Source: Plasmodiophora brassicae
Lineage: Eukaryota
Length of the DNA stretch: 64,000 nucleotides
NCBI GenBank assembly: GCA_036867785.1
Contig: CP145419.1
Location: 310,001-374,000 of the forward strand
Reading direction: 5' to 3'
Shown here: one piece after another, positions 1 through 64,000 of the stretch
Layout: the number at the start of each line of letters is the position of its first letter
How positions within the stretch are numbered: the stretch's first letter is position 1
The notes under the pieces: model-generated
Database searches by the model: none
What the model saw: only the letters and a program-made list of their open reading frames with translations
Told to the model about the DNA's origin: nothing
Translations under genes and position numbers: made by a program

Positions 1-29
1 TTGACCCCATCCCCTAATAATTGCTGACC

Positions 30-362
30 ATGATCTACCTAGTCGCCATGCTCGTCGTCGTTCAGTTAGCTGACGCTGTGTCGACTACGTCGAAGAGGCG
101 GATGCCAACGACCAAGAAGGCGACGATACCGGTTACCAGGATGACGGCCACGACGGCGGCCAGGAAGGCGACGTTGAAGATGAGCTCCAGCAAGGCTGGG
201 GCAGGACTGACGCATACGGCAAAGGCGACGACGAAAGCCGCGGGAGGAACGGCACCTTCGCCAACGTCCGCTCCCACACGCACCTCCGACGTCGTCGCTC
301 AGCAATCGTCCGGTTGGTTGCTGACCCTGGCCGCACTGATGCAGGTCGCCTTCATCTTCTAG
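30..362 (+). CDS. Small Thr/Lys-rich secreted protein, probably GPI-anchored
   Basis: ATG at 30. Hydrophobic N-terminus MIYLVAMLVVVQLADA, a TTKKAT/TTKAA-rich body, a PSPTSAPT linker and a hydrophobic C-terminus WLLTLAALMQVAFIF. Confidence 0.7.
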   Translation: MIYLVAMLVVVQLADAVSTTSKRRMPTTKKATIPVTRMTATTAARKATLKMSSSKAGAGLTHTAKATTKAAGGTAPSPTSAPTRTSDVVAQQSSGWLLTLAALMQVAFIF

Positions 363-575
363 CCATCATCATCTGCACGCCGGCCACCTGCTGTTCCATA
401 ATACACGACGCCGCCCCGTCTCGCCTCGTGTCGAAACCCGGTTCGCATGACGTCGAACGGATGCGCCGCCAAGTTGAGTCACTCCTCGACATGTTGCGGG
501 TCGAGCGAGCCGACCTCATCAGGTGATGACGCCAATACGAATTTCACAGGAAGACCAGAGACGTCAACGGTAGGC

Positions 576-1022
576 ATGAAGGCGTTTGTCGTGGCGATGA
601 TGGCAATTGGCGCGGTGGCGGCCGGAAGTGCACCATCGGACTGCGACCTCGGGACCTGCCTGTCTGTCGATTGCAAATCCAGCGACTGCTTCGCGTCGTC
701 GAACTGGCCGACCGACTCGTCCCAGAAAGTGTCGCCCGGCATCTGCAGCGCGTTCACGTCGTGTATGGACGCGAAACCAGCGGGATGCTACTTCGGCGCC
801 ACGGCGGCCATGTCCTACGAGCAGTGGTGCGGCAAGACCGTCCCGTCGCAACGATGCCACACGTTCCCCGACGGCCACCTCGACAGCTACAACACGCTGT
901 CTTGCTATAAGTCGACCGGGACCACCTCGGCGGCGACGGCACCCGCCAGCGGACCCTTATCGTTGGTTCTCTGGACCCTGACGTGCATTGCGGTCCTCGT
1001 CGTGCCGCTCAACCAGCCCTAA
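576..1022 (+). CDS. Small cysteine-rich secreted protein with C-terminal GPI/TM signal
   Basis: Signal peptide MKAFVVAMMAIGAVAA, 10 Cys in the mature region, a Ser/Thr linker and a hydrophobic tail LSLVLWTLTCIAVLVV. Confidence 0.75.
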   Translation: MKAFVVAMMAIGAVAAGSAPSDCDLGTCLSVDCKSSDCFASSNWPTDSSQKVSPGICSAFTSCMDAKPAGCYFGATAAMSYEQWCGKTVPSQRCHTFPDGHLDSYNTLSCYKSTGTTSAATAPASGPLSLVLWTLTCIAVLVVPLNQP

Positions 1023-1167
1023 AATACAGCCGCAAAAACGACCGCCAAAATGGCCCCCACGTTTGCGATAGTCTTTTTGGGCGGATGATGACTGTCAAGC
1101 CGAGGTGGTGCCGTGCGACGGTTCCCCTCGCACACGGTCATTCGACTATAAGGGGGGTTGCCGCAAC

Positions 1168-1950
1168 ATGGCACAGTTCGGGGAGGTGGGGTCGTTGGTG
1201 AGTACTGTGGCGGCAGCACGTGTTTACGTGTGCATGTAGCTGGTGCTCGTCCTCGGCGATATGCACATCCCGATGCGGACAGATAAACTGCCGGCCCAGT
1301 TCAAGACCTTGCTGGTGCGTGTGGGCAATCGGCCACTTCTGGCATGGTCGTCCTTATCGTCATGACAGGTCCCCGGGAAGATGCAGCATATTCTTTGCAC
1401 GGGCAATCTGTGCTCCAGGCAAGCGTTTGACCACCTGAAGACGATCGCGAGCAGCGTGCATGTCGCAAGGGGCGACTACGACGTGGACACTGATTTTCCT
1501 GAGCATTGTACCGTGAAGATCGGCAATTTCACGATAGGAGTCATGTCAGGGCCATTGTTCTCTGCTCCTACTGTCTGGCTCTGACTTGTGGAGGTAACAT
1601 CAGACACGGGCATCAAGTCCTCCCATGGGGTGACAGCGATGCTCTGGCCCAGATCCAGTCCCAGCTCGGCGTGGATATCCTGATCTCTGGGCACACTCAC
1701 AAGCAGGAGGTCTACGAACTCAACGGCAAGTACTTTGTGAATCCCGGGTCGGCGACAGGGGCGTACAGCCCAACCGAAGGGTATCGTGTTTCCAGTGGCA
1801 CTGTTGGCTGTGCCTAATGCTTGGTATAGGGAGGTTGTGCCCAGTTTCGTCCTCATGGCCATCAAGGACGACAAGGTTGTCACGTACGTCTACGAGCTCC
1901 GCGACGGCGAGGTCAAGGTCAGCAAATCGGAACACGTCAAATCCAAGTGA
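1168..1950 (+). CDS. VPS29: Retromer subunit Vps29 (multi-exon)
   Basis: Spliced translation gives [81 protein letters not shown] introns. Confidence 0.95.
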
Positions 1951-2051
1951 TGATTGGCGGTCGCGAGATTCCTGTCACTAAATGTACGCGGCCTGGATTC
2001 GCCTATGCGGTGTCGGACGCGGATCGTAGATAGATTAAATATCTCGCGCTG

Positions 2052-3987
2052 ATGATGTCGCCGTCGGCGGCGTGGGCGTTGTCCCTTCTGCTGCTGGCCG
2101 CGACTGTACCACTAGGGTCTCCGGCTGCATCCAACATCTGCACTTGGTACGCCAACGCTTGCAGGCCGACGCCAACTTCTCCAGCAACAATGTCGGTCAT
2201 CGCATGCTATGCAGTGTTCCAATGCTAACTCGTCGACAGTGTGCTCACGGGTAGACCCACCGTCGTAAAGGTGAACTCGACCTGGTTTGCTGGGCTGGGT
2301 GCGTCGGTCCTCAACGTGTAACACCGCCCACCTGCCTTGCACTCGTATTAGTTCCTGAACGTGTGTCAACGTTACAGGACGTTGAGCAGCGACGCGATCT
2401 CAGCGATGCCTGCAGACACGTTCCGCGTCCTGACGGCCTTGCAGTATCTGTCGATCAACTCGAACAAGCTATCGACGTTCCCGGCGGCAGTTACTGGCTT
2501 GACCAAGCTGACGACGCTGTCGCTATCGTCGAATCAGATCACACAGGTCCCATCCGGGAGCTTCGTCAATATGACTAGCCTTGCGACCCTGTAGGTGATT
2601 GGGTTCTTTAACGTTGCGTCACCCGTGTTCACTGTTTCCGTGTCCTCTGGTAGGATGATCGACGGGAACCCGATTACGTGGCTTCCGCCAGGCATCTTCT
2701 CTGGGACGAGGCTGACAAACTCGTCCATGTACGCGTTCCGCCCCGTTATCAAAAAGCATGGAAAGGGTCTCTTATGTCGTGCGCTTTCGCAGATCTTGGC
2801 CAGCGTCGTTAACGTGTGTCCCGCCCGGGTTCAAATACGGCTCAAAGCCAGTCTGCAGGTCGCCGACGTCGAGGTTTAACTCAACGAAGCGACTGTCGAG
2901 GCGGCCTTCCACCAAGGTACGGTCAAGCCGGCGTATTACCACGAGGCGACCTACAACGAGACGACGCACCACCCGGAAGCCGACGATCAGGAATACGACG
3001 CTGAAACCGCGAAAGGCAACGACTCCCATTCCCGCCGTTCGCGTAGTGACAACGGCCCCCATGGCGGCCAGCAGCGCTGATATCTTCGACCTGTCATCGC
3101 TGGGCGGCTTCATATCCGCGAACCTCAAGATCATCCTCTTCCTCGTCTTCCTCGTCACCATCTTCGCCTCGATGATCATCCTCACGTTGTTCTGCCGCAA
3201 GCAGCAGCAGCCGCAGCCGCCGCCCGGCCTCGACGGGTTCCCTCGCGTCGAACCTTACTTGCCGATGGCCCCCGGCGCCTCCCTCACGGGACCCTACGCC
3301 GGCGGCCACGGCTCCATCTCGCCGGTGATCAGCCAGAACCCTGGCCTGATCCCTGCTGGTCCCCACGCGTCGTTCACTGCTCCACACGGGAGCTTTGCGG
3401 CGCCGCATGGAAGCTTTGCAGGCCCACATGGTAGCTTCACCGGCCTCCATGGCAGCTTTGCGTTCCCACCGGCTCCACATGGGAGCTATGCTATCCCACA
3501 GTCCCCGCATGGGAGCTTTGCCGTTGCCATGGCCCCGCACGGGAGCTTTACGGGCCCTGCCGGCGGTGGCTATGCTGCCCATCATGGCAGTCTGCCGGTG
3601 AACGCGTCGTTCGACTTCCAGAACCGGTCGTACTACGGCGGGTCTATGTCCCAGCAGGTGCCTCAGCAGTACGGGTACCCTCAGCAAGCCGGCTACAACA
3701 ACTACGGGCAGGACCCGATGACGCAGCAGCAGCAGCAGCAGCAGTCGTTCCAAGCGCGTTCACAGAGCCTGCAAGCGGGCGTGTCGAACCCGTCCATGGG
3801 TTTCGCGCCGTCGCCTCACCTCCAGTATGGGCAAGACCCGAACGCGCAGATGTACGGCCAGCCCGAGCAGCCGCACGTGCACACGCCGAAGAACAGGAAG
3901 AAGACGTTCAACAACACGCCGCACACGACCGCGCACGACGTGGTCAGCGATAACGAGCATGGCGATCCGAACCAGAATCAGACATGA
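2052..3987 (+). CDS. Single-pass LRR receptor-like protein with TTRRP/TTRKP stalk and low-complexity cytoplasmic tail
   Basis: Signal peptide MMSPSAAWALSLLLLAA. LRRs (LQYLSINSNKLSTFP, LTTLSLSSNQITQVP, IDGNPITWLP). TM segment IILFLVFLVTIFASMIILTLF. Tail with HGSF repeats and Q/Y/G-rich sequence. Confidence 0.8.
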
Positions 3988-4066
3988 TCTACGCCCCGAC
4001 CCGCACGTCGAATAAATCCTGTCTGTGCAGGGCGCGTGACATTGTTTGACGACACGTTGTCGCTGC

Positions 4067-7000
4067 TCAGACGGTGATCATGTCGGTGGAGCAGAACTCG
4101 GTGTGGGCCCAACGAAGGATGCCGTCCGCGGCCCAGGAGACGGCCAGGATCGGGTAGACCAGCACGGGGATCATGAACCACTTCCACATGCGCAGCGTCT
4201 CGAACGAGAACGGGAGCAGGTTGCAGACGGTCGGGCAGTTGCTCGGGAACGCCAGCGGCGCCAGAATGGCCAGGATGCCAATGACGCACGGGACGACGAT
4301 CACGAGCGCGATCGCAGGAACCACCCAGCGTATTCCGACTGGACACGAATCAGTTCGGGGCCGCCGCCGACATCCCGCCCGATTCGGCGCGGCTTACTGA
4401 AGTACGTCCTGATGCGCTTGACGAGGTTGACGTCTTCGACCTCCTTCTCGGGCTCAACCTCGCTGCCGAACGACTGTGTCGGGTCGGGCAGGTCGCTCGT
4501 GAACAGGTGCGTTAGCCACTGGTCGTTGCGGGACAGGTCCACGAGAATGCTGCCGGCGCACGATGATTCGGCCGAGGCCGGCATCCACATTAGCAGCGTG
4601 ATCGCGAAGTAGAACGCGGATGCCACCATCGTGAACGGCAGCTTGAGGACCGAGAGGTAGGCGCGGGGCGTGATGGGCGACACGGCGAACTTGACGATCA
4701 TCGAGCTGGTTGCCATGCCGTTCGTCAGGTACAGCGTCGAGCCAATGAACCGTGACCCATTCAGCACTGGGCGGCCATCAGTGCCAACGATAAGAGGGGT
4801 TGGCATGCGGCGGCGCCCACCGAGGATAGAGACGATGCACGTCTCGAGGAACACTGTTTGGGCACCCAGGGCGAAGACCAGAATGACCAGAGCGATGTTG
4901 GACAGCAGCCAGAAGCAGATCAGGTTGCGACGGAACCTGAACGAGAAGCGATCAGGCCCGGGTATCCACCTGCGATAGCGGCGCCGACGACGAACCCGAG
5001 GAACCGACGTTTGATCATCGCGCGAGTGTTGACGTCCTCGCTGCCGGTGACCTGGTCCAGGTCCTTCGTGCCCCAGCTGACATCGTGCGTGTTAGACATG
5101 GCAAAGATCTGTTGGGACCAGAGTCAGTAGTCTGGGCGCGCCCCTTGTCGAAAGGGCGAACCCACTGGAAACCTGTGCCCAGCCGTTAGTCGCGTCTCAC
5201 GTATCGGTCCAGAGCGGAACTGACGCAATCATCATCGTTGGCATCATGCCCAGGAACGCGACGAACGAGATGAGGATGGACCCCAGCGCACCGTGCATCA
5301 GGCCGGCCACGAGGTAGATGCCCCAGGCGACGAACAGCTAGAGCGGCACCCAATCAGCGAGTGAACCCCACCATGGAGCGTCGCCATGGGCGTACGGTGG
5401 CAATCAGCAGCAGGTTGCCGTTCTGGATCTGGTCTAACGAGAACGTGATCGTGATGACCAGGATCGCGACGAAGTACACGGCGAGAAGGAACGACACGCC
5501 CGTGTACGCCCAGGACAGCCTCTTCGAATCAGGATCAGGGCCGGGAGCCGTGCCCGGAGACACACCCGCAAACCTTCGGGTCGTTCCGAAACGCCATGAG
5601 GAACTGGATGGCGACCAGGACGACAAAGATGGCCCCAGCAACGATGCATAGATCCAGCGGCGCCCCGAGGTCGAACGACGTCAGCACAACGACGAGGAAG
5701 AAGATGCCGATCGTCAGCCACTGGATGACGACGCTGAGCACGTAGAACAGGAATTCGAAGGTGATGGCCAGCTTCCGGACCACCCTGTCGAACAGCATGA
5801 GGGACGGCCCAGGAGACGCGGGTGCCCGTGTCGCACCCACCCATGGTTGGACTGCCTCCAGAACGAGAAGAAGTGCCCTAACGCGTACAGCAGCGCGAAG
5901 AACGACCCGTTCAGCCAGCGCCGTCGTTGCTTCAGCAGCGAGGGGAGGTCATGGGGCACGTCCGTCTCAGCAACGGCCGTATTGACGTAGCAGAGCGTGT
6001 AACTGCAATTGGTCTTGGCGATCAGCTCGTAGCACAGCAGCCGGTCTTCTGCAAGGGTCCTGCAACCGGAGGCGTTCAGTCCCCCGATGGGGGGTCACGT
6101 GGCTCCAGATGAGGACGTACATGTTGCTCGAGAACGGGCGAAGGTCGCTGTCCGCCATGAAGATCGACTTGAAATAGTGCTTGAGCGGCTCCCCGAGTAA
6201 CGCCTGGTACCGATACGCTGAGAACGCCCCGGGCAGGACGCTCAGGTATCCCAGGGACGATTCGAACGCCTTGTCAAGCACGCTGGCGACCTGCGACGCA
6301 CATGGCGCGTGAGCACACACATACGCCTTCGTTCGTGCCACGTCGGCGGCCCGCCCTTACCTCGTACTCAAAGTGCTGCGCTGCGACAATCTAACGGGAC
6401 GGAACGAATGGGAAACTGACGATGCGTCGGCGGCGCGCGCCACCCATACCGGGTTGAGATAGTCGACGATTCCGTGGTGGCGCGTCTTCATTCGGCCACA
6501 GACCCCGGCGATGTTCGTGCTGGCGTCGAGGGCCCTGCGGTGCATCTCTGTCAGTACCAGGCGGCAGCAGCAGGCGGCGGGGGATGGGACCTGTAGAACC
6601 CCAGGAACGCGGAATCCTGGGGCAGGGTACCGACGTCGAGCAGGAAGGTGAACTTGGGTTTCATGACGTGGGCGAACCCCTCGAAGAACCAGAGATGCGA
6701 GTGCAACTTGCCCCGGTTCTGCTCCTTCATCGCGAATACGACCTGCAACGGGGGCAGCAGCGTTCCCGCCGCCTCGTCGTCCACAAGGCGGATCACTGAC
6801 TCGAACAGGTGCACCGCTGTGTTCTTGGGCGCCTGCTCCATGGTGCTGACCGACAGTATCCCAAGTGAACTATACATACACACAGAGAGCCTCTTGATTA
6901 ACGGAACGGGGACCTGTCAGGGGACGCGCAGCACCCGAACCTGGCGAATTTCATCGTTGCCGGGTTCGCTTTCGCACGCCCATCGCTGACAATGCAGACG

Positions 7001-7672
7001 GCAACCGACTTCCACAGGGCGCTGCGCTTCAGGATCTTGCACATGTGCTTAATGTTCCTGCTAACTGGTTGCACAGGGTCGGTCAGGTCGGATCGGGCAG
7101 GCCTCCAGACGCGCCCGCTTACTGGCGCGCAGCGTGAGGCTCAGTTCGTCCTGCTCCTCGTTGTACATCGTGACGACAATCAGGATCGTGTTGTTGCGGT
7201 CGAACGCGAGGCGCGGCGCGGTCGCCCGCCATTTGAACGGCGACGCCTGCGTGATGGAGCGATACCGGAAGTTACGGTCGCGGCCCTCGTCACTCCCCTG
7301 GGTGTCGTCGTCCTCGTACGCCTCGGCCTGCTTGTCAACAAGAACCTCGTCCAGCTCCCCGTCATCCTTCTCGTCATCCTTCTCGTCCGATGCGTCATCG
7401 ACAATGATCGGGAGCTCATCGTCCAGTGGTTCGCCTTCCGGCTCCTTCGCACCCGACGCCGGTGGTGACGAGGGTCGCCGTTCCTCACCGGTGCCGGCCT
7501 CCAGCTTCGCCAGCTCCTCACGCAGCGCCTTGCGAAGCGCTGCCCGACGACATCCCCCAATTCAGAATCGCTCCAGGGCAGGGCGTGGGCCCTCTGTGCT
7601 GCTCCACAAACCTGTCCCCCGCAGCATTTGCCCATCGTCGCCGTAGATGACGACGCCGGGCATGCTCAGCAT
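4067..7672 (-). CDS. CHS: Chitin synthase (GT2), paralogue A, multi-exon
   Basis: Motifs [57 protein letters not shown] and DVSWGTK, followed by multiple TM helices. Start inferred from exon MLSMPGVV at 7672. Confidence 0.93.
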
Positions 7673-7857
7673 CGCTGCCGCTGCTCCTGAGGACCAACAC
7701 GCCGGCCGCTGTCTGCCTCTGCGACAGTGACGAGTAGCACGCCCACGAACGTGGGCCCCGGTCGCTACGTGTAACGTCACACACACAGGCGATCTTCTGG
7801 AACGTTTGAACTGGAGCGCCCAGCGCTGGCCTTTAGTATTGCAGATGGGCATCGGGA

Positions 7858-8490
7858 TTACTGTGGCGGGAACCCTCTGCCGTACTGAGGCATCGGCGGC
7901 GGCGGCGGCATGCCCCGCCCGGCCGGTGGCGGCGGCGCGCCAGGCGGGAAGAAGCCGGCGGGTGGCGCCGGGCCGCCTCGTCCCATGTACGGCGGCATGA
8001 CGGGCGGGGGGAACGCGCCGCCGCGGCCCATCGCTGGGAACTGTGGTGGGGGTGGGCCCGCGTAACCGGCGGGGAAGGCGGGCATTGGTGGAGCGCCCAT
8101 GACGCCACCGCGTCCCATCATGTGGGGAGGGGCGGTCATCGGCGCCGCCATCGGCATGCCACGGCCGACGGCGCGCCCCATGCCAGGGCCGGGTTGGCCG
8201 CGGCCGGCCAGGTCGGATTTCTTCGGGGCCGGCCGCGTTTCCGGCACCATGGACACGATGTTCTCGCCGCGCAGCAGTACGAACCCGAGCACGCGCTTCT
8301 CCTCGCGTTCGTCGGCCTTCTTCTTTCCTTTCGGGATGATGCGTCGGAACTCCTCCGTGTCGCTCAGGACGATGTTCATGTGCTTGTCGAAGGCGACGAA
8401 CGTGCCGACCAGCCACCGGTGATCGTGGATCGTGATCCGGACGCGCCAGTTCAGGAACTGCAGCATCTTGCTCGTCTTGGGCATCGACAT
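7858..8490 (-). CDS. SNRPB: snRNP core protein SmB/B'
   Basis: Sm1 motif (GTFVAFDKHMNIVLSDTEEFR), Sm2 motif (LGFVLLRGENIVSM) and a Pro/Gly/Arg-rich tail. Confidence 0.95.
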   Translation of the reverse strand: MSMPKTSKMLQFLNWRVRITIHDHRWLVGTFVAFDKHMNIVLSDTEEFRRIIPKGKKKADEREEKRVLGFVLLRGENIVSMVPETRPAPKKSDLAGRGQPGPGMGRAVGRGMPMAAPMTAPPHMMGRGGVMGAPPMPAFPAGYAGPPPPQFPAMGRGGAFPPPVMPPYMGRGGPAPPAGFFPPGAPPPPAGRGMPPPPPMPQYGRGFPPQ

Positions 8491-8495
8491 GGCGA

Positions 8496-8526
<31 letters not shown>

Positions 8527-8934
8527 GCGAACGATCGCAACGCCGACACGACCTGACCCCCGGACCTGCCCTTCGCGGACTAAAACTCCGCCGACTGCAG
8601 CTCACCGTCTGCTGCGCCTGCCTTCGCCGTCATGCAGAGGGACCACGAAGGCGCTCTTCCCAGCTACTGCTGGTGCGTGCGTGACGTTCAGCACGTCCAC
8701 CGTTGGGTGTTCTCGTCGCTGCGAACAGGCCTGATCCAATAAGCAGCTGTATATATTGCAGAATCTAGCCTGCGGGGCATTCCTGGGGACAGCGCAGCAG
8801 TGCGCGTCAGCGATGTCCTTGTTGCGATGGCGTGAAGAGGGCTCCAGTAAGGAGTCAACACAGTGATGGGCGCGTGCCAAACACGCCAGACTCAACATTC
8901 GTTGGTAGGTGGCACCGGTTCACCGACATAGGCG

Positions 8935-10633
8935 ATGCGGGAGATCGTCAGCATCCAGCTTGGGCAGTGTGGCAATCAGGTACGGCGGGTGCGCACCATC
9001 GGCAACCCTACACGCTAACCGCGCGTCCGGTCAGGTGGGGTCCGCGTTCTGGGGATCCATTTGCGACGAGCACGGCATCGATGCCGATGGAAACTTCACC
9101 GGGGGATCCGATCAGCAACTAGACCGGATCGATGTCTTTTTCAACGAGGTCGCGCGCGTCGTGACACCGACGCAGCAGCATCACATTCTGACTGCATCCA
9201 TTCCAGGGTTACACGGGACGCTACCTGCCCCGATGCATTCTTGTGAACACTCGCCCGACTGTGTTTGAACGGCGCGATGCTGACCGACGGCTGTAGGTGG
9301 ACACGGAGCCGTCGACTCGGCAGACGGTTCAGAACAGTGTGTTCGGGAAACTGTTCACGCATGACAACCAGGTGTTCGGGAAGGGAGGTGCCAGTAACAA
9401 CTGGGCCAAGGGCCACAACGCCGATCTGATCGACCCGATCATGGACGCCATCCGACGCGAGGCCGAAGCATGCGACTGCATTCAAGGTTTTCAGATCACA
9501 CACTCGCTCGGTGGCGGTACGGGATCTGGGCTTGGTTCGGCGGTCTGCGAGCAGATCAAGGACAGGTACCCTGAGCATATCCTCAGCAATATCGCTGTCT
9601 TCCCGTCCCCGAAGCTATCGGACACGGTCGTCGAACCGTACAACACGACCCTGTCGTTCCAGGCCCTGCTGGAACATTCCAACGACACGTTCGTGATTGA
9701 CAACGAGGCGCTGTACAACATCGCGCAGAGGACGTTGCGACTGGAGACGCCGTCCTACGAGGACATCAACAAGCTGATGGTCATGGTAAGCCTCGTTGTA
9801 CCCAGCGGGTAATACCCCCATCCCAACCATTGTCAGGCGCTGTCGGGCATTACGGCATCCTTGCGGTTCCCAGGTCAGACCGCCTTCTGCAACGGTCAGC
9901 ATCGTGGTGTGACACTGCGTTTCGACCCATCAGGGCAGCTGAATACCGACCTCCGAAAACTCGGTGTGAACCTGACACCGTTCCCGCGCCTGCACTTCTT
10001 CATGCTCGGATGCGCTCCGCTAACGTCGGCGGCCACCAAGCCGTTCCGAACGCAGTCGGTCGCCGAGCTCACCAAGCAAATGTTCACGGCGACCAACATG
10101 ATGGTACCAGGACGCAATGATCCAATGGTCTTCATGCACGCTAAAGCGAACGGTGTCAGTGCGAGTGCAACGTGAACGCTGGGCGATACCTTGCCGCGGC
10201 GGCGATGTACCGCGGCCACGTTTCCACGCTCGACGTTGACAAATCGGTCTTGCAGATTCGCAACACGTACAGCAGGCAGTTCGTGCCATGGATGCCGGGC
10301 AACGTCCAGTCATCAGGTAAACCGCCGCCTATCTTCGGCCGTCTCACACCTGATCCGCGCTGCGCGTCAGTCTGCAGCGTCCCGCCCCGCGGTCTCCGCA
10401 TGTCGTCGACGTTCGTCGGCAACAGCACGTCGATCTGCGACGTGTTCGACCGCGTCGAGGCGCAGTTCGCCACCATGTTCGCCAAGAAGGCGTTCCTGCA
10501 CTGGTACACGGCCGAAGGCGTCGACGAGATGCAGTTCACGGAGGCCGAGCACAACCTCGCCGACCTCATGGGCGAATACAAACAGTTCCAGGCGGACGGG
10601 CCCAGCGACGGCCAGGACGCCGCCGCCGAATAA
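8935..10633 (+). CDS. TUBB: Divergent beta-tubulin (multi-exon)
   Basis: [79 protein letters not shown]. Confidence 0.93.
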
Positions 10634-10875
10634 AAAACGCGCCGACCGCCCCGGGCAAACGGAACGCTTCGTAATCGTGTCGACGAAGGTGTCAGCGTTG
10701 GTGCCGCGGTCTGCACCTTACGTTACGGCGTGACCGGGCGGGCGACGGCGGACTGCGCGTCCGCGCCCTGTTCGGGGTCGACCGTCTCGTAACGTTGTGG
10801 GGGGCGTTGCCGCTTATTACGCACCGTCACGTTGCGGCAGTTCGCGGGCGGCGACCGGTGATGCCGGTCTGGGCT

Positions 10876-12964
10876 ATGGAGGGCGACGCACCGCGGAGTA
10901 GTGCCGATGAGCGCCCGAACATGTTCGTGCTGCGACGCCGCCTGAACGTGTGCCCGGGGGTGACCCGATGACCGCGACGATGCGCGCCTCGCTGATCGTC
11001 GTGCCTGTAGAGCGAACTGTTGCAGTCGTTTGCCGACAGGGCGGGCGAGAAGGACGACGACGACGCCGCCGGTGGCGACTTGCGGCGGTCTCTGGCATTA
11101 TCGGTCAGTCGGTGTCGGCGCCTCGAAGAGGAACTGAAGGAAATGAAGATTCGAGCAGAAAGGTCGATACAGCCGCTGAGCGACCCTGCTCAAGCCTGAC
11201 CGTCTGTCTAGGTCGAACACGATGTACGAGGAGCTCCTAGGTACCCTGAGACAGAATGGGATCGCCTTGAAGACTGTCAGGCAGCGAGAAGACGGCAGTG
11301 GCGACGTCGCGGGCAGTCACACCAGCCGATCCCCGGGCGTGTCCCCGAACCGACTCGACGTTAGCAAGATCGTGTCGTCGCTGATCGAACAGGATTTAAA
11401 GGAACAACGACGCAGGCTGCCTGTCGTTGAAGGTACCCCTGATCGCAGTCGATCGTCGCCACACGGCCCTGACCAAGTAGCACACAGGGTTCCTGGAGAA
11501 GCTATCCCCGCGCAAATCCATTCTCCTCGTGCGTGTCTGGCAACTGAGATTCGTTTACATCAGCAATAACAGGTTCAGTGACTGCCGTATGCATCGACTG
11601 CTACCACGTGTGTGGCTGACACCTGTACACCAGTTTGTGTTATTCGCGCGATCGTGTCGATTGGCACTTACGGGATGACGTCGCTCAGTGGCAAGATGTC
11701 CATGAAATACCGCTGTTGTCCATTCGATGCGTTGCGCCTGCTATTGACGATAAAAATCGACAATTCATCATTGAGGCGATGAACGCCAAGGAGCCTGGTC
11801 CGTTCACCGTTTGGTTGAACCTGATGGTGCCTGACTTGGCGTTCTAGGGCAACTTCGCGAATTCGTGTTCCGGGCTAAAACAAGGACGCAGCGCGATATG
11901 TGGCTCAGAGGAATTCAGGCTCATGTCCAGCACTGTCGCGATGTTGTCCGACTGGGAAGCCTAGCCCAGCAACAACAGTGAGCGGCGACGATGTCGGTAG
12001 ATAAACGTTTCTCTGGTTGCTTGACCCGTCGCAGCCTTTGATCCATTCATTAATCATATCGCCCGGATATGCTGGCAGAGCTCGACAAGGACGGTAGCAA
12101 CGCCGGCTTGCTGGCCGATTTGCTCAAGCTGTGCACGATCGTGCAAGACCCAGACCAAGATCGCCTCAGGGACAAATCGGATGACCTCTACGTTCAGCCA
12201 TTGAACGTCTGGCCCATTCGCCTGCTCTCCGTTATCGAGGCACACGACAAGCTTACTCGCTGCGCGTTGTTCGAGTACCTCGACATGGTCATCGTCGCGT
12301 TCCATTGCAATCGTTCCACTATTAATTCGCGCAAGTCGAGTTTCATCGAGCTCGGCCCCGACAAGGCGAGGGGCGTATTAACCGCGGGCTTGCATCGCTG
12401 GCGCCATATCCACGAGCGCTTACGTCACGTGATTCGCAGTGTGACCCTCGGTGATGACGCCAAGCGTCTAATTCTGACTGGTTCGAAGAACGTGAGCTTG
12501 TCACCCTTGTTTCTACTCTGACGATGCTGGCGTTAGGTCATGGCACTGGTGGAGTCCTGGCGTGTCTCGAAGCTGCCTATCTGGCGACGGCATCTCCTTC
12601 CCGCCAGCTTACCGTTGTTACGTTCGGCGCTCCAAAGTTCTCGGGAAGGAACTTCGCCAATGTGTACAGATCGCTCGGTATAGCAACCTACAGAATCGTG
12701 AACCGTTTCGATCCCGTCAGTATGGTTCGCCAAGTAGCAGCTGAGCCGTTGCTAATGGTTGGCCAGGTCCCTCGCTACCCATTCTGGTTCCCTCGGATTC
12801 ATCACGTCCCGTCAACGGTGTACCACCTGTACGACGGTGGCCTTCACCGTGCACCGGCCACACGTCGATTCGATTTCATTCTACCGGGGCGCGTTGACGA
12901 TCACCGAACTGTGGAATACGAGGCGGCCATGCGGAGCTGGATGAAGGCCATTCACAGGTCTTGA
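10876..12964 (+). CDS. PH-domain plus class-3 lipase-fold protein, nucleophile Ser apparently absent
   Basis: PH-like segment (EIPLLSIRCV...QFIIE...FVFRAKTRTQRDMWLRGI). Lipase-3-like motifs LILTGHGTGG, VVTFGAPK, YRIVNRFDPV and DDH. Start uncertain. Confidence 0.7.
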
Positions 12965-13062
12965 TAAATGTAGAGCATTGCAGGGCAGCATGAGAGTCGC
13001 GTGATCCGAATGTACGATATGCTGTATTTCATGGAACGACAGAGGCGCCATCGTGGAGTTGT

Positions 13063-16000
13063 TCAGGGAAGTAGATACTTCAGGGCAGCCCACTGGGCAG
13101 TGGCGTCGCCCGCCCAGGCAACGTTTAACATGACCAAGGCCAGGACCAGGATCGGGATTGCAGCCGGGAGAGTAGTAATCGCCTGATCGAGAGTCAGTAG
13201 AGCGAGACGTGCTCGGGACACGCTTACGTTGATAACGACGCGGCACGCGGCACAGGTCAACATGCTTGCGGCATGCTGTGACGCTATCAGGGAGATCAGG
13301 TAGGCACAGAACGAGAACAGCAGCGCCGCCGCCAACGAAATCATCCATCTCAGCGCGAGGAAGTAGACCTGGGTCCTGATGACGAGTCCTGGCAGTTATA
13401 CACACACGTGTCATCATCGAATGCAGGGCGGACGAACCGCTTCAGCACCGGCGTTGCTATGTCGCTGCGGGGGCTCCCGGTGTCAAACGCTATCAGCGAA
13501 TCCCTCGCCGGGATAATGTTGGACGACGTCCACAGATGTGTGAAACGAACATCGAGGTCGGCCATGGAGAACATGAACCCACGGTACTGAGTCCTCAGGC
13601 ATGAGCCAAACAGGTTCAACGATCGTGCCGGCGGCAACGTACCGCGTTGGCGGTTGCCACGAAGTAGCCGGCGGAAGCCGCGACCAGGTATGCGATGGAC
13701 GCGAAGGCAGCGAACGGAAGCTTGAGGACGGCGACATACGCACGTAGCGTGATTGGCGCGACGAAGAATTTCACCTGGAGGATTCCCAGTTCAGGTCGCG
13801 CTGGTGCTGACGTGGATTCAAGCCATACGAGCAGCGAGGAGCTCGTCCTTCCGCCAGTAAGGTAGAACACCGACCCCAGCAGACGCGACCCGTTCAGGAC
13901 TGTCAATGGTGTTGGAAACGAATGGTCACGTTGCAATCGCGTCGAGTACTGACGGAGAATCAGAAGAACGCTAGCAGTAAGGAAGATGTTCGACGCGTTG
14001 AAGTACGCCACAAGGAACACCAAGAGGATGTTGGATAGGATCCAGACGACAACGACGACTGTTCGGAATCTCGAGAATCGATGGCGGACGATCTCGCGCG
14101 TCATTTCGTCGAGAGGTTCTGCCGCCGTGTTCAAATCCTTCGTGCCCCAGCTGGACAAGCATCAGGCATTTCGACAACGCACCCATTCTCGTTGGCCCTA
14201 CCTGACATCGTGCGTGTTCGTCAGTGCATACACAGGAAACCTATCGCGAAGATCACTCGTTCAGTGATTCCAGGGCAACCGACGTTGACCGCACACTATG
14301 AGGAACGACGGTAGGAGTGCCACGAAAGGGACGAACGACACGAGAATATCTGTCAGGGCGCCATGCAGGAGTCCAGCACCAATGTATATCCCCCAAGCCA
14401 GCCCAAGCTGAACAATACGCAATGCGAGTCAGGCAGGCAGAACATCGTACATCACCGGTTATGCCTTACAGTGACGATCAGAATGATGTTGCCCTTGCGA
14501 ATCTGTATCAGAGAGTACCCGATGGTGATTGCCACCAGAACAATGAACATGATGCCGAACAACGCCGAGGTCATGTTGTATGCAACCCTCAGGTCCTGAA
14601 ACATCCCCCGGTTGATACATCAGGAACGGTCAGGATGTTATTGGCCGGCAAACCTGAGGGCGATTCTGAGCGCTCAGAACGAACTGGACGACAAGCAGGA
14701 CAACGAAGGCAACGGCTCCCGAGTTGTACAGTATGGGCGGTATGCCCAGATTGGCACTGATGAGCACGATGACCAGGAAGAACACGCCCATGGCCAACCA
14801 CTGAATGATGACTTGGATGACGAAAAACAAGTAGACGTACGATATCGCCAGCTTGCGGAAGACACTGGTATCCAAATGGGCAACGTTAGCACGCCCAGAG
14901 CGAGCCACGACAGACACGGCGGTACCTGTGCGACGATTGCCGCCAGAACGAGAAGAAGTGGACCAGGGCGTAGAGCAGCGCGAACAGGGAACCGTTCAGC
15001 CAACGCCGGCGCTGCTTCAATAGCGAGACGAGGTCGTGTGGGACGTCGGTTTCAGCGATGGAGCTGTTGACGTATCTGAGAGTATAACTACAATCCTTTT
15101 TCGCAATCAGGTGGTAGCAGAGCAATCGGTCCTCCGCCAGGGTCCTATGTAAGTCGCGTTCGACCATTAGCGCGGTACTCAACAGGACTCGGCTGCTTAC
15201 ATGTTCGTCGTGAACGGGTCGAGATCCTTATCAGCAACGTAAAGCTGGGAAAAGTATTTACGGAGCGGTTCGCCGAGGAGGGCCTTTCCAGTCGAGCAAT
15301 GAATTCCGGCGCCAAAGATCGGCCCAGGAGCGCCGTATACGAACCTGGTACCGGTAGGCAGAGAAGGCACCAGGAAGCACAGCAAGGAACCCCATCGACG
15401 TCTGGAATGACAGGTCCAGCAGAGCAGCGACCTCGTATTCGAACCTGACACGTCGAGTCAGACGATGCGAAAGGTGCAAGACCGTCTCCACCTCTGTGCA
15501 GCTACGATCGGGTTGATCCAGTCGCAGGCAGTACGCGCTTGTGTAAGCAACCGACCGCAGACGCCCGCCACATCCGAATTGGATTCTAGCTCATTGTAGA
15601 ATCCATAGAATGCTTCACTGCGGGGGATCGTGCCGACATCGCTGAGTTCACGTTGCGTCAGCGGCGTCATGATCGGGATCACGAACGTACGTACAGTAGA
15701 AACGTGAACCGAGGCTGCATGACGTAGGCAAACCCTTCGAAGAACCACAGATGAGAATTGAGCTTGCCCGCATTCCTCTCTTTAATCGCGAAGATGGTCT
15801 GCAACGGGGGCAACCGCGTCTCGTGCGTTTCACTGTCTGGCAAGCGTAGAATGCTTTCGAACAAATGGACTTGTGTGCTGGATCGTGCATTCGCCATCGC
15901 CGATACAGAGAGAATGCCTGCCGCGCCGGTTCAGCCAGCCAGGGACAAACACGGGCACGGTACGGCACTGACCGAGGTCCTCGCCAAGTTTCAGAGTTGA

Positions 16001-16548
16001 CGGCGCCGCTTTGGCACGCCCGTCACTGACGATGACGGCAGCAATTGACTGCCACAGCGTTGGGCGGCGAAGTCGTTTGGACATGTACTTCACGTTCTTG
16101 CAGATGGCACGCAATGTCAGAGCAAGTTCTTCTGCTCCTGTAACAGCCAAACACACAAATACACACACACGCACGTAAGTAACAGCGACAGGCAAGAGCA
16201 CCGTCGTTCCGACCTTCGTTGTACATGGTAACGACGATTAAGATCGACGCCGAGAACTTTAGCCGAGGGTTCGTCGCGCGCCATAGTCCCGGGTTTGCTT
16301 CCTGGATTGGAGTGTACCTCAGTTGGCCTGGATCAACAGGACCTCTGCGCGAGGCTTGGTCCTGCTCGCCTATAGCAACATCCGTCATCTGGCTGGCCAT
16401 TGTGTAGCAATACCAAATGTGGGACCTTGCCACCCTCATATGCGGCCGTATCAATCGAGTCGTGTTCGAGAACATCGGCGCCGATCAGCAAAGTCTGGAT
16501 ACTCGAGGTGCCGAATGCACCGGGTGGGGCTTCGAGAAGGTTCTGCAT
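13063..16548 (-). CDS. CHS: Chitin synthase (GT2), paralogue B, multi-exon
   Basis: [58 protein letters not shown] and SWGTK. The 5' end is uncertain (about 16400-16650). Confidence 0.92.
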
Positions 16549-16860
16549 TAGGGGTGACCAACCGATACAAATGGTAAGAGACAAAACCAGCGAACCAGAA
16601 GCACCGCTCCACGATGAGCGCCTACATATGATTCACACTCGGTTTTCAGGCTATTAGTTGCATTGCCCGGGTGGCCGCCTTGGAGCAGTATCGCTTCTGG
16701 CCACGGTGTGGCTGACTCGGGGACCTGAAATGCTAGAGAGGGTGCGTCCTCATCAGACAGCCTTGGGTGGCACTTCACAAAGTGATTCTAGCTAGAACGC
16801 CGCCTGGCCTTCACGACCGTGTCGTAACTGTCACGTGACGTGGAGCTAATTAGCCGTATT

Positions 16861-18050
16861 TCATTGGTCCATAGATCTTGTAATGCTCTGCGACGCCGTC
16901 TCGTATGCTCCAAAGAAAAGGAACCCTCCTAGGCCGATCCACGCCACCCTATGGACTGAAGAATATTGTCAGACGCAATGAAGTAATTGAGAGTCTGATT
17001 GCTGATCATACAAATTCCTTTGGTTAGGCCATGGAGCCCTTCATCGGCCCATAGTTTTCTGATGCAGTCGTTGAAGCCATTGTACACGATCTTATGACCC
17101 TGTGTCATCAGCCGTGTCTTGACAACCTGACCACAATTTCAGAAATGAGCGAACCCGTTAATGTACAATGGAATTCGCTCCTACATCCAGAGGGTTCGTA
17201 GCCGCTGCGGAAATGCTACCAGCGATTGCACCCATGGCACCGCTCTCCAGGGGCGTAAGAGTGCGCCCACCCTCCATGTTGGAGTACTGCACTTTTAGCG
17301 TCTCCCACAAGGCAAACTGAAGCGCGTCAAACGGAACCTTACAATGGTAATCAGCAGAGTTGCATTGTACTCACCACAACGTTGTTTACCTCTCTAAGAA
17401 CAGTGGACATGTACCCTCGGTAGAGCCCGGCGACACCATCTCGCCGGACAATGGATTTGACGCATTCTACTGTAGACGAATGCATGCCCGCCTTGTTTGG
17501 AACATGACATTGTGCAGGGAGCGCGCCACGCGACACATACCTGTAACTGCTGCTTCACGACTTCGAACGGGACCCGGACGGCGCACGCGGCCACATTGGC
17601 GATGGACGCGGACCCCATGCTGGCCAGTGCATGGTACTGTGGCGCGACCTGTCACCCAGAATTGCACTCCTGAGCACTGGGTGTACAACACGCAACCACA
17701 CTACGGTACCATGGCGTACGATTTGTTACGGCACGTGTCGTATACAGCGAAGAAGACAGCGGCGGACGGGAACGACCCCGCCATGGCCGACGCTAACCCC
17801 GAGTAGAATTTCAGTGAGCCGCGCGCGACATCCCGCGCTTGGACCCGGGTCTTCAGCGTGTCCAGCGGGAACAGCACGAAATCGGTGAAGGCCCCAGCGG
17901 CCCCGCCAGCCACCCCGGACACTGCCAGGCACGCAACGTCAACATCGTCAGGGCACTGCGACGTGACCGGCACACCCCCCTCATACCGAGCAGCGCATGG
18001 ACGGCACCCGACTCCATTTCGAATGGAGTCCTTTGCCGCGCATTTTCCAT
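16861..18050 (-). CDS. Mitochondrial carrier, S-adenosylmethionine carrier-like (SLC25A26/Pet8 type)
   Basis: Three PxD/ExxK carrier motifs (FPLDTLKTRVQ, VPFEVVKQQLQ, NPLDVVKTRLMT), plus GSFPSAAVFF and REVPFDALQF. Confidence 0.88.
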
Positions 18051-18129
18051 TTCTGACTGCGCCGCCGCCACTTTGTCTCAGCAGCCAGCTTGTGTGGTTC
18101 GCAGTTCGCATGCCACGCTCGATATATAT

Positions 18130-20180
18130 CCCTACTCCGTGGGCTTCACCGTAATATATTACGGTTTAGACTTTGGCCTGTCTCCATAATTTTATAAAGG
18201 ATCCGAAAATTCGTCTAGCTGTACAGTTCGACAGGACCTGCCGGCCAATGAATTTTGGCGAAGACGGCAAGGACTGATCGTTCGTCCTCATCGCACGACA
18301 TTTTTTACAAGCTCCCTCACAAGTCCGGTGGACCTGCGCAAACCGTAATATATTACGGTTTGAAATGAAAATTTGTGGAAAGCCAGTTACGTTCTTAGCG
18401 ACAGTGATGTCTGTGTGTAAAATTCAGTTATGATCCCCGTGAGCGGCAGAGCGCGTTCGGAGCGCGATTGGGGTTTCACTCTGATTGCACACCTGGTATC
18501 CTCCTGAACCTGAGCGACGCCAGCAGTAGGTCAATGACTCAGTAGAAACTGCAAAGCAGAATGCCATGTGAGACAACCTGTGATTCAATGGTGTCATCGC
18601 GACGCTTTCGCGGCCGTCCCCGGCCACGCTTGGCGGCACCAGCATTCAACTCGGGACCACCGTTGCCATCAGAATGGGCGGCAGGCGAGGCAATGCCAGA
18701 TGTCTTCTTCGAAGCGACAATTTCTATGGCGCGTTGTGAGCGTTGCTCCTCTTCGCCTTCTTTCATACTGTACGCCCGCTTTGGGATCGACCGCTTCTTC
18801 ATCGGCAAATGGCGCAGAGCATGGAAGTCGCAGCACGCACGATGGTCGCTTCCGACAGGAGCAGTACGAACTGTTTACGCGTATAGCAGTAATGGTTTGT
18901 CTCGCGGACACACAAGACGCAGCCTCGAACACTTCGCTTAAGACGCTCGTTCGTTTCCGGATCTTGGATCAGCTTCTCCATCGGGTGATGGGCGGAACTC
19001 CTGTGCAATTGCGGAATCAGAACACAATGTCAACCACGTTTGGGATGTTACCTACCTGATCGTCCAGCCTTCATCGGTCCTAAAGACGGAAAGAGCATTA
19101 CGTCGAGGTATCTTGGGGATGAGGTCCCCGAGATTTTGAACGACGCTTCTCTCTGCAAGTACACCTAGGAACGTCGACAGCCTCGTTGAGAATGTCTCGG
19201 CCGGCCTGGATCACGAAGTCTTCTATGGTCTCCGCTGAAACAAGGTCTCGGCGTAACGCTTTGAAAGTCGACAAGGCCGTCTTCTCGTCCTGAAGGTCGT
19301 GTCTGCATTTCCAGTACCTTGGAATATTCATTCAGTCAACAGTGGTAAACAAGACTGAGAGCACGTGACTACCTGAAAGCAATACAGGTGTCCAACCCGC
19401 AGGCTTGGAAGAGCAGGTGGATGACGTACTTGACCTCGAATGGAAGGCTGTTTCGTGGGTACCTCAACTTATTGACATCGAAAGTTGCCTTGTCGACGCA
19501 ACGATCTCGTCGTCGAGGACTAACCAGGTGTTCTCCTTGACGAACAGTTTCCGCGAAGCGGCGACAATCGCTTGCTCAAGAAATCGATAGTTGGAGTATA
19601 GTCTGTGGTGTCCAGGAACGTAATTATTAATGTCACAGGAGCCGGACCGCCCGACCGTCTCGAACGCCCGGAGATGGTTGACCAGCGTCCGGAACAGTTT
19701 GGAGGGCAGCGCCCTCGTTCCGAACAGCGAGGCGCCGTACTTGCAGCGCCTGATCGATCCTGGCGGTGGTGGCCTTTGAGTGATCCGCGAGGCGCTGCTT
19801 GAAAACGGCCGACACGAAGTAGTCTTCCATCAACAACTCGAAGCGTGGCGGATCGCTCGGGATATTCCACCCATTGGTCCCGTTGAACCGCTTCGTAACT
19901 GCTGCTTGAACTGACCTACGAGCGCTCGCACTGCTCGACGCCGGCGCCATGGCAACAGCTCTGGCTGTGGTGGCCCAAAAATTGAAGTTGTTGGCCTGGA
20001 TGTTCGTTCCTATTTTTACAGTTCACCACCATCAGTTTCGAGCATGACGAGTACCCCAAAGAGACACAGGCAGCACCCCTCTAAACCGTAATATATTACG
20101 GTTTAGCCGATCTACAACCAGGACCTCGCAGAGCTATTTTCGGCTAAACCGTAATATATTACGGTTTACACGGAGTAGGG
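18130..20180 (-). mobile_element. piggyBac-like DNA transposon, internally degenerate, ATAT TSD
   Basis: TIR CCCTACTCCGTG at 18130-18141 and its reverse complement at 20169-20180. ATAT flanks at 18126-18129 and 20181-20184. Four palindromes with core ACCGTAATATATTACGGT. Internal minus-strand fragments include LFRTLVNHLRAF...LVLDDEIV, a Cys-rich CVLC..HYCY motif and an AT-hook. Confidence 0.8.
18539..19950 (-). pseudogene. Disrupted transposase-like coding sequence inside the TIR element
   Basis: Fragmented ORFs with stops and frameshifts. The piggyBac-like first catalytic D context WLVLDDE is at about 19506-19526. C-terminal Cys motif and KRGRGRPRK AT-hook. Confidence 0.6.
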
Positions 20181-20222
20181 ATATCGGCATGGGCTAGTCC
20201 CATCGGCGTGGTCTTCGCGCCG

Positions 20223-21916
20223 ATGACGGCGTTATCTCGTGCCGGACCCGGCCAGGGTGTCACTGGCCGCACGGTATGTGCAGACGGCAGAGCGAGTGGG
20301 TCGGTAGGTAGGTAGGTAAACCCATGCGACTGCCCCACAGGGAGGAGTGCCGTGTCCTGCTGCGGGGGGACTGGGGCACGCGCAGTCCGTGCTGCCACAG
20401 CCCGTCTGGAGGATATCTTTGCTGAATCGCCATTGGGCGAATCTCGTCGTCGTCGGCAACAACGACGCCCGACATCCGATGAGCGACCAGGTCCGTGCGC
20501 ACGTCGCCCCCGTGCAGGCGTCGCTGAATCGTGTTCAGGGTGCCGAAACCGGCCGCAGGGCCGGTCGGCCGCCGCGCCTGACGTTGCTGACGTCACCGGT
20601 GCGCACGCTCTATGAATTCTCCTTCGTCGTTCGCGAATCCGTGCACAACGCTGTATTGTATCTGCTGACACATCGCGCGCTCATGGCGTCCGTCGCGGCT
20701 ACTGTCGTCCTGTATGTCATGCTGAAAGTGTCGGGGAGCGCTTGGGCGCACGTTGTCGACCATCATGCCGCTCAGAGTAACAACCACCCGCCGTCGCATC
20801 GTGATTGCGATCCCTTTTGATTCATTCGACCAACTAGTCGCCTGGTGGCTGATGCTGGGCGTCCTGTCTAGTATCGGCCTGGGCACCGGATTGCACACGT
20901 TCGTGCTGTATCTCGGCCCGCATATCGCCAAGGTCACCATGGCGGCCGAGGAATGCAGGTCGCTGATGTTCGAGACAGCCGGCCCCATGGCGTTCATCTG
21001 CGCCGAGGACATTGTGGCCGGATCGCCGCCATCCACGTTTGATATATTCCGGAAGGTCCAATACGGTAAGCGACCGGCAAGTCATCCACAGGAGCCATTT
21101 GACGAACATGGTGTTCTGTAAGTCGCATTCATCTGGGGGCTTGGTACGGCGCTGGGGGAGCTGCCACCGTACTTTATGGCGCGGGCCGCTGCCCGGTCTG
21201 GCCAGACACTAGCCGCCTTGTCGCCGAGAGAAGACGCGTAACAATGGTCGCATTCTTTCCCGATTTCGTTGCTGAACAGGCGTGCAGGGGCAGCAAGAGT
21301 CGCTATGGAAAGCTGGTGGATCGCATCAAGGAGACTGTGTTCGCCATTGTACAGCGATTCGGATTCTGGTCCATTCTTCTGTTTGCGTCCGTCCCGAACC
21401 CGCTCTTTGACCTTGCTGGCGTAACATGCGGTAGCCATTATACGCGCACCTGCAGCAGAGGCGCCCGGTCTGATTGTATTCTATGCAGGGCATTTCGGGG
21501 TACCGTTCTGGACGTTCTTTGGCGCGACCGCCATCGGCAAAGCGGTCCTTAAGGTCGGGCTTCAATCGATGACGGTCATATACATGTTCCATCAAGGCCA
21601 CCTCGAAAGCCTCCTCGATACGGTCCGTATGTTCGTATATTCATGTCGTCCGATCGCCCTCACCACGGGTGCCGCGTAGATGCGAAATTTCCTTCCTGCG
21701 TCGCTGTGCGACTCGATCAAGACGTTCTTCCATGAGTCGAAGGCGCAGTTCCACCGCGCGTCGTCGCAGCCGGGATCGCCCCGGCGCCCGCTGATCGCCA
21801 TCGCCTGGGACACCTTCCTATTCCTGATGCTGGCGTGGTTCCTGAAGTCCATCATCGACGCCGCCGTCCATGAGCGGCAGGTCAAGCAGATGGAGAAGGA
21901 GGCCAAATCGTCGTAG
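20223..21916 (+). CDS. VMP1: Vacuole membrane protein 1 (VMP1/TMEM49, DedA family)
   Basis: [74 protein letters not shown]. Start approximate. Confidence 0.92.
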
Positions 21917-22215
21917 GCAGCAGGACGGCATCGGAATGCGCCGCCCGCCCCCCAATCGGTATCGAATAAACCCATTTCAGCGCCCGGACAACAGTCGTTT
22001 CGGATCATTCCCACGCGTCCGCATTGGTAGCTCGACCTACTCTGTGACGGGTTGCAGAGCGCCACTTCCAACTGTGATGTGCATGGCACCTGGGGCTGAC
22101 CACTGCTGGGCGGCCCTTGTGTGCCGGTCGGCATTTCGAAAGACATCCGGCACCGAGCACCGCGCACGTTGGCGTCGTTGTCGCCCGGGGATCCCGCGAG
22201 GCCTAGGTCGGCAGC

Positions 22216-24575
22216 ATGAGGACGTCTACGAAACTATTGCTATGCATTGGTAGGCCATCCTCGTACGACAGACATGACAGCGTCTGACCAAATGCCCGGG
22301 TTCAGTCGTCGCTGTCGCCGTTATGGCTCTCGTTGAATCAACGGCGCCGGTCACCACACGGCGGCCAACAACACGCAAGCCGACGACGCGCAAGCCGACA
22401 ACGCGCAAGCCGACGACGCGCAAGCCGACAACGCGCAAGCCGACGACGCGCAAGCCGACAACTCGCAAACCGACGACGCGCAAGCCGACAACTCGCAAAC
22501 CAACGACGCGTAAGCCGACGACCCACAAGCCAGTGACGACGCGCAAGCCGACAACTCGTAAACCAACGACACGCAAGCCGACGACCCGCAAGCCAGTAAC
22601 AACTCGCAAGCCGACGACGCGCAAACCAACGACTCGCAAACCAACGACTCGCAAGCCCACGACTCGCAAGCCCACGACTCGCAAGCCCACGACTCGCAAG
22701 CCCACGACACGAAAGCCGACCACACGAAAGCCGACAACTCGCAAGCCGACGACACGTAAGCCGACAACACGTAAACCGACAACACGCAAACCGACAACGC
22801 GCAAGCCGACAACTCGCAAACCAACGACGCGCAAGCCGACGACGCGCAAGGCAGTAACAACGCGTAAGCCAACGACTCGCAAGCCAACCACCCGCAAGCC
22901 GACGACTCGCAAGCCGACCACTGGCAAGAAGGTAACCACTCGCAAGCCGACGACCGGCAAGAAGGCCACGACTCGCAAGCCGACGACTCGCAAGCCAACC
23001 ACCGCCAAGAAGGTCACCACTCGCAAGCCGACGACTCGCAAGCCAACGACTGCCAAGAAGGTCACGACTCGTAAGCCAACCACCGGCAAGAAGGTCACGA
23101 CACGCAAACCTACGACAGGCAAGAAGGTAACGACTCGCAAGCCGACGACTCGCAAGCCAACCACCGCCAAGAAGGTCACGACACGCAAGCCAACCACCGG
23201 CAAGAAGGTTACGACGCGCAAACCTACGACCGGCAAGAAGGTCACGACACGCAAGCCAACGACCGGCAAGAAGGTCACGACACGCAAGCCGACGACCGGC
23301 AAGAAGGTCACGACACGCAAGCCAACGACCGGCAAGAAGGTCACGACACGCAAGCCAACGACCGGCAAGAAGGTCACGACACGCAAGCCGACGACCGGCA
23401 AGAAGGTCACGACACGCAAGCCAACGACCGGCAAGAAGGTCACGACACGCAAGCCAACGACCGGCAAGAAGATCACGACACGCAAGCCGACGACCGGCAA
23501 GAAGGTCTCGACGCGCAAGCCGACGACCGGCAAGAAGGTCTCGACGCGCAAGCCGACCACCGGCAAGAAGGTCTCGACGCGCAAGCCGACCACCGGCAAG
23601 AAGGTCTCGACTCGCAAGCCAACCACCGGCAAGAAGGTCTCGACACGCAAGCCAACGACCGGCAAGAAGATGTCGACACGCAAGCCAACCACCGGCAAGA
23701 AGGTGTCGACACGCAAGCCAACCACCGGCAAGAAGGTGTCGACTCGCAAGCCAACCACCGGCAAGAAGCGCACAACTCGCAAGCCGACCACGAACACGAA
23801 AAAGGGCACGACGAGGATGCCGTCGAACAAGATGATGACATCGTCGGTCGGACCGCAGCTGCGATGCCAGACCGGGTGGGTCGTCTACAACGCGAACTTC
23901 ACGTTCACGCAGGGATCGAATGGCCCCACCTTCATCCAGGCGATGCAGACCGGCACGGTCGGCCAGCTCAGCGCCCTGATCCAGATGAACAACGCGCCGT
24001 GGAACCCGACCGGTCCAACGTACGCCCACGTTCATGTCGGCATGTGTGGCAACGCGTCGACGCCGTCGGCCAACGGCGGCCACCTCAAGATCAACTCGTC
24101 GATCGCGGCAGCCATGCAGAACAACGAGTTCTGGTTCAACACGTCTGTGGCGAACCGCATCGCCCTAGACAAGCTGCCGACGATAACGATCCCGCTGATG
24201 CGGTCAGGCGTCATCGCCAACATGTCGCTGGCCAGGTCGATCGTACAGCACGACTCGAGCGGCGCCAAGCTCGCCTGCTGCAACCTGACGCCCTTCAAGC
24301 CGAGCACGACGGTGAAGCCTGCGCCGACCCCTGCATCTGCACCGACCCCTGCATCTGCACCGACTCCTGCGCCTACGCCTGCATCACCGTCGTCGCCGAC
24401 GCCAGCACCAACACCAGCGCCCACAGTAGCGCCTACCGCCGCGCCGACACCGGCACCTACTCCAGAACCTACACCGGCGCCGGCACCGACGCCTAAGGCC
24501 AGCGGTGCCAACACGCTGTACCACGCATCGACGCTTGTCGCTGTCCTGCCCGTTATGGCAGCGCTTTTCGTTTAA
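22216..24575 (+). CDS. TTRKP-repeat / Cu-SOD-like / PTPA GPI surface protein, copy 1 (long stalk)
   Basis: Exon 1 MRTSTKLLLCI plus intron 22250-22305 completes the signal peptide. About 500 aa of TTRKP and TTRKPTTGKKV repeats. Domain with AHVH, GGH, RSIVQH and LACC. PTPA linker and hydrophobic C-terminus. Confidence 0.88.
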
Positions 24576-24689
24576 GTGACGCCGATCACGATCCAGCCCA
24601 CAAGCGAGTCCTCTTGCGCGCCGAATGAATAAATCGTCCTTGGCGCGTTCCGCCTTCTATAATAAACTTTACTTTCTTCTGGGACCCTT

Positions 24690-24800
24690 CCCTGGAACAC
24701 TCGTGTCCTGTATTCGGTGCATCTCCCCCACGTACTTTGAAAGATGCTGACCAACGCTGGGCGAGCGCTCGGGTCCAGGGCCAAAAGTGTGGTCAGCAAT
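24690..24800 (-). pseudogene. Remnant of the 3' end of the neighbouring kinase gene (second copy at about 27804-27914)
   Basis: Encodes LLTTLLALDPSARPALVSIFQSTWGRCT, versus LLTTLLALDPSARPALVSIFRSTWARCT at the end of the intact kinase (about 30926-31015). Confidence 0.8.
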
Positions 24801-26253
24801 GCGAGCGGCATCCAAATCATATCATTCCAGCAGAACGCCGAGGCCGGCTTTGCCATGGGGTGTTGCCAGTGCGACCCTGTTCCTGTTTCGAAGGCAGCTG
24901 ACGTCGCTTCCCTATACCACAATGTGGACATATATATTGCACTGTGGAGAAGAGAGCCACGACACTATTCTACTACATCATTTGTATCACTCGTGCATTG
25001 GTACCAATGCAGACACCACCAGTGATATACATGTGATGTCGGCCGGGTACCTTGTGCGTGTACCACAAACGAAGCAGGCACATGTGCTGGGTATCGACTA
25101 TATGAACATGCTGGTGGATTATGAAGTAGAAGCAGCGCAGCACACAGAGGCCGGAATTGTGGGGATCACGTTGCTTCTCGACGAAATTGCCCAGGCTCGT
25201 GCATATTTTAGTGAACGGTTTTTCACCGAGACGATCTTAAACTCGTTTCCCCCAGGGCATCGCGGAACAACGAATCTTGTCCATGCATAACTGAAGGAGT
25301 TTTGCACGATACGAATCCCGCATCAGGGAGTCGTGTAGATACAATGTCCGTTTCCGCCTGTCATTCCACACCCGTGGACGTTTGGAATCTGCCACAGGTA
25401 AAAAGGCAGTGTCGAATATTGGCACGAGCAATATTGGTTACTGACATTAACGAGGAAGAGAATGCTGCCTTCGTACACACGGTTCTTCTCGAAACGTTCG
25501 GAAATGCCACGACCAGAATGAACGGACAGGCAGAGCGAGCTGATGCGTGCGAACGTTTTTCGCAAAGAATGTTGAACTAGACATTGATCCGGGACGATGA
25601 GCAAGTGTCATTCAACGTCGAACAATGGAATGTAAAAATTACTTACATGAAAGCCATTTTTCTTGCCGTATGTTTCCAGAAAATGTTTCACCTCGACATG
25701 GATGTCGAAGGTCATCGCTGGTACCGGAACCCAAGTGGTATCGTCATCGGAATGGTCATCCGCGGAGCCCATTTCGCCGCCATCGGAAGGGAGCTGGATC
25801 TATTCGATTGTTGGCGGTGCGCGCTGTCTTCCTGCACGTCTATGTCGCAGGGATCGTCTATGTCATAGGGATCGATCTCCGGAACATCAATTTTTTAGCC
25901 TGGACACTCAGGTAGCTCGCTAACTGCCCCGCCGAGATACGGTTCGCGAGAAAACACTGGACGTTCTCGCCGTCATTAGCCATTGCTGTCACCCCGGCAC
26001 CCGGTCGTTACGGCGCAGCCCGCTGCAGGGTTCCGGACTGAGCCGGTTGAGTTCAGTCGCCCCGCGGAACAACAAAAGGTTCCCCAGTCTGCCTCTGCAC
26101 GAACTGCGTGCCGTTACTGTGATGCGCATGGCGCCTTGAGCTGACCACTGCTCGGCAGCCCTTGTGTGCCGGTCGGCATTTCGAAAGACATCCGACCTCC
26201 AGCACCTCGCACGTTGGCGTCGTTGTCGCCCGGGATCCCGCGACGTCGACAGC

Positions 26254-27689
26254 ATGAACGCGTCTACGAAGCTATTGCTATGCATTGGTAGGCCCTTCTC
26301 GTCGTACGACTGACATGACAGCGCCTGACTAAATGCCCGGGTTCAGTCGTCGCTGCCGCCGTTATGGCTATCGTTGAATCAACGGCGCCGGTCACCACAC
26401 GGCGGCCAACGACACGCAAGCCGACGACCCGCAAGGCAGTAACGACTCGCAAGCCGACCACGCGCAAGCCGACAACTCGCAAACCAACGACTCGCAAGCC
26501 GACCACGCGGAAGCCGACGACGCGGAAGCCAACGACACGTAAACCGACAACGCGCAAACCGACAACGCGCAAGCCGACGACTCGCAAGCCGACGACACGC
26601 AAGCCGACGACCCGCAAGCCGACGACGCGCAAGCCGACCACCGGCAAGAAGGTCACGACACGCAAGCCAACCACCGGCAAGAAGCTCACGACGCGCAAGC
26701 CAACCACCGGCAAGAAGGTCACGACACGCAAGCCGACCACCGGCAAGAAGGTCACGACGCGCAAGCCAACCACCGGCAAGAAGGTCTCGACACGCAAGCC
26801 AACCACCGGCAAGAAGGTCTCGACACGCAAGCCAACCACCGGCAAGAAGGTGTCGACTCGCAAGCCAACCACCGGCAAGAAGCGCACAACTCGCAAGCCG
26901 ACCACGAACACGAAAAAGGGCACGACGAGGATGCCGTCGAACAAGATGATGACATCGTCGGTCGGACCGCAGCTGCGATGCCAGACCGGGTGGGTCGTCT
27001 ACAACGCGAACTTCACGTTCACGCAGGGATCGAATGGCCCCACCTTCATCCAGGCGATGCAGACCGGCACGGTCGGCCAGCTCAGCGCCCTGATCCAGAT
27101 GAACAACGCGCCGTGGAACCCGACCGGTCCAACGTACGCCCACGTTCATGTCGGCATGTGTGGCAACGCGTCGACGCCGTCGGCCAACGGCGGCCACCTC
27201 AAGATCAACTCGTCGATCGCGGCAGCCATGCAGAACAACGAGTTCTGGTTCAACACGTCTGTGGCGAACCGCATCGCCCTAGACAAGCTGCCGACGATAA
27301 CGATCCCGCTGATGCGGTCAGGCGTCATCGCCAACATGTCGCTGGCCAGGTCGATCGTACAGCACGACTCGAGCGGCGCCAAGCTCGCCTGCTGCAACCT
27401 GACGCCCTTCAAGCCGAGCACGACGGTGAAGCCTGCGCCGACCCCTGCATCTGCACCGACCCCTGCATCTGCACCGACTCCTGCGCCTACGCCTGCATCA
27501 CCGTCGTCGCCGACGCCAGCACCAACACCAGCGCCCACAGTAGCGCCTACCGCCGCGCCGACACCGGCACCTACTCCAGAACCTACACCGGCGCCGGCAC
27601 CGACGCCTAAGGCCAGCGGTGCCAACACGCTGTACCACGCATCGACGCTTGTCGCTGTCCTGCCCGTTATGGCAGCGCTTTTCGTTTAA
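26254..27689 (+). CDS. TTRKP-repeat / Cu-SOD-like GPI surface protein, copy 2 (chimeric)
   Basis: Exon 1 MNASTKLLLCI. The 5' half matches copy 3 and the 3' half matches copy 1. Confidence 0.88.
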
Positions 27690-29367
27690 GTGACGCCGAT
27701 CACGATCCAGCCCACAAGCGAGTCCTCTTGCGCGCCGAATGAATAAATCGTCCTTGGCGCGTTCCGCCTTCTATAATAAACTTTACTTTCTTCTGGGACC
27801 CTTCCCTGGAACACTCGTGTCCTGTATTCGGTGCATCTCCCCCACGTACTTTGAAAGATGCTGACCAACGCTGGGCGAGCGCTCGGGTCCAGGGCCAAAA
27901 GTGTGGTCAGCAATGCGAGCGGCATCCAAATCATATCATTCCAGCAGAACGCCGAGGCCGGCTTTGCCATGGGGTGTTGCCAGTGCGACCCTGTTCCTGT
28001 TTCGAAGGCAGCTGACGTCGCTTCCCTATACCACAATGTGGACATATATATTGCACTGTGGAGAAGAGAGCCACGACACTATTCTACTACATCATTTGTA
28101 TCACTCGTGCATTGGTACCAATGCAGACACCACCAGTGATATACATGTGATGTCGGCCGGGTACCTTGTGCGTGTACCACAAACGAAGCAGGCACATGTG
28201 CTGGGTATCGACTATATGAACATGCTGGTGGATTATGAAGTAGAAGCAGCGCAGCACACAGAGGCCGGAATTGTGGGGATCACGTTGCTTCTCGACGAAA
28301 TTGCCCAGGCTCGTGCATATTTTAGTGAACGGTTTTTCACCGAGACGATCTTAAACTCGTTTCCCCCAGGGCATCGCGGAACAACGAATCTTGTCCATGC
28401 ATAACTGAAGGAGTTTTGCACGATACGAATCCCGCATCAGGGAGTCGTGTAGATACAATGTCCGTTTCCGCCTGTCATTCCACACCCGTGGACGTTTGGA
28501 ATCTGCCACAGGTAAAAAGGCAGTGTCGAATATTGGCACGAGCAATATTGGTTACTGACATTAACGAGGAAGAGAATGCTGCCTTCGTACACACGGTTCT
28601 TCTCGAAACGTTCGGAAATGCCACGACCAGAATGAACGGACAGGCAGAGCGAGCTGATGCGTGCGAACGTTTTTCGCAAAGAATGTTGAACTAGACATTG
28701 ATCCGGGACGATGAGCAAGTGTCATTCAACGTCGAACAATGGAATGTAAAAATTACTTACATGAAAGCCATTTTTCTTGCCGTATGTTTCCAGAAAATGT
28801 TTCACCTCGACATGGATGTCGAAGGTCATCGCTGGTACCGGAACCCAAGTGGTATCGTCATCGGAATGGTCATCCGCGGAGCCCATTTCGCCGCCATCGG
28901 AAGGGAGCTGGATCTATTCGATTGTTGGCGGTGCGCGCTGTCTTCCTGCACGTCTATGTCGCAGGGATCGTCTATGTCATAGGGATCGATCTCCGGAACA
29001 TCAATTTTTTAGCCTGGACACTCAGGTAGCTCGCTAACTGCCCCGCCGAGATACGGTTCGCGAGAAAACACTGGACGTTCTCGCCGTCATTAGCCATTGC
29101 TGTCACCCCGGCACCCGGTCGTTACGGCGCAGCCCGCTGCAGGGTTCCGGACTGAGCCGGTTGAGTTCAGTCGCCCCGCGGAACAACAAAAGGTTCCCCA
29201 GTCTGCCTCTGCACGAACTGCGTGCCGTTACTGTGATGCGCATGGCGCCTTGAGCTGACCACTGCTCGGCAGCCCTTGTGTGCCGGTCGGCATTTCGAAA
29301 GACATCCGACCTCCAGCACCTCGCACGTTGGCGTCGTTGTCGCCCGGGATCCCGCGACGTCGACAGC

Positions 29368-30797
29368 ATGAACGCGTCTACGAAGCTATTGCTATGCATT
29401 GGTAGGCCCTTCTCGTCGTACGACTGACATGACAGCGCCTGACTAAATGCCCGGGTTCAGTCGTCGCTGCCGCCGTTATGGCTATCGTTGAATCAACGGC
29501 GCCGGTCACCACACGGCGGCCAACGACACGCAAGCCGACGACCCGCAAGGCAGTAACGACTCGCAAGCCGACCACGCGCAAGCCGACAACTCGCAAACCA
29601 ACGACTCGCAAGCCGACCACGCGGAAGCCGACGACGCGGAAGCCAACGACACGTAAACCGACAACGCGCAAACCGACAACGCGCAAGCCGACGACTCGCA
29701 AGCCGACGACACGCAAGCCGACGACCCGCAAGCCGACGACGCGCAAGCCGACCACCGGCAAGAAGGTCACGACACGCAAGCCAACCACCGGCAAGAAGCT
29801 CACGACGCGCAAGCCAACCACCGGCAAGAAGGTCACGACACGCAAGCCGACCACCGGCAAGAAGGTCACGACGCGCAAGCCAACCACCGGCAAGAAGGTC
29901 TCGACACGCAAGCCAACCACCGGCAAGAAGGTCTCGACACGCAAGCCAACCACCGGCAAGAAGGTGTCGACTCGCAAGCCAACCACCGGCAAGAAGCGCA
30001 CAACTCGCAAGCCGACCACGAACACGAAAAAGGGCACGACGAGGATGCCGTCGAACAAGATGATGACATCGTCGGTCGGAGCGCAGCTGCGATGCCAGAC
30101 CGGGTGGGTCGTCTACAACACGAACTTCACGTTCACGCAGGGATCGAACGGCCCCACCTTCATCCAGGCGATGCAGACCGGCACGGTCGGCCAGCTCAGC
30201 GCCCTGATCCAGATGAACAACGCGCCGTGGAACCCGGCCGGTCCAACGTACGCTCACGTTCATGTCGGCATGTGTGGCAACGCGTCGACGCCGTCGGCCA
30301 ACGGCGGCCACCTCAAGATCAACTCGTCGATCGCGGCAGCCATGCAGAGCAACGAGTTCTGGTTCAACACGTCTGTGGCGAACCGCATCGCCCTAGACAA
30401 GCTGCCGACGATAACGATCCCGCTGATGCGGTCAGGCGTCATCGCCAACATGTCGCTGGCCAGGTCGATCGTACAGCACGACTCGAGCGGCGCCAAGCTC
30501 GCCTGCTGCAACCTGACGCCCTTCAAGCCGAGCACGACGGTGAAGCCTGCGCCGACCCCTGCATCTGCACCGACCCCTGCATCTGCACCGACTCCTGCGC
30601 CTACGCCTGCATCACCGTCGTCGCCGACGCCAGCACCAACACCAGCGCCCACAGTAGCGCCGACCGCCGCGCCAACACCCGCGCCGACACCCGCACTTAC
30701 GCAGGAACCGCCGACCAAGATCAGCGGTGCCAACACCCTGTACCACGCATCGACTCTTGTCGCTGTCCTGCCCGTTATGGCAGCGCTTTTCGTTTAA
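29368..30797 (+). CDS. TTRKP-repeat / Cu-SOD-like GPI surface protein, copy 3
   Basis: Same architecture, with private substitutions (GAQL, YNTN, NPAG, MQSN) and a PALTQEPPTKIS linker. Confidence 0.88.
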
Positions 30798-30925
30798 GTG
30801 ACGCCGATCACGATCCAGCCCACAAGCGAGTCCTCTTGCGCGCCGAATGAATAAATCGTCCTTGGCGCGTTCCGTCTTCTATACTTTCTTCTGGGATCCC
30901 TTTCCCGGAACACTCGTGTCCTGTA

Positions 30926-32164
30926 TTACGTGCATCTGGCCCACGTACTTCGAAAGATGCTGACCAACGCTGGGCGAGCGCTCGGGTCCAGGGCCAACAG
31001 CGTCGTCAGCAACGTCGTCAGATCATTGGACACGTGTCGACGATGACAGGGGAATCGTAGCGCCATCGTTCGTACGAGTTCCTTCCAGGCGTCGTAGTGC
31101 TTGACAGGCGGGAAGGCGTGCTCGCCGAACACCATGTAGAAGAGCATGGCGCCTGCCGACCATATGTCCGCGTTGTCTCCTTTGTACAAGGGTACGTCGA
31201 AACCAGCTTCAGGAGCCTCGTAGGGCACAGTGCAAGGGCCAGATACCAGACCGCAGGGCGAATGCGTGCTCAGGCCGAAATCAACGACCTTGGGCGTCCC
31301 GTAGGCATTGAAGACGATGTTGTTCGGGTTAAGATCCCCATGGTAGATGTGGTGCCGATGGAGGAAAGCGAGTCCGCTGAGGACGGGCAACCAGATCGAG
31401 CGTGCGGCGCTCTCTGCCATTCCCGTCGATTGCTCCAAACGGTCGGTCAGGCACCCGCCGTCGAGGGATTCCATGACAATGGCTGGCCCTTCCGCCCCGA
31501 TGAGCACGTCCAGGACTTTGACAACGTTCGGGTGGATGTCGTTCTGATCCCGCAGGTACGCCATGATGGATGCTTCTCGGTTGGACGCGTTCGAGTGGGA
31601 TTGAAACTTGATGGCGACGTCGTCCTGGACCAGTTTGGCGAATCCCAACGTGCCCGCTGTGCGATGCTTGCGAACACCTTTCCATACTGTCCCGTATGAA
31701 CCGCTCCCGACAGGATGCCTTGCAATGTACTGCAGTGCGGGTTGAGCGACGAAAGGGTCACCATCGTCATGGCGGTCGTCTTGGACGGCAGCTGTTGATT
31801 GAGGAAGGACGGCAGCCTGCAATCCGCTTTCAGGCAGCGACGACCTGTCAGGACGGCCGGTGGCCAATGGTGCTGCAGATTGGTGCAGTTCTCTATCTGG
31901 GCAGCCCTCGCCCTGTGGGCGCCCTCTATCCAACACCGCTGATGGCTGATCAGCGGGCGTTTCATCGTGCAGTTCCTTGGACGAAGACATCGGTCCCTGA
32001 TATCAACACACAGTGAGCCTGTCGCCTGTAGTGCACAACGAAGCCGTTCGTACCACTCGTCGCGCCAGCCTGCGGTGCAGCAAGGTTTTGAGATTGAACG
32101 CATGAGCGCCGCCGAACGCGACGATCAGGATCACAACGAGCAGTCGCGGGCGTGATAGCGTCAT
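30926..32164 (-). CDS. Ser/Thr protein kinase (CAMK-like, non-RD) with predicted signal peptide
   Basis: GSGSYGTV, VAIK, HGDLNPNN, DFG, APE and DIWSAG. Upstream exon 32164-32054 joins in frame through a GT-AG intron at 32053-31997. Confidence 0.85.
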
Positions 32165-32493
32165 ATTCGTCAGTGGTTTTTCACAATGGCATTGACTAGG
32201 CAGATCCCGCCATGCCTACACCGCCGGTCTGCAGATCCATCCGTCAAGTGGTCCTGCCTGCTGAACCATAGTGCGTTGCGCCTTTTCTCGATGACTATAG
32301 CGCAGTGCCGCGGCCGCACACAAGATGCGGAGAACGGCGAATATTCTTCTCAGCAGGAACTGCGCGCCTCTACTTCCTGCGTGATTAGGTACCAAGCACC
32401 ATGTGCCAGACTGTGTACATGGTTTATAATGATGGGCGCGTTTATTGTGTGTATCCATCAAACTGGAGCGAAATCGTATGGGCGATGTCCGGT

Positions 32494-33209
32494 CTAAGCG
32501 ACAGCGAGGACAGGAACGAGAAGGGCCACAATCGCCATCGGGAATTGCTTCAGAGCACCGGAAGTGGGAGCCGGCGTCGGCGCCGCTGGTGTTGGAGCAG
32601 GGGCCGGTGTTGGAGCAGGGGCCGGTGTTGGAGCAGGGGCCGGTGTTGGGGCGGCCGGAGTTGGGGCTGGCGTTGGAGCAGAGGCCGGTGTCGACGCGTT
32701 GTAGACGGTGGTCGGCTTCTTCGTTGTGCCCTTCTTACCGGTGGTCGGTTTCGTCGACATGGTCTTGACGGTGGTCGGCTTCTTCGTCGACATTTTCTTG
32801 CCAGTCGTCGCCTTGCGCGCAACCGTTGACGGCTTCCTCGTTGTCACTTTCTTGGCTACCGTCGTCGGCTTCCTCGTTGTCACTTTCTTGGCTACCGTCG
32901 TCGGCTTTTTAGTCGTCATTTTCTTGGCCGTCGTTGGTTTCTTCGTCGTCGCCTTGTTGACCTTCGTTGTCGGCTTCTTTGTCGTCACCTTCTTGGCTGT
33001 TGTCGGCTTGCGCGTCGTTGGCTTTCTGGTTGTCGGCTTGCGCGTCGTCGGCTTCCTGGTGGTCGCCTTGCGCGTCGTCGCTGCGGCATCGATGACGGCA
33101 GCAATGAAAACGAGCGCCACTGTTGCGGAAGTCGTCAGACACAGCCTGGAATCAGTGGCGCAGCGATTCGGCGACCTAGAACGAGCAGGACCTTCGAGGA
33201 CAGCTTCAT
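32494..33209 (-). CDS. TTRKP/TTKKP + PTPA GPI surface protein lacking the SOD-like domain
   Basis: Exon 1 MKLSSKVLLVL, intron 33175-33120, then VALVFIAAVIDAA, repeats, a PAPTPA linker and a hydrophobic tail. Confidence 0.85.
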
Positions 33210-33634
33210 CGTCGCGCGGCAGGCAATCGATCAAACGACGATCGTGCAGTAACGCAACAAACAAGAATGAGTCGTCGAGTAGTTGGCGCTACGAACACCA
33301 CCACCACCACCCGTGCTGGCACTGGCTGACCCCACTGACCTGGAAACGTGGCCAACTTCACAAGAGCGCGCGCGTGCTCTGCAGCAGGGCAGCCGTGCAC
33401 CACTGACAGGTACCGACCGTTACAGGCATTCGCGCGCGCACCATGCCCACGCGGCCGTCACAGAGTCGCCCGAGCTACCTGCCCCAGCGAGAAGCTCGAC
33501 CCCGACCACCGCCCTCACAAACGAACATCACGACTATGGCGGTGGCCGTGGCCACAAACAACGATCCCGCACGTGGGCAACGTTCGTCACGTGTGCGCCC
33601 AATATTTTGGCGATCCGCTCGGCAGGTGGTGGCC

Positions 33635-34471
33635 ATGGATTTCGCGAACGCCGGTGGCAGGTGCGGCCGGTGCGCGCGGCAAGGTGCAGTTGGGCGCCGG
33701 ATCCGACCGCACGTGGGGTTCTCGGTTGACGTGGCCCGCGTTCCAGATTTCCTGCCGGTCCCGTGTGCAGTGTGCGACGGCGTGTTCTGCGCGGAGCACA
33801 GCGCGTCGCATGGCTGTGTGCTGCCGCAACGGCCAGTTACGTCGGTCGCCTCGGCGACGTGTCCGTCGCCACAATGTGTCGTATGCAAGTCGAGTCCGAA
33901 CGTGGTGGTTACGTGCCCGATGTGCTCGTCGTCGTTGTGTGTGGCGCATCGGAACGCGGATGACCACCCGTGCAAGGTTAGTGTGCAACCGGTGCGGGTA
34001 GCTGGCCGAGGACGCGCTCTGATCGAGGCTGCGAGAGCCAAGCTGAATGGTGGTCGAACGCCGGAACATGCCGCCGCACCGGTTCAAAACCAGCCACGAC
34101 GCGCTCCGTCTGCAAAGAAACAGGCGATGCTGAATAAGATGAAGGTGAAGCTAAAGGCGCGAGGCAACGATAGCGTCCCCGCTGAACATCGTTTATACGT
34201 GTACGCGGATCTGGCAGCTGTCGGCGCATCTACGATCCCCGTCTGGATCGATCGTCGAAAGACGATCGGCCATGCGCTCGACGTGATCTGCGACCTGGGC
34301 CGCGTCCGAAACGAGAACCACATCGCCGGTGCCCGGCAGCTCAGGTTGACCGTGGCGCGCGATCTCCCGGTTGAGCCTCTGCCCACGGACATCCCCATCA
34401 ACGACATGACCGATGAAGGACTGGTAGATGGCGACACGCTAACTGTGGTCGTCGTCAACCTACCTGCATAA
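33635..34471 (+). CDS. AN1-type zinc-finger protein with C-terminal ubiquitin-like domain (ZFAND1/Cuz1-like)
   Basis: C..C.Q/DFLP..C..C..VFC.EH...H.C, a second AN1 finger (CPMC..LCVAHR...HPC), the KLKARG..SVP.EHR motif and a UBL-like tail. Confidence 0.85.
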   Translation: MDFANAGGRCGRCARQGAVGRRIRPHVGFSVDVARVPDFLPVPCAVCDGVFCAEHSASHGCVLPQRPVTSVASATCPSPQCVVCKSSPNVVVTCPMCSSSLCVAHRNADDHPCKVSVQPVRVAGRGRALIEAARAKLNGGRTPEHAAAPVQNQPRRAPSAKKQAMLNKMKVKLKARGNDSVPAEHRLYVYADLAAVGASTIPVWIDRRKTIGHALDVICDLGRVRNENHIAGARQLRLTVARDLPVEPLPTDIPINDMTDEGLVDGDTLTVVVVNLPA

Positions 34472-34490
34472 CTACAACTTCGAAAAATTT

Positions 34491-36322
34491 TCGGTGTCCG
34501 TGGCTGGGGACTCGATAATCAAAAGGACCAACGGGACACGGCGTGCCAGGGCTGGATAAACAAGAATCGCGGTCCTGTGGGATATAATGCGGGCAGAACC
34601 TTAACGTTTTTACTACACAGTGTTAGCCGCGAAGCTGGTAGCCTAAGCATATCAGAATTATCAAGCACCGCCATACCCCTCTGGATCATCGAAATCACTG
34701 AACTGCGGCCGTAACATTGCAGGAGGCGGTATCCCCAAGGCTTCAAGCTGACGCAATCGACCAACGTTCATGCATAAGAAGGCGTAATGTTTCTCCTCGT
34801 ACGCCGACATTAATTAGCTGCTCTTTGACAAATTCGGAGCACGAAGACATACTCATTCCGGATGCCCTTGCGGTTCGAAGCCAGCGGACAAGTGCACGGC
34901 CAAGGCATCCCCTACGCGTGAACAAGGGCAGCATGCGCTGAATCTGCATCGGCAGCGTTACACCAACGTCATTGCGGACGGCTGGGAAAGAGTACTTCGG
35001 GAGCTGCTTCCTCACCGTCGCGTCATCCAAATTACGTCCTTGAGCAAGAAGTTCGTGTTTCATACTAACTTTCCCGACGACTTCGGCAGCCATTACGGAC
35101 GTAGCGCTGTATTGTTCACAGTTAGAGTAGTGGTGCGCGGACAACGCATTCGCCAATACCTTGTACATTAGCAGGTACCAACCGAATCCATTCTCTGCGG
35201 TCGCGCAATACACTCGTCTTGCGATCGGGTTAGAATTCCACCCGTTGAGTTTAACGGCCTCGTTCTGATGACAGAACGGGCAGTCGGGGACAAACCCTGG
35301 AAGCAGCATTTCCGGAAGAAACAATCTTACTTCCGGCACATCTGGTCATCAAGTCAGCTTACTGGTACGAGCGTTTCACCAGCCTTACAAAATGGATCTG
35401 GCGGGGGAAGGCCGTTCTTACGCAGGCAGACACGGCAATCGGGTCGGGCGGAGACCTTCTGATATGACCATCACGAATGCGCTGGTACTCCTCTCGGCAG
35501 CGGTCGATTGTCGATTGCGCAACTGTATTGCCCTGCGAGTCTTTAATCTCGGTCTGACCGCTACACGCCCTAGCTCCGACATTGACCATCTCGGCAGCGT
35601 CATCGTAGTCATCAAATTCGCCATCGTTGTCGTCGTCGGACTCATCGTCTGTTGAATCATCACATGCGGTGTCAGCATCGGTGTCGATATCGGAAAAGTC
35701 GGCCTCATTCGTCATATCGACTGCACCGTCGATGGCTTGCCGCAGCTGTTCGTTGGCATTCTGTACGTGACCATGGGTAAACATGAATAAACACCAGCGT
35801 CGCCAGTCTACGCCGCTTACAGATGGAGACACAGTGCATACACTCTGCTAGCAGGTATGGTCAGGCAGCGCAAGTGAGCCCATAACCGCGTTGTTGATAT
35901 CTGCACGAAAAGGGCTAGTGGTATCAGAACTCTGTGGGTCAGACGCAGCGCGTCCGGAAATTCACTCGTATTCCTGTGGCTGGGAAAATCTCATGCTTTG
36001 CAGTCGCTGAGCCCGTTGCGCAGCGTCCTTGGCATCACGAGCTGCCTTGGTCGGGGCACCGCTGCCTTTGCGGGAACCTCCTGCATTCCCCCCTCGTCGG
36101 TGCCGTGTCATCCTGCCGGTTTGCAAATTTCAAAGCGAGCGCGATCCACTTCACGCACTACAAAAATTGCGTGGCGGGTTCCCAGTCAGCGGTCGGCTGC
36201 TCACGACTGGGCCTCTATTAGAGGCCAGTCAGACCCCTGCAGTGGGCGAATAAGAACTGCGTCAGTGTCTCTGACTGTGTCTGACTGGGCTCTGACTGGT
36301 CACTAACAGCCACGGACACCGA
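34491..36322 (-). mobile_element. Putative degenerate DNA transposon (Zisupton/KDZ-like fragment) bounded by 16-bp inverted repeats
   Basis: TCGGTGTCCGTGGCTG at 34491-34506 and its exact reverse complement at 36307-36322. Lower GC than the flanks. Minus-strand fragment LFLPE..CPFC..LNGW..ARRVY..WYLL. No TSD found. Confidence 0.5.
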
Positions 36323-36545
36323 CAATCTCGCATGTCCGTGGCCGAGTGTTCGTCGGTCACCAAATCGGCGTTGCTAAATTTGGCGACTTGCAGTGGAGTG
36401 CACTGTCGCGCGGGTCCGCGCAGTCGCGCACTGCACACACGATATAACGGGTCGCCGTCGTGCAACAACGCTTCGGTTCACGCGTGACGAGTAGCGGGAG
36501 GCGCCGACAACAGCAGGTGCGGAGCGGCAGGAGGTGACGACGAAC

Positions 36546-36947
36546 ATGAAGGCGTCTGTCATGGTGGTGATGCTCACGACGTACTGCGTGATGGCGATGA
36601 TGGGGTCCGGCGCGAGTGCGCGGCGGTCACTGCAACAGCGGATGCCGACGCAACCGACCATGCTGGAGAAGTACTTGCAGGCTACTGGCAATCGTATCGC
36701 ACACAAGATTCGCCGCGATGGGGCGCACCTGGTGATGCCCATTGTCAAGGGTATGGGTGTGAACGGGGGCTTGCAATTGGTGGACAGCTACCTGCAGGAT
36801 GACAAGAAGAAGAACTCCAACCGGATTCGCCGCAAACTGGCCGAGTTGGCCCTCACTACCGCCGCCTTTGTACACATGCCCGTTGAGACAATGCTTGCCC
36901 GCTCGTGGGTTTACTGGCCCTACATCCACCGGTTGATCAAAGGCTGA
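36546..36947 (+). CDS. Small secreted protein, effector candidate
   Basis: Signal peptide MKASVMVVMLTTYCVMAMMGSGASA followed by a basic mature region. Intronless. Confidence 0.65.
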   Translation: MKASVMVVMLTTYCVMAMMGSGASARRSLQQRMPTQPTMLEKYLQATGNRIAHKIRRDGAHLVMPIVKGMGVNGGLQLVDSYLQDDKKKNSNRIRRKLAELALTTAAFVHMPVETMLARSWVYWPYIHRLIKG

Positions 36948-37070
36948 AATGTACCGGTGATACACGAAGATCTGGTTCCAACGGCGTGTGGAGTGGTGTG
37001 CATGCATTTGTCAGTCGTGACTGTGACAGGCGCGCGTATCGTCACACTGGACATTGGCCAGGGCAGACGG

Positions 37071-39768
37071 ATGTCGTCGGTCGGCAAGAGCGTCATCCTC
37101 GAGGAGGACATCGACCCGAACTATGTGCCGACGCGCGAGGAGATCGTCGACTACGCCCAGTTCCTCGGCATGGAATTGCCACGTAAGTGACCGGACCGCT
37201 CTGAGCCCACACGTGACGAGATGCTAGGCGATGAACCGCTGCTGTGGATCGCCACGGAAGGCCTGAAGGCGCCCTTGCCGTCCATGTGGAAGACGTGCCG
37301 AAGCGCCGACGGGGAACAGTACTATTTCAATTTCAGCACCGGTGAATCGACCTGGGAGCACCCGTGCGATCAGGTCGGTGTGACGAACGTGCACCGGTGC
37401 CTGTGGATGTCCTCTGAGCGGGGCGGGGCACAGTTCTACCGTAACCTGTACGAGAAAGAGAAACAGCGCCTGCAGGGCGCCAGCGACGATGGAGCGTCGC
37501 GCCTGACCCGCAGCAAGCCCCTGCTCCCCATCAAAGTGCCATCCATCGACAAGAAGCAACCGCACCCTGGGAAACTTGCCACTCTCAAGACCGAACCGCC
37601 GAAAGAATCACCAGTACAGCCACCACCACAGGAACCTAAACCCACCGACATTGATCGCCAGGTCCAGGACAACGCCAAGAGGCCAATGTTTGTCGCCTGA
37701 CGATGCGTTGGTAGTTGAGGGAGAAGTCGGCGCAGTGGATGCAGACGGAGAAGGCGCGCTTGGAAGGCGAACGCGCCGACTGGCTCGAACGTCGCCGCCA
37801 GGAGGCGGAGCACTGGCAGGCCGCCAAAGCCGCCGAGATCGAGGCCGACAAACAGCGTAAGGTCCAGGCGCTCCTCAACGACGAAGTCGCGGCGATCGAA
37901 CGGGTACGTACGCAACGTAACGTCGACATCGGTCGTGAACGAGCGAATAACAGGAGGCGGATGCGTCCGCGAAACGATTGGAGCAGCATCGCGTGAAAAT
38001 GGCCGAGCAGGCCAAGGCGCTGGAGGCGGAGATGGAGGAGCAGAGACGTAAAGCGGCTGCGGCGTTACGCGACGAGGTCGCCAAGCGGGAGGCGACGACG
38101 CGGGAGCGGTTGGCCGATCTCGACGCGGCGCACCAGGCGAACATCGAACGCCTGCGCCGGCAATGGCGCCAGGAGCTGGACGCGCTGGAGCAGGAGCACG
38201 TCGACCAGGTCCGCATCCGGAACGAGGCGCACGCGGCGCGCGTCGCCGAACTCGACCTGCAGGCTGACCAGCTCGAGCGGGACGCCGAGGCGGACCGCGC
38301 CCGACGCCAGGCCGACTGGAACGACCGCGTCCTGGCCGTCGAACGCGACGGCCAGGAGCGCGTCCGCCGCGAGGACGCCAAGTGGGCGCAAAAGCGCGAA
38401 CGGGAACAGGCCGCTGCCGACGGCGAGCTGCAGACCCGGGTCGACGAACTGCAGACCCGCGTCGGCGAACTGCAACGGGAACTGACGGAGGCGCGCGCGC
38501 AGCAGCAGGCGACGCTGGAGCAGATGCGGCGCCTGCGCGCCGAACACGACGACCTGGCCGCCAGGCACGCCGCCGTGCAGGACGCGAACACGCGCTTGAA
38601 GGAACGGGTAGGTGTGATCGGGCCAGCCCCGCCAGTGGCCGACTGGTGCCGTTGAACAACGGGTCGACAGGTCGGGGCACACGGCAACGACCACGCCGTC
38701 GTGGCGGACCTGAACCGGCAGCTGACGGAGCTGGAGGCGCTGTACGAGGGCACGTGCACGCAGCTGGAGAAGGCGGTCGCGGAGCGGGATGCCGCCGTGA
38801 AGGCGTTGGCCGACCACGACGCCCGCCCGCAGATCGCGTCAGCACCTGCTGATGACACGTCATCCGAGGACGACGAGTTTGACGACGTAACTGGCCGGCA
38901 GGACCCGATGACGTTTTCGCGACTGATGAACATGATGGGTTGGTTCAGGCGCTGAGCAGCGACGTCAGCGAAGTCAGCGACTCGGGCGTGGACACGTGGT
39001 CCCGTCACCTCGGCAAGGAGTCGCAGCACCTGCAGTCGGCGATCGCGTACCTGGCCAGGCAGCGCGCCTACATCTGCAAGGCGAGGACCGCCCTGGTGCG
39101 CGACCAGGAACGCTGGAAGCGCGATCGGCGTGCGGCACCCACTGGCGTCGCCGATCACGACCTGGGTAACGTTCCCGACACGAGCGATGTTAACCGGCGG
39201 TGACGCGGTTGTGGTGCAGAGAGGGACCTGAAGCGCCGGAAACGGTTCCTGGACATGCGCATGAAGCGGCTGAACGCGGAGATTGGACAGTACCGGGCCC
39301 TGAAACGCGGGTTGACGTCCCGCCGCGAGCGCCTGCGCGAGTTGCAGGACAACGCACAGAACGTAAGCGAGAAGCGGGTGCGGCATGACGATACATGTGA
39401 CCTGGGAACAGGTACCGTCGGCGAGGAACGAGGCCGAGCGCCGCGAGGCGTCACCGGAGAACGTGCAGGTGGTGGACACGCCGAAAACGTGGCAGGAGGT
39501 GCCGTTTGTGGCACCGGCCAGGGAGACGACGACAGCGCGGGCAGCGTTCCGGGACGTGGAGCCGGCGGAAGGGGGCACTCGGGCCGCCCTGCACAACCAC
39601 TACGGGTGGCTGAAATCGTTCCGCAACGAGATCCATCGAGCGGCGGCGGCCAGCATTGCGGAAGGGATGCCGAGCCCGCGATACGTCAGCAGCGCCGCCA
39701 GGATGCTAACGCCGGCGGCGACAGCCAACGGCAATGACATCACGATCCGGATCAAGGTAGAGCAATAA
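37071..39768 (+). CDS. CEP164: CEP164-like WW-domain coiled-coil protein
   Basis: ILEEDIDPNYVPTREEIVDYAQFLGM, LLWIATEGLKAPLP, a WW domain (YYFNFSTGESTWEHPCD) and a long coiled coil. Confidence 0.85.
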
Positions 39769-39816
39769 AGTCGATGAGAGTTGGTGTATTTCGGTTAGCG
39801 ATGCGGCGAGGTCGCT

Positions 39817-42595
39817 TTAGACCTTGTCGTAGTAGTCCTTGATGTCGGGCAGAATTGCCTTCATGCCCTTGCGCTCGCGGATCTCCATGACGATCTTGTT
39901 CGCCATGCTGCCGTCGTCAGTGATGATGCCGGCGACCTCAGCGAAGTGAGAGAAGACCATCTGCGGGAACGCCTGTCCAGCTAACAGACACGGTGGGACG
40001 TTAATTACACGATGTCGACACTGGATCCCGTTTCCGCCTCACCAGTGTTCTTCCGAAGCAGTTCGGTGAAACCGAAACTTTCAGTGACAGGCAACAGGGC
40101 CTGCACCTTGGTCATCGGCGTGCCCGCCTTCTGGACCTCCTTCTCGACAATACCACGACGCTGGGACAGCGTGTTGTAGACGCCCGAGACGGCGGTCTGC
40201 GGGACCGTGATCTCGACGAGGTACAGTGGCTCCATGAGCTTGGGGCCGGACACGATCTGGCAGGCCGAAAATACACGCTTGGCGGCGGGCATCAGCTGAC
40301 CGGCACCACGGTGGATGGCATCGGCGTGCAGGACGACGTCCTCCAGGTTGAAACGGATACCACGCATCGCTTCGTCGGCGAAAACACCACCGGCAGACGC
40401 CTGCTGGAAGGCGCCAACGAGCGAGTCCTTGATTTCAGACAGGAACTGGGCGGCCTTGGTGACATCGGCCAGGATGTTACCCTTGCCGTCCGGCGGGCAG
40501 CCGAACGACCAGACCTTACGCGCTTCGGTGACGTCCCAGCCGTACTTGTCGGCCATGTAACGACCACGAACCTTGGCCTCATCCGTCATCTTGACAACGT
40601 CGTTCTCAATGTCCCGGACAAGATCCTCGTCGATCGGCTCGGCCGAGAAGTAAAGACGGTTGTGCTTGTTGGGCGACTTGGAGACACACTGCATGTCGCT
40701 CTTCCGGGAGACGGTCTCACAGAAATTGACGACCGGGTTACCGATCGTGATCGGCGCACCCTTCATGTACTCGTACTGCAGGTCGTTCAAGCAGATTTCC
40801 AAGTGCAACTCACCGGCGCCGGCAACGATGTGCTCACCCGTCTTGGCATGGTAGACGAGAACCATGGGGTCCGACTTGGCCAGGCGCTTCAGACCTTCGA
40901 CAAGCTTCGGAAGGTCCTGGGCGTTCTTCGGCTCGACAGCGCGACGCACGACAGGGCTGACCGAGAACTTCATCGTGATGAACGGGTGCGCCTCCTCGTA
41001 GGTGGTCAGCGTCCCGCTCTTCAGCAGGAACTGGTCAATGCCCACCAGACCGACGATGTTACCACAGGGGCAGTCGGCGATCTGTTCGATCTTGCCAGCC
41101 ATGAGCAGGACGGTACGCTGGACCTTCTTGATGAACAGGTCCTTCTTCTCGCCAACGACGAAATCGGGGCCGAGGATACGAACCGTGTGACCCGTACGAA
41201 CGACACCAGAGAAGACACGGCCGAAAGCGAAGAATCGGGACGCATCGACGGTCGGCACCATCTTGCTGACGTACATCATCAGCGGGCCATTCGGGTCACA
41301 CTTCTTGATGGCCGTCGCGGCCTCATCGTCCTGAGGACCCGGGTACAGCGTCTCACATCGGTATTTCTACAAGGTCGACAACAGGTAAGAAAACAGAATG
41401 AGGAATCGACACCACGTCAAACCGTACCTGGGCCTTGACGGGGGACGGAAGGTGCTTGACCAGCATGTCCAGAAGACATTCAGCGGCGGGCAGCCACGAC
41501 TGCATGACACGCTTGAGAAGCGGCTTGCCGGTCAGGTCAACAGCGTCCTTCGGGACTGTACAAAGGCAAAAGGTTGGCCACATGATATGGTAGGCGAACA
41601 CGCCATCAACAACAAAACGTACCCTTGATGTTCAGAGCAGTGATGTACTTGTTGAAGACATCCTTCTTGTCCTCCATGATGGCGTTGAACAGCATGTTAA
41701 TGGGGTTCAGAATGAACTTGCAGAAACCACGCTCGTTGGCAACACCGTCTGTCGTGGCCTTCGTTGTCCACTTCTTCGCCTTGGCGCTGTAGTAGTTCTC
41801 ACCCCACAGACGGGTCATCATCTTGTCCTTCGGGACACCCATCTTCTTGCTGTACATCGCCGCGAATCGCTCCAGAGAGAAACCCCAGCCGTGCAGACCG
41901 GAACCGAAGGCGACTGTGCCCTTCTCGGGGTACACCTGCAGATCTCCAATGGCGTCGTCCTTGTACGTCTCAATGACGACGTTGACGGACTCGACCGCGG
42001 CACGGAACGTCTGGTAGGCTTCCTCATCGGGCAGATGCTGCTCCAGGAAGACACGGTCGAGCTTGTTCAAGAACAGGACCGGGACGATACGCTCGTCAAT
42101 GGCCTGACGCAAGACGGTCTCCGTCTGGACGCAGACGCCCTCGATACAGTCGACGACGACGAGAGCACCGTCGGTGACACGCAGCGCGGCCGTGACTTCA
42201 CTGGAGAAGTCGACGTGTCCGGGCGAGTCGATCAAGTTGATCAGGAATGGAATCGGCTTGGTCTTGCCGGCGGCAATCTCCTCCTCTTCCGGCTCACGTT
42301 CGTAGTACAAACTAACGGACGTGGACTTGATCGTGATACCACGGTCTGTCGCGAAACATGATTACTATGCGAGGAGCGCTTTCGTGACGCGGCTGCAAGT
42401 ACCGATTTCATCCTGGCGCGTATCGGTGGTACGCTTGTCACCGGCGTCGGCTTCAGCCATCATACCGGCGGCGGCCAGCAGTGAGTCCGTCAGCGTCGAC
42501 TTGCCGTGGTCGACGTGCGCGATGACACTCATGTTCCTGATGTTGTCCGGGTGGTCCATCATGGCCCGGATCTGGTCGATCGTGAAATTCACCAT
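39817..42595 (-). CDS. EEF2: Translation elongation factor 2
   Basis: [49 protein letters not shown], diphthamide loop [11 protein letters not shown], and C-terminus DYYDKV. Confidence 0.98.
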
Positions 42596-44292
42596 GGCGG
42601 CGGTGGGTTCCTAGCGAGTCCCTCCTGTGCTGTTGTGGTTGGTTCTGACGCGCCTGCTACAACGGCACGCCTGCTTAGCTGAAATCTTGTGAGCTGGTGC
42701 GCCACGGACTCCGCGACGCAGAAAACGGCCGTCATATGACGCCCCGCCCTAATCTGGGCCGAATTACGCCCCCCGCGCTCGGCGCTCCACTGTCGCACTC
42801 CGTGGCTGCACTGCCGTCAGCAGCGCCGTCCGTCCCGTGCTTCCTCGTCCTATTCTTGACTCACAATGCTGTTCGCGAAACGCACGTCCTCGTCATGGAT
42901 CGTCAACAGAAGGTGACCTCCGCTACTGGGTTCGGTCGCGTCTGCAGGAACCGTCCCGGTAACATCTCGAAAGCCCACGACGTCTTATAGCCTATAGGCT
43001 ATAGGCCAACCACCACCCTCTGCAATCGGTTCGGCGTGCCCATCTTCGTCAGAAAGTGCTGCGGCTGGGTCCAGCGCCGCTGCCGCATACTGGCCCGCCC
43101 GGCACATATCGAAGTGCCTGACTCCACTTGACCATGTCCCGTCCGCACGATTTATCACAGATCCACAATTGCCGACAGTCACGTCCGGCATGGCCCCATT
43201 CTGGATCACAGCGAACAGCACATTCACATCGCCCTGCCAATGCGCCGGACGTCACTGTTGTACGTCTTGGACTCTGCGTTACTCCGATAAGTGCAGTTCA
43301 TGCGCTCATGTCGCTGAATGCCTCCTGTGACGCGCTATTCCGCGTCAGAAGCCAGTCGCCCGAATGGGATGCCGCCAAGTCCGCTCAATACCATTCTCTC
43401 GATTGCTCCCAGATTCATGGTCAGTACCGACTCGTCTAGCTTCAAAGCCCCGTGCGCTGGATAATACGCTGACTGCCGTCCTTCAATCAGGTCTCACTCA
43501 GAAGGCGCACTCCGCCCAGCCGCCGCTCAGCCATTTGACCTGGGCGTCATCCTGGAAGCGTTGCAGTCCTGAGTTTCCTGCATTATGGCGTGATCATTCG
43601 CTCCAGCTGAACTGAAGACTGTCGTTTGCATCCACCATGCGATCACTGGAGCGAATGATCGAGGCATAATGCAGCAAACGTACGATTATGCAGGTGAAGG
43701 GTTGCAGCGCTTCCGGCAGCGATATGTGCTGGTAACGTCAAGGAGCCGTACACTCGACACACTTCGCCATGGTCGGTAAACGCGAACCCCTGATAAACGA
43801 CTGCGATCGCACGTCGATGACATGCACGCCGTCTTGGGCACGTTCGTATCGGCAACACCGGCGAACGGCAGAGAGTCGACAAGCTCAACAGTACTTCTCC
43901 ATCTTCGTCCGGCGCGGCAAACGCACCAGATGCCACATTGGCTACCTCTCTGCTGGGCCTGTTGCAGAGCGCCATGACCGCAACTCCAGCGACTACGGTG
44001 TCGTGCCCATCAGGCATACTTGATCGCGTGCCCAGCACCACTACCCTACCCGTTTGGGTACTGCATGATGTCCGCGTGCCCATGTGACCTCGCGACCGTA
44101 CCCCAGGAACACTCGTGTATCGACGTCGCACGCACGCTCTCTGCGTTGTCGTCGCGTTAGTGCACCCTACGTTGCCTGGAGGACAGTCCCGATCATGCCG
44201 TATTCGATAACCGCGTAACGTTACGAGGCGCTGTTGACTTGATTGGGACCCCACGTGCATCGCCTGGCGCCAATGCCATTCCAGTTCGGACG

Positions 44293-44475
44293 AGGCGTTA
44301 CGATCCGATGCACAGACTGTTTACCATGTACGGTCAGCAGATCCAGGGCGGGGTGTGGCGCAACGACTCTCTGTTTCGCAACGTCCGCCAGGGCAATGAT
44401 GCTGCGCCAGTTCGTGCCCGCCTGGGTCTGTTGATCGTACATTGTAAACGGTCTGTGCATTGGATCTTATCGCCT
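44293..44475 (+). ncRNA. Long imperfect hairpin, pre-miRNA/hpRNA-like (candidate)
   Basis: 44302-44347 pairs with 44421-44466 over 46 positions: 40 Watson-Crick, 5 G.U and 1 C/U mismatch. Additional inner and outer helices. Confidence 0.45.
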
Positions 44476-44816
44476 ATGCGAAAGGCGGTTTTCGACGGAG
44501 ATTCGCCCTAATCGAGAGGGATATGGAATTCTTCGCGGTGCCTCCAAGGCACTGGACGCTGAGCAGCGGGGCTGGAAGACACTGAGCTGGTAGCCAACCA
44601 TTAAACCAGCACACACCGAATGTCACCTGCTTCGGCAACGCCAATATATAGAATTAATGTCGGGTTGTTCGTCTAAGGACCCATTCAATGGCGGACAGGC
44701 ACTCGCCCCCTGCGATTCTCCAGGATGCATCGCCCCATGCGAATCTGTACCTTCGCCGGCACACATGATGACAGAATCCATCGAACAACTTCATAGACGC
44801 CCGTACGGTTGTTTAT

Positions 44817-45458
44817 TCATGGCGCGTACTGCCTAGGAGCATACGACTGGACCTCGTAATTGTACAACGGTGGTCGTGGGATCTCTTGATTTGGTTTACG
44901 ACCTGTACGGTGGGCGGGCGTCCTGAGCCGATGCCGGTACCGGATGAACCCACAGTATCCGAGACACAGCAGAAGGATGACGCCGGCAGTTGCCACCATG
45001 ACGATCACGCTGACAGATCCACCACCCGATCCATTCTCGGTGGTCGTCGGTTGCGACACAGCCGCATGGGATGTGACGTTCGCGGTATGGACTGGAGTTG
45101 GTCCAGTTGTCAGAGGCGCTGACGATGGCACTGGCGTCCGCTCAGGCGCGGATGACGGTGCTGGAGTTGGCGCTGGCGGCGGAGGAGCTGTGGAGTTGGC
45201 GGGCGCTGGTGTTGGAGGCGAGATTGCCCGGCTTGGTGGTGCCGGCGACGGAGATGCATGCGAGGTCGAAGGCGGCAGACTTGGATTGCGTTGGGGAGCG
45301 GTGGTCCAGATCCAGGTGACAGTCGGCCTCACTATGAACGTGCCATTGTACGTCGGCACCGGAATGGGTGCGAATGAAGGTTCCGAGAAGAGGTTCCTGT
45401 TGGACGAGCAGGTGGTGGTTGTGAACGCGAATAGGATCAGCAGCACCCTGATCGGCAT
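44817..45458 (-). CDS. Type-I membrane mucin-like protein (Pro/Thr/Ser stalk)
   Basis: Signal peptide MPIRVLLILFAFTTTTCSS, PTPAP-rich stalk, TM segment VIVMVATAGVILLLCLGYCGFI, and a short tail containing PPLY. Confidence 0.8.
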   Translation of the reverse strand: MPIRVLLILFAFTTTTCSSNRNLFSEPSFAPIPVPTYNGTFIVRPTVTWIWTTAPQRNPSLPPSTSHASPSPAPPSRAISPPTPAPANSTAPPPPAPTPAPSSAPERTPVPSSAPLTTGPTPVHTANVTSHAAVSQPTTTENGSGGGSVSVIVMVATAGVILLLCLGYCGFIRYRHRLRTPAHRTGRKPNQEIPRPPLYNYEVQSYAPRQYAP

Positions 45459-45500
45459 GATGCAGGATCGGCCGATGGATTGGACATGTGGATGGGATGA

Positions 45501-46999
45501 TCAGTTTGATTTCTTTATGTCATTGGCGGTCGGCGTCGTTGATGCCTTCTTATTCTTGAGCACAATCGCGACGCAGACGATGACGTAGACGGGCGCGATG
45601 ATCGCCCATATGACCTTGACGTGGAACGGCACAGGTGTGTCCAGGATCTTTCGGTTGCCGAACTTGATGCAGATCAGCGCCTCGACGATGACAATCAAGG
45701 CGAGAACCCAGGCCTGCGACCCAAGCCGTTTGCAGGCCTCGTCGCTGGTGTAGATGTAGAGCTGACGCAACGACGGGAGGCCAATGACGAACAGTAGGCA
45801 GAGACGGTACACATTCAACGGGTGATCACTGGGCACCCAGAGCAAGTCTTTCAGGAAGAACGAGTTCAGGTCTTTGACCTGGAACGCAAACAGCAGTATC
45901 TGCAGCGTTAAGAACCGTCGCCAGTTGCGCGTGAACTCCCATTTAACGGTCATCCACGAGTGGGGCGACAGTTGGAGCAGGACACGTTTCACCTTGCCTC
46001 CACTGCGAAATGGCCAGTCAGTGACGAATCCATGTCACTGCAATGACTGAGGCAACCGTACAGCGTCTGCGTCTGGTTAATGCCCGTCCATTCGTATTTC
46101 TGGACCTGAACACGGGTCAGCATTCGAAGCCGCGATGAAAGCGAGCGCAGCGCACACATACTTCAAGGTACTTGCAAAGCGCATACCCGATCTCGATACC
46201 GAGACCATTGCAGAGGAGAATGTCAAGAATCACCTGGTCCCACCAGCACTCGGCGAAGTTCGGCAGCACGTGCGTAAACGATATCTGAGACACATTAGAA
46301 CCCGCAGGGCCGAGAGGCATTCGACGACGTCGAACCCACCTCGACAAGCTCCCAGACGATAGACGAGATCCAGCAGGCCAGCCTGTTTCGCATGACAAGG
46401 GACTTGGCGATCCACCCGAAGAAATGTGCCAGCACGAATCGGTCGTTCAGCGCGGCGCTGAACGTTTGCCAGGTGAACTCGCAGTGGGTTGCGTATTGCC
46501 GCTCCTCTGGAAGTCTATTCAGGCCAGCGTCGAAGAACGTCATCGCCCAGCGCGCCGTGTGCACATCCATAAAGAGGAGCACGACCAGCGCGTACAGGTA
46601 GAGGACGGACGCGCCGAACACGAGCCGCCATACTGCTGGATTCGGTCGGATGAACGGCCCCGAGGGAAACACCAGCAACCCGAGTACAATGAACACGAAG
46701 GATGCAGCGAGGAGACCTCGCCGTAGGCACCTGGCCCAGCCAGGTCAGCAAACGGAGTTCAGCAGTACCGCGTTTGCAACCGACGTGACGATATCGACGT
46801 TCTGGTCGGTCATGAAGGCGGTGATGACGAGGGCGACCACGCAGGTGCCGAGCGCGATCATCGAGTGCGGCGTGTACAACCATTCGATCGTCACGTCGTT
46901 GACGTACTGCTCGTTGGAATAGTCGCGCGCGGTTGAATTCGACCGCGCGAGGCCGGGTGCGATACGACGCTCGGCGACCGGGGCGCTGGCGTCGCCCAT
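45501..46999 (-). CDS. PTDSS: Phosphatidylserine synthase (base-exchange, PTDSS family)
   Basis: [61 protein letters not shown]. Confidence 0.93.
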
Positions 47000-47752
47000 G
47001 GGTTCCCCTGCTGCTGCTGCTGCTGCTGCTGCTGATCAGTCGGCGCCACTCAGCGCGCACAAGTCCGTTACGGACGCCGAGGCGCAGACAGACACTGCCG
47101 CGCTGCCGATGCCCCCCGCCCCTGAACGAAACCAACCGGTCGCTCAAGAATTGAACAGCGACAGCTATTAGGGGAGTAGGTGCGGTGTTGCACGTGGGCT
47201 AACTCGTGGTGTTTAGGAGCGCCTGGGTGTGGCACTATCGTCCACCAGGTGGTACAGGGTTCGTAAATGAGTCACGGTGAACCGGGATCCGGAACCGGAA
47301 CACGAGACAGGGATCAAACTGCGAAATGTCGCATAGGGACGAACGGATGGTGCCGCCGAGCTCTGTACAGCCGTGTCGTGACGCGACGTTGTCGTACTTG
47401 AACGCGATCTTGCCGCTACCGGATATCGATATATCGTTCCTACCCGGAGGCGACAAACTGCTCGATGCCACGCTTGCCGACCTGATCGAGCGGCATGCTG
47501 CCTACGTCGAACGAAAGCGACAACTCGATCTGAGGAAGATTGCCAACATGCGAACCTTCAAAGGCATTCGGTGACGTCGGGCGAATTGTGTTGACATAAA
47601 GAGCACGATCCCGAGGTTGTGACAGACGTCGAGCGACCAGATTCGGCCGGTTGCCCCCCAGATAATAGATCCAACTCGTGCAACGACAACGAGATGAAAT
47701 GAATGAAGTGTAATTGACATTTGCAGGTCGAGGCGTAGACCCAGGTGAATGG

Positions 47753-49619
47753 TTAGTAGCAGACAACGTAGACGTGGGCGGGAATGCCGTTCATCTTACG
47801 AGTGGGTCTGTCAAGTCCGACGGTCGGCAAATTGGCGCAAATGGGGTTCCCTTTGAGCACCCTGTAGTCGAAGCAGTTCAGAAGAAGTGCAATATATGCA
47901 ACCGTTACCGGCAGTCCTACGTACAGACGTTGCAGACTGGACAGATTGTCGAAAATGCCAGGCTGGTCGAGTGCCTTGATCCGATTGTCGGACAGGTCGC
48001 TGGGCACACGTCACCTAGCGGCGTTAGGCCCGGATATCTGATGGCAACCCACATACATCTTGGCGAGCGACGTCAGATCGTCGAATGCACCCTGCGTAAT
48101 AGTTTTCACCTTGTTTCCTGACAAATCCCTGTGCAACCGCTCGTCAGATGACAGTCTCTGATGTAACACGCGTTTCGCGGCTGAATCGTACAGGGATCGC
48201 AACGATGTCAGACCGCGGAAACGGCCGGGTTCAATGGACCGGAGGTTGTTCTTCGAGAGCTCGCTGTGCCAACATGTTTGACCGTCGTTACACAGCAATG
48301 GAGACGATAGCGATTCCTACAGGTTGGTTAGCCGCGGTAGCCCACGAAACGCGTGCATCCCGATGCTTTCGATACGGCAGCTGGATAAGGAACTGTGCAG
48401 GCGTCAGCATGGTGGCGTGAACGCGTAGTCCATGTGATCCGCCAGATGTACGAACAGTTCCGTAAGCGACGACAGCCCATCAAACATACCCGCCGTGATC
48501 GACAAGATCTGGTTATATTCCAGGGCGCTGTACGCACATGATCAGTCGAACTGGTATCGTTGAGGAATATTTCAGCGACACATACAGGCCGGATAACGAC
48601 GATAACCCAGCAAATGCACCGATGTCAATTGACTGGATACGATTAGCGCTCAACGATCTCTGCACGATTCAGTAGAAAGCTGTCGACTGAACGCGCTCGA
48701 GTCAACGAACAGGTCCTCCAGGTTGTCGAACCCGGCAAACGCCCGTCTGCTAACCGATTCGATGACATTTCCAGTCAGTACCCTGCAGGGAGAACAGTCA
48801 CTACAACGGAGCAGGAGCGACCTGAACCAAGTAGACGACTAGCCATACATGGCCTTTTGCGACGACCGGGCTGAATGTTCCGAAAACCAACTGTTGGACA
48901 AGGAACCCCACACCCCAGACCAGCCGCAAATGCCATACTGCATGATGCGAGCGCCACACTTGACGTGAAAGTTCAATTTTGCCATTCGTGCTGTGAGGTC
49001 ATCGATAACGTCGGCTGAGATACCGACACAAGCGCTAACATATGTGACCTTCACGTAAGCTATTGGCAAGTACAGCATCGATCATCATGGCCATGAACGT
49101 GTACCTTTTAGCACGCTTCTCCAGACATTTAGAGATTTTGGAAAGTGAAGCGAATTCGGGAAACTCAATGGCTCTGCTGATGCGTTCGGCAATCGAATCT
49201 GACATGGACTGCATGTTGAGAAAGTCGGATAGTATCAGGGTTTGGAACAATGCCCGAAGACTGAGTCCATTGGACGTCAGGCCTCCATGTTCCACAAACG
49301 TTTTCACCTGCACATGCATTCCATCATACGGCAAACGATTTGACGAGGAACCTGTGCGGCATACCAGGAGAACCTGCTCGATATTGGTATGTTTGAGTGG
49401 GAATATTCCATCGTGACCGGCATCGCCCGAGTCGAAAAAGTTGCGCACGACTTCTGACTGGTCCAAGGCGAGGGACCGCCTCGCGGTAACGACCTCGCCA
49501 TTGTCCAACACGAAATGCACGTCGTCGTTTGGGGGTGCCGATAAACCTACCAGAGAGAACAGCAGGAACGCACACCAGCACGCCACACGAACGTCAGGTA
49601 GGGCGATACCAGACAGCAT
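47753..49619 (-). CDS. Secreted SKP1/BTB-like + LRR protein, effector candidate
   Basis: Hydrophobic N-terminus (ACWCAFLLFSLVGLS). SKP1/BTB-like segment VHFVLDNGEVVTARRSLALDQSEVVRN...IFPL...LFQTLILSDFLNMQSM. Then roughly one LRR per exon (LSKNNLRSIEPGRFRGLTSL, LSGNKVKTITQGAFDDLTSL, LSDNRIKALD, LKGNPIC). Confidence 0.78.
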
Positions 49620-49732
49620 GATCGTGGATATCGATACGCCACAGCACAGAGGACGGATTGCCGTTTGCGGATTTGCGCCGACAAGAAAGTGAGGGCCCCA
49701 GGCCCCCAGACAGGCCACGGAGCGGGGCTATT

Positions 49733-51237
49733 TATGGCTGTCGTTTCGGGCAATGCCGCATTGCGCATGTCGCGCGCAGCCCCCGGATCAGGGATCCAGC
49801 ACGTCATGATGCCGATTGCCGACGATAACCTGAAGCGGTTGATTAGTCGTGCGCATGTACGAGTAGAACGCAGTAGAGCACCTTCTCTCTGTTGCCGCAG
49901 AAATAGTTTCATGTGGCACCCATTCAAGTTCCCGTTCGAGGTTGAATGTGATGATCTGATCGCATCGGCGATTCGAAACATCGGGCGGAAGGCGGTTCAC
50001 TGTCAGATCGTAGCAATTGTTACTTGATGTGAGGCACTCATCATGGCCTTTGGCCGCAAACGAGCCGGTCCCTGACGGTGTTCGAGCACGGTACCTTAAG
50101 GTGGGTCCAGTTGGTCTCACCGGACAGCGGTTGATTGTTTGGACGTTGAACGCATAAGCGTCGTAAAACGGATGACGATTAAGGGCGATACTCCACGAAT
50201 CACGAGCAAATGTGCGCTGGATGTGGTGGCATGTCGTCGACTATCGGGCGACACGATTACGACGGAGGGATGATGCAATCGTATTGCCCAGTAATCGATG
50301 AGACGAAGTGAGATTTGACACGGCAGGTGTTAACGTCATTGGAGGATGATTGCTTTAGTACAAAGCTCGCCGTTCGCGAGGTTCACGCGCATCCAGCTGC
50401 TGACGACGAACCATTTCTCCAGTGACCAAGCCGAAAGTGGTCAGTAGTTGTCTCGCACTGAAACTACGGGCTCGTTTGCGATCAGAAGACAGAGTGATGA
50501 TCATCCACAGCCCCAGGAACGTCGACAACGCTACGGAGTCCGTCACGGAGTCCGTGATGCAGCTGACCGTCGACGATTGTAACGGTGACCTCGTTCGTCC
50601 TGAACTGCTCTCGCACTGTCTATCCCCACAACAGGGTGCAGCCCTGGTTCAAGTTAGTGAAGAACTACTGCAAACGCCTGCTCTATTATGTTCGTTAGCC
50701 AACCGCCTGGATGACGCCATCGAGGAACAGAGGCGGCGATTACCTCACACCGCGATCCGTTCCGATCGGCACGCCGACCTAATTCATGAGTTGCTGGACG
50801 GTTGCCCACCTGAGCAAGTCCACATCCATGCCGCGATGGTGTCTGCCATGATCACGCGGCTCATTCGAGAATTGGCGCTGATTCAGAAGCAGGTCGAGTT
50901 CGAGACGTCTCTGGCGGAGGCAGCAGGCGAGACGCTGTTCACGCCGGCCCACGATAGGCAATCGGCAATCGACGCCGAGTTCGCAGAGCGATACTCCGAT
51001 TGGTTCTGCAGCGCTATGGCGGACGATCTCGAAGCCGTCCGCCGTGACGAGAACTTCCAGGGCACCGATGACCACATGGGCATCCTTCGAGACATGATCG
51101 CCGCCGGTCACGCCACGTTCGACAGCGTTGACCTTCGCGACCTGTTCAACGCCACACACGATTCGTCTGCATCTAACGTTCCCATATCCAAGTCTGCCGT
51201 GAACCAGGCCGCTGTGCACTACGATCTGCCTATTTAA
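49733..51237 (+). CDS. Hypothetical protein; C-terminus resembles an Rsa3-type helical domain
   Basis: Long final ORF 50422-51237 containing FAERYSDWFCSAMADDLEAVRRDENF..MGILRDMI. Upstream exons uncertain. Confidence 0.45.
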
Positions 51238-51306
51238 AACCGTGGCCTTTCGACTCGTTTGCTTTAGCGAAGATTGAAGAGACCGTCGGCGCGAAGGGGC
51301 GGGCAG

Positions 51307-52240
51307 TCAGCGCCTGCTGTTGGAGCGATGCGTTTCGCCATGTTTCGTGCCCGCGAGGGCGGACTCTAGGGAGTCGTACGCGCGCCGCTGCTTCTCCTGG
51401 ATCTTCTTCAGCTGCGCCAGCATCTCGTTCTCGACCTTCTCCATGCGTTCGATCTCGACCATACGCTGTTGCGCCTCCAGGTGCTCCCGCTCGATCCGGC
51501 TGTGCACCTGCCGCTTCACCTGGGCGCGTCTGGCGCGCGCCTCCTCCTCCTTGCGAAGTCGCGCCTGCTCATGCTGCTGCTGTATCTCTGCTTTCCTCTG
51601 CGCGCCACTTAGTGGGCAACCCGAGTTGCAGGGCACGTAGGACGTGCTACCTGGTACGCTGCACGACGACTGGCCTCACGTTGCTCTCGAATCTGCTGCA
51701 GGTGAAGCGTGCGGTCCTCCTTGACCCGCAACACCTGCTCCTTCTTCTTGCCGACCACCTTCTGCTTGCTGGCCTCCACCTGCAGGACGTGGTCCATCGA
51801 CTTGCGCCTCTCGACCTTGACCTTGACCTCCTGTCCGGCTAGTAAGTACAGGTTCCCAGTGTTCGATCAAGGACCTGCCTTGGACTGCTCCAGCAGCTTG
51901 CCCCTGAATAGCAATTTCGTCTCATGGCGCTTCTCCGACTCCTGCTGGACCTTGTAGATGAACTTCGTCCTGGACTTGGTCTCCTCAATCTTCCGGTTCG
52001 CCTTGCTCATCTCGGCCTGCAGGCCCCGCACGCTCAGTGCCTCATATACGCGCCGGCGGTCAAGAACCCTGTTGCGACCTTCAGCAGCAGCAGTCGATTC
52101 GACAGCATCTGGGCATCCGATTCAGCGCGTTTCCGCTCGTGGCGGGCAGCGGCCAGTTGGCTCTTCAGGACGGACAAGTCGGCGTCGTCCAGGTTCTCAT
52201 CGTCCTGCTTCCGGGTCACCACGACCGCTGTCGGCGCCAT
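51307..52240 (-). CDS. Hypothetical coiled-coil protein (multi-exon)
   Basis: Charged heptad-rich exons (RKRAESDAQMLSNRLLLLK, EMSKANRKIEETK, IERMEKVENEMLAQLKKIQEKQ) separated by GT-AG introns. Confidence 0.7.
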
Positions 52241-52716
52241 CTCTACCCGCCTGCCTTCCCCTAATGCCAACGGGTACCTACCGCCACACTGTACTCCTAT
52301 TGATCCATTACGTTGCCCTGTTTAGACGAACGATATCGTCGACGACTGGGGCATCGCGCGTGAACCTAAACGGGTGCGCGTTCCCAGCCAACGAACAATC
52401 GGCAGCGATTGATCCTTTCCGTCGGAAGGCGTCAGACGCGTCACAACCGGGATTCCTAGAAGGGCTGTGGGAGGCGCAAGCAGCAGCACTTTATAACGAT
52501 GACGACGACGACGAACGAGTTCGCCCGGTTGAAACCGATGCCGTTGCGTGTCCAAGTCCTGAACAGGCTGTTCCTGCAACGCGCCCTGCGCCGAAACAGG
52601 CGGGCGGCCATTGATCCCGCGTCGGGCCGTGCTGGGGACGTCCACGACGGGACGCTGACGGCCGCAAGCGACCCCGTTCAGAGCTGTGATCTAACAACGT
52701 TGACATTGTAGATTCC

Positions 52717-52750
52717 GTGTGTGTGTGTGTGTGTGTGTGTGTTTGTGTGT
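52717..52750. repeat. (GT)n microsatellite
   Basis: Run of gt dinucleotides with one interruption. Confidence 0.9.
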
Positions 52751-52865
52751 TGAGCAATGCCTTCGCCTATGGCGATGCCGTCTGAGGCGATGCCGTCTGA
52801 GGCGATCGCTCCCCAGGTACTACTACGTCTAATAGGCACTGGGCATTCGTGTCCAGCGGCCCGCC

Positions 52866-54821
52866 ATGCCGGACACGTCCAGGAACAACAGCCTGGAGCA
52901 GCGGCTCCTGCCCCTGCTGGAGCGGCTGAACTCCACCGATACCCGCCTGGCATCGCAGCACACGTTGCTGCTGTTCGTGAAGCACCTCGACGTCGACTCG
53001 GTACCGGGGGCCCTCGACTGCCTCTGCCAGGGTTTGCGCCGCTGATCGCAGCGCCCATGCCCGACACGATACCGACGCGTGTGCGCGTTCCTGCAGTGGA
53101 CCGCAACCAGAAGCCGATGGCGCGGGCGTTCGTGGCAGAACTGCTCGGGCATCTGTGCACGAGGATGAAGCACGACCTATCGCCGCACACGCCTCGCGTC
53201 CTGCACGCCCTGCTGAAGCACCTGGGGGACGCAGACGCGCGCGTCCGCGAGGCCACGTACGTTGCGTCGGGCGGCGTCGGCCGCTCACCGTCTGACAAAC
53301 GGGCGTCGTAGCGCGCAGGCAATCGCGCGCCTGGTGCGGGACGCGCTTCCCCTAACGAGCGCCTCGCTCGACACCGTGTTCAAAGGGCTGTTCCACCTGA
53401 TGGCGACCCGGACGCCACCGACGCAGGCGGCGGCCGCCCGGGCGCTGTCCCAGGTGCTGCTGGCGTGCCCGGTCGCTCAAGTGCGGGCGTCGTTGGGTGC
53501 GTGCGTACCCTGCGTGCTCGCGCGTCGGGTGCGTAGCGAGCGGCGACTGACCACGGGCGCAGAGCGCCTGACGGCCGTCCTGGCCCGGCACCTGACCCGA
53601 CCCGGCGTACAGTGCGACGTGCTCGAGCGCCTGATCGAGGTTGTCGGCGCCCTCGAACCGCACCAATCCGAACGCACCGGCGAGCTCCAGCGCGCCGTGA
53701 TCCGCGCGCTCGACTCGCCGGCCTGGCGCGTGCGCCTGGCGGCGGCCGACGCGCTGGGACGCTGGGCGGTTCCGTCTGGCGTCGTCGTGGACCCGGCAGC
53801 GGTCCTGTCCGCGCTGGAACCCTGCCGCTTCGACCGGATACCTCGCGTCCGACAGGCGGCCGGCATCGCGATGCACAGGTGCGTTCTCGGTCATCGGTAG
53901 CACTCGTCCACCGACGGCTCTGTGAAGGTGGCGGGCGCTCCAAACGGATACGGAACGGTCCGCGTTGGCGTTGGCCCCGAACGCGTCGCCGGCGCCGTTC
54001 GCGGTCGCCCCCAGAGAGGACCGCACCACGCCTGCCAGCGTCGAAGGGGAACCGTTCCCGGTGGCGGTGCCGGTGCGCGCCGCACCGTCCGACGCGGCGC
54101 GCTTGTGGCGGAAGTACAAGCAGATGGCCGGCAGCATCGAGCGGCTGTCGTCCATCGTCGAAGACGGGTTCACCAGGTAGCAACGCGCCCCGACCCGGTC
54201 GTCGTGCGGCGGCGAGCCGGTCTCTGAACGCGCGCGTTTAGGATCGAGACACGATTGGCCGCACTGGAGGCGGCCAAGGGCCACGAGTCGTCGTTGTCGC
54301 GTGCGACCACGTCGAACGGCGGACCGCAGGGCGACTGGGCCCGCATATCGTCGCTGTACGAAGCGGGACGCGTTGACGATGCGTTCGAGGTCGCGTTCGC
54401 CGCCGGCGACGACCTGCACCTCGGTGAGCAGGGGGGCGGCCGCGACCGCAGTGTGCCATGCTGACCACCTGGGGCATCGGCAGTACGACTGATGGGACGC
54501 GCCGAGCCGTGCATGGACCGCATCGCGTCGACGCAGACCTGGGCGACGCTGCTGGCGAGGATCGGGGCGTTCCTCGACCGGGGCGTGTTCGTCGACAACG
54601 TGACGCCGTGGATTCGCGGCGCCGACGACCTCGTCCAGGGGGCGGGCGGCGACGGCCTCGACCAGGTGCGTTCCAGGAGGTCGGAACGCGCCCGCCTACG
54701 AATGACCTCGTCGGCGGCGCAGGTTCGTCAGGGTCTACATCGCGTGCGGCACGTGGCGGGGACCACCAGGGCACGTGACGCGCACCGCACCGGGTACCCA
54801 TCGTTAATACAGAGCGTGTGA
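52866..54821 (+). CDS. TORTIFOLIA1/SPIRAL2-like HEAT/TOG microtubule-associated protein
   Basis: LEQRLLPLLERLNSTDT, HLGDADARVREA, LDSPAWRVRLAAADAL, LEPCRFDRIPRVRQA, and C-terminal W......GRVDDAFE....GDDLHL..LMGRAEPCMD. Confidence 0.75.
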
Positions 54822-54894
54822 CCCCTCGCGGGGTGGGGGGACCCGTGCCCCCGAATCGCACCAATCGGGCACACACACACACCCACCCGCACAC

Positions 54895-57384
54895 ATGATC
54901 GTTGTCGTCGTCGTCGTCGCCCACCTGTCGGTGCTGGCGGTCGCCTGCGCCTGGCCGTTCCGCCTGCGCCACGACGCCGCCGACGACGACCTGCTCGTGA
55001 TGGTGACCGCGCCCGACTTCCTGAAGGCGACCATCGAGGCGGCGTACGACGTCGACCTGACCGTCCTGTCCCGGTCGACCATGCTGGCGTACGGCCGGCG
55101 GTCGCGCTCGGCGACGACCGCCTGCGCGCCCATGCCGATCGGGGTCGCCAGCGCCGATCCCGTCCGCCCCGCCGCCGTGGGCGACTTCGCGTTCCCGAAC
55201 GGGACCCTGGCGGTCGTCATGCTGACCGTGCACGGCGGCAGCCCCGAGCGGCAACGCAGGCGCCTGGCCGCCTACCTCGGCGACGACGACTTCGCGAACG
55301 TGACGATCGCGCCGGCGTTGTGGCCGTCGACGGCGCCGCTCGTCCAGGTGCGGTGGCGCGTTCGCGACCACCACGACGGGCGCCGGATGGCCGACCTGCT
55401 GCGAGCGCTGCCCGGCGTGGTCAGCATCGACCCGGTCGGCGCCGTCGTCCCGCAGCTGATGCACGCCACCGACCTGCTGTGGCACGGCGACGCGGCCCGC
55501 TTCGAGCACCATGGCGTCGACTACGCCAACCTGGCCGACATCCGCAAGCGGTACGCGGGCCAGGGCGTCACCGTCGGCGTCGTCGAGGTCGGCCCCGCGC
55601 TGCTCGGCGACCTGTTCATCTACTCGGAGGTGGACCCGGTCGCCTGGACGTCGCAGGGGCGGCCGGCACCAGCCGCCCCCTGCCTCGTCCGAGGGTTCCC
55701 CTACGCCAACAAGGTCTGCCAGTACGTCGTGTACAGGGCCGAGGCGAGCGGCGGCGGCGTCGGCCTGGCGCGCGCCTCCGACACGGGCAACGACGCGTGG
55801 GACGCGCAACGCCCGATGCACGGGACCGGCGTCGTCGCCGCCGTCAACGGCGAGTACGTCGAGCGGCGGGCGTACGACCCCGACAAGTGGCTGTACGAGC
55901 CCGTCCGATGGTCGCCCCGCGTCCGCTGCTACGACCTGTCGGGGATGGCGCCGCGCGCCCGCGTCTCCTACTTTGAGCTCGGCGCGTCGTCGTCGCCGAC
56001 GGTCACGATCCCGGGCCTGGACCTCGGCGAGCACGTCCTCGCCTGGGCGTACGCGTCCGGCGCGCGCATCCACCTGAACGCCTGGACGGTCGGGGGCGGC
56101 GTCGAGGGCCGCCGCACCGGCTACGACTGGCTGGCGCGCGACGTCGACAGGTACATGTACGGGCGGCAGGACGCCCTGGTGATCTGCGCCGCCGGCCGCC
56201 AGGACGCCGTCGTGTCGCCCGGCCTGGCGAAGAACGCGCTGACCGTGGGCGTGTCGCTGAACCCGGGGCGCCAGGTCGCCAAGCTGTCGGCGCACTGGCT
56301 GAAGGGGCGTCGCATCCGGCCCGAGTTCGTCGGCGCCGCCCGGTGCAACCCGACGTCGGCGAGCATCCCGTTCGACGCGGCGGCCGGGCCGACGGCCGAC
56401 GGGCGCATCAAGCCCGACCTGGTCGCCCCCGGCTACATGGTCGTCGTGGCGCAGACCGGCGCGGACCGCCACCGCTTCATGTTCGCCTGCGACGACGTGC
56501 GCCGCGCCGACGTCGAACCCCTGATCGGGTCGTCGGTGTCGGCGGCGCTCGTCGCCGGCCTCGCCGCCATCTTCCGCCAGTTCGTCCGCGAGCGGTACCG
56601 GATGGCGGCGCCGTCCGCCGCCCTCATCAAGGCGCTGCTGATCCACTCGGCCAAGCCGATCGACGGCCCGCGCCTCGACCGGCGCGGCTGCCCGGATCGG
56701 CGGGCGCGCCCGGTGGCCTTCGCCGACGCCAACGCGCCGAACGGCGACCAGGGCTGGGGGCGCCCCGAGATCCACTGGATGGTGTCGAACCCGGACAGCG
56801 TCTTCTTCCCCGGGTACGACGGCACGGCCAACATGCCGTTCGGCGACCCGGACGTCGGCAACGGGCAGCGGTTCGTGTCGCGGTGGTGCGTGCGCCCGGG
56901 CGCCAGCCAGGACGCGGGCACCGACCGCATCGTCGTCACCCTGGTGTGGACCGACCCGCCCGCCGAGCCGCTCGCGCCCATCGCCCTGGTCAACGACCTC
57001 GACCTGGTCGTCGAGTACCGCGGCGCGACGTACCGGGGCAACATGGGGGCGACGGCCGGGCAACCCGACCGGCGCAACAACGTCGAGAAGGTCGTCCTGC
57101 CCGCGTTGCCGGGGTCGGCGTGGTGGGCGCAGACGCTGGAGATCGTCGTCGAAGGGCACAGGGTCGTCACCGGGACGCAGCCGTTCTCGTTGGTCCTGAC
57201 CGGGAACGTCCGGGCGGGCGGCTGCGATGAGGCGGAGGCGGGGCGCGCGCCGGTCTACGAGAAGTGGCAGGCCAGGTACACGGCCAACATGGTGGCCTGG
57301 CTGGGCGTCTACGTCGCCGTGACGGTCGTGTTCTGCACGGGCGCCTGCGCCTGGGCACAGATACGGCCCCTGGTGGGGCTCTGA
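54895..57384 (+). CDS. S8 subtilase-like protein (KP-43/TagC-like) with C-terminal TM, intronless
   Basis: Signal peptide, GQGVTVGVVE, HGTGV, SPGLAKNALTVG, GPTADGRIKPDLVAPG, GSSVSAALVAG, PSAALIKALLIHSA, QGWG, LVWTDPP, NDLDL, NNVE. Confidence 0.9.
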   Translation: MIVVVVVVAHLSVLAVACAWPFRLRHDAADDDLLVMVTAPDFLKATIEAAYDVDLTVLSRSTMLAYGRRSRSATTACAPMPIGVASADPVRPAAVGDFAFPNGTLAVVMLTVHGGSPERQRRRLAAYLGDDDFANVTIAPALWPSTAPLVQVRWRVRDHHDGRRMADLLRALPGVVSIDPVGAVVPQLMHATDLLWHGDAARFEHHGVDYANLADIRKRYAGQGVTVGVVEVGPALLGDLFIYSEVDPVAWTSQGRPAPAAPCLVRGFPYANKVCQYVVYRAEASGGGVGLARASDTGNDAWDAQRPMHGTGVVAAVNGEYVERRAYDPDKWLYEPVRWSPRVRCYDLSGMAPRARVSYFELGASSSPTVTIPGLDLGEHVLAWAYASGARIHLNAWTVGGGVEGRRTGYDWLARDVDRYMYGRQDALVICAAGRQDAVVSPGLAKNALTVGVSLNPGRQVAKLSAHWLKGRRIRPEFVGAARCNPTSASIPFDAAAGPTADGRIKPDLVAPGYMVVVAQTGADRHRFMFACDDVRRADVEPLIGSSVSAALVAGLAAIFRQFVRERYRMAAPSAALIKALLIHSAKPIDGPRLDRRGCPDRRARPVAFADANAPNGDQGWGRPEIHWMVSNPDSVFFPGYDGTANMPFGDPDVGNGQRFVSRWCVRPGASQDAGTDRIVVTLVWTDPPAEPLAPIALVNDLDLVVEYRGATYRGNMGATAGQPDRRNNVEKVVLPALPGSAWWAQTLEIVVEGHRVVTGTQPFSLVLTGNVRAGGCDEAEAGRAPVYEKWQARYTANMVAWLGVYVAVTVVFCTGACAWAQIRPLVGL

Positions 57385-57427
57385 AACGAAACGGTGCAGA
57401 TAATGAAACGATCTGCGATGAGATGTA

Positions 57428-60400
57428 CTATTGGGGCCATGGCGGCGGTGGGAACATCATGATGCCGGGCATGGCGGCCGCTTCACGATGCGACTGGGCG
57501 ACGAAATCGGCGATGCCGACGTTGACGTACAGGGACACGAGGGCGTCGACGCGGTCCGACTGGAGGAACAGGGGGCGACCGCGTGCCAGCTCTCGGTCCT
57601 CCTCGCCGTGCGCGTCCAGGTACAGCGACCCCCAGGTGGCCGTCATCGAATCGTGGACGACTACAGCGACCGAACCTCGCAGCAGGAGGAAGATCGAGTC
57701 CATGCCGTCGCAGGACTGGCTGGCGTGACGCAGGGCGCACTGCTGCGAGTTGCCCCAGCAGACGGGCGACCCGCACAGCAGGCAGACGCACAGCTGCTCT
57801 GGGCGGCGGCACGTACACAACGCACAGTGCCGCCCCCGGTACTGCAGGATGAGTTCGTGGAAACGCCGGGGAAGCTCAACGAGGGAGAACGGCGGTCGAC
57901 GCATGGACTCTCCATAGTCGGCCTGTTGTTTGCTGACCTGGCTCAGGGACGGCCGCAACGTGGAAGACCCGACCTGTCACGTGGAACGGCCTTTAGAAAC
58001 ACACCATACGCGAACGTCTTACGTAGCGTTGCGGTACCGAATTCTGCCTCGACAGCGCCGCTGCGGTTTGAGAGCGAGTGGTGCGTCGTGTTTGGGTCGG
58101 ACGCGCGCATGGTTTGGACGTTGCCCCGATCCAGTTGAATACCAGCGTGTGGACCTGCAATGAATCAGCCTGGGAGGCAACGCTGCGATGAACATCGCCT
58201 ACCGGGGATAGGGACAGTAACCGATGAACAGCGCCGCTGAGACCGGCGCCTTGATCGGACGCATCCAGGAATAACGCAACGTCGTGTCCGGACGCTCGAG
58301 CAAGCATGGTTACTTTGTGGACAAACCGTCGACACAGCGAAACTGCTTCGGCAAGCAGGGCGTCGACGTCACATTTGCTTGAAACGCTCGCCCTGCGCCA
58401 AACGGATGTCAGACAGTGACCCCCGCAGGTATGCACGCGACCATCCGTACTTGAACTTTGCCAGCTTGGCAGCCGACTCCAGGCCGTCCAACTCGATCTT
58501 GGTGTCCGGGAGACAACTGGCCCACACGAGAACGAGAAGGTCCTCCACGGTGCGACATCCCGATACGCAGAGGGTCGCCTTCCTGATTCGCGCAAGCGTG
58601 GCGTCGGCACACACGGATCGACATGCAGATTGCATAGCCTGTCAGCACGGCTCAGCACAGCGCAGGAACCTTGTTCTTGCACACACCAACCTGAACCAGT
58701 TGCGCCAGCTGCATAATGTCAACAACGTGCTGCATTGTCGAAGGGCAGTTGACGTAGCATGGTATTAATTGCACGCAGGACCCGAACAGATTGGACTGCA
58801 ACAGCGTCCTGTATCGTGACTGTCAGCGTCCCGATCGCGGTCCGGCTCACTGACGTGACATACGAGTTAGCCCCGAAGCATTTGCGCCAGATGGAATCAC
58901 GATGGCGGCCGTCGGTTTGCGAAGACTGGCTGGCCGGTCTCCTGCTGCGCCGACTGGATATCCCAGACGATGTGGGGTTCTCGGCAAGCAGGCAGACCCG
59001 AGTCCAGTGAAACAGCAACTGCAGCGTTAATATCTGTTGCCTGGAATTCTATCAAGCAGGTCGTCAGTCGACAATGTATGAACGAATGCGCAACGGGAGA
59101 GTGCCACCTGCGACTGGCCGGAAGATTCCAAGGCGACATCGATCGTCTCAATAACGCTCCCAAGAACTGACATGAAAATGACACTGGGTGCAGTGCTAGC
59201 ATGCGGTGCCACCGCGTCGCAGCACTTCAGAAGACCGTCTAGCAAGCCTTTCGCGGCCGCGTAATCCGCCCTCGTGACATTTACCACTGTAACACGCATA
59301 AGAACTCGGCAGTAATACCGGGGTGCCACGACGAGGTGTTACCGTGTGAGCCACACGAGAACATCGTGTCCGAATGGATGCAGCTATTCAGCCACTGGAT
59401 CATATCACGCGAGGCACACCCAGCGGACGAGGACGGAAACGATGCCCTGGGCAGTGGCAGTAGAACGTTGGACAGCCGTCGGCACACAGGACAATGAAAG
59501 CTCCTGGATTCCAGACTCGGGAGAACCGACGTTCGGGAACTCATATAATTCCCTGGACACATAAATTAGTCGGCGCCTGGACGTCGAGTAGCAGTGCAAT
59601 CCAAAGACTGACGATGACACGGGCGACAGACATGATGACCGCACGACTGGACGAACATGCTATTCCTGTCATTACGCCAATCGAAATCAACAGAAGCCAC
59701 TTGGTTAAGCGCTTGCCCGAACAGCGAAACGTCTGGCAACCTGCCACCTGCACCCATTGCCCAACGACGGAAGATCGCAAGGAATAGATCGCCGATTTCC
59801 TCTGCAATGCATCTTCTCATCAGAACACCCATTGCAGATACACTGTACGACCGCTGACCCTCAATGGTGTTTAGCCGCTGAACAGCAGCACGTTGTGGTG
59901 TAATGGACGACAGCAGCTGGCGCAAAAGAACAGCTTCGAGTGACGCCTCTCCGTCAGGCAGAACAGCCCGTTGCCCATCAATCATAATGTCGAGGAACCC
60001 GCCAACATCTAGAAACAAGGGTCGGCGACGCTGCCAGCAAAGGCGTGCTGTTACACTTACGAATCGGGAAATTGCGTTCTGAGCTCGATCGCTGAGAACG
60101 AATGCTTTCCGATGATGACGACGACGCAGCCTGGGTTAGCACAGATGCATTGCCAGTATAGGCTGCTGCTGCTTGCAAATAGTTAGACGCCATTTGCAAA
60201 CGATCTGGTACCAGGGTACCATTCGATGCTGCACGACGATGCGTCGAACGCACAACCTGACACGGAGTGACATATGATACGATGCCGACAGGCTGCCGCG
60301 CTGAGTGGCTCTCGCAGCAGAGCATGCATTGCGGGTTATCCATCTCATCCGGGCGCCTACGAAAAAACGAACATTATGATCGTAATCCTAACAAGAGCGC

Positions 60401-63400
60401 CAACACGTACAGGTCAGAAGCAGGCTCAGTTTCATCGGCCACAACCTCGAACGCATGGCGCCTTCTCGAAAAGCTGTCAAGAAGGGCAGCCTGACGTGCG
60501 CGAGCAAGATCTTTTCTGCTCGATTGAGAGCCGCTGGTTCGTTGCTGCGGCATTATACCACAAGCAGCATCGGCATCCGACAGGAACGGACTGCAGATTT
60601 GTCTTAAAGGACCGATACAACGCAGAATCACAATCAACTCACCAAATGAGCGCGCCCAAGCGCGCAACAGAATGTTTGAATTCTGGGTTCGACATGACCG
60701 CGTTGTGTCGCTTAGCACGGCCCAGAACAGTAAGCAGCGGCGCGTGCTGCAGGAACGAAGGACCTTGGCGATGTTCTGCCGACAAACCTGTGCACCGAAC
60801 ATAAGGGACGGTGCACATGTCAGGACAACCAATCCAACCAGTAGATGAAGAGGTCCGCCGGCGTTTCATTGGAGGAGCAACAAGCTCATGTTCACGAGAC
60901 GCTATATGCAACAGTCAGCCGTGTACGGGTCGAGGATCGTCTCGGACAAACCGTCAAGAGTCAGAATGTACAGGACAGAACGCATCAGTCGCTCCGAACT
61001 CGGCGTCGAATTATCCACTGCATTTGTACAGGTTACTTACACCAAATATGGCAAAATATGGCTCGCAAACCACAACTCACAGGCATAGTTGAAAACGTCT
61101 CCCAGCAGACGATGAAGGACGGGGGAGTGGAGAAGAGAGTTCACGTTCGATGACTTATCTGGTAACGGAATGCAAACTGGCTTTTGTGACCGAGCGTCAG
61201 CGAGCCTGCATGCCTCATGAAACCGAGACTCTGCATAAGCGATCTCCGTCTGAGCCTTGCAATCAGTCGCAGGCATGTAGACTAGGCGTACATGCGACGA
61301 GCAGACCTGGATAATCGGGAAGAAATACGGATCGAAGTTGTTCGTGAAAAGCTTGGGTTCCAGGACGTAGCGCCCACTGGACGTTCCATGCGGTGGTCGC
61401 CAAACGCTAACTTCGGCAAGAAGGCTCTCGAGTTCATTATGCTCAACGTGTACTTGAGCGAGTCGAGAGCAGAGTTCGCTGTGCATCAAGCCTAATTCCG
61501 ACGATGACAAGTGCGCGATCAGCTCGGAACGAAGATATGAGGTTGACTGCACATAACGAATGTTAGCCAGGGCAACGAAACCGCGTATCAACGCGCATAC
61601 GTGAGGATCGCCAGCAGATATGTCACGAGAAATTGCTATAACCAGTCGGAGAAACTCTTCGGCCATTTTCGAGTCCAGACCGCGTTCAGAGTAGTCCATG
61701 TTCAGTCCGAAATGCCTTGCAATGTGATCCAACCATCCACCGGCATCGTCAATGCCAGCAGCGACAAGCTGCATACCAAGCAAATCAGGTAGCATCGCCA
61801 TTGTGGAGAAGTTGGGGCCCCTATCGTCAGATATTATGAGCAGAACAAACGATTGCAGACGCTGGCTGACCTGTAGATGCCGTTCGCTTGAGCAGATACT
61901 TCGCCATTCTTTCGCCAATAACCGGCGTTAATTTCCGCCAAAGTCGCTTGGATGCGGATGATGCTTGTCGAGAACTTCCATAAGAAGTCATCAACGCTAC
62001 AACCGTTGGGAATAATCTCTGCAAGAGCTTGTCTTATAGTATCCTGAATGCAGAAGGTCAGCAAACAGTTACGCCACGTAAGGTCTTTCTCTGCGAACCT
62101 TCTGGGCAGTAGCAGTACCAAGGTACACGCTGAATATGCGCGCAAACATACGATGCAATGGAATGTGGAACGACATAGGCCCCGTCTGGATCACGGAACC
62201 ATCGTCGTCCTCGAAATAACGGTACAGGTGATGAACGAGTTCCGCTAATAACGCTTTGAGGATGTCCGTTGTTTCTGGACTGTTAGGATGCCGACTGCGA
62301 AAGCCTGCGTACAGAATTGGAAACCACAAATCCACAGCCGTGATCATTTCCTACCTTTGACGAAAAAGTCCACAATCTCGTTCAGCTCGATTTCCAGCTC
62401 AAACGCGTATATCCAGTCCTGGTTTTCGAACTCGATATGCGCGCCTAGTCAAACAAACATCAGATTGGCAAACGTGAAACGAACCGGCCCCCTTACCGGT
62501 TTTGCGCCGCAAGGGCCCCATCCCCTGCAGCATCGATAGTATAGACACAAGGCACTCTAGCGTCGGCATGTTCAACAGTGAGGTGGCAAGAAGTTTGCTA
62601 TGCAACATCATTATCACCAACGAATTCACCAAGCCCCGTAGACAGTACGTACTCATGCTTCAAGAGGTACTTGATATCAACTGCAATCTCAGAGTATTTG
62701 GTGTCGTGTACCTCCGTATTGATAGTGAACCTTCTTTCGTGGACAGATCCTTGAGGCGGATGGGGCATAGAACATTGACGCAAAGCATTGAACAATACAC
62801 GGAGCAGTTCGCCCACAGCGTCCAGCGAAATGAAGTCGTCAACAAGAGCGCTGGTGCAAAACAACTGCACTGTAATGGAATCCAAGAGAGAGCAACGGTT
62901 GTCTCTCAGTGCCCCATACACTGGTAGAAGCGCTGACAGGAACGGTACTCGAAATTCCAGATCTGAGAGTAGGCTGACAACGAGACGCGTCAAAGGCGGG
63001 CCGAGATGAACTTGATCAGAGTCAGCAAGAAGGCCGAGAAAGTAGGCGATTGGCGTTTCACCACTGCCTTGTTGCTGGACCGTTAGTGAAAGGGAAAGCG
63101 CCCGCAGAAACGCCGGACCGCAGGAGCATAATCCAGTGATCCAATCGACGAAACATGAAATTAAACGCATGGTTTTGCGAATAGCCTGGGACGTATCCGA
63201 CCCCAGAGCGATTACAGACGCAACCGTCTTAGTTATGGCAAATGATGTCAGGGAAATCAGACGACGAAAGAAAGCAGAGACTTCTTCGTTCGCTAGTGCT
63301 GCTCCAAGGGTATCGCACGATGCACTATCACATGTCGAAGATGAACATCACAACAGTCATTAGAAGGCGGGTGTCACGAGCTGACCTTGAGTGGATCTCA

Positions 63401-63967
63401 GCATGTTTCCTGCATGGAGTATACCAGCTTTGAGGGTCGCCGCAATCACAACACCCACCACTGACGGTCATTGCTGCATAATTATGCCCTTCGTAATATA
63501 TCCTTGTCAACGCGGATTACTGAAACCAAATTGGAGGGATACCTTCATGGTCGGCAGCGTCAAAACAGTCGACACAAATGGCACACGTCGAGTCCGCTTG
63601 ACACGTCCGGCACACGAACACGACGGATCCGTCGTCAAACGGTCGCGAACACATAGTTGACCCGCCCAGTAAAGTTTTAACACTACAGCCCACAGTCAGA
63701 TCGACGGAACCAAACGAAACGACAGGAAAGAGACTTTTCCAGGGTCGACTGTTTGTCTTGGCCCATGCACAGAATCACATCGAGAACGGAAAACAATTTC
63801 GGTATGGATATACGTCGCGTTCGTAGAAACTGCAGGAACGCGACGACATCCGGCGGGTGCGCGCCTTGAAACAGGGCCTGCAGCGCACCGATTCCGTCAC
63901 TGATTGCTGAGTCCCAAAGCGTCGCTTCGTTCGGTATGGGCTCCATTGCCGTCTTCCTCTTCGGCAT
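57428..63967 (-). CDS. UBR-box N-recognin E3 ubiquitin ligase (UBR1/PRT6-like), multi-exon
   Basis: UBR box (EGHNY...GGCCDCGDPQSW..CRKH), SFHIPLHR, RING-H2-like SCGHHVCRPC...FHCPVCRRLSNVLLP, and C-terminal LYLDAHGEED..L.RGRPLFL. Confidence 0.92.
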
Positions 63968-64000
63968 TCACCAGCGGGCGTAGCTGTTGTTCCGCGCCAG

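Follow-up and report, generated by a model that had tools for sequence, protein, structure and literature searches.

An ATAT-flanked, non-autonomous transposon of Plasmodiophora brassicae with piggyBac-type ancestry and a predicted nuclease-bearing parent transposase

Results

Boundaries, termini and palindromes of the element

The window analyzed in this study, a stretch of 64,000 nucleotides from Plasmodiophora brassicae (contig CP145419.1, positions 310,001 to 374,000 of the forward strand), carries an insertion in a gap of about 120 bp between two divergent genes at window positions 17300-18050 and 20224-21000. Both genes are spliced in run X15, which was taken as RNA by guess, backed only by its spliced contigs. 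The minus-strand neighbor is a mitochondrial-carrier gene (PF00153, E=8e-14); the plus-strand neighbor has no Pfam match and is presumably VMP1-like. Elsewhere in the window a strong AT skew was observed at 22001-24000 (0.55) and 38001-40000 (0.24), which probably reflects simple repeats. A first-pass annotation had described the insertion as a piggyBac-like transposon of 2051 bp flanked by ATAT, and these boundaries were confirmed: the interval from ATAT to ATAT (18126-20184, window coordinates) encloses a 2,051-bp element with the following ends and repeats.

18126..18129, no strand: ATAT target-site duplication on the 3' (downstream) side of the gene (sequence)
18130..18141, plus strand: 12-bp terminal inverted repeat CCCTACTCCGTG (repeat search and genome-wide 12-mer count)
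18148..18167, no strand: subterminal palindrome 1, 20 nt, 18 nt from the end (repeat search)
18340..18361, no strand: subterminal palindrome 2, 22 nt, about 194 nt inward of palindrome 1 (repeat search)
20083..20104, no strand: subterminal palindrome 3, 22 nt (repeat search)
20146..20167, no strand: subterminal palindrome 4, 22 nt, 13 nt from the end (repeat search)
20169..20180, minus strand: 12-bp terminal inverted repeat CACGGAGTAGGG on the 5' (upstream) side of the gene (repeat search and 12-mer count)
20181..20184, no strand: ATAT target-site duplication on the 5' side of the gene (sequence)

The termini are CCC, as in piggyBac. When aligned, the two ends resemble each other over 44 nt (89%, one 3-nt gap), which agrees with the inverted-repeat similarity of about 40 bp with an indel seen earlier; what had gone unremarked is that the bulk of this similarity is a perfect palindrome of 20-22 nt (AAACCGTAATATATTACGGTTT), of which the element has four, a pair towards each end. 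Its spacing is asymmetric, with 18 and 210 nt from one end and 13 and 76 nt from the other, and resembles the internal repeat of piggyBac, for which a palindromic, asymmetrically spaced repeat bound by the Cys-rich dimer is described (PMC7351741).

Copies in the genome and their ATAT flanks

The assembly to which the window belongs (25.3 Mb, 20 contigs) was searched for copies, and four two-ended ones and a lone end were found.

C12, ATAT starting at C12:328126: the window element
C1:1700988-1703038, ATAT starting at C1:1700984: two-ended copy
C12:884459-886505, ATAT starting at C12:884455: two-ended copy
C17:588754-600247, ATAT starting at C17:588750: two-ended copy, split by three nested insertions
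C11:1130297-1131000 (L053:2294-2872): fifth, more diverged lone end (74-91%), with ATAT

The two-ended copies are 98-99.8% alike, differ by 5 to 31 substitutions and have a common internal structure. The exact 12-mer end occurs nine times in the genome, always inside copies of this element; ATAT adjoins all nine termini, and the outer flanks are unrelated. A genome-wide tabulation of flanking tetramers, as had been suggested at the outset, thus recovered further copies, all at ATAT; full-length copies had been looked for as well, and all four two-ended copies proved defective with identical breaks. Among the 12-mer matches with one mismatch, none of 21 inspected lies next to ATAT (24 in total, three without a locus), and 17 of the 20 genomic places that match the palindrome core with at most two mismatches are within these copies. 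ATAT accounts for 116 of 1,604 NTAN tetramers in the window and for 133 of 1,892 in 84 kb from other loci, or about 7%, so that the chance of finding it at five of five independent sites, among NTAN tetramers, is about 2e-6.

A single-ATAT empty site, which the first-pass annotation proposed to look for, did not appear at the window insertion in any of three DNA runs (X11, X12, X13), each of which contains both junctions, and a local BLAST of the flanks against the retrieved loci only gave no paralogous empty site. As no empty site was seen and ATAT is palindromic, the evidence for a 4-bp duplication is indirect as long as the ATAT family is considered alone.

The copy on C1 immediately precedes an RCC1-domain frame that is oriented head to head with a HEAT-repeat gene. 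Two of the four copies are in short divergent promoter regions of the host and could therefore affect expression. The nested insertions of the C17 copy span C17:589015-600021 (L054, L055) and comprise a 424-bp insert that contains a long direct repeat and has a T/A-rich tail, an LTR retrotransposon of 5.5 kb whose 87-bp LTRs are identical, and a tandem array of 3.4 kb bordered by related LTR ends. The lone end on C11 directly adjoins a Gypsy-type LTR retrotransposon, and no continuation of its element was found in the next 10 kb.

A broken transposase gene

On the minus strand, the element contains the remnant of a transposase gene, the parts of which are given below with positions on the family profile A1 described in the following section.

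18510..18577, minus strand: intron 3, 68 nt, GT-AG, spliced in run X15
18596..18631, minus strand: AT-hook-like basic tail KRGRGRPRKR, also in the C4 relic (Pfam E=0.11, below cut-off)
18880..18924, minus strand: first half of the Cys-rich C-terminal domain (RGCVLC..HYC); second half lost, frame break near 18880
19001..19055, minus strand: intron 2, 55 nt, GT-AG (run X15)
19056..19317, minus strand: helical region past the third Asp, profile 808-913; frame break near 19170-19210
19318..19372, minus strand: intron 1, 55 nt, GT-AG, position as in the C4 relic (run X15)
19373..19499, minus strand: segment with the third catalytic Asp, VDKATFD, profile 769-802; Asp codon 19494-19492
19493..19500, minus strand: junction of a large internal deletion; similarity to the C9 relic starts here, loose end at 19499
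19500..19724, minus strand: segment up to the first catalytic Asp, profile 161-235; Asp codon 19514-19512 (E=1.8e-7; hhalign probability 94%)
19735..19950, minus strand: N-terminal remnant, likely start ATG at 19950, profile 21-80 (weak, E=0.003)

Further pieces of the window cover profile positions 915-944. The fragments reported before, namely the lead-in to the first catalytic Asp and the Cys-rich domain, are thus present, and so is the basic tail, whose reading as an AT-hook falls below the Pfam cut-off. It had also been stated that the rest of the catalytic core is missing, which holds for the second Asp; in contrast, the third-Asp segment and the helices that follow it survive in another frame, so that the D1 and D3 segments only are kept in the window copy. 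About 530 profile positions, including the second Asp and the whole YqaJ-type nuclease, were lost at one junction. Its loose end at 19499 is present in three of three DNA runs. A relic on C9 begins to match the element precisely at 19499, with 87-92% identity from there on; in this relic, KTKGGV precedes that point and nuclease pieces lie further upstream. Since both sides of the junction share GCGTCG, the deletion likely arose by microhomology-driven gap repair.

One X15 contig of 1,590 nt covers 18177-19944 on the minus strand with three GT-AG introns, and removal of intron 1 fuses CIAFR in frame with YWK, a junction shared with the C4 relic. Even after splicing, the message is interrupted at four sites and the longest open stretch has 140 codons, which rules out an intact spliced transposase. 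A domesticated gene was likewise ruled out, as the sequence is multi-copy, broken and bounded by terminal inverted repeats. Because the gene has four breaks, the same ones in every copy, the element is non-autonomous. Taken together, the 2,051-bp element is genuine and was mobilised recently, and its flanks are consistently ATAT.

The parent transposase family

None of 14 frames in the window gave a piggyBac-like Pfam match, so that the PF13843 match that had been expected is not found directly in the fragments; it appears at the level of the family, whose profile matches piggyBac. A genome search with two window fragments detected relics on C4, one of which (L091:4800-6740) has the motifs SCDG..VEFK..Q upstream of KGGVDKATFD and a complete Cys-rich domain. 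Its nuclease stretch matches YqaJ at only E=0.21 in Pfam and reaches 0.94 in Atlas with YqaJ clusters. An exhaustive protein search seeded by this piece returned 158 proteins; a word-index homologue search for longer proteins with the same piece yielded none among 904 candidates. Several of the 30 long proteins that were scanned carry both YqaJ and DDE_Tnp_1_7.

From 150 of the 158 matches, 26 rows were picked for length to build the alignment and profile A1; YqaJ is recognized in nine of them and PF13843 in five. The profile matches Trichoplusia ni piggyBac (6x67) at E=4.5e-15 in two blocks, 135-307 (with D268) and 432-504 (with D447), and piggyBat (9c0f) at 4.4e-13, where the Cys-rich region aligns with piggyBat 514-574. 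Between the two piggyBac blocks, A1 weakly matches lambda-type exonucleases. The search behind A1 started from the nuclease piece, so that the presence of the nuclease in its members is built in and only the piggyBac match counts as independent. The window fragments map onto this profile, and with ATAT at all nine exact termini this supports the initial proposal of a piggyBac-type transposon with an ATAT target. The D-D-D residues plus the nuclease residues E-D-E-K are kept in 20 of 26 rows. The position of piggyBac Y439 is aromatic (Tyr, Trp or Phe) in 25 of 26 rows, and at that of N440, 12 of the 26 rows have Asn and 10 have Ser; C4 and C9 have Cys.

The relatives have about 1,000-1,400 amino acids, of which about 400, including the YqaJ fold, lie between D2 and D3. 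P0004, a P. brassicae protein annotated only as YqaJ-domain protein, is 83-89% identical to an element on C19. Searched by structure, its model (mean pLDDT 69) matches both LHK and lambda exonuclease, at E of about 1e-4, as well as 6x67 (1.6e-4), and the C19 relative matches PF13843 (E=2.1e-5). Judged from profiles and this model, the parent enzyme is predicted to be a piggyBac-type transposase in which a PD-(D/E)XK nuclease replaces the small insertion domain. The C19 element ends in TAGGG|ATAT, with palindromes 15 and about 203-215 nt from the end. It is frameshifted, its 3' end is single-copy, and its 5' end was not found in the search. For P0004, none of 16 metagenome stretches was confirmed as a locus, so that all duplications considered here come from the P. 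brassicae assembly.

A FastTree tree was calculated from 38 rows with midpoint rooting, without a canonical piggyBac outgroup and without C4a, which is short. The window element, C9 and C4 group with a support of 1.0, although the window and C9 share only 37 columns of the alignment, and are joined by C19, P0004 and P0003 at 0.98; the families with NTAN targets are elsewhere in the tree. For an ATAT subclade, C19 contributes one end only.

Sister families duplicate NTAN tetramers

Further families in the genome match A1, all with CCC termini and with palindromic subterminal repeats of their own.

Family 1 (CCCCAAACTCCGTGG ends): flanks ATAA on C8, TTAG on C3, TTAT on C6, TTAA on C11
Family 1, long copy L107, C8:519650-523496: duplication ATAA; copies on C3, C6, C11, C18 and C14
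Family 2 (CCCTGATC ends): flanks CTAG on C6, GTAT on C10, unmatched ATAA/GTTA on C15
Family 2, C10:286827-290494 (L110:3328-6995): GTAT; looks intact through one intron
Family 2, C6:438150-440463 (L109): CTAG; internal deletion, 99.5-99.8% identical
Family 3, C6:1123835-1127665 (L106:2836-6666): TTAC; single two-ended relative, looks intact

Matching 4-bp NTAN repeats directly abut the CCC ends of seven of these eight two-ended sister elements, and five of the repeats are non-palindromic; TTAA was found once among the eight, and the flanks of the C15 element do not match. Of three lone ends, one on C14 (family of L106) abuts a tetramer other than NTAN and two abut NTAN. The family 1 ends share ACTCCGTG with the window terminus, and this family includes 2.3-kb deletion derivatives with duplications TTAG, TTAT and TTAA. 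Family 2 has repeated GTACAATWATTGTAC palindromes; a loose pattern for its ends gave 2,685 mostly chance matches and was set aside.

L106 and L110 can be read as frames of about 1,040-1,100 amino acids through one predicted GT-AG intron. In L106, two open reading frames are joinable in this way to about 1,100 amino acids, and the insertion harbors a SAP domain (E=5.8e-9). Both elements have other ends and palindromes, share 13-15% identity with the window pieces and belong to another clade. An intact partner with the ends of the ATAT family was not found in the assembly, where these termini occur only in defective copies.

Discussion

Origin of the element

In our view, the 2,051-bp element is most probably (about 0.87) a non-autonomous cut-and-paste element that arose by internal deletions from a parent of the piggyBac lineage, which would have encoded a transposase of about 1,000-1,100 amino acids with a YqaJ/lambda-exonuclease domain between D2 and D3, and that was mobilised, with duplication of ATAT, by a partner no longer found intact in the assembly. 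The ends, the copies, their ATAT flanks, the broken gene and its ancestry are shown by the sequence comparisons. By analogy with piggyBac, a dimer of the partner transposase would have bound the CCC termini and its Cys-rich domains the palindromes. Nicking, formation and opening of a 4-nt hairpin and footprint-free excision would have followed, and joining to a 4-bp staggered cut would have duplicated ATAT. The defective 2,051-bp form would then have been multiplied in one piece by that partner.

Alternative origins of the flanks and copies

The flanks of the ATAT family cannot by themselves tell a terminus from a duplication, since ATAT is palindromic. The ATAT, or its inner AT, might thus belong to the element, with a 2-bp AT duplication or none, as in other groups that carry a nuclease (ISL2EU, Spy), and with an enzyme that is not ATAT-specific; the three DNA runs without an empty site are compatible with this, and ISL2EU carries a YqaJ open reading frame of its own (PMC4122938). 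The sister families argue otherwise, as their CCC ends abut 4-bp direct repeats that are not palindromic (ATAA, TTAG, TTAT, GTAT, TTAC), and the catalytic core is of the piggyBac type, whose active sites are described to set a 4-bp offset (PMC7351741). We consider a terminal ATAT quite improbable. The sister repeats fix the 4-bp register and therefore argue for ATAT as a true duplication, which makes it, as far as sequences tell, a probable subclade preference around a central TA common to the lineage.

It is even less probable that the partner was an NTAN-permissive transposase, for instance one encoded by the intact-looking element on C6 or C10, with the uniform ATAT explained by few events or by selection. 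L106 and L110 are indeed the sole intact-looking relatives found, and there are only five independent ATAT sites; against this, all five fall on a tetramer that makes up such a small share of NTAN, and both candidates differ from the window element in termini, palindromes, sequence and clade. The near-identity of the copies might also be due to segmental duplication or an assembly artefact in place of transposition, to which we assign a negligible probability: the identity ends exactly at ATAT on both sides with unrelated flanks beyond, three independent DNA runs all contain the junctions and the C17 copy has nested insertions of its own.

Target recognition and the embedded nuclease

In the piggyBac structures as described (PMC7351741), residues V414/L416/Y439 and N440 secure the second and third target bases, and the outer pair depends on a DNA-DNA hydrogen bond that stacks on Y283. 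From this contact scheme, a conserved central TA with outer bases that are free or fixed anew would therefore be predicted. An enzyme of this lineage may read the central TA, the bases contacted by Y439 and N440 in piggyBac, while the outer bases would be free in the sister families (NTAN) and fixed as A..T in the ATAT subclade. The nuclease would not be needed for resealing of the donor site, because duplication as a direct repeat leaves complementary overhangs, palindromic or not. Its most likely task would be the trimming of 5' ends. It is tempting to speculate that it removes the 4-nt 5' flap from the donor that cannot pair with a differing target tetramer, a role that we propose tentatively. 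Resection of the donor break, which would favor gap repair from the sister chromatid, is a nearly as probable role. Somewhat more doubtful is the wider proposal of an undescribed piggyBac-type lineage with a lambda-exonuclease that reads the central TA only, in which flap removal by the nuclease would free the outer bases and subclades would have fixed them again, as in ATAT.

Relation to known transposons

Strict targeting of TTAA is a textbook trait of piggyBac that limits its use as a vector. Like piggyBac (6x67) and piggyBat (9c0f), the present lineage has CCC termini, short terminal inverted repeats, palindromic subterminal repeats, a D-D-D core in the family profile and a C-terminal Cys-rich domain, and seven of eight two-ended sister elements share with piggyBac a 4-bp duplication with a central TA, which is probable for the ATAT family too. 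It thus agrees with canonical piggyBac in termini, core and Cys-rich domain and departs from it in the target and the insertion domain. ATAT (NTAN in the sisters) takes the place of TTAA, the parent enzyme has about double the length of piggyBac's, the gene has introns and the window copy is non-autonomous. A lambda-exonuclease-type domain is predicted where piggyBac has its three-strand insertion domain, described as residues 372-433 (PMC7351741). CC..GG termini, terminal inverted repeats of 12-19 bp and often palindromic subterminal repeats are listed as piggyBac criteria (PMC5381638), and in that survey of 157 elements, sites other than TTAA, ATAT included, occur only for single-copy elements and are ascribed to mutation (Bouallegue et al., 2017).

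The same accessory nuclease family accompanies a DDE transposase in ISL2EU, as a separate open reading frame (PMC4122938), in KolobokE, where a YqaJ-type nuclease is described downstream (PMC9587614), and in the present lineage. Unlike in ISL2EU and KolobokE, which combine a Harbinger-like or Kolobok core with a nuclease outside the DDE domain, the core is of the piggyBac type here and the nuclease lies between D2 and D3. Kolobok itself was ruled out by the CC..GG ends and the piggyBac core.

PiggyBacA and piggyBacX are divergent protist and algal offshoots of piggyBac, and piggyBacA targets ATAT, which the flanks of the 2,051-bp element fit. Going by these labels alone, the present lineage presumably falls within the piggyBacA/piggyBacX groups of Repbase/Dfam, where it is rather likely to be catalogued already. 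A recent preprint (bioRxiv 10.1101/2025.07.30.667784) classifies repeats of P. brassicae under the label DNA/PiggyBac-X. In the literature searched, to which Repbase Reports and most subscription journals did not belong, no description was found of a lineage with YqaJ inside piggyBac or of a multi-copy ATAT piggyBac family.

The window copy itself is dead. One family keeps ATAT at all five insertion sites and its sisters use at least seven NTAN tetramers. This fits the structures as described, where the protein recognizes the central TA through its contacts and the outer pair is determined by a DNA-DNA bond (PMC7351741). The choice of outer bases by piggyBac-type enzymes and the role of an embedded exonuclease become directly testable, and if the central TA is indeed what is read, a single genome would offer the piggyBac scaffold in several natural versions that differ in their target (ATAT, NTAN).

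Relics of the lineage are often found in or beside fold-back inverted repeats with arms of 66-222 bp (92-100%), namely at L090:4686-5388, L091:4223-4766, L056:4923-5127 and L105:7995-8491, which suggests products of hairpin or template-switch repair.
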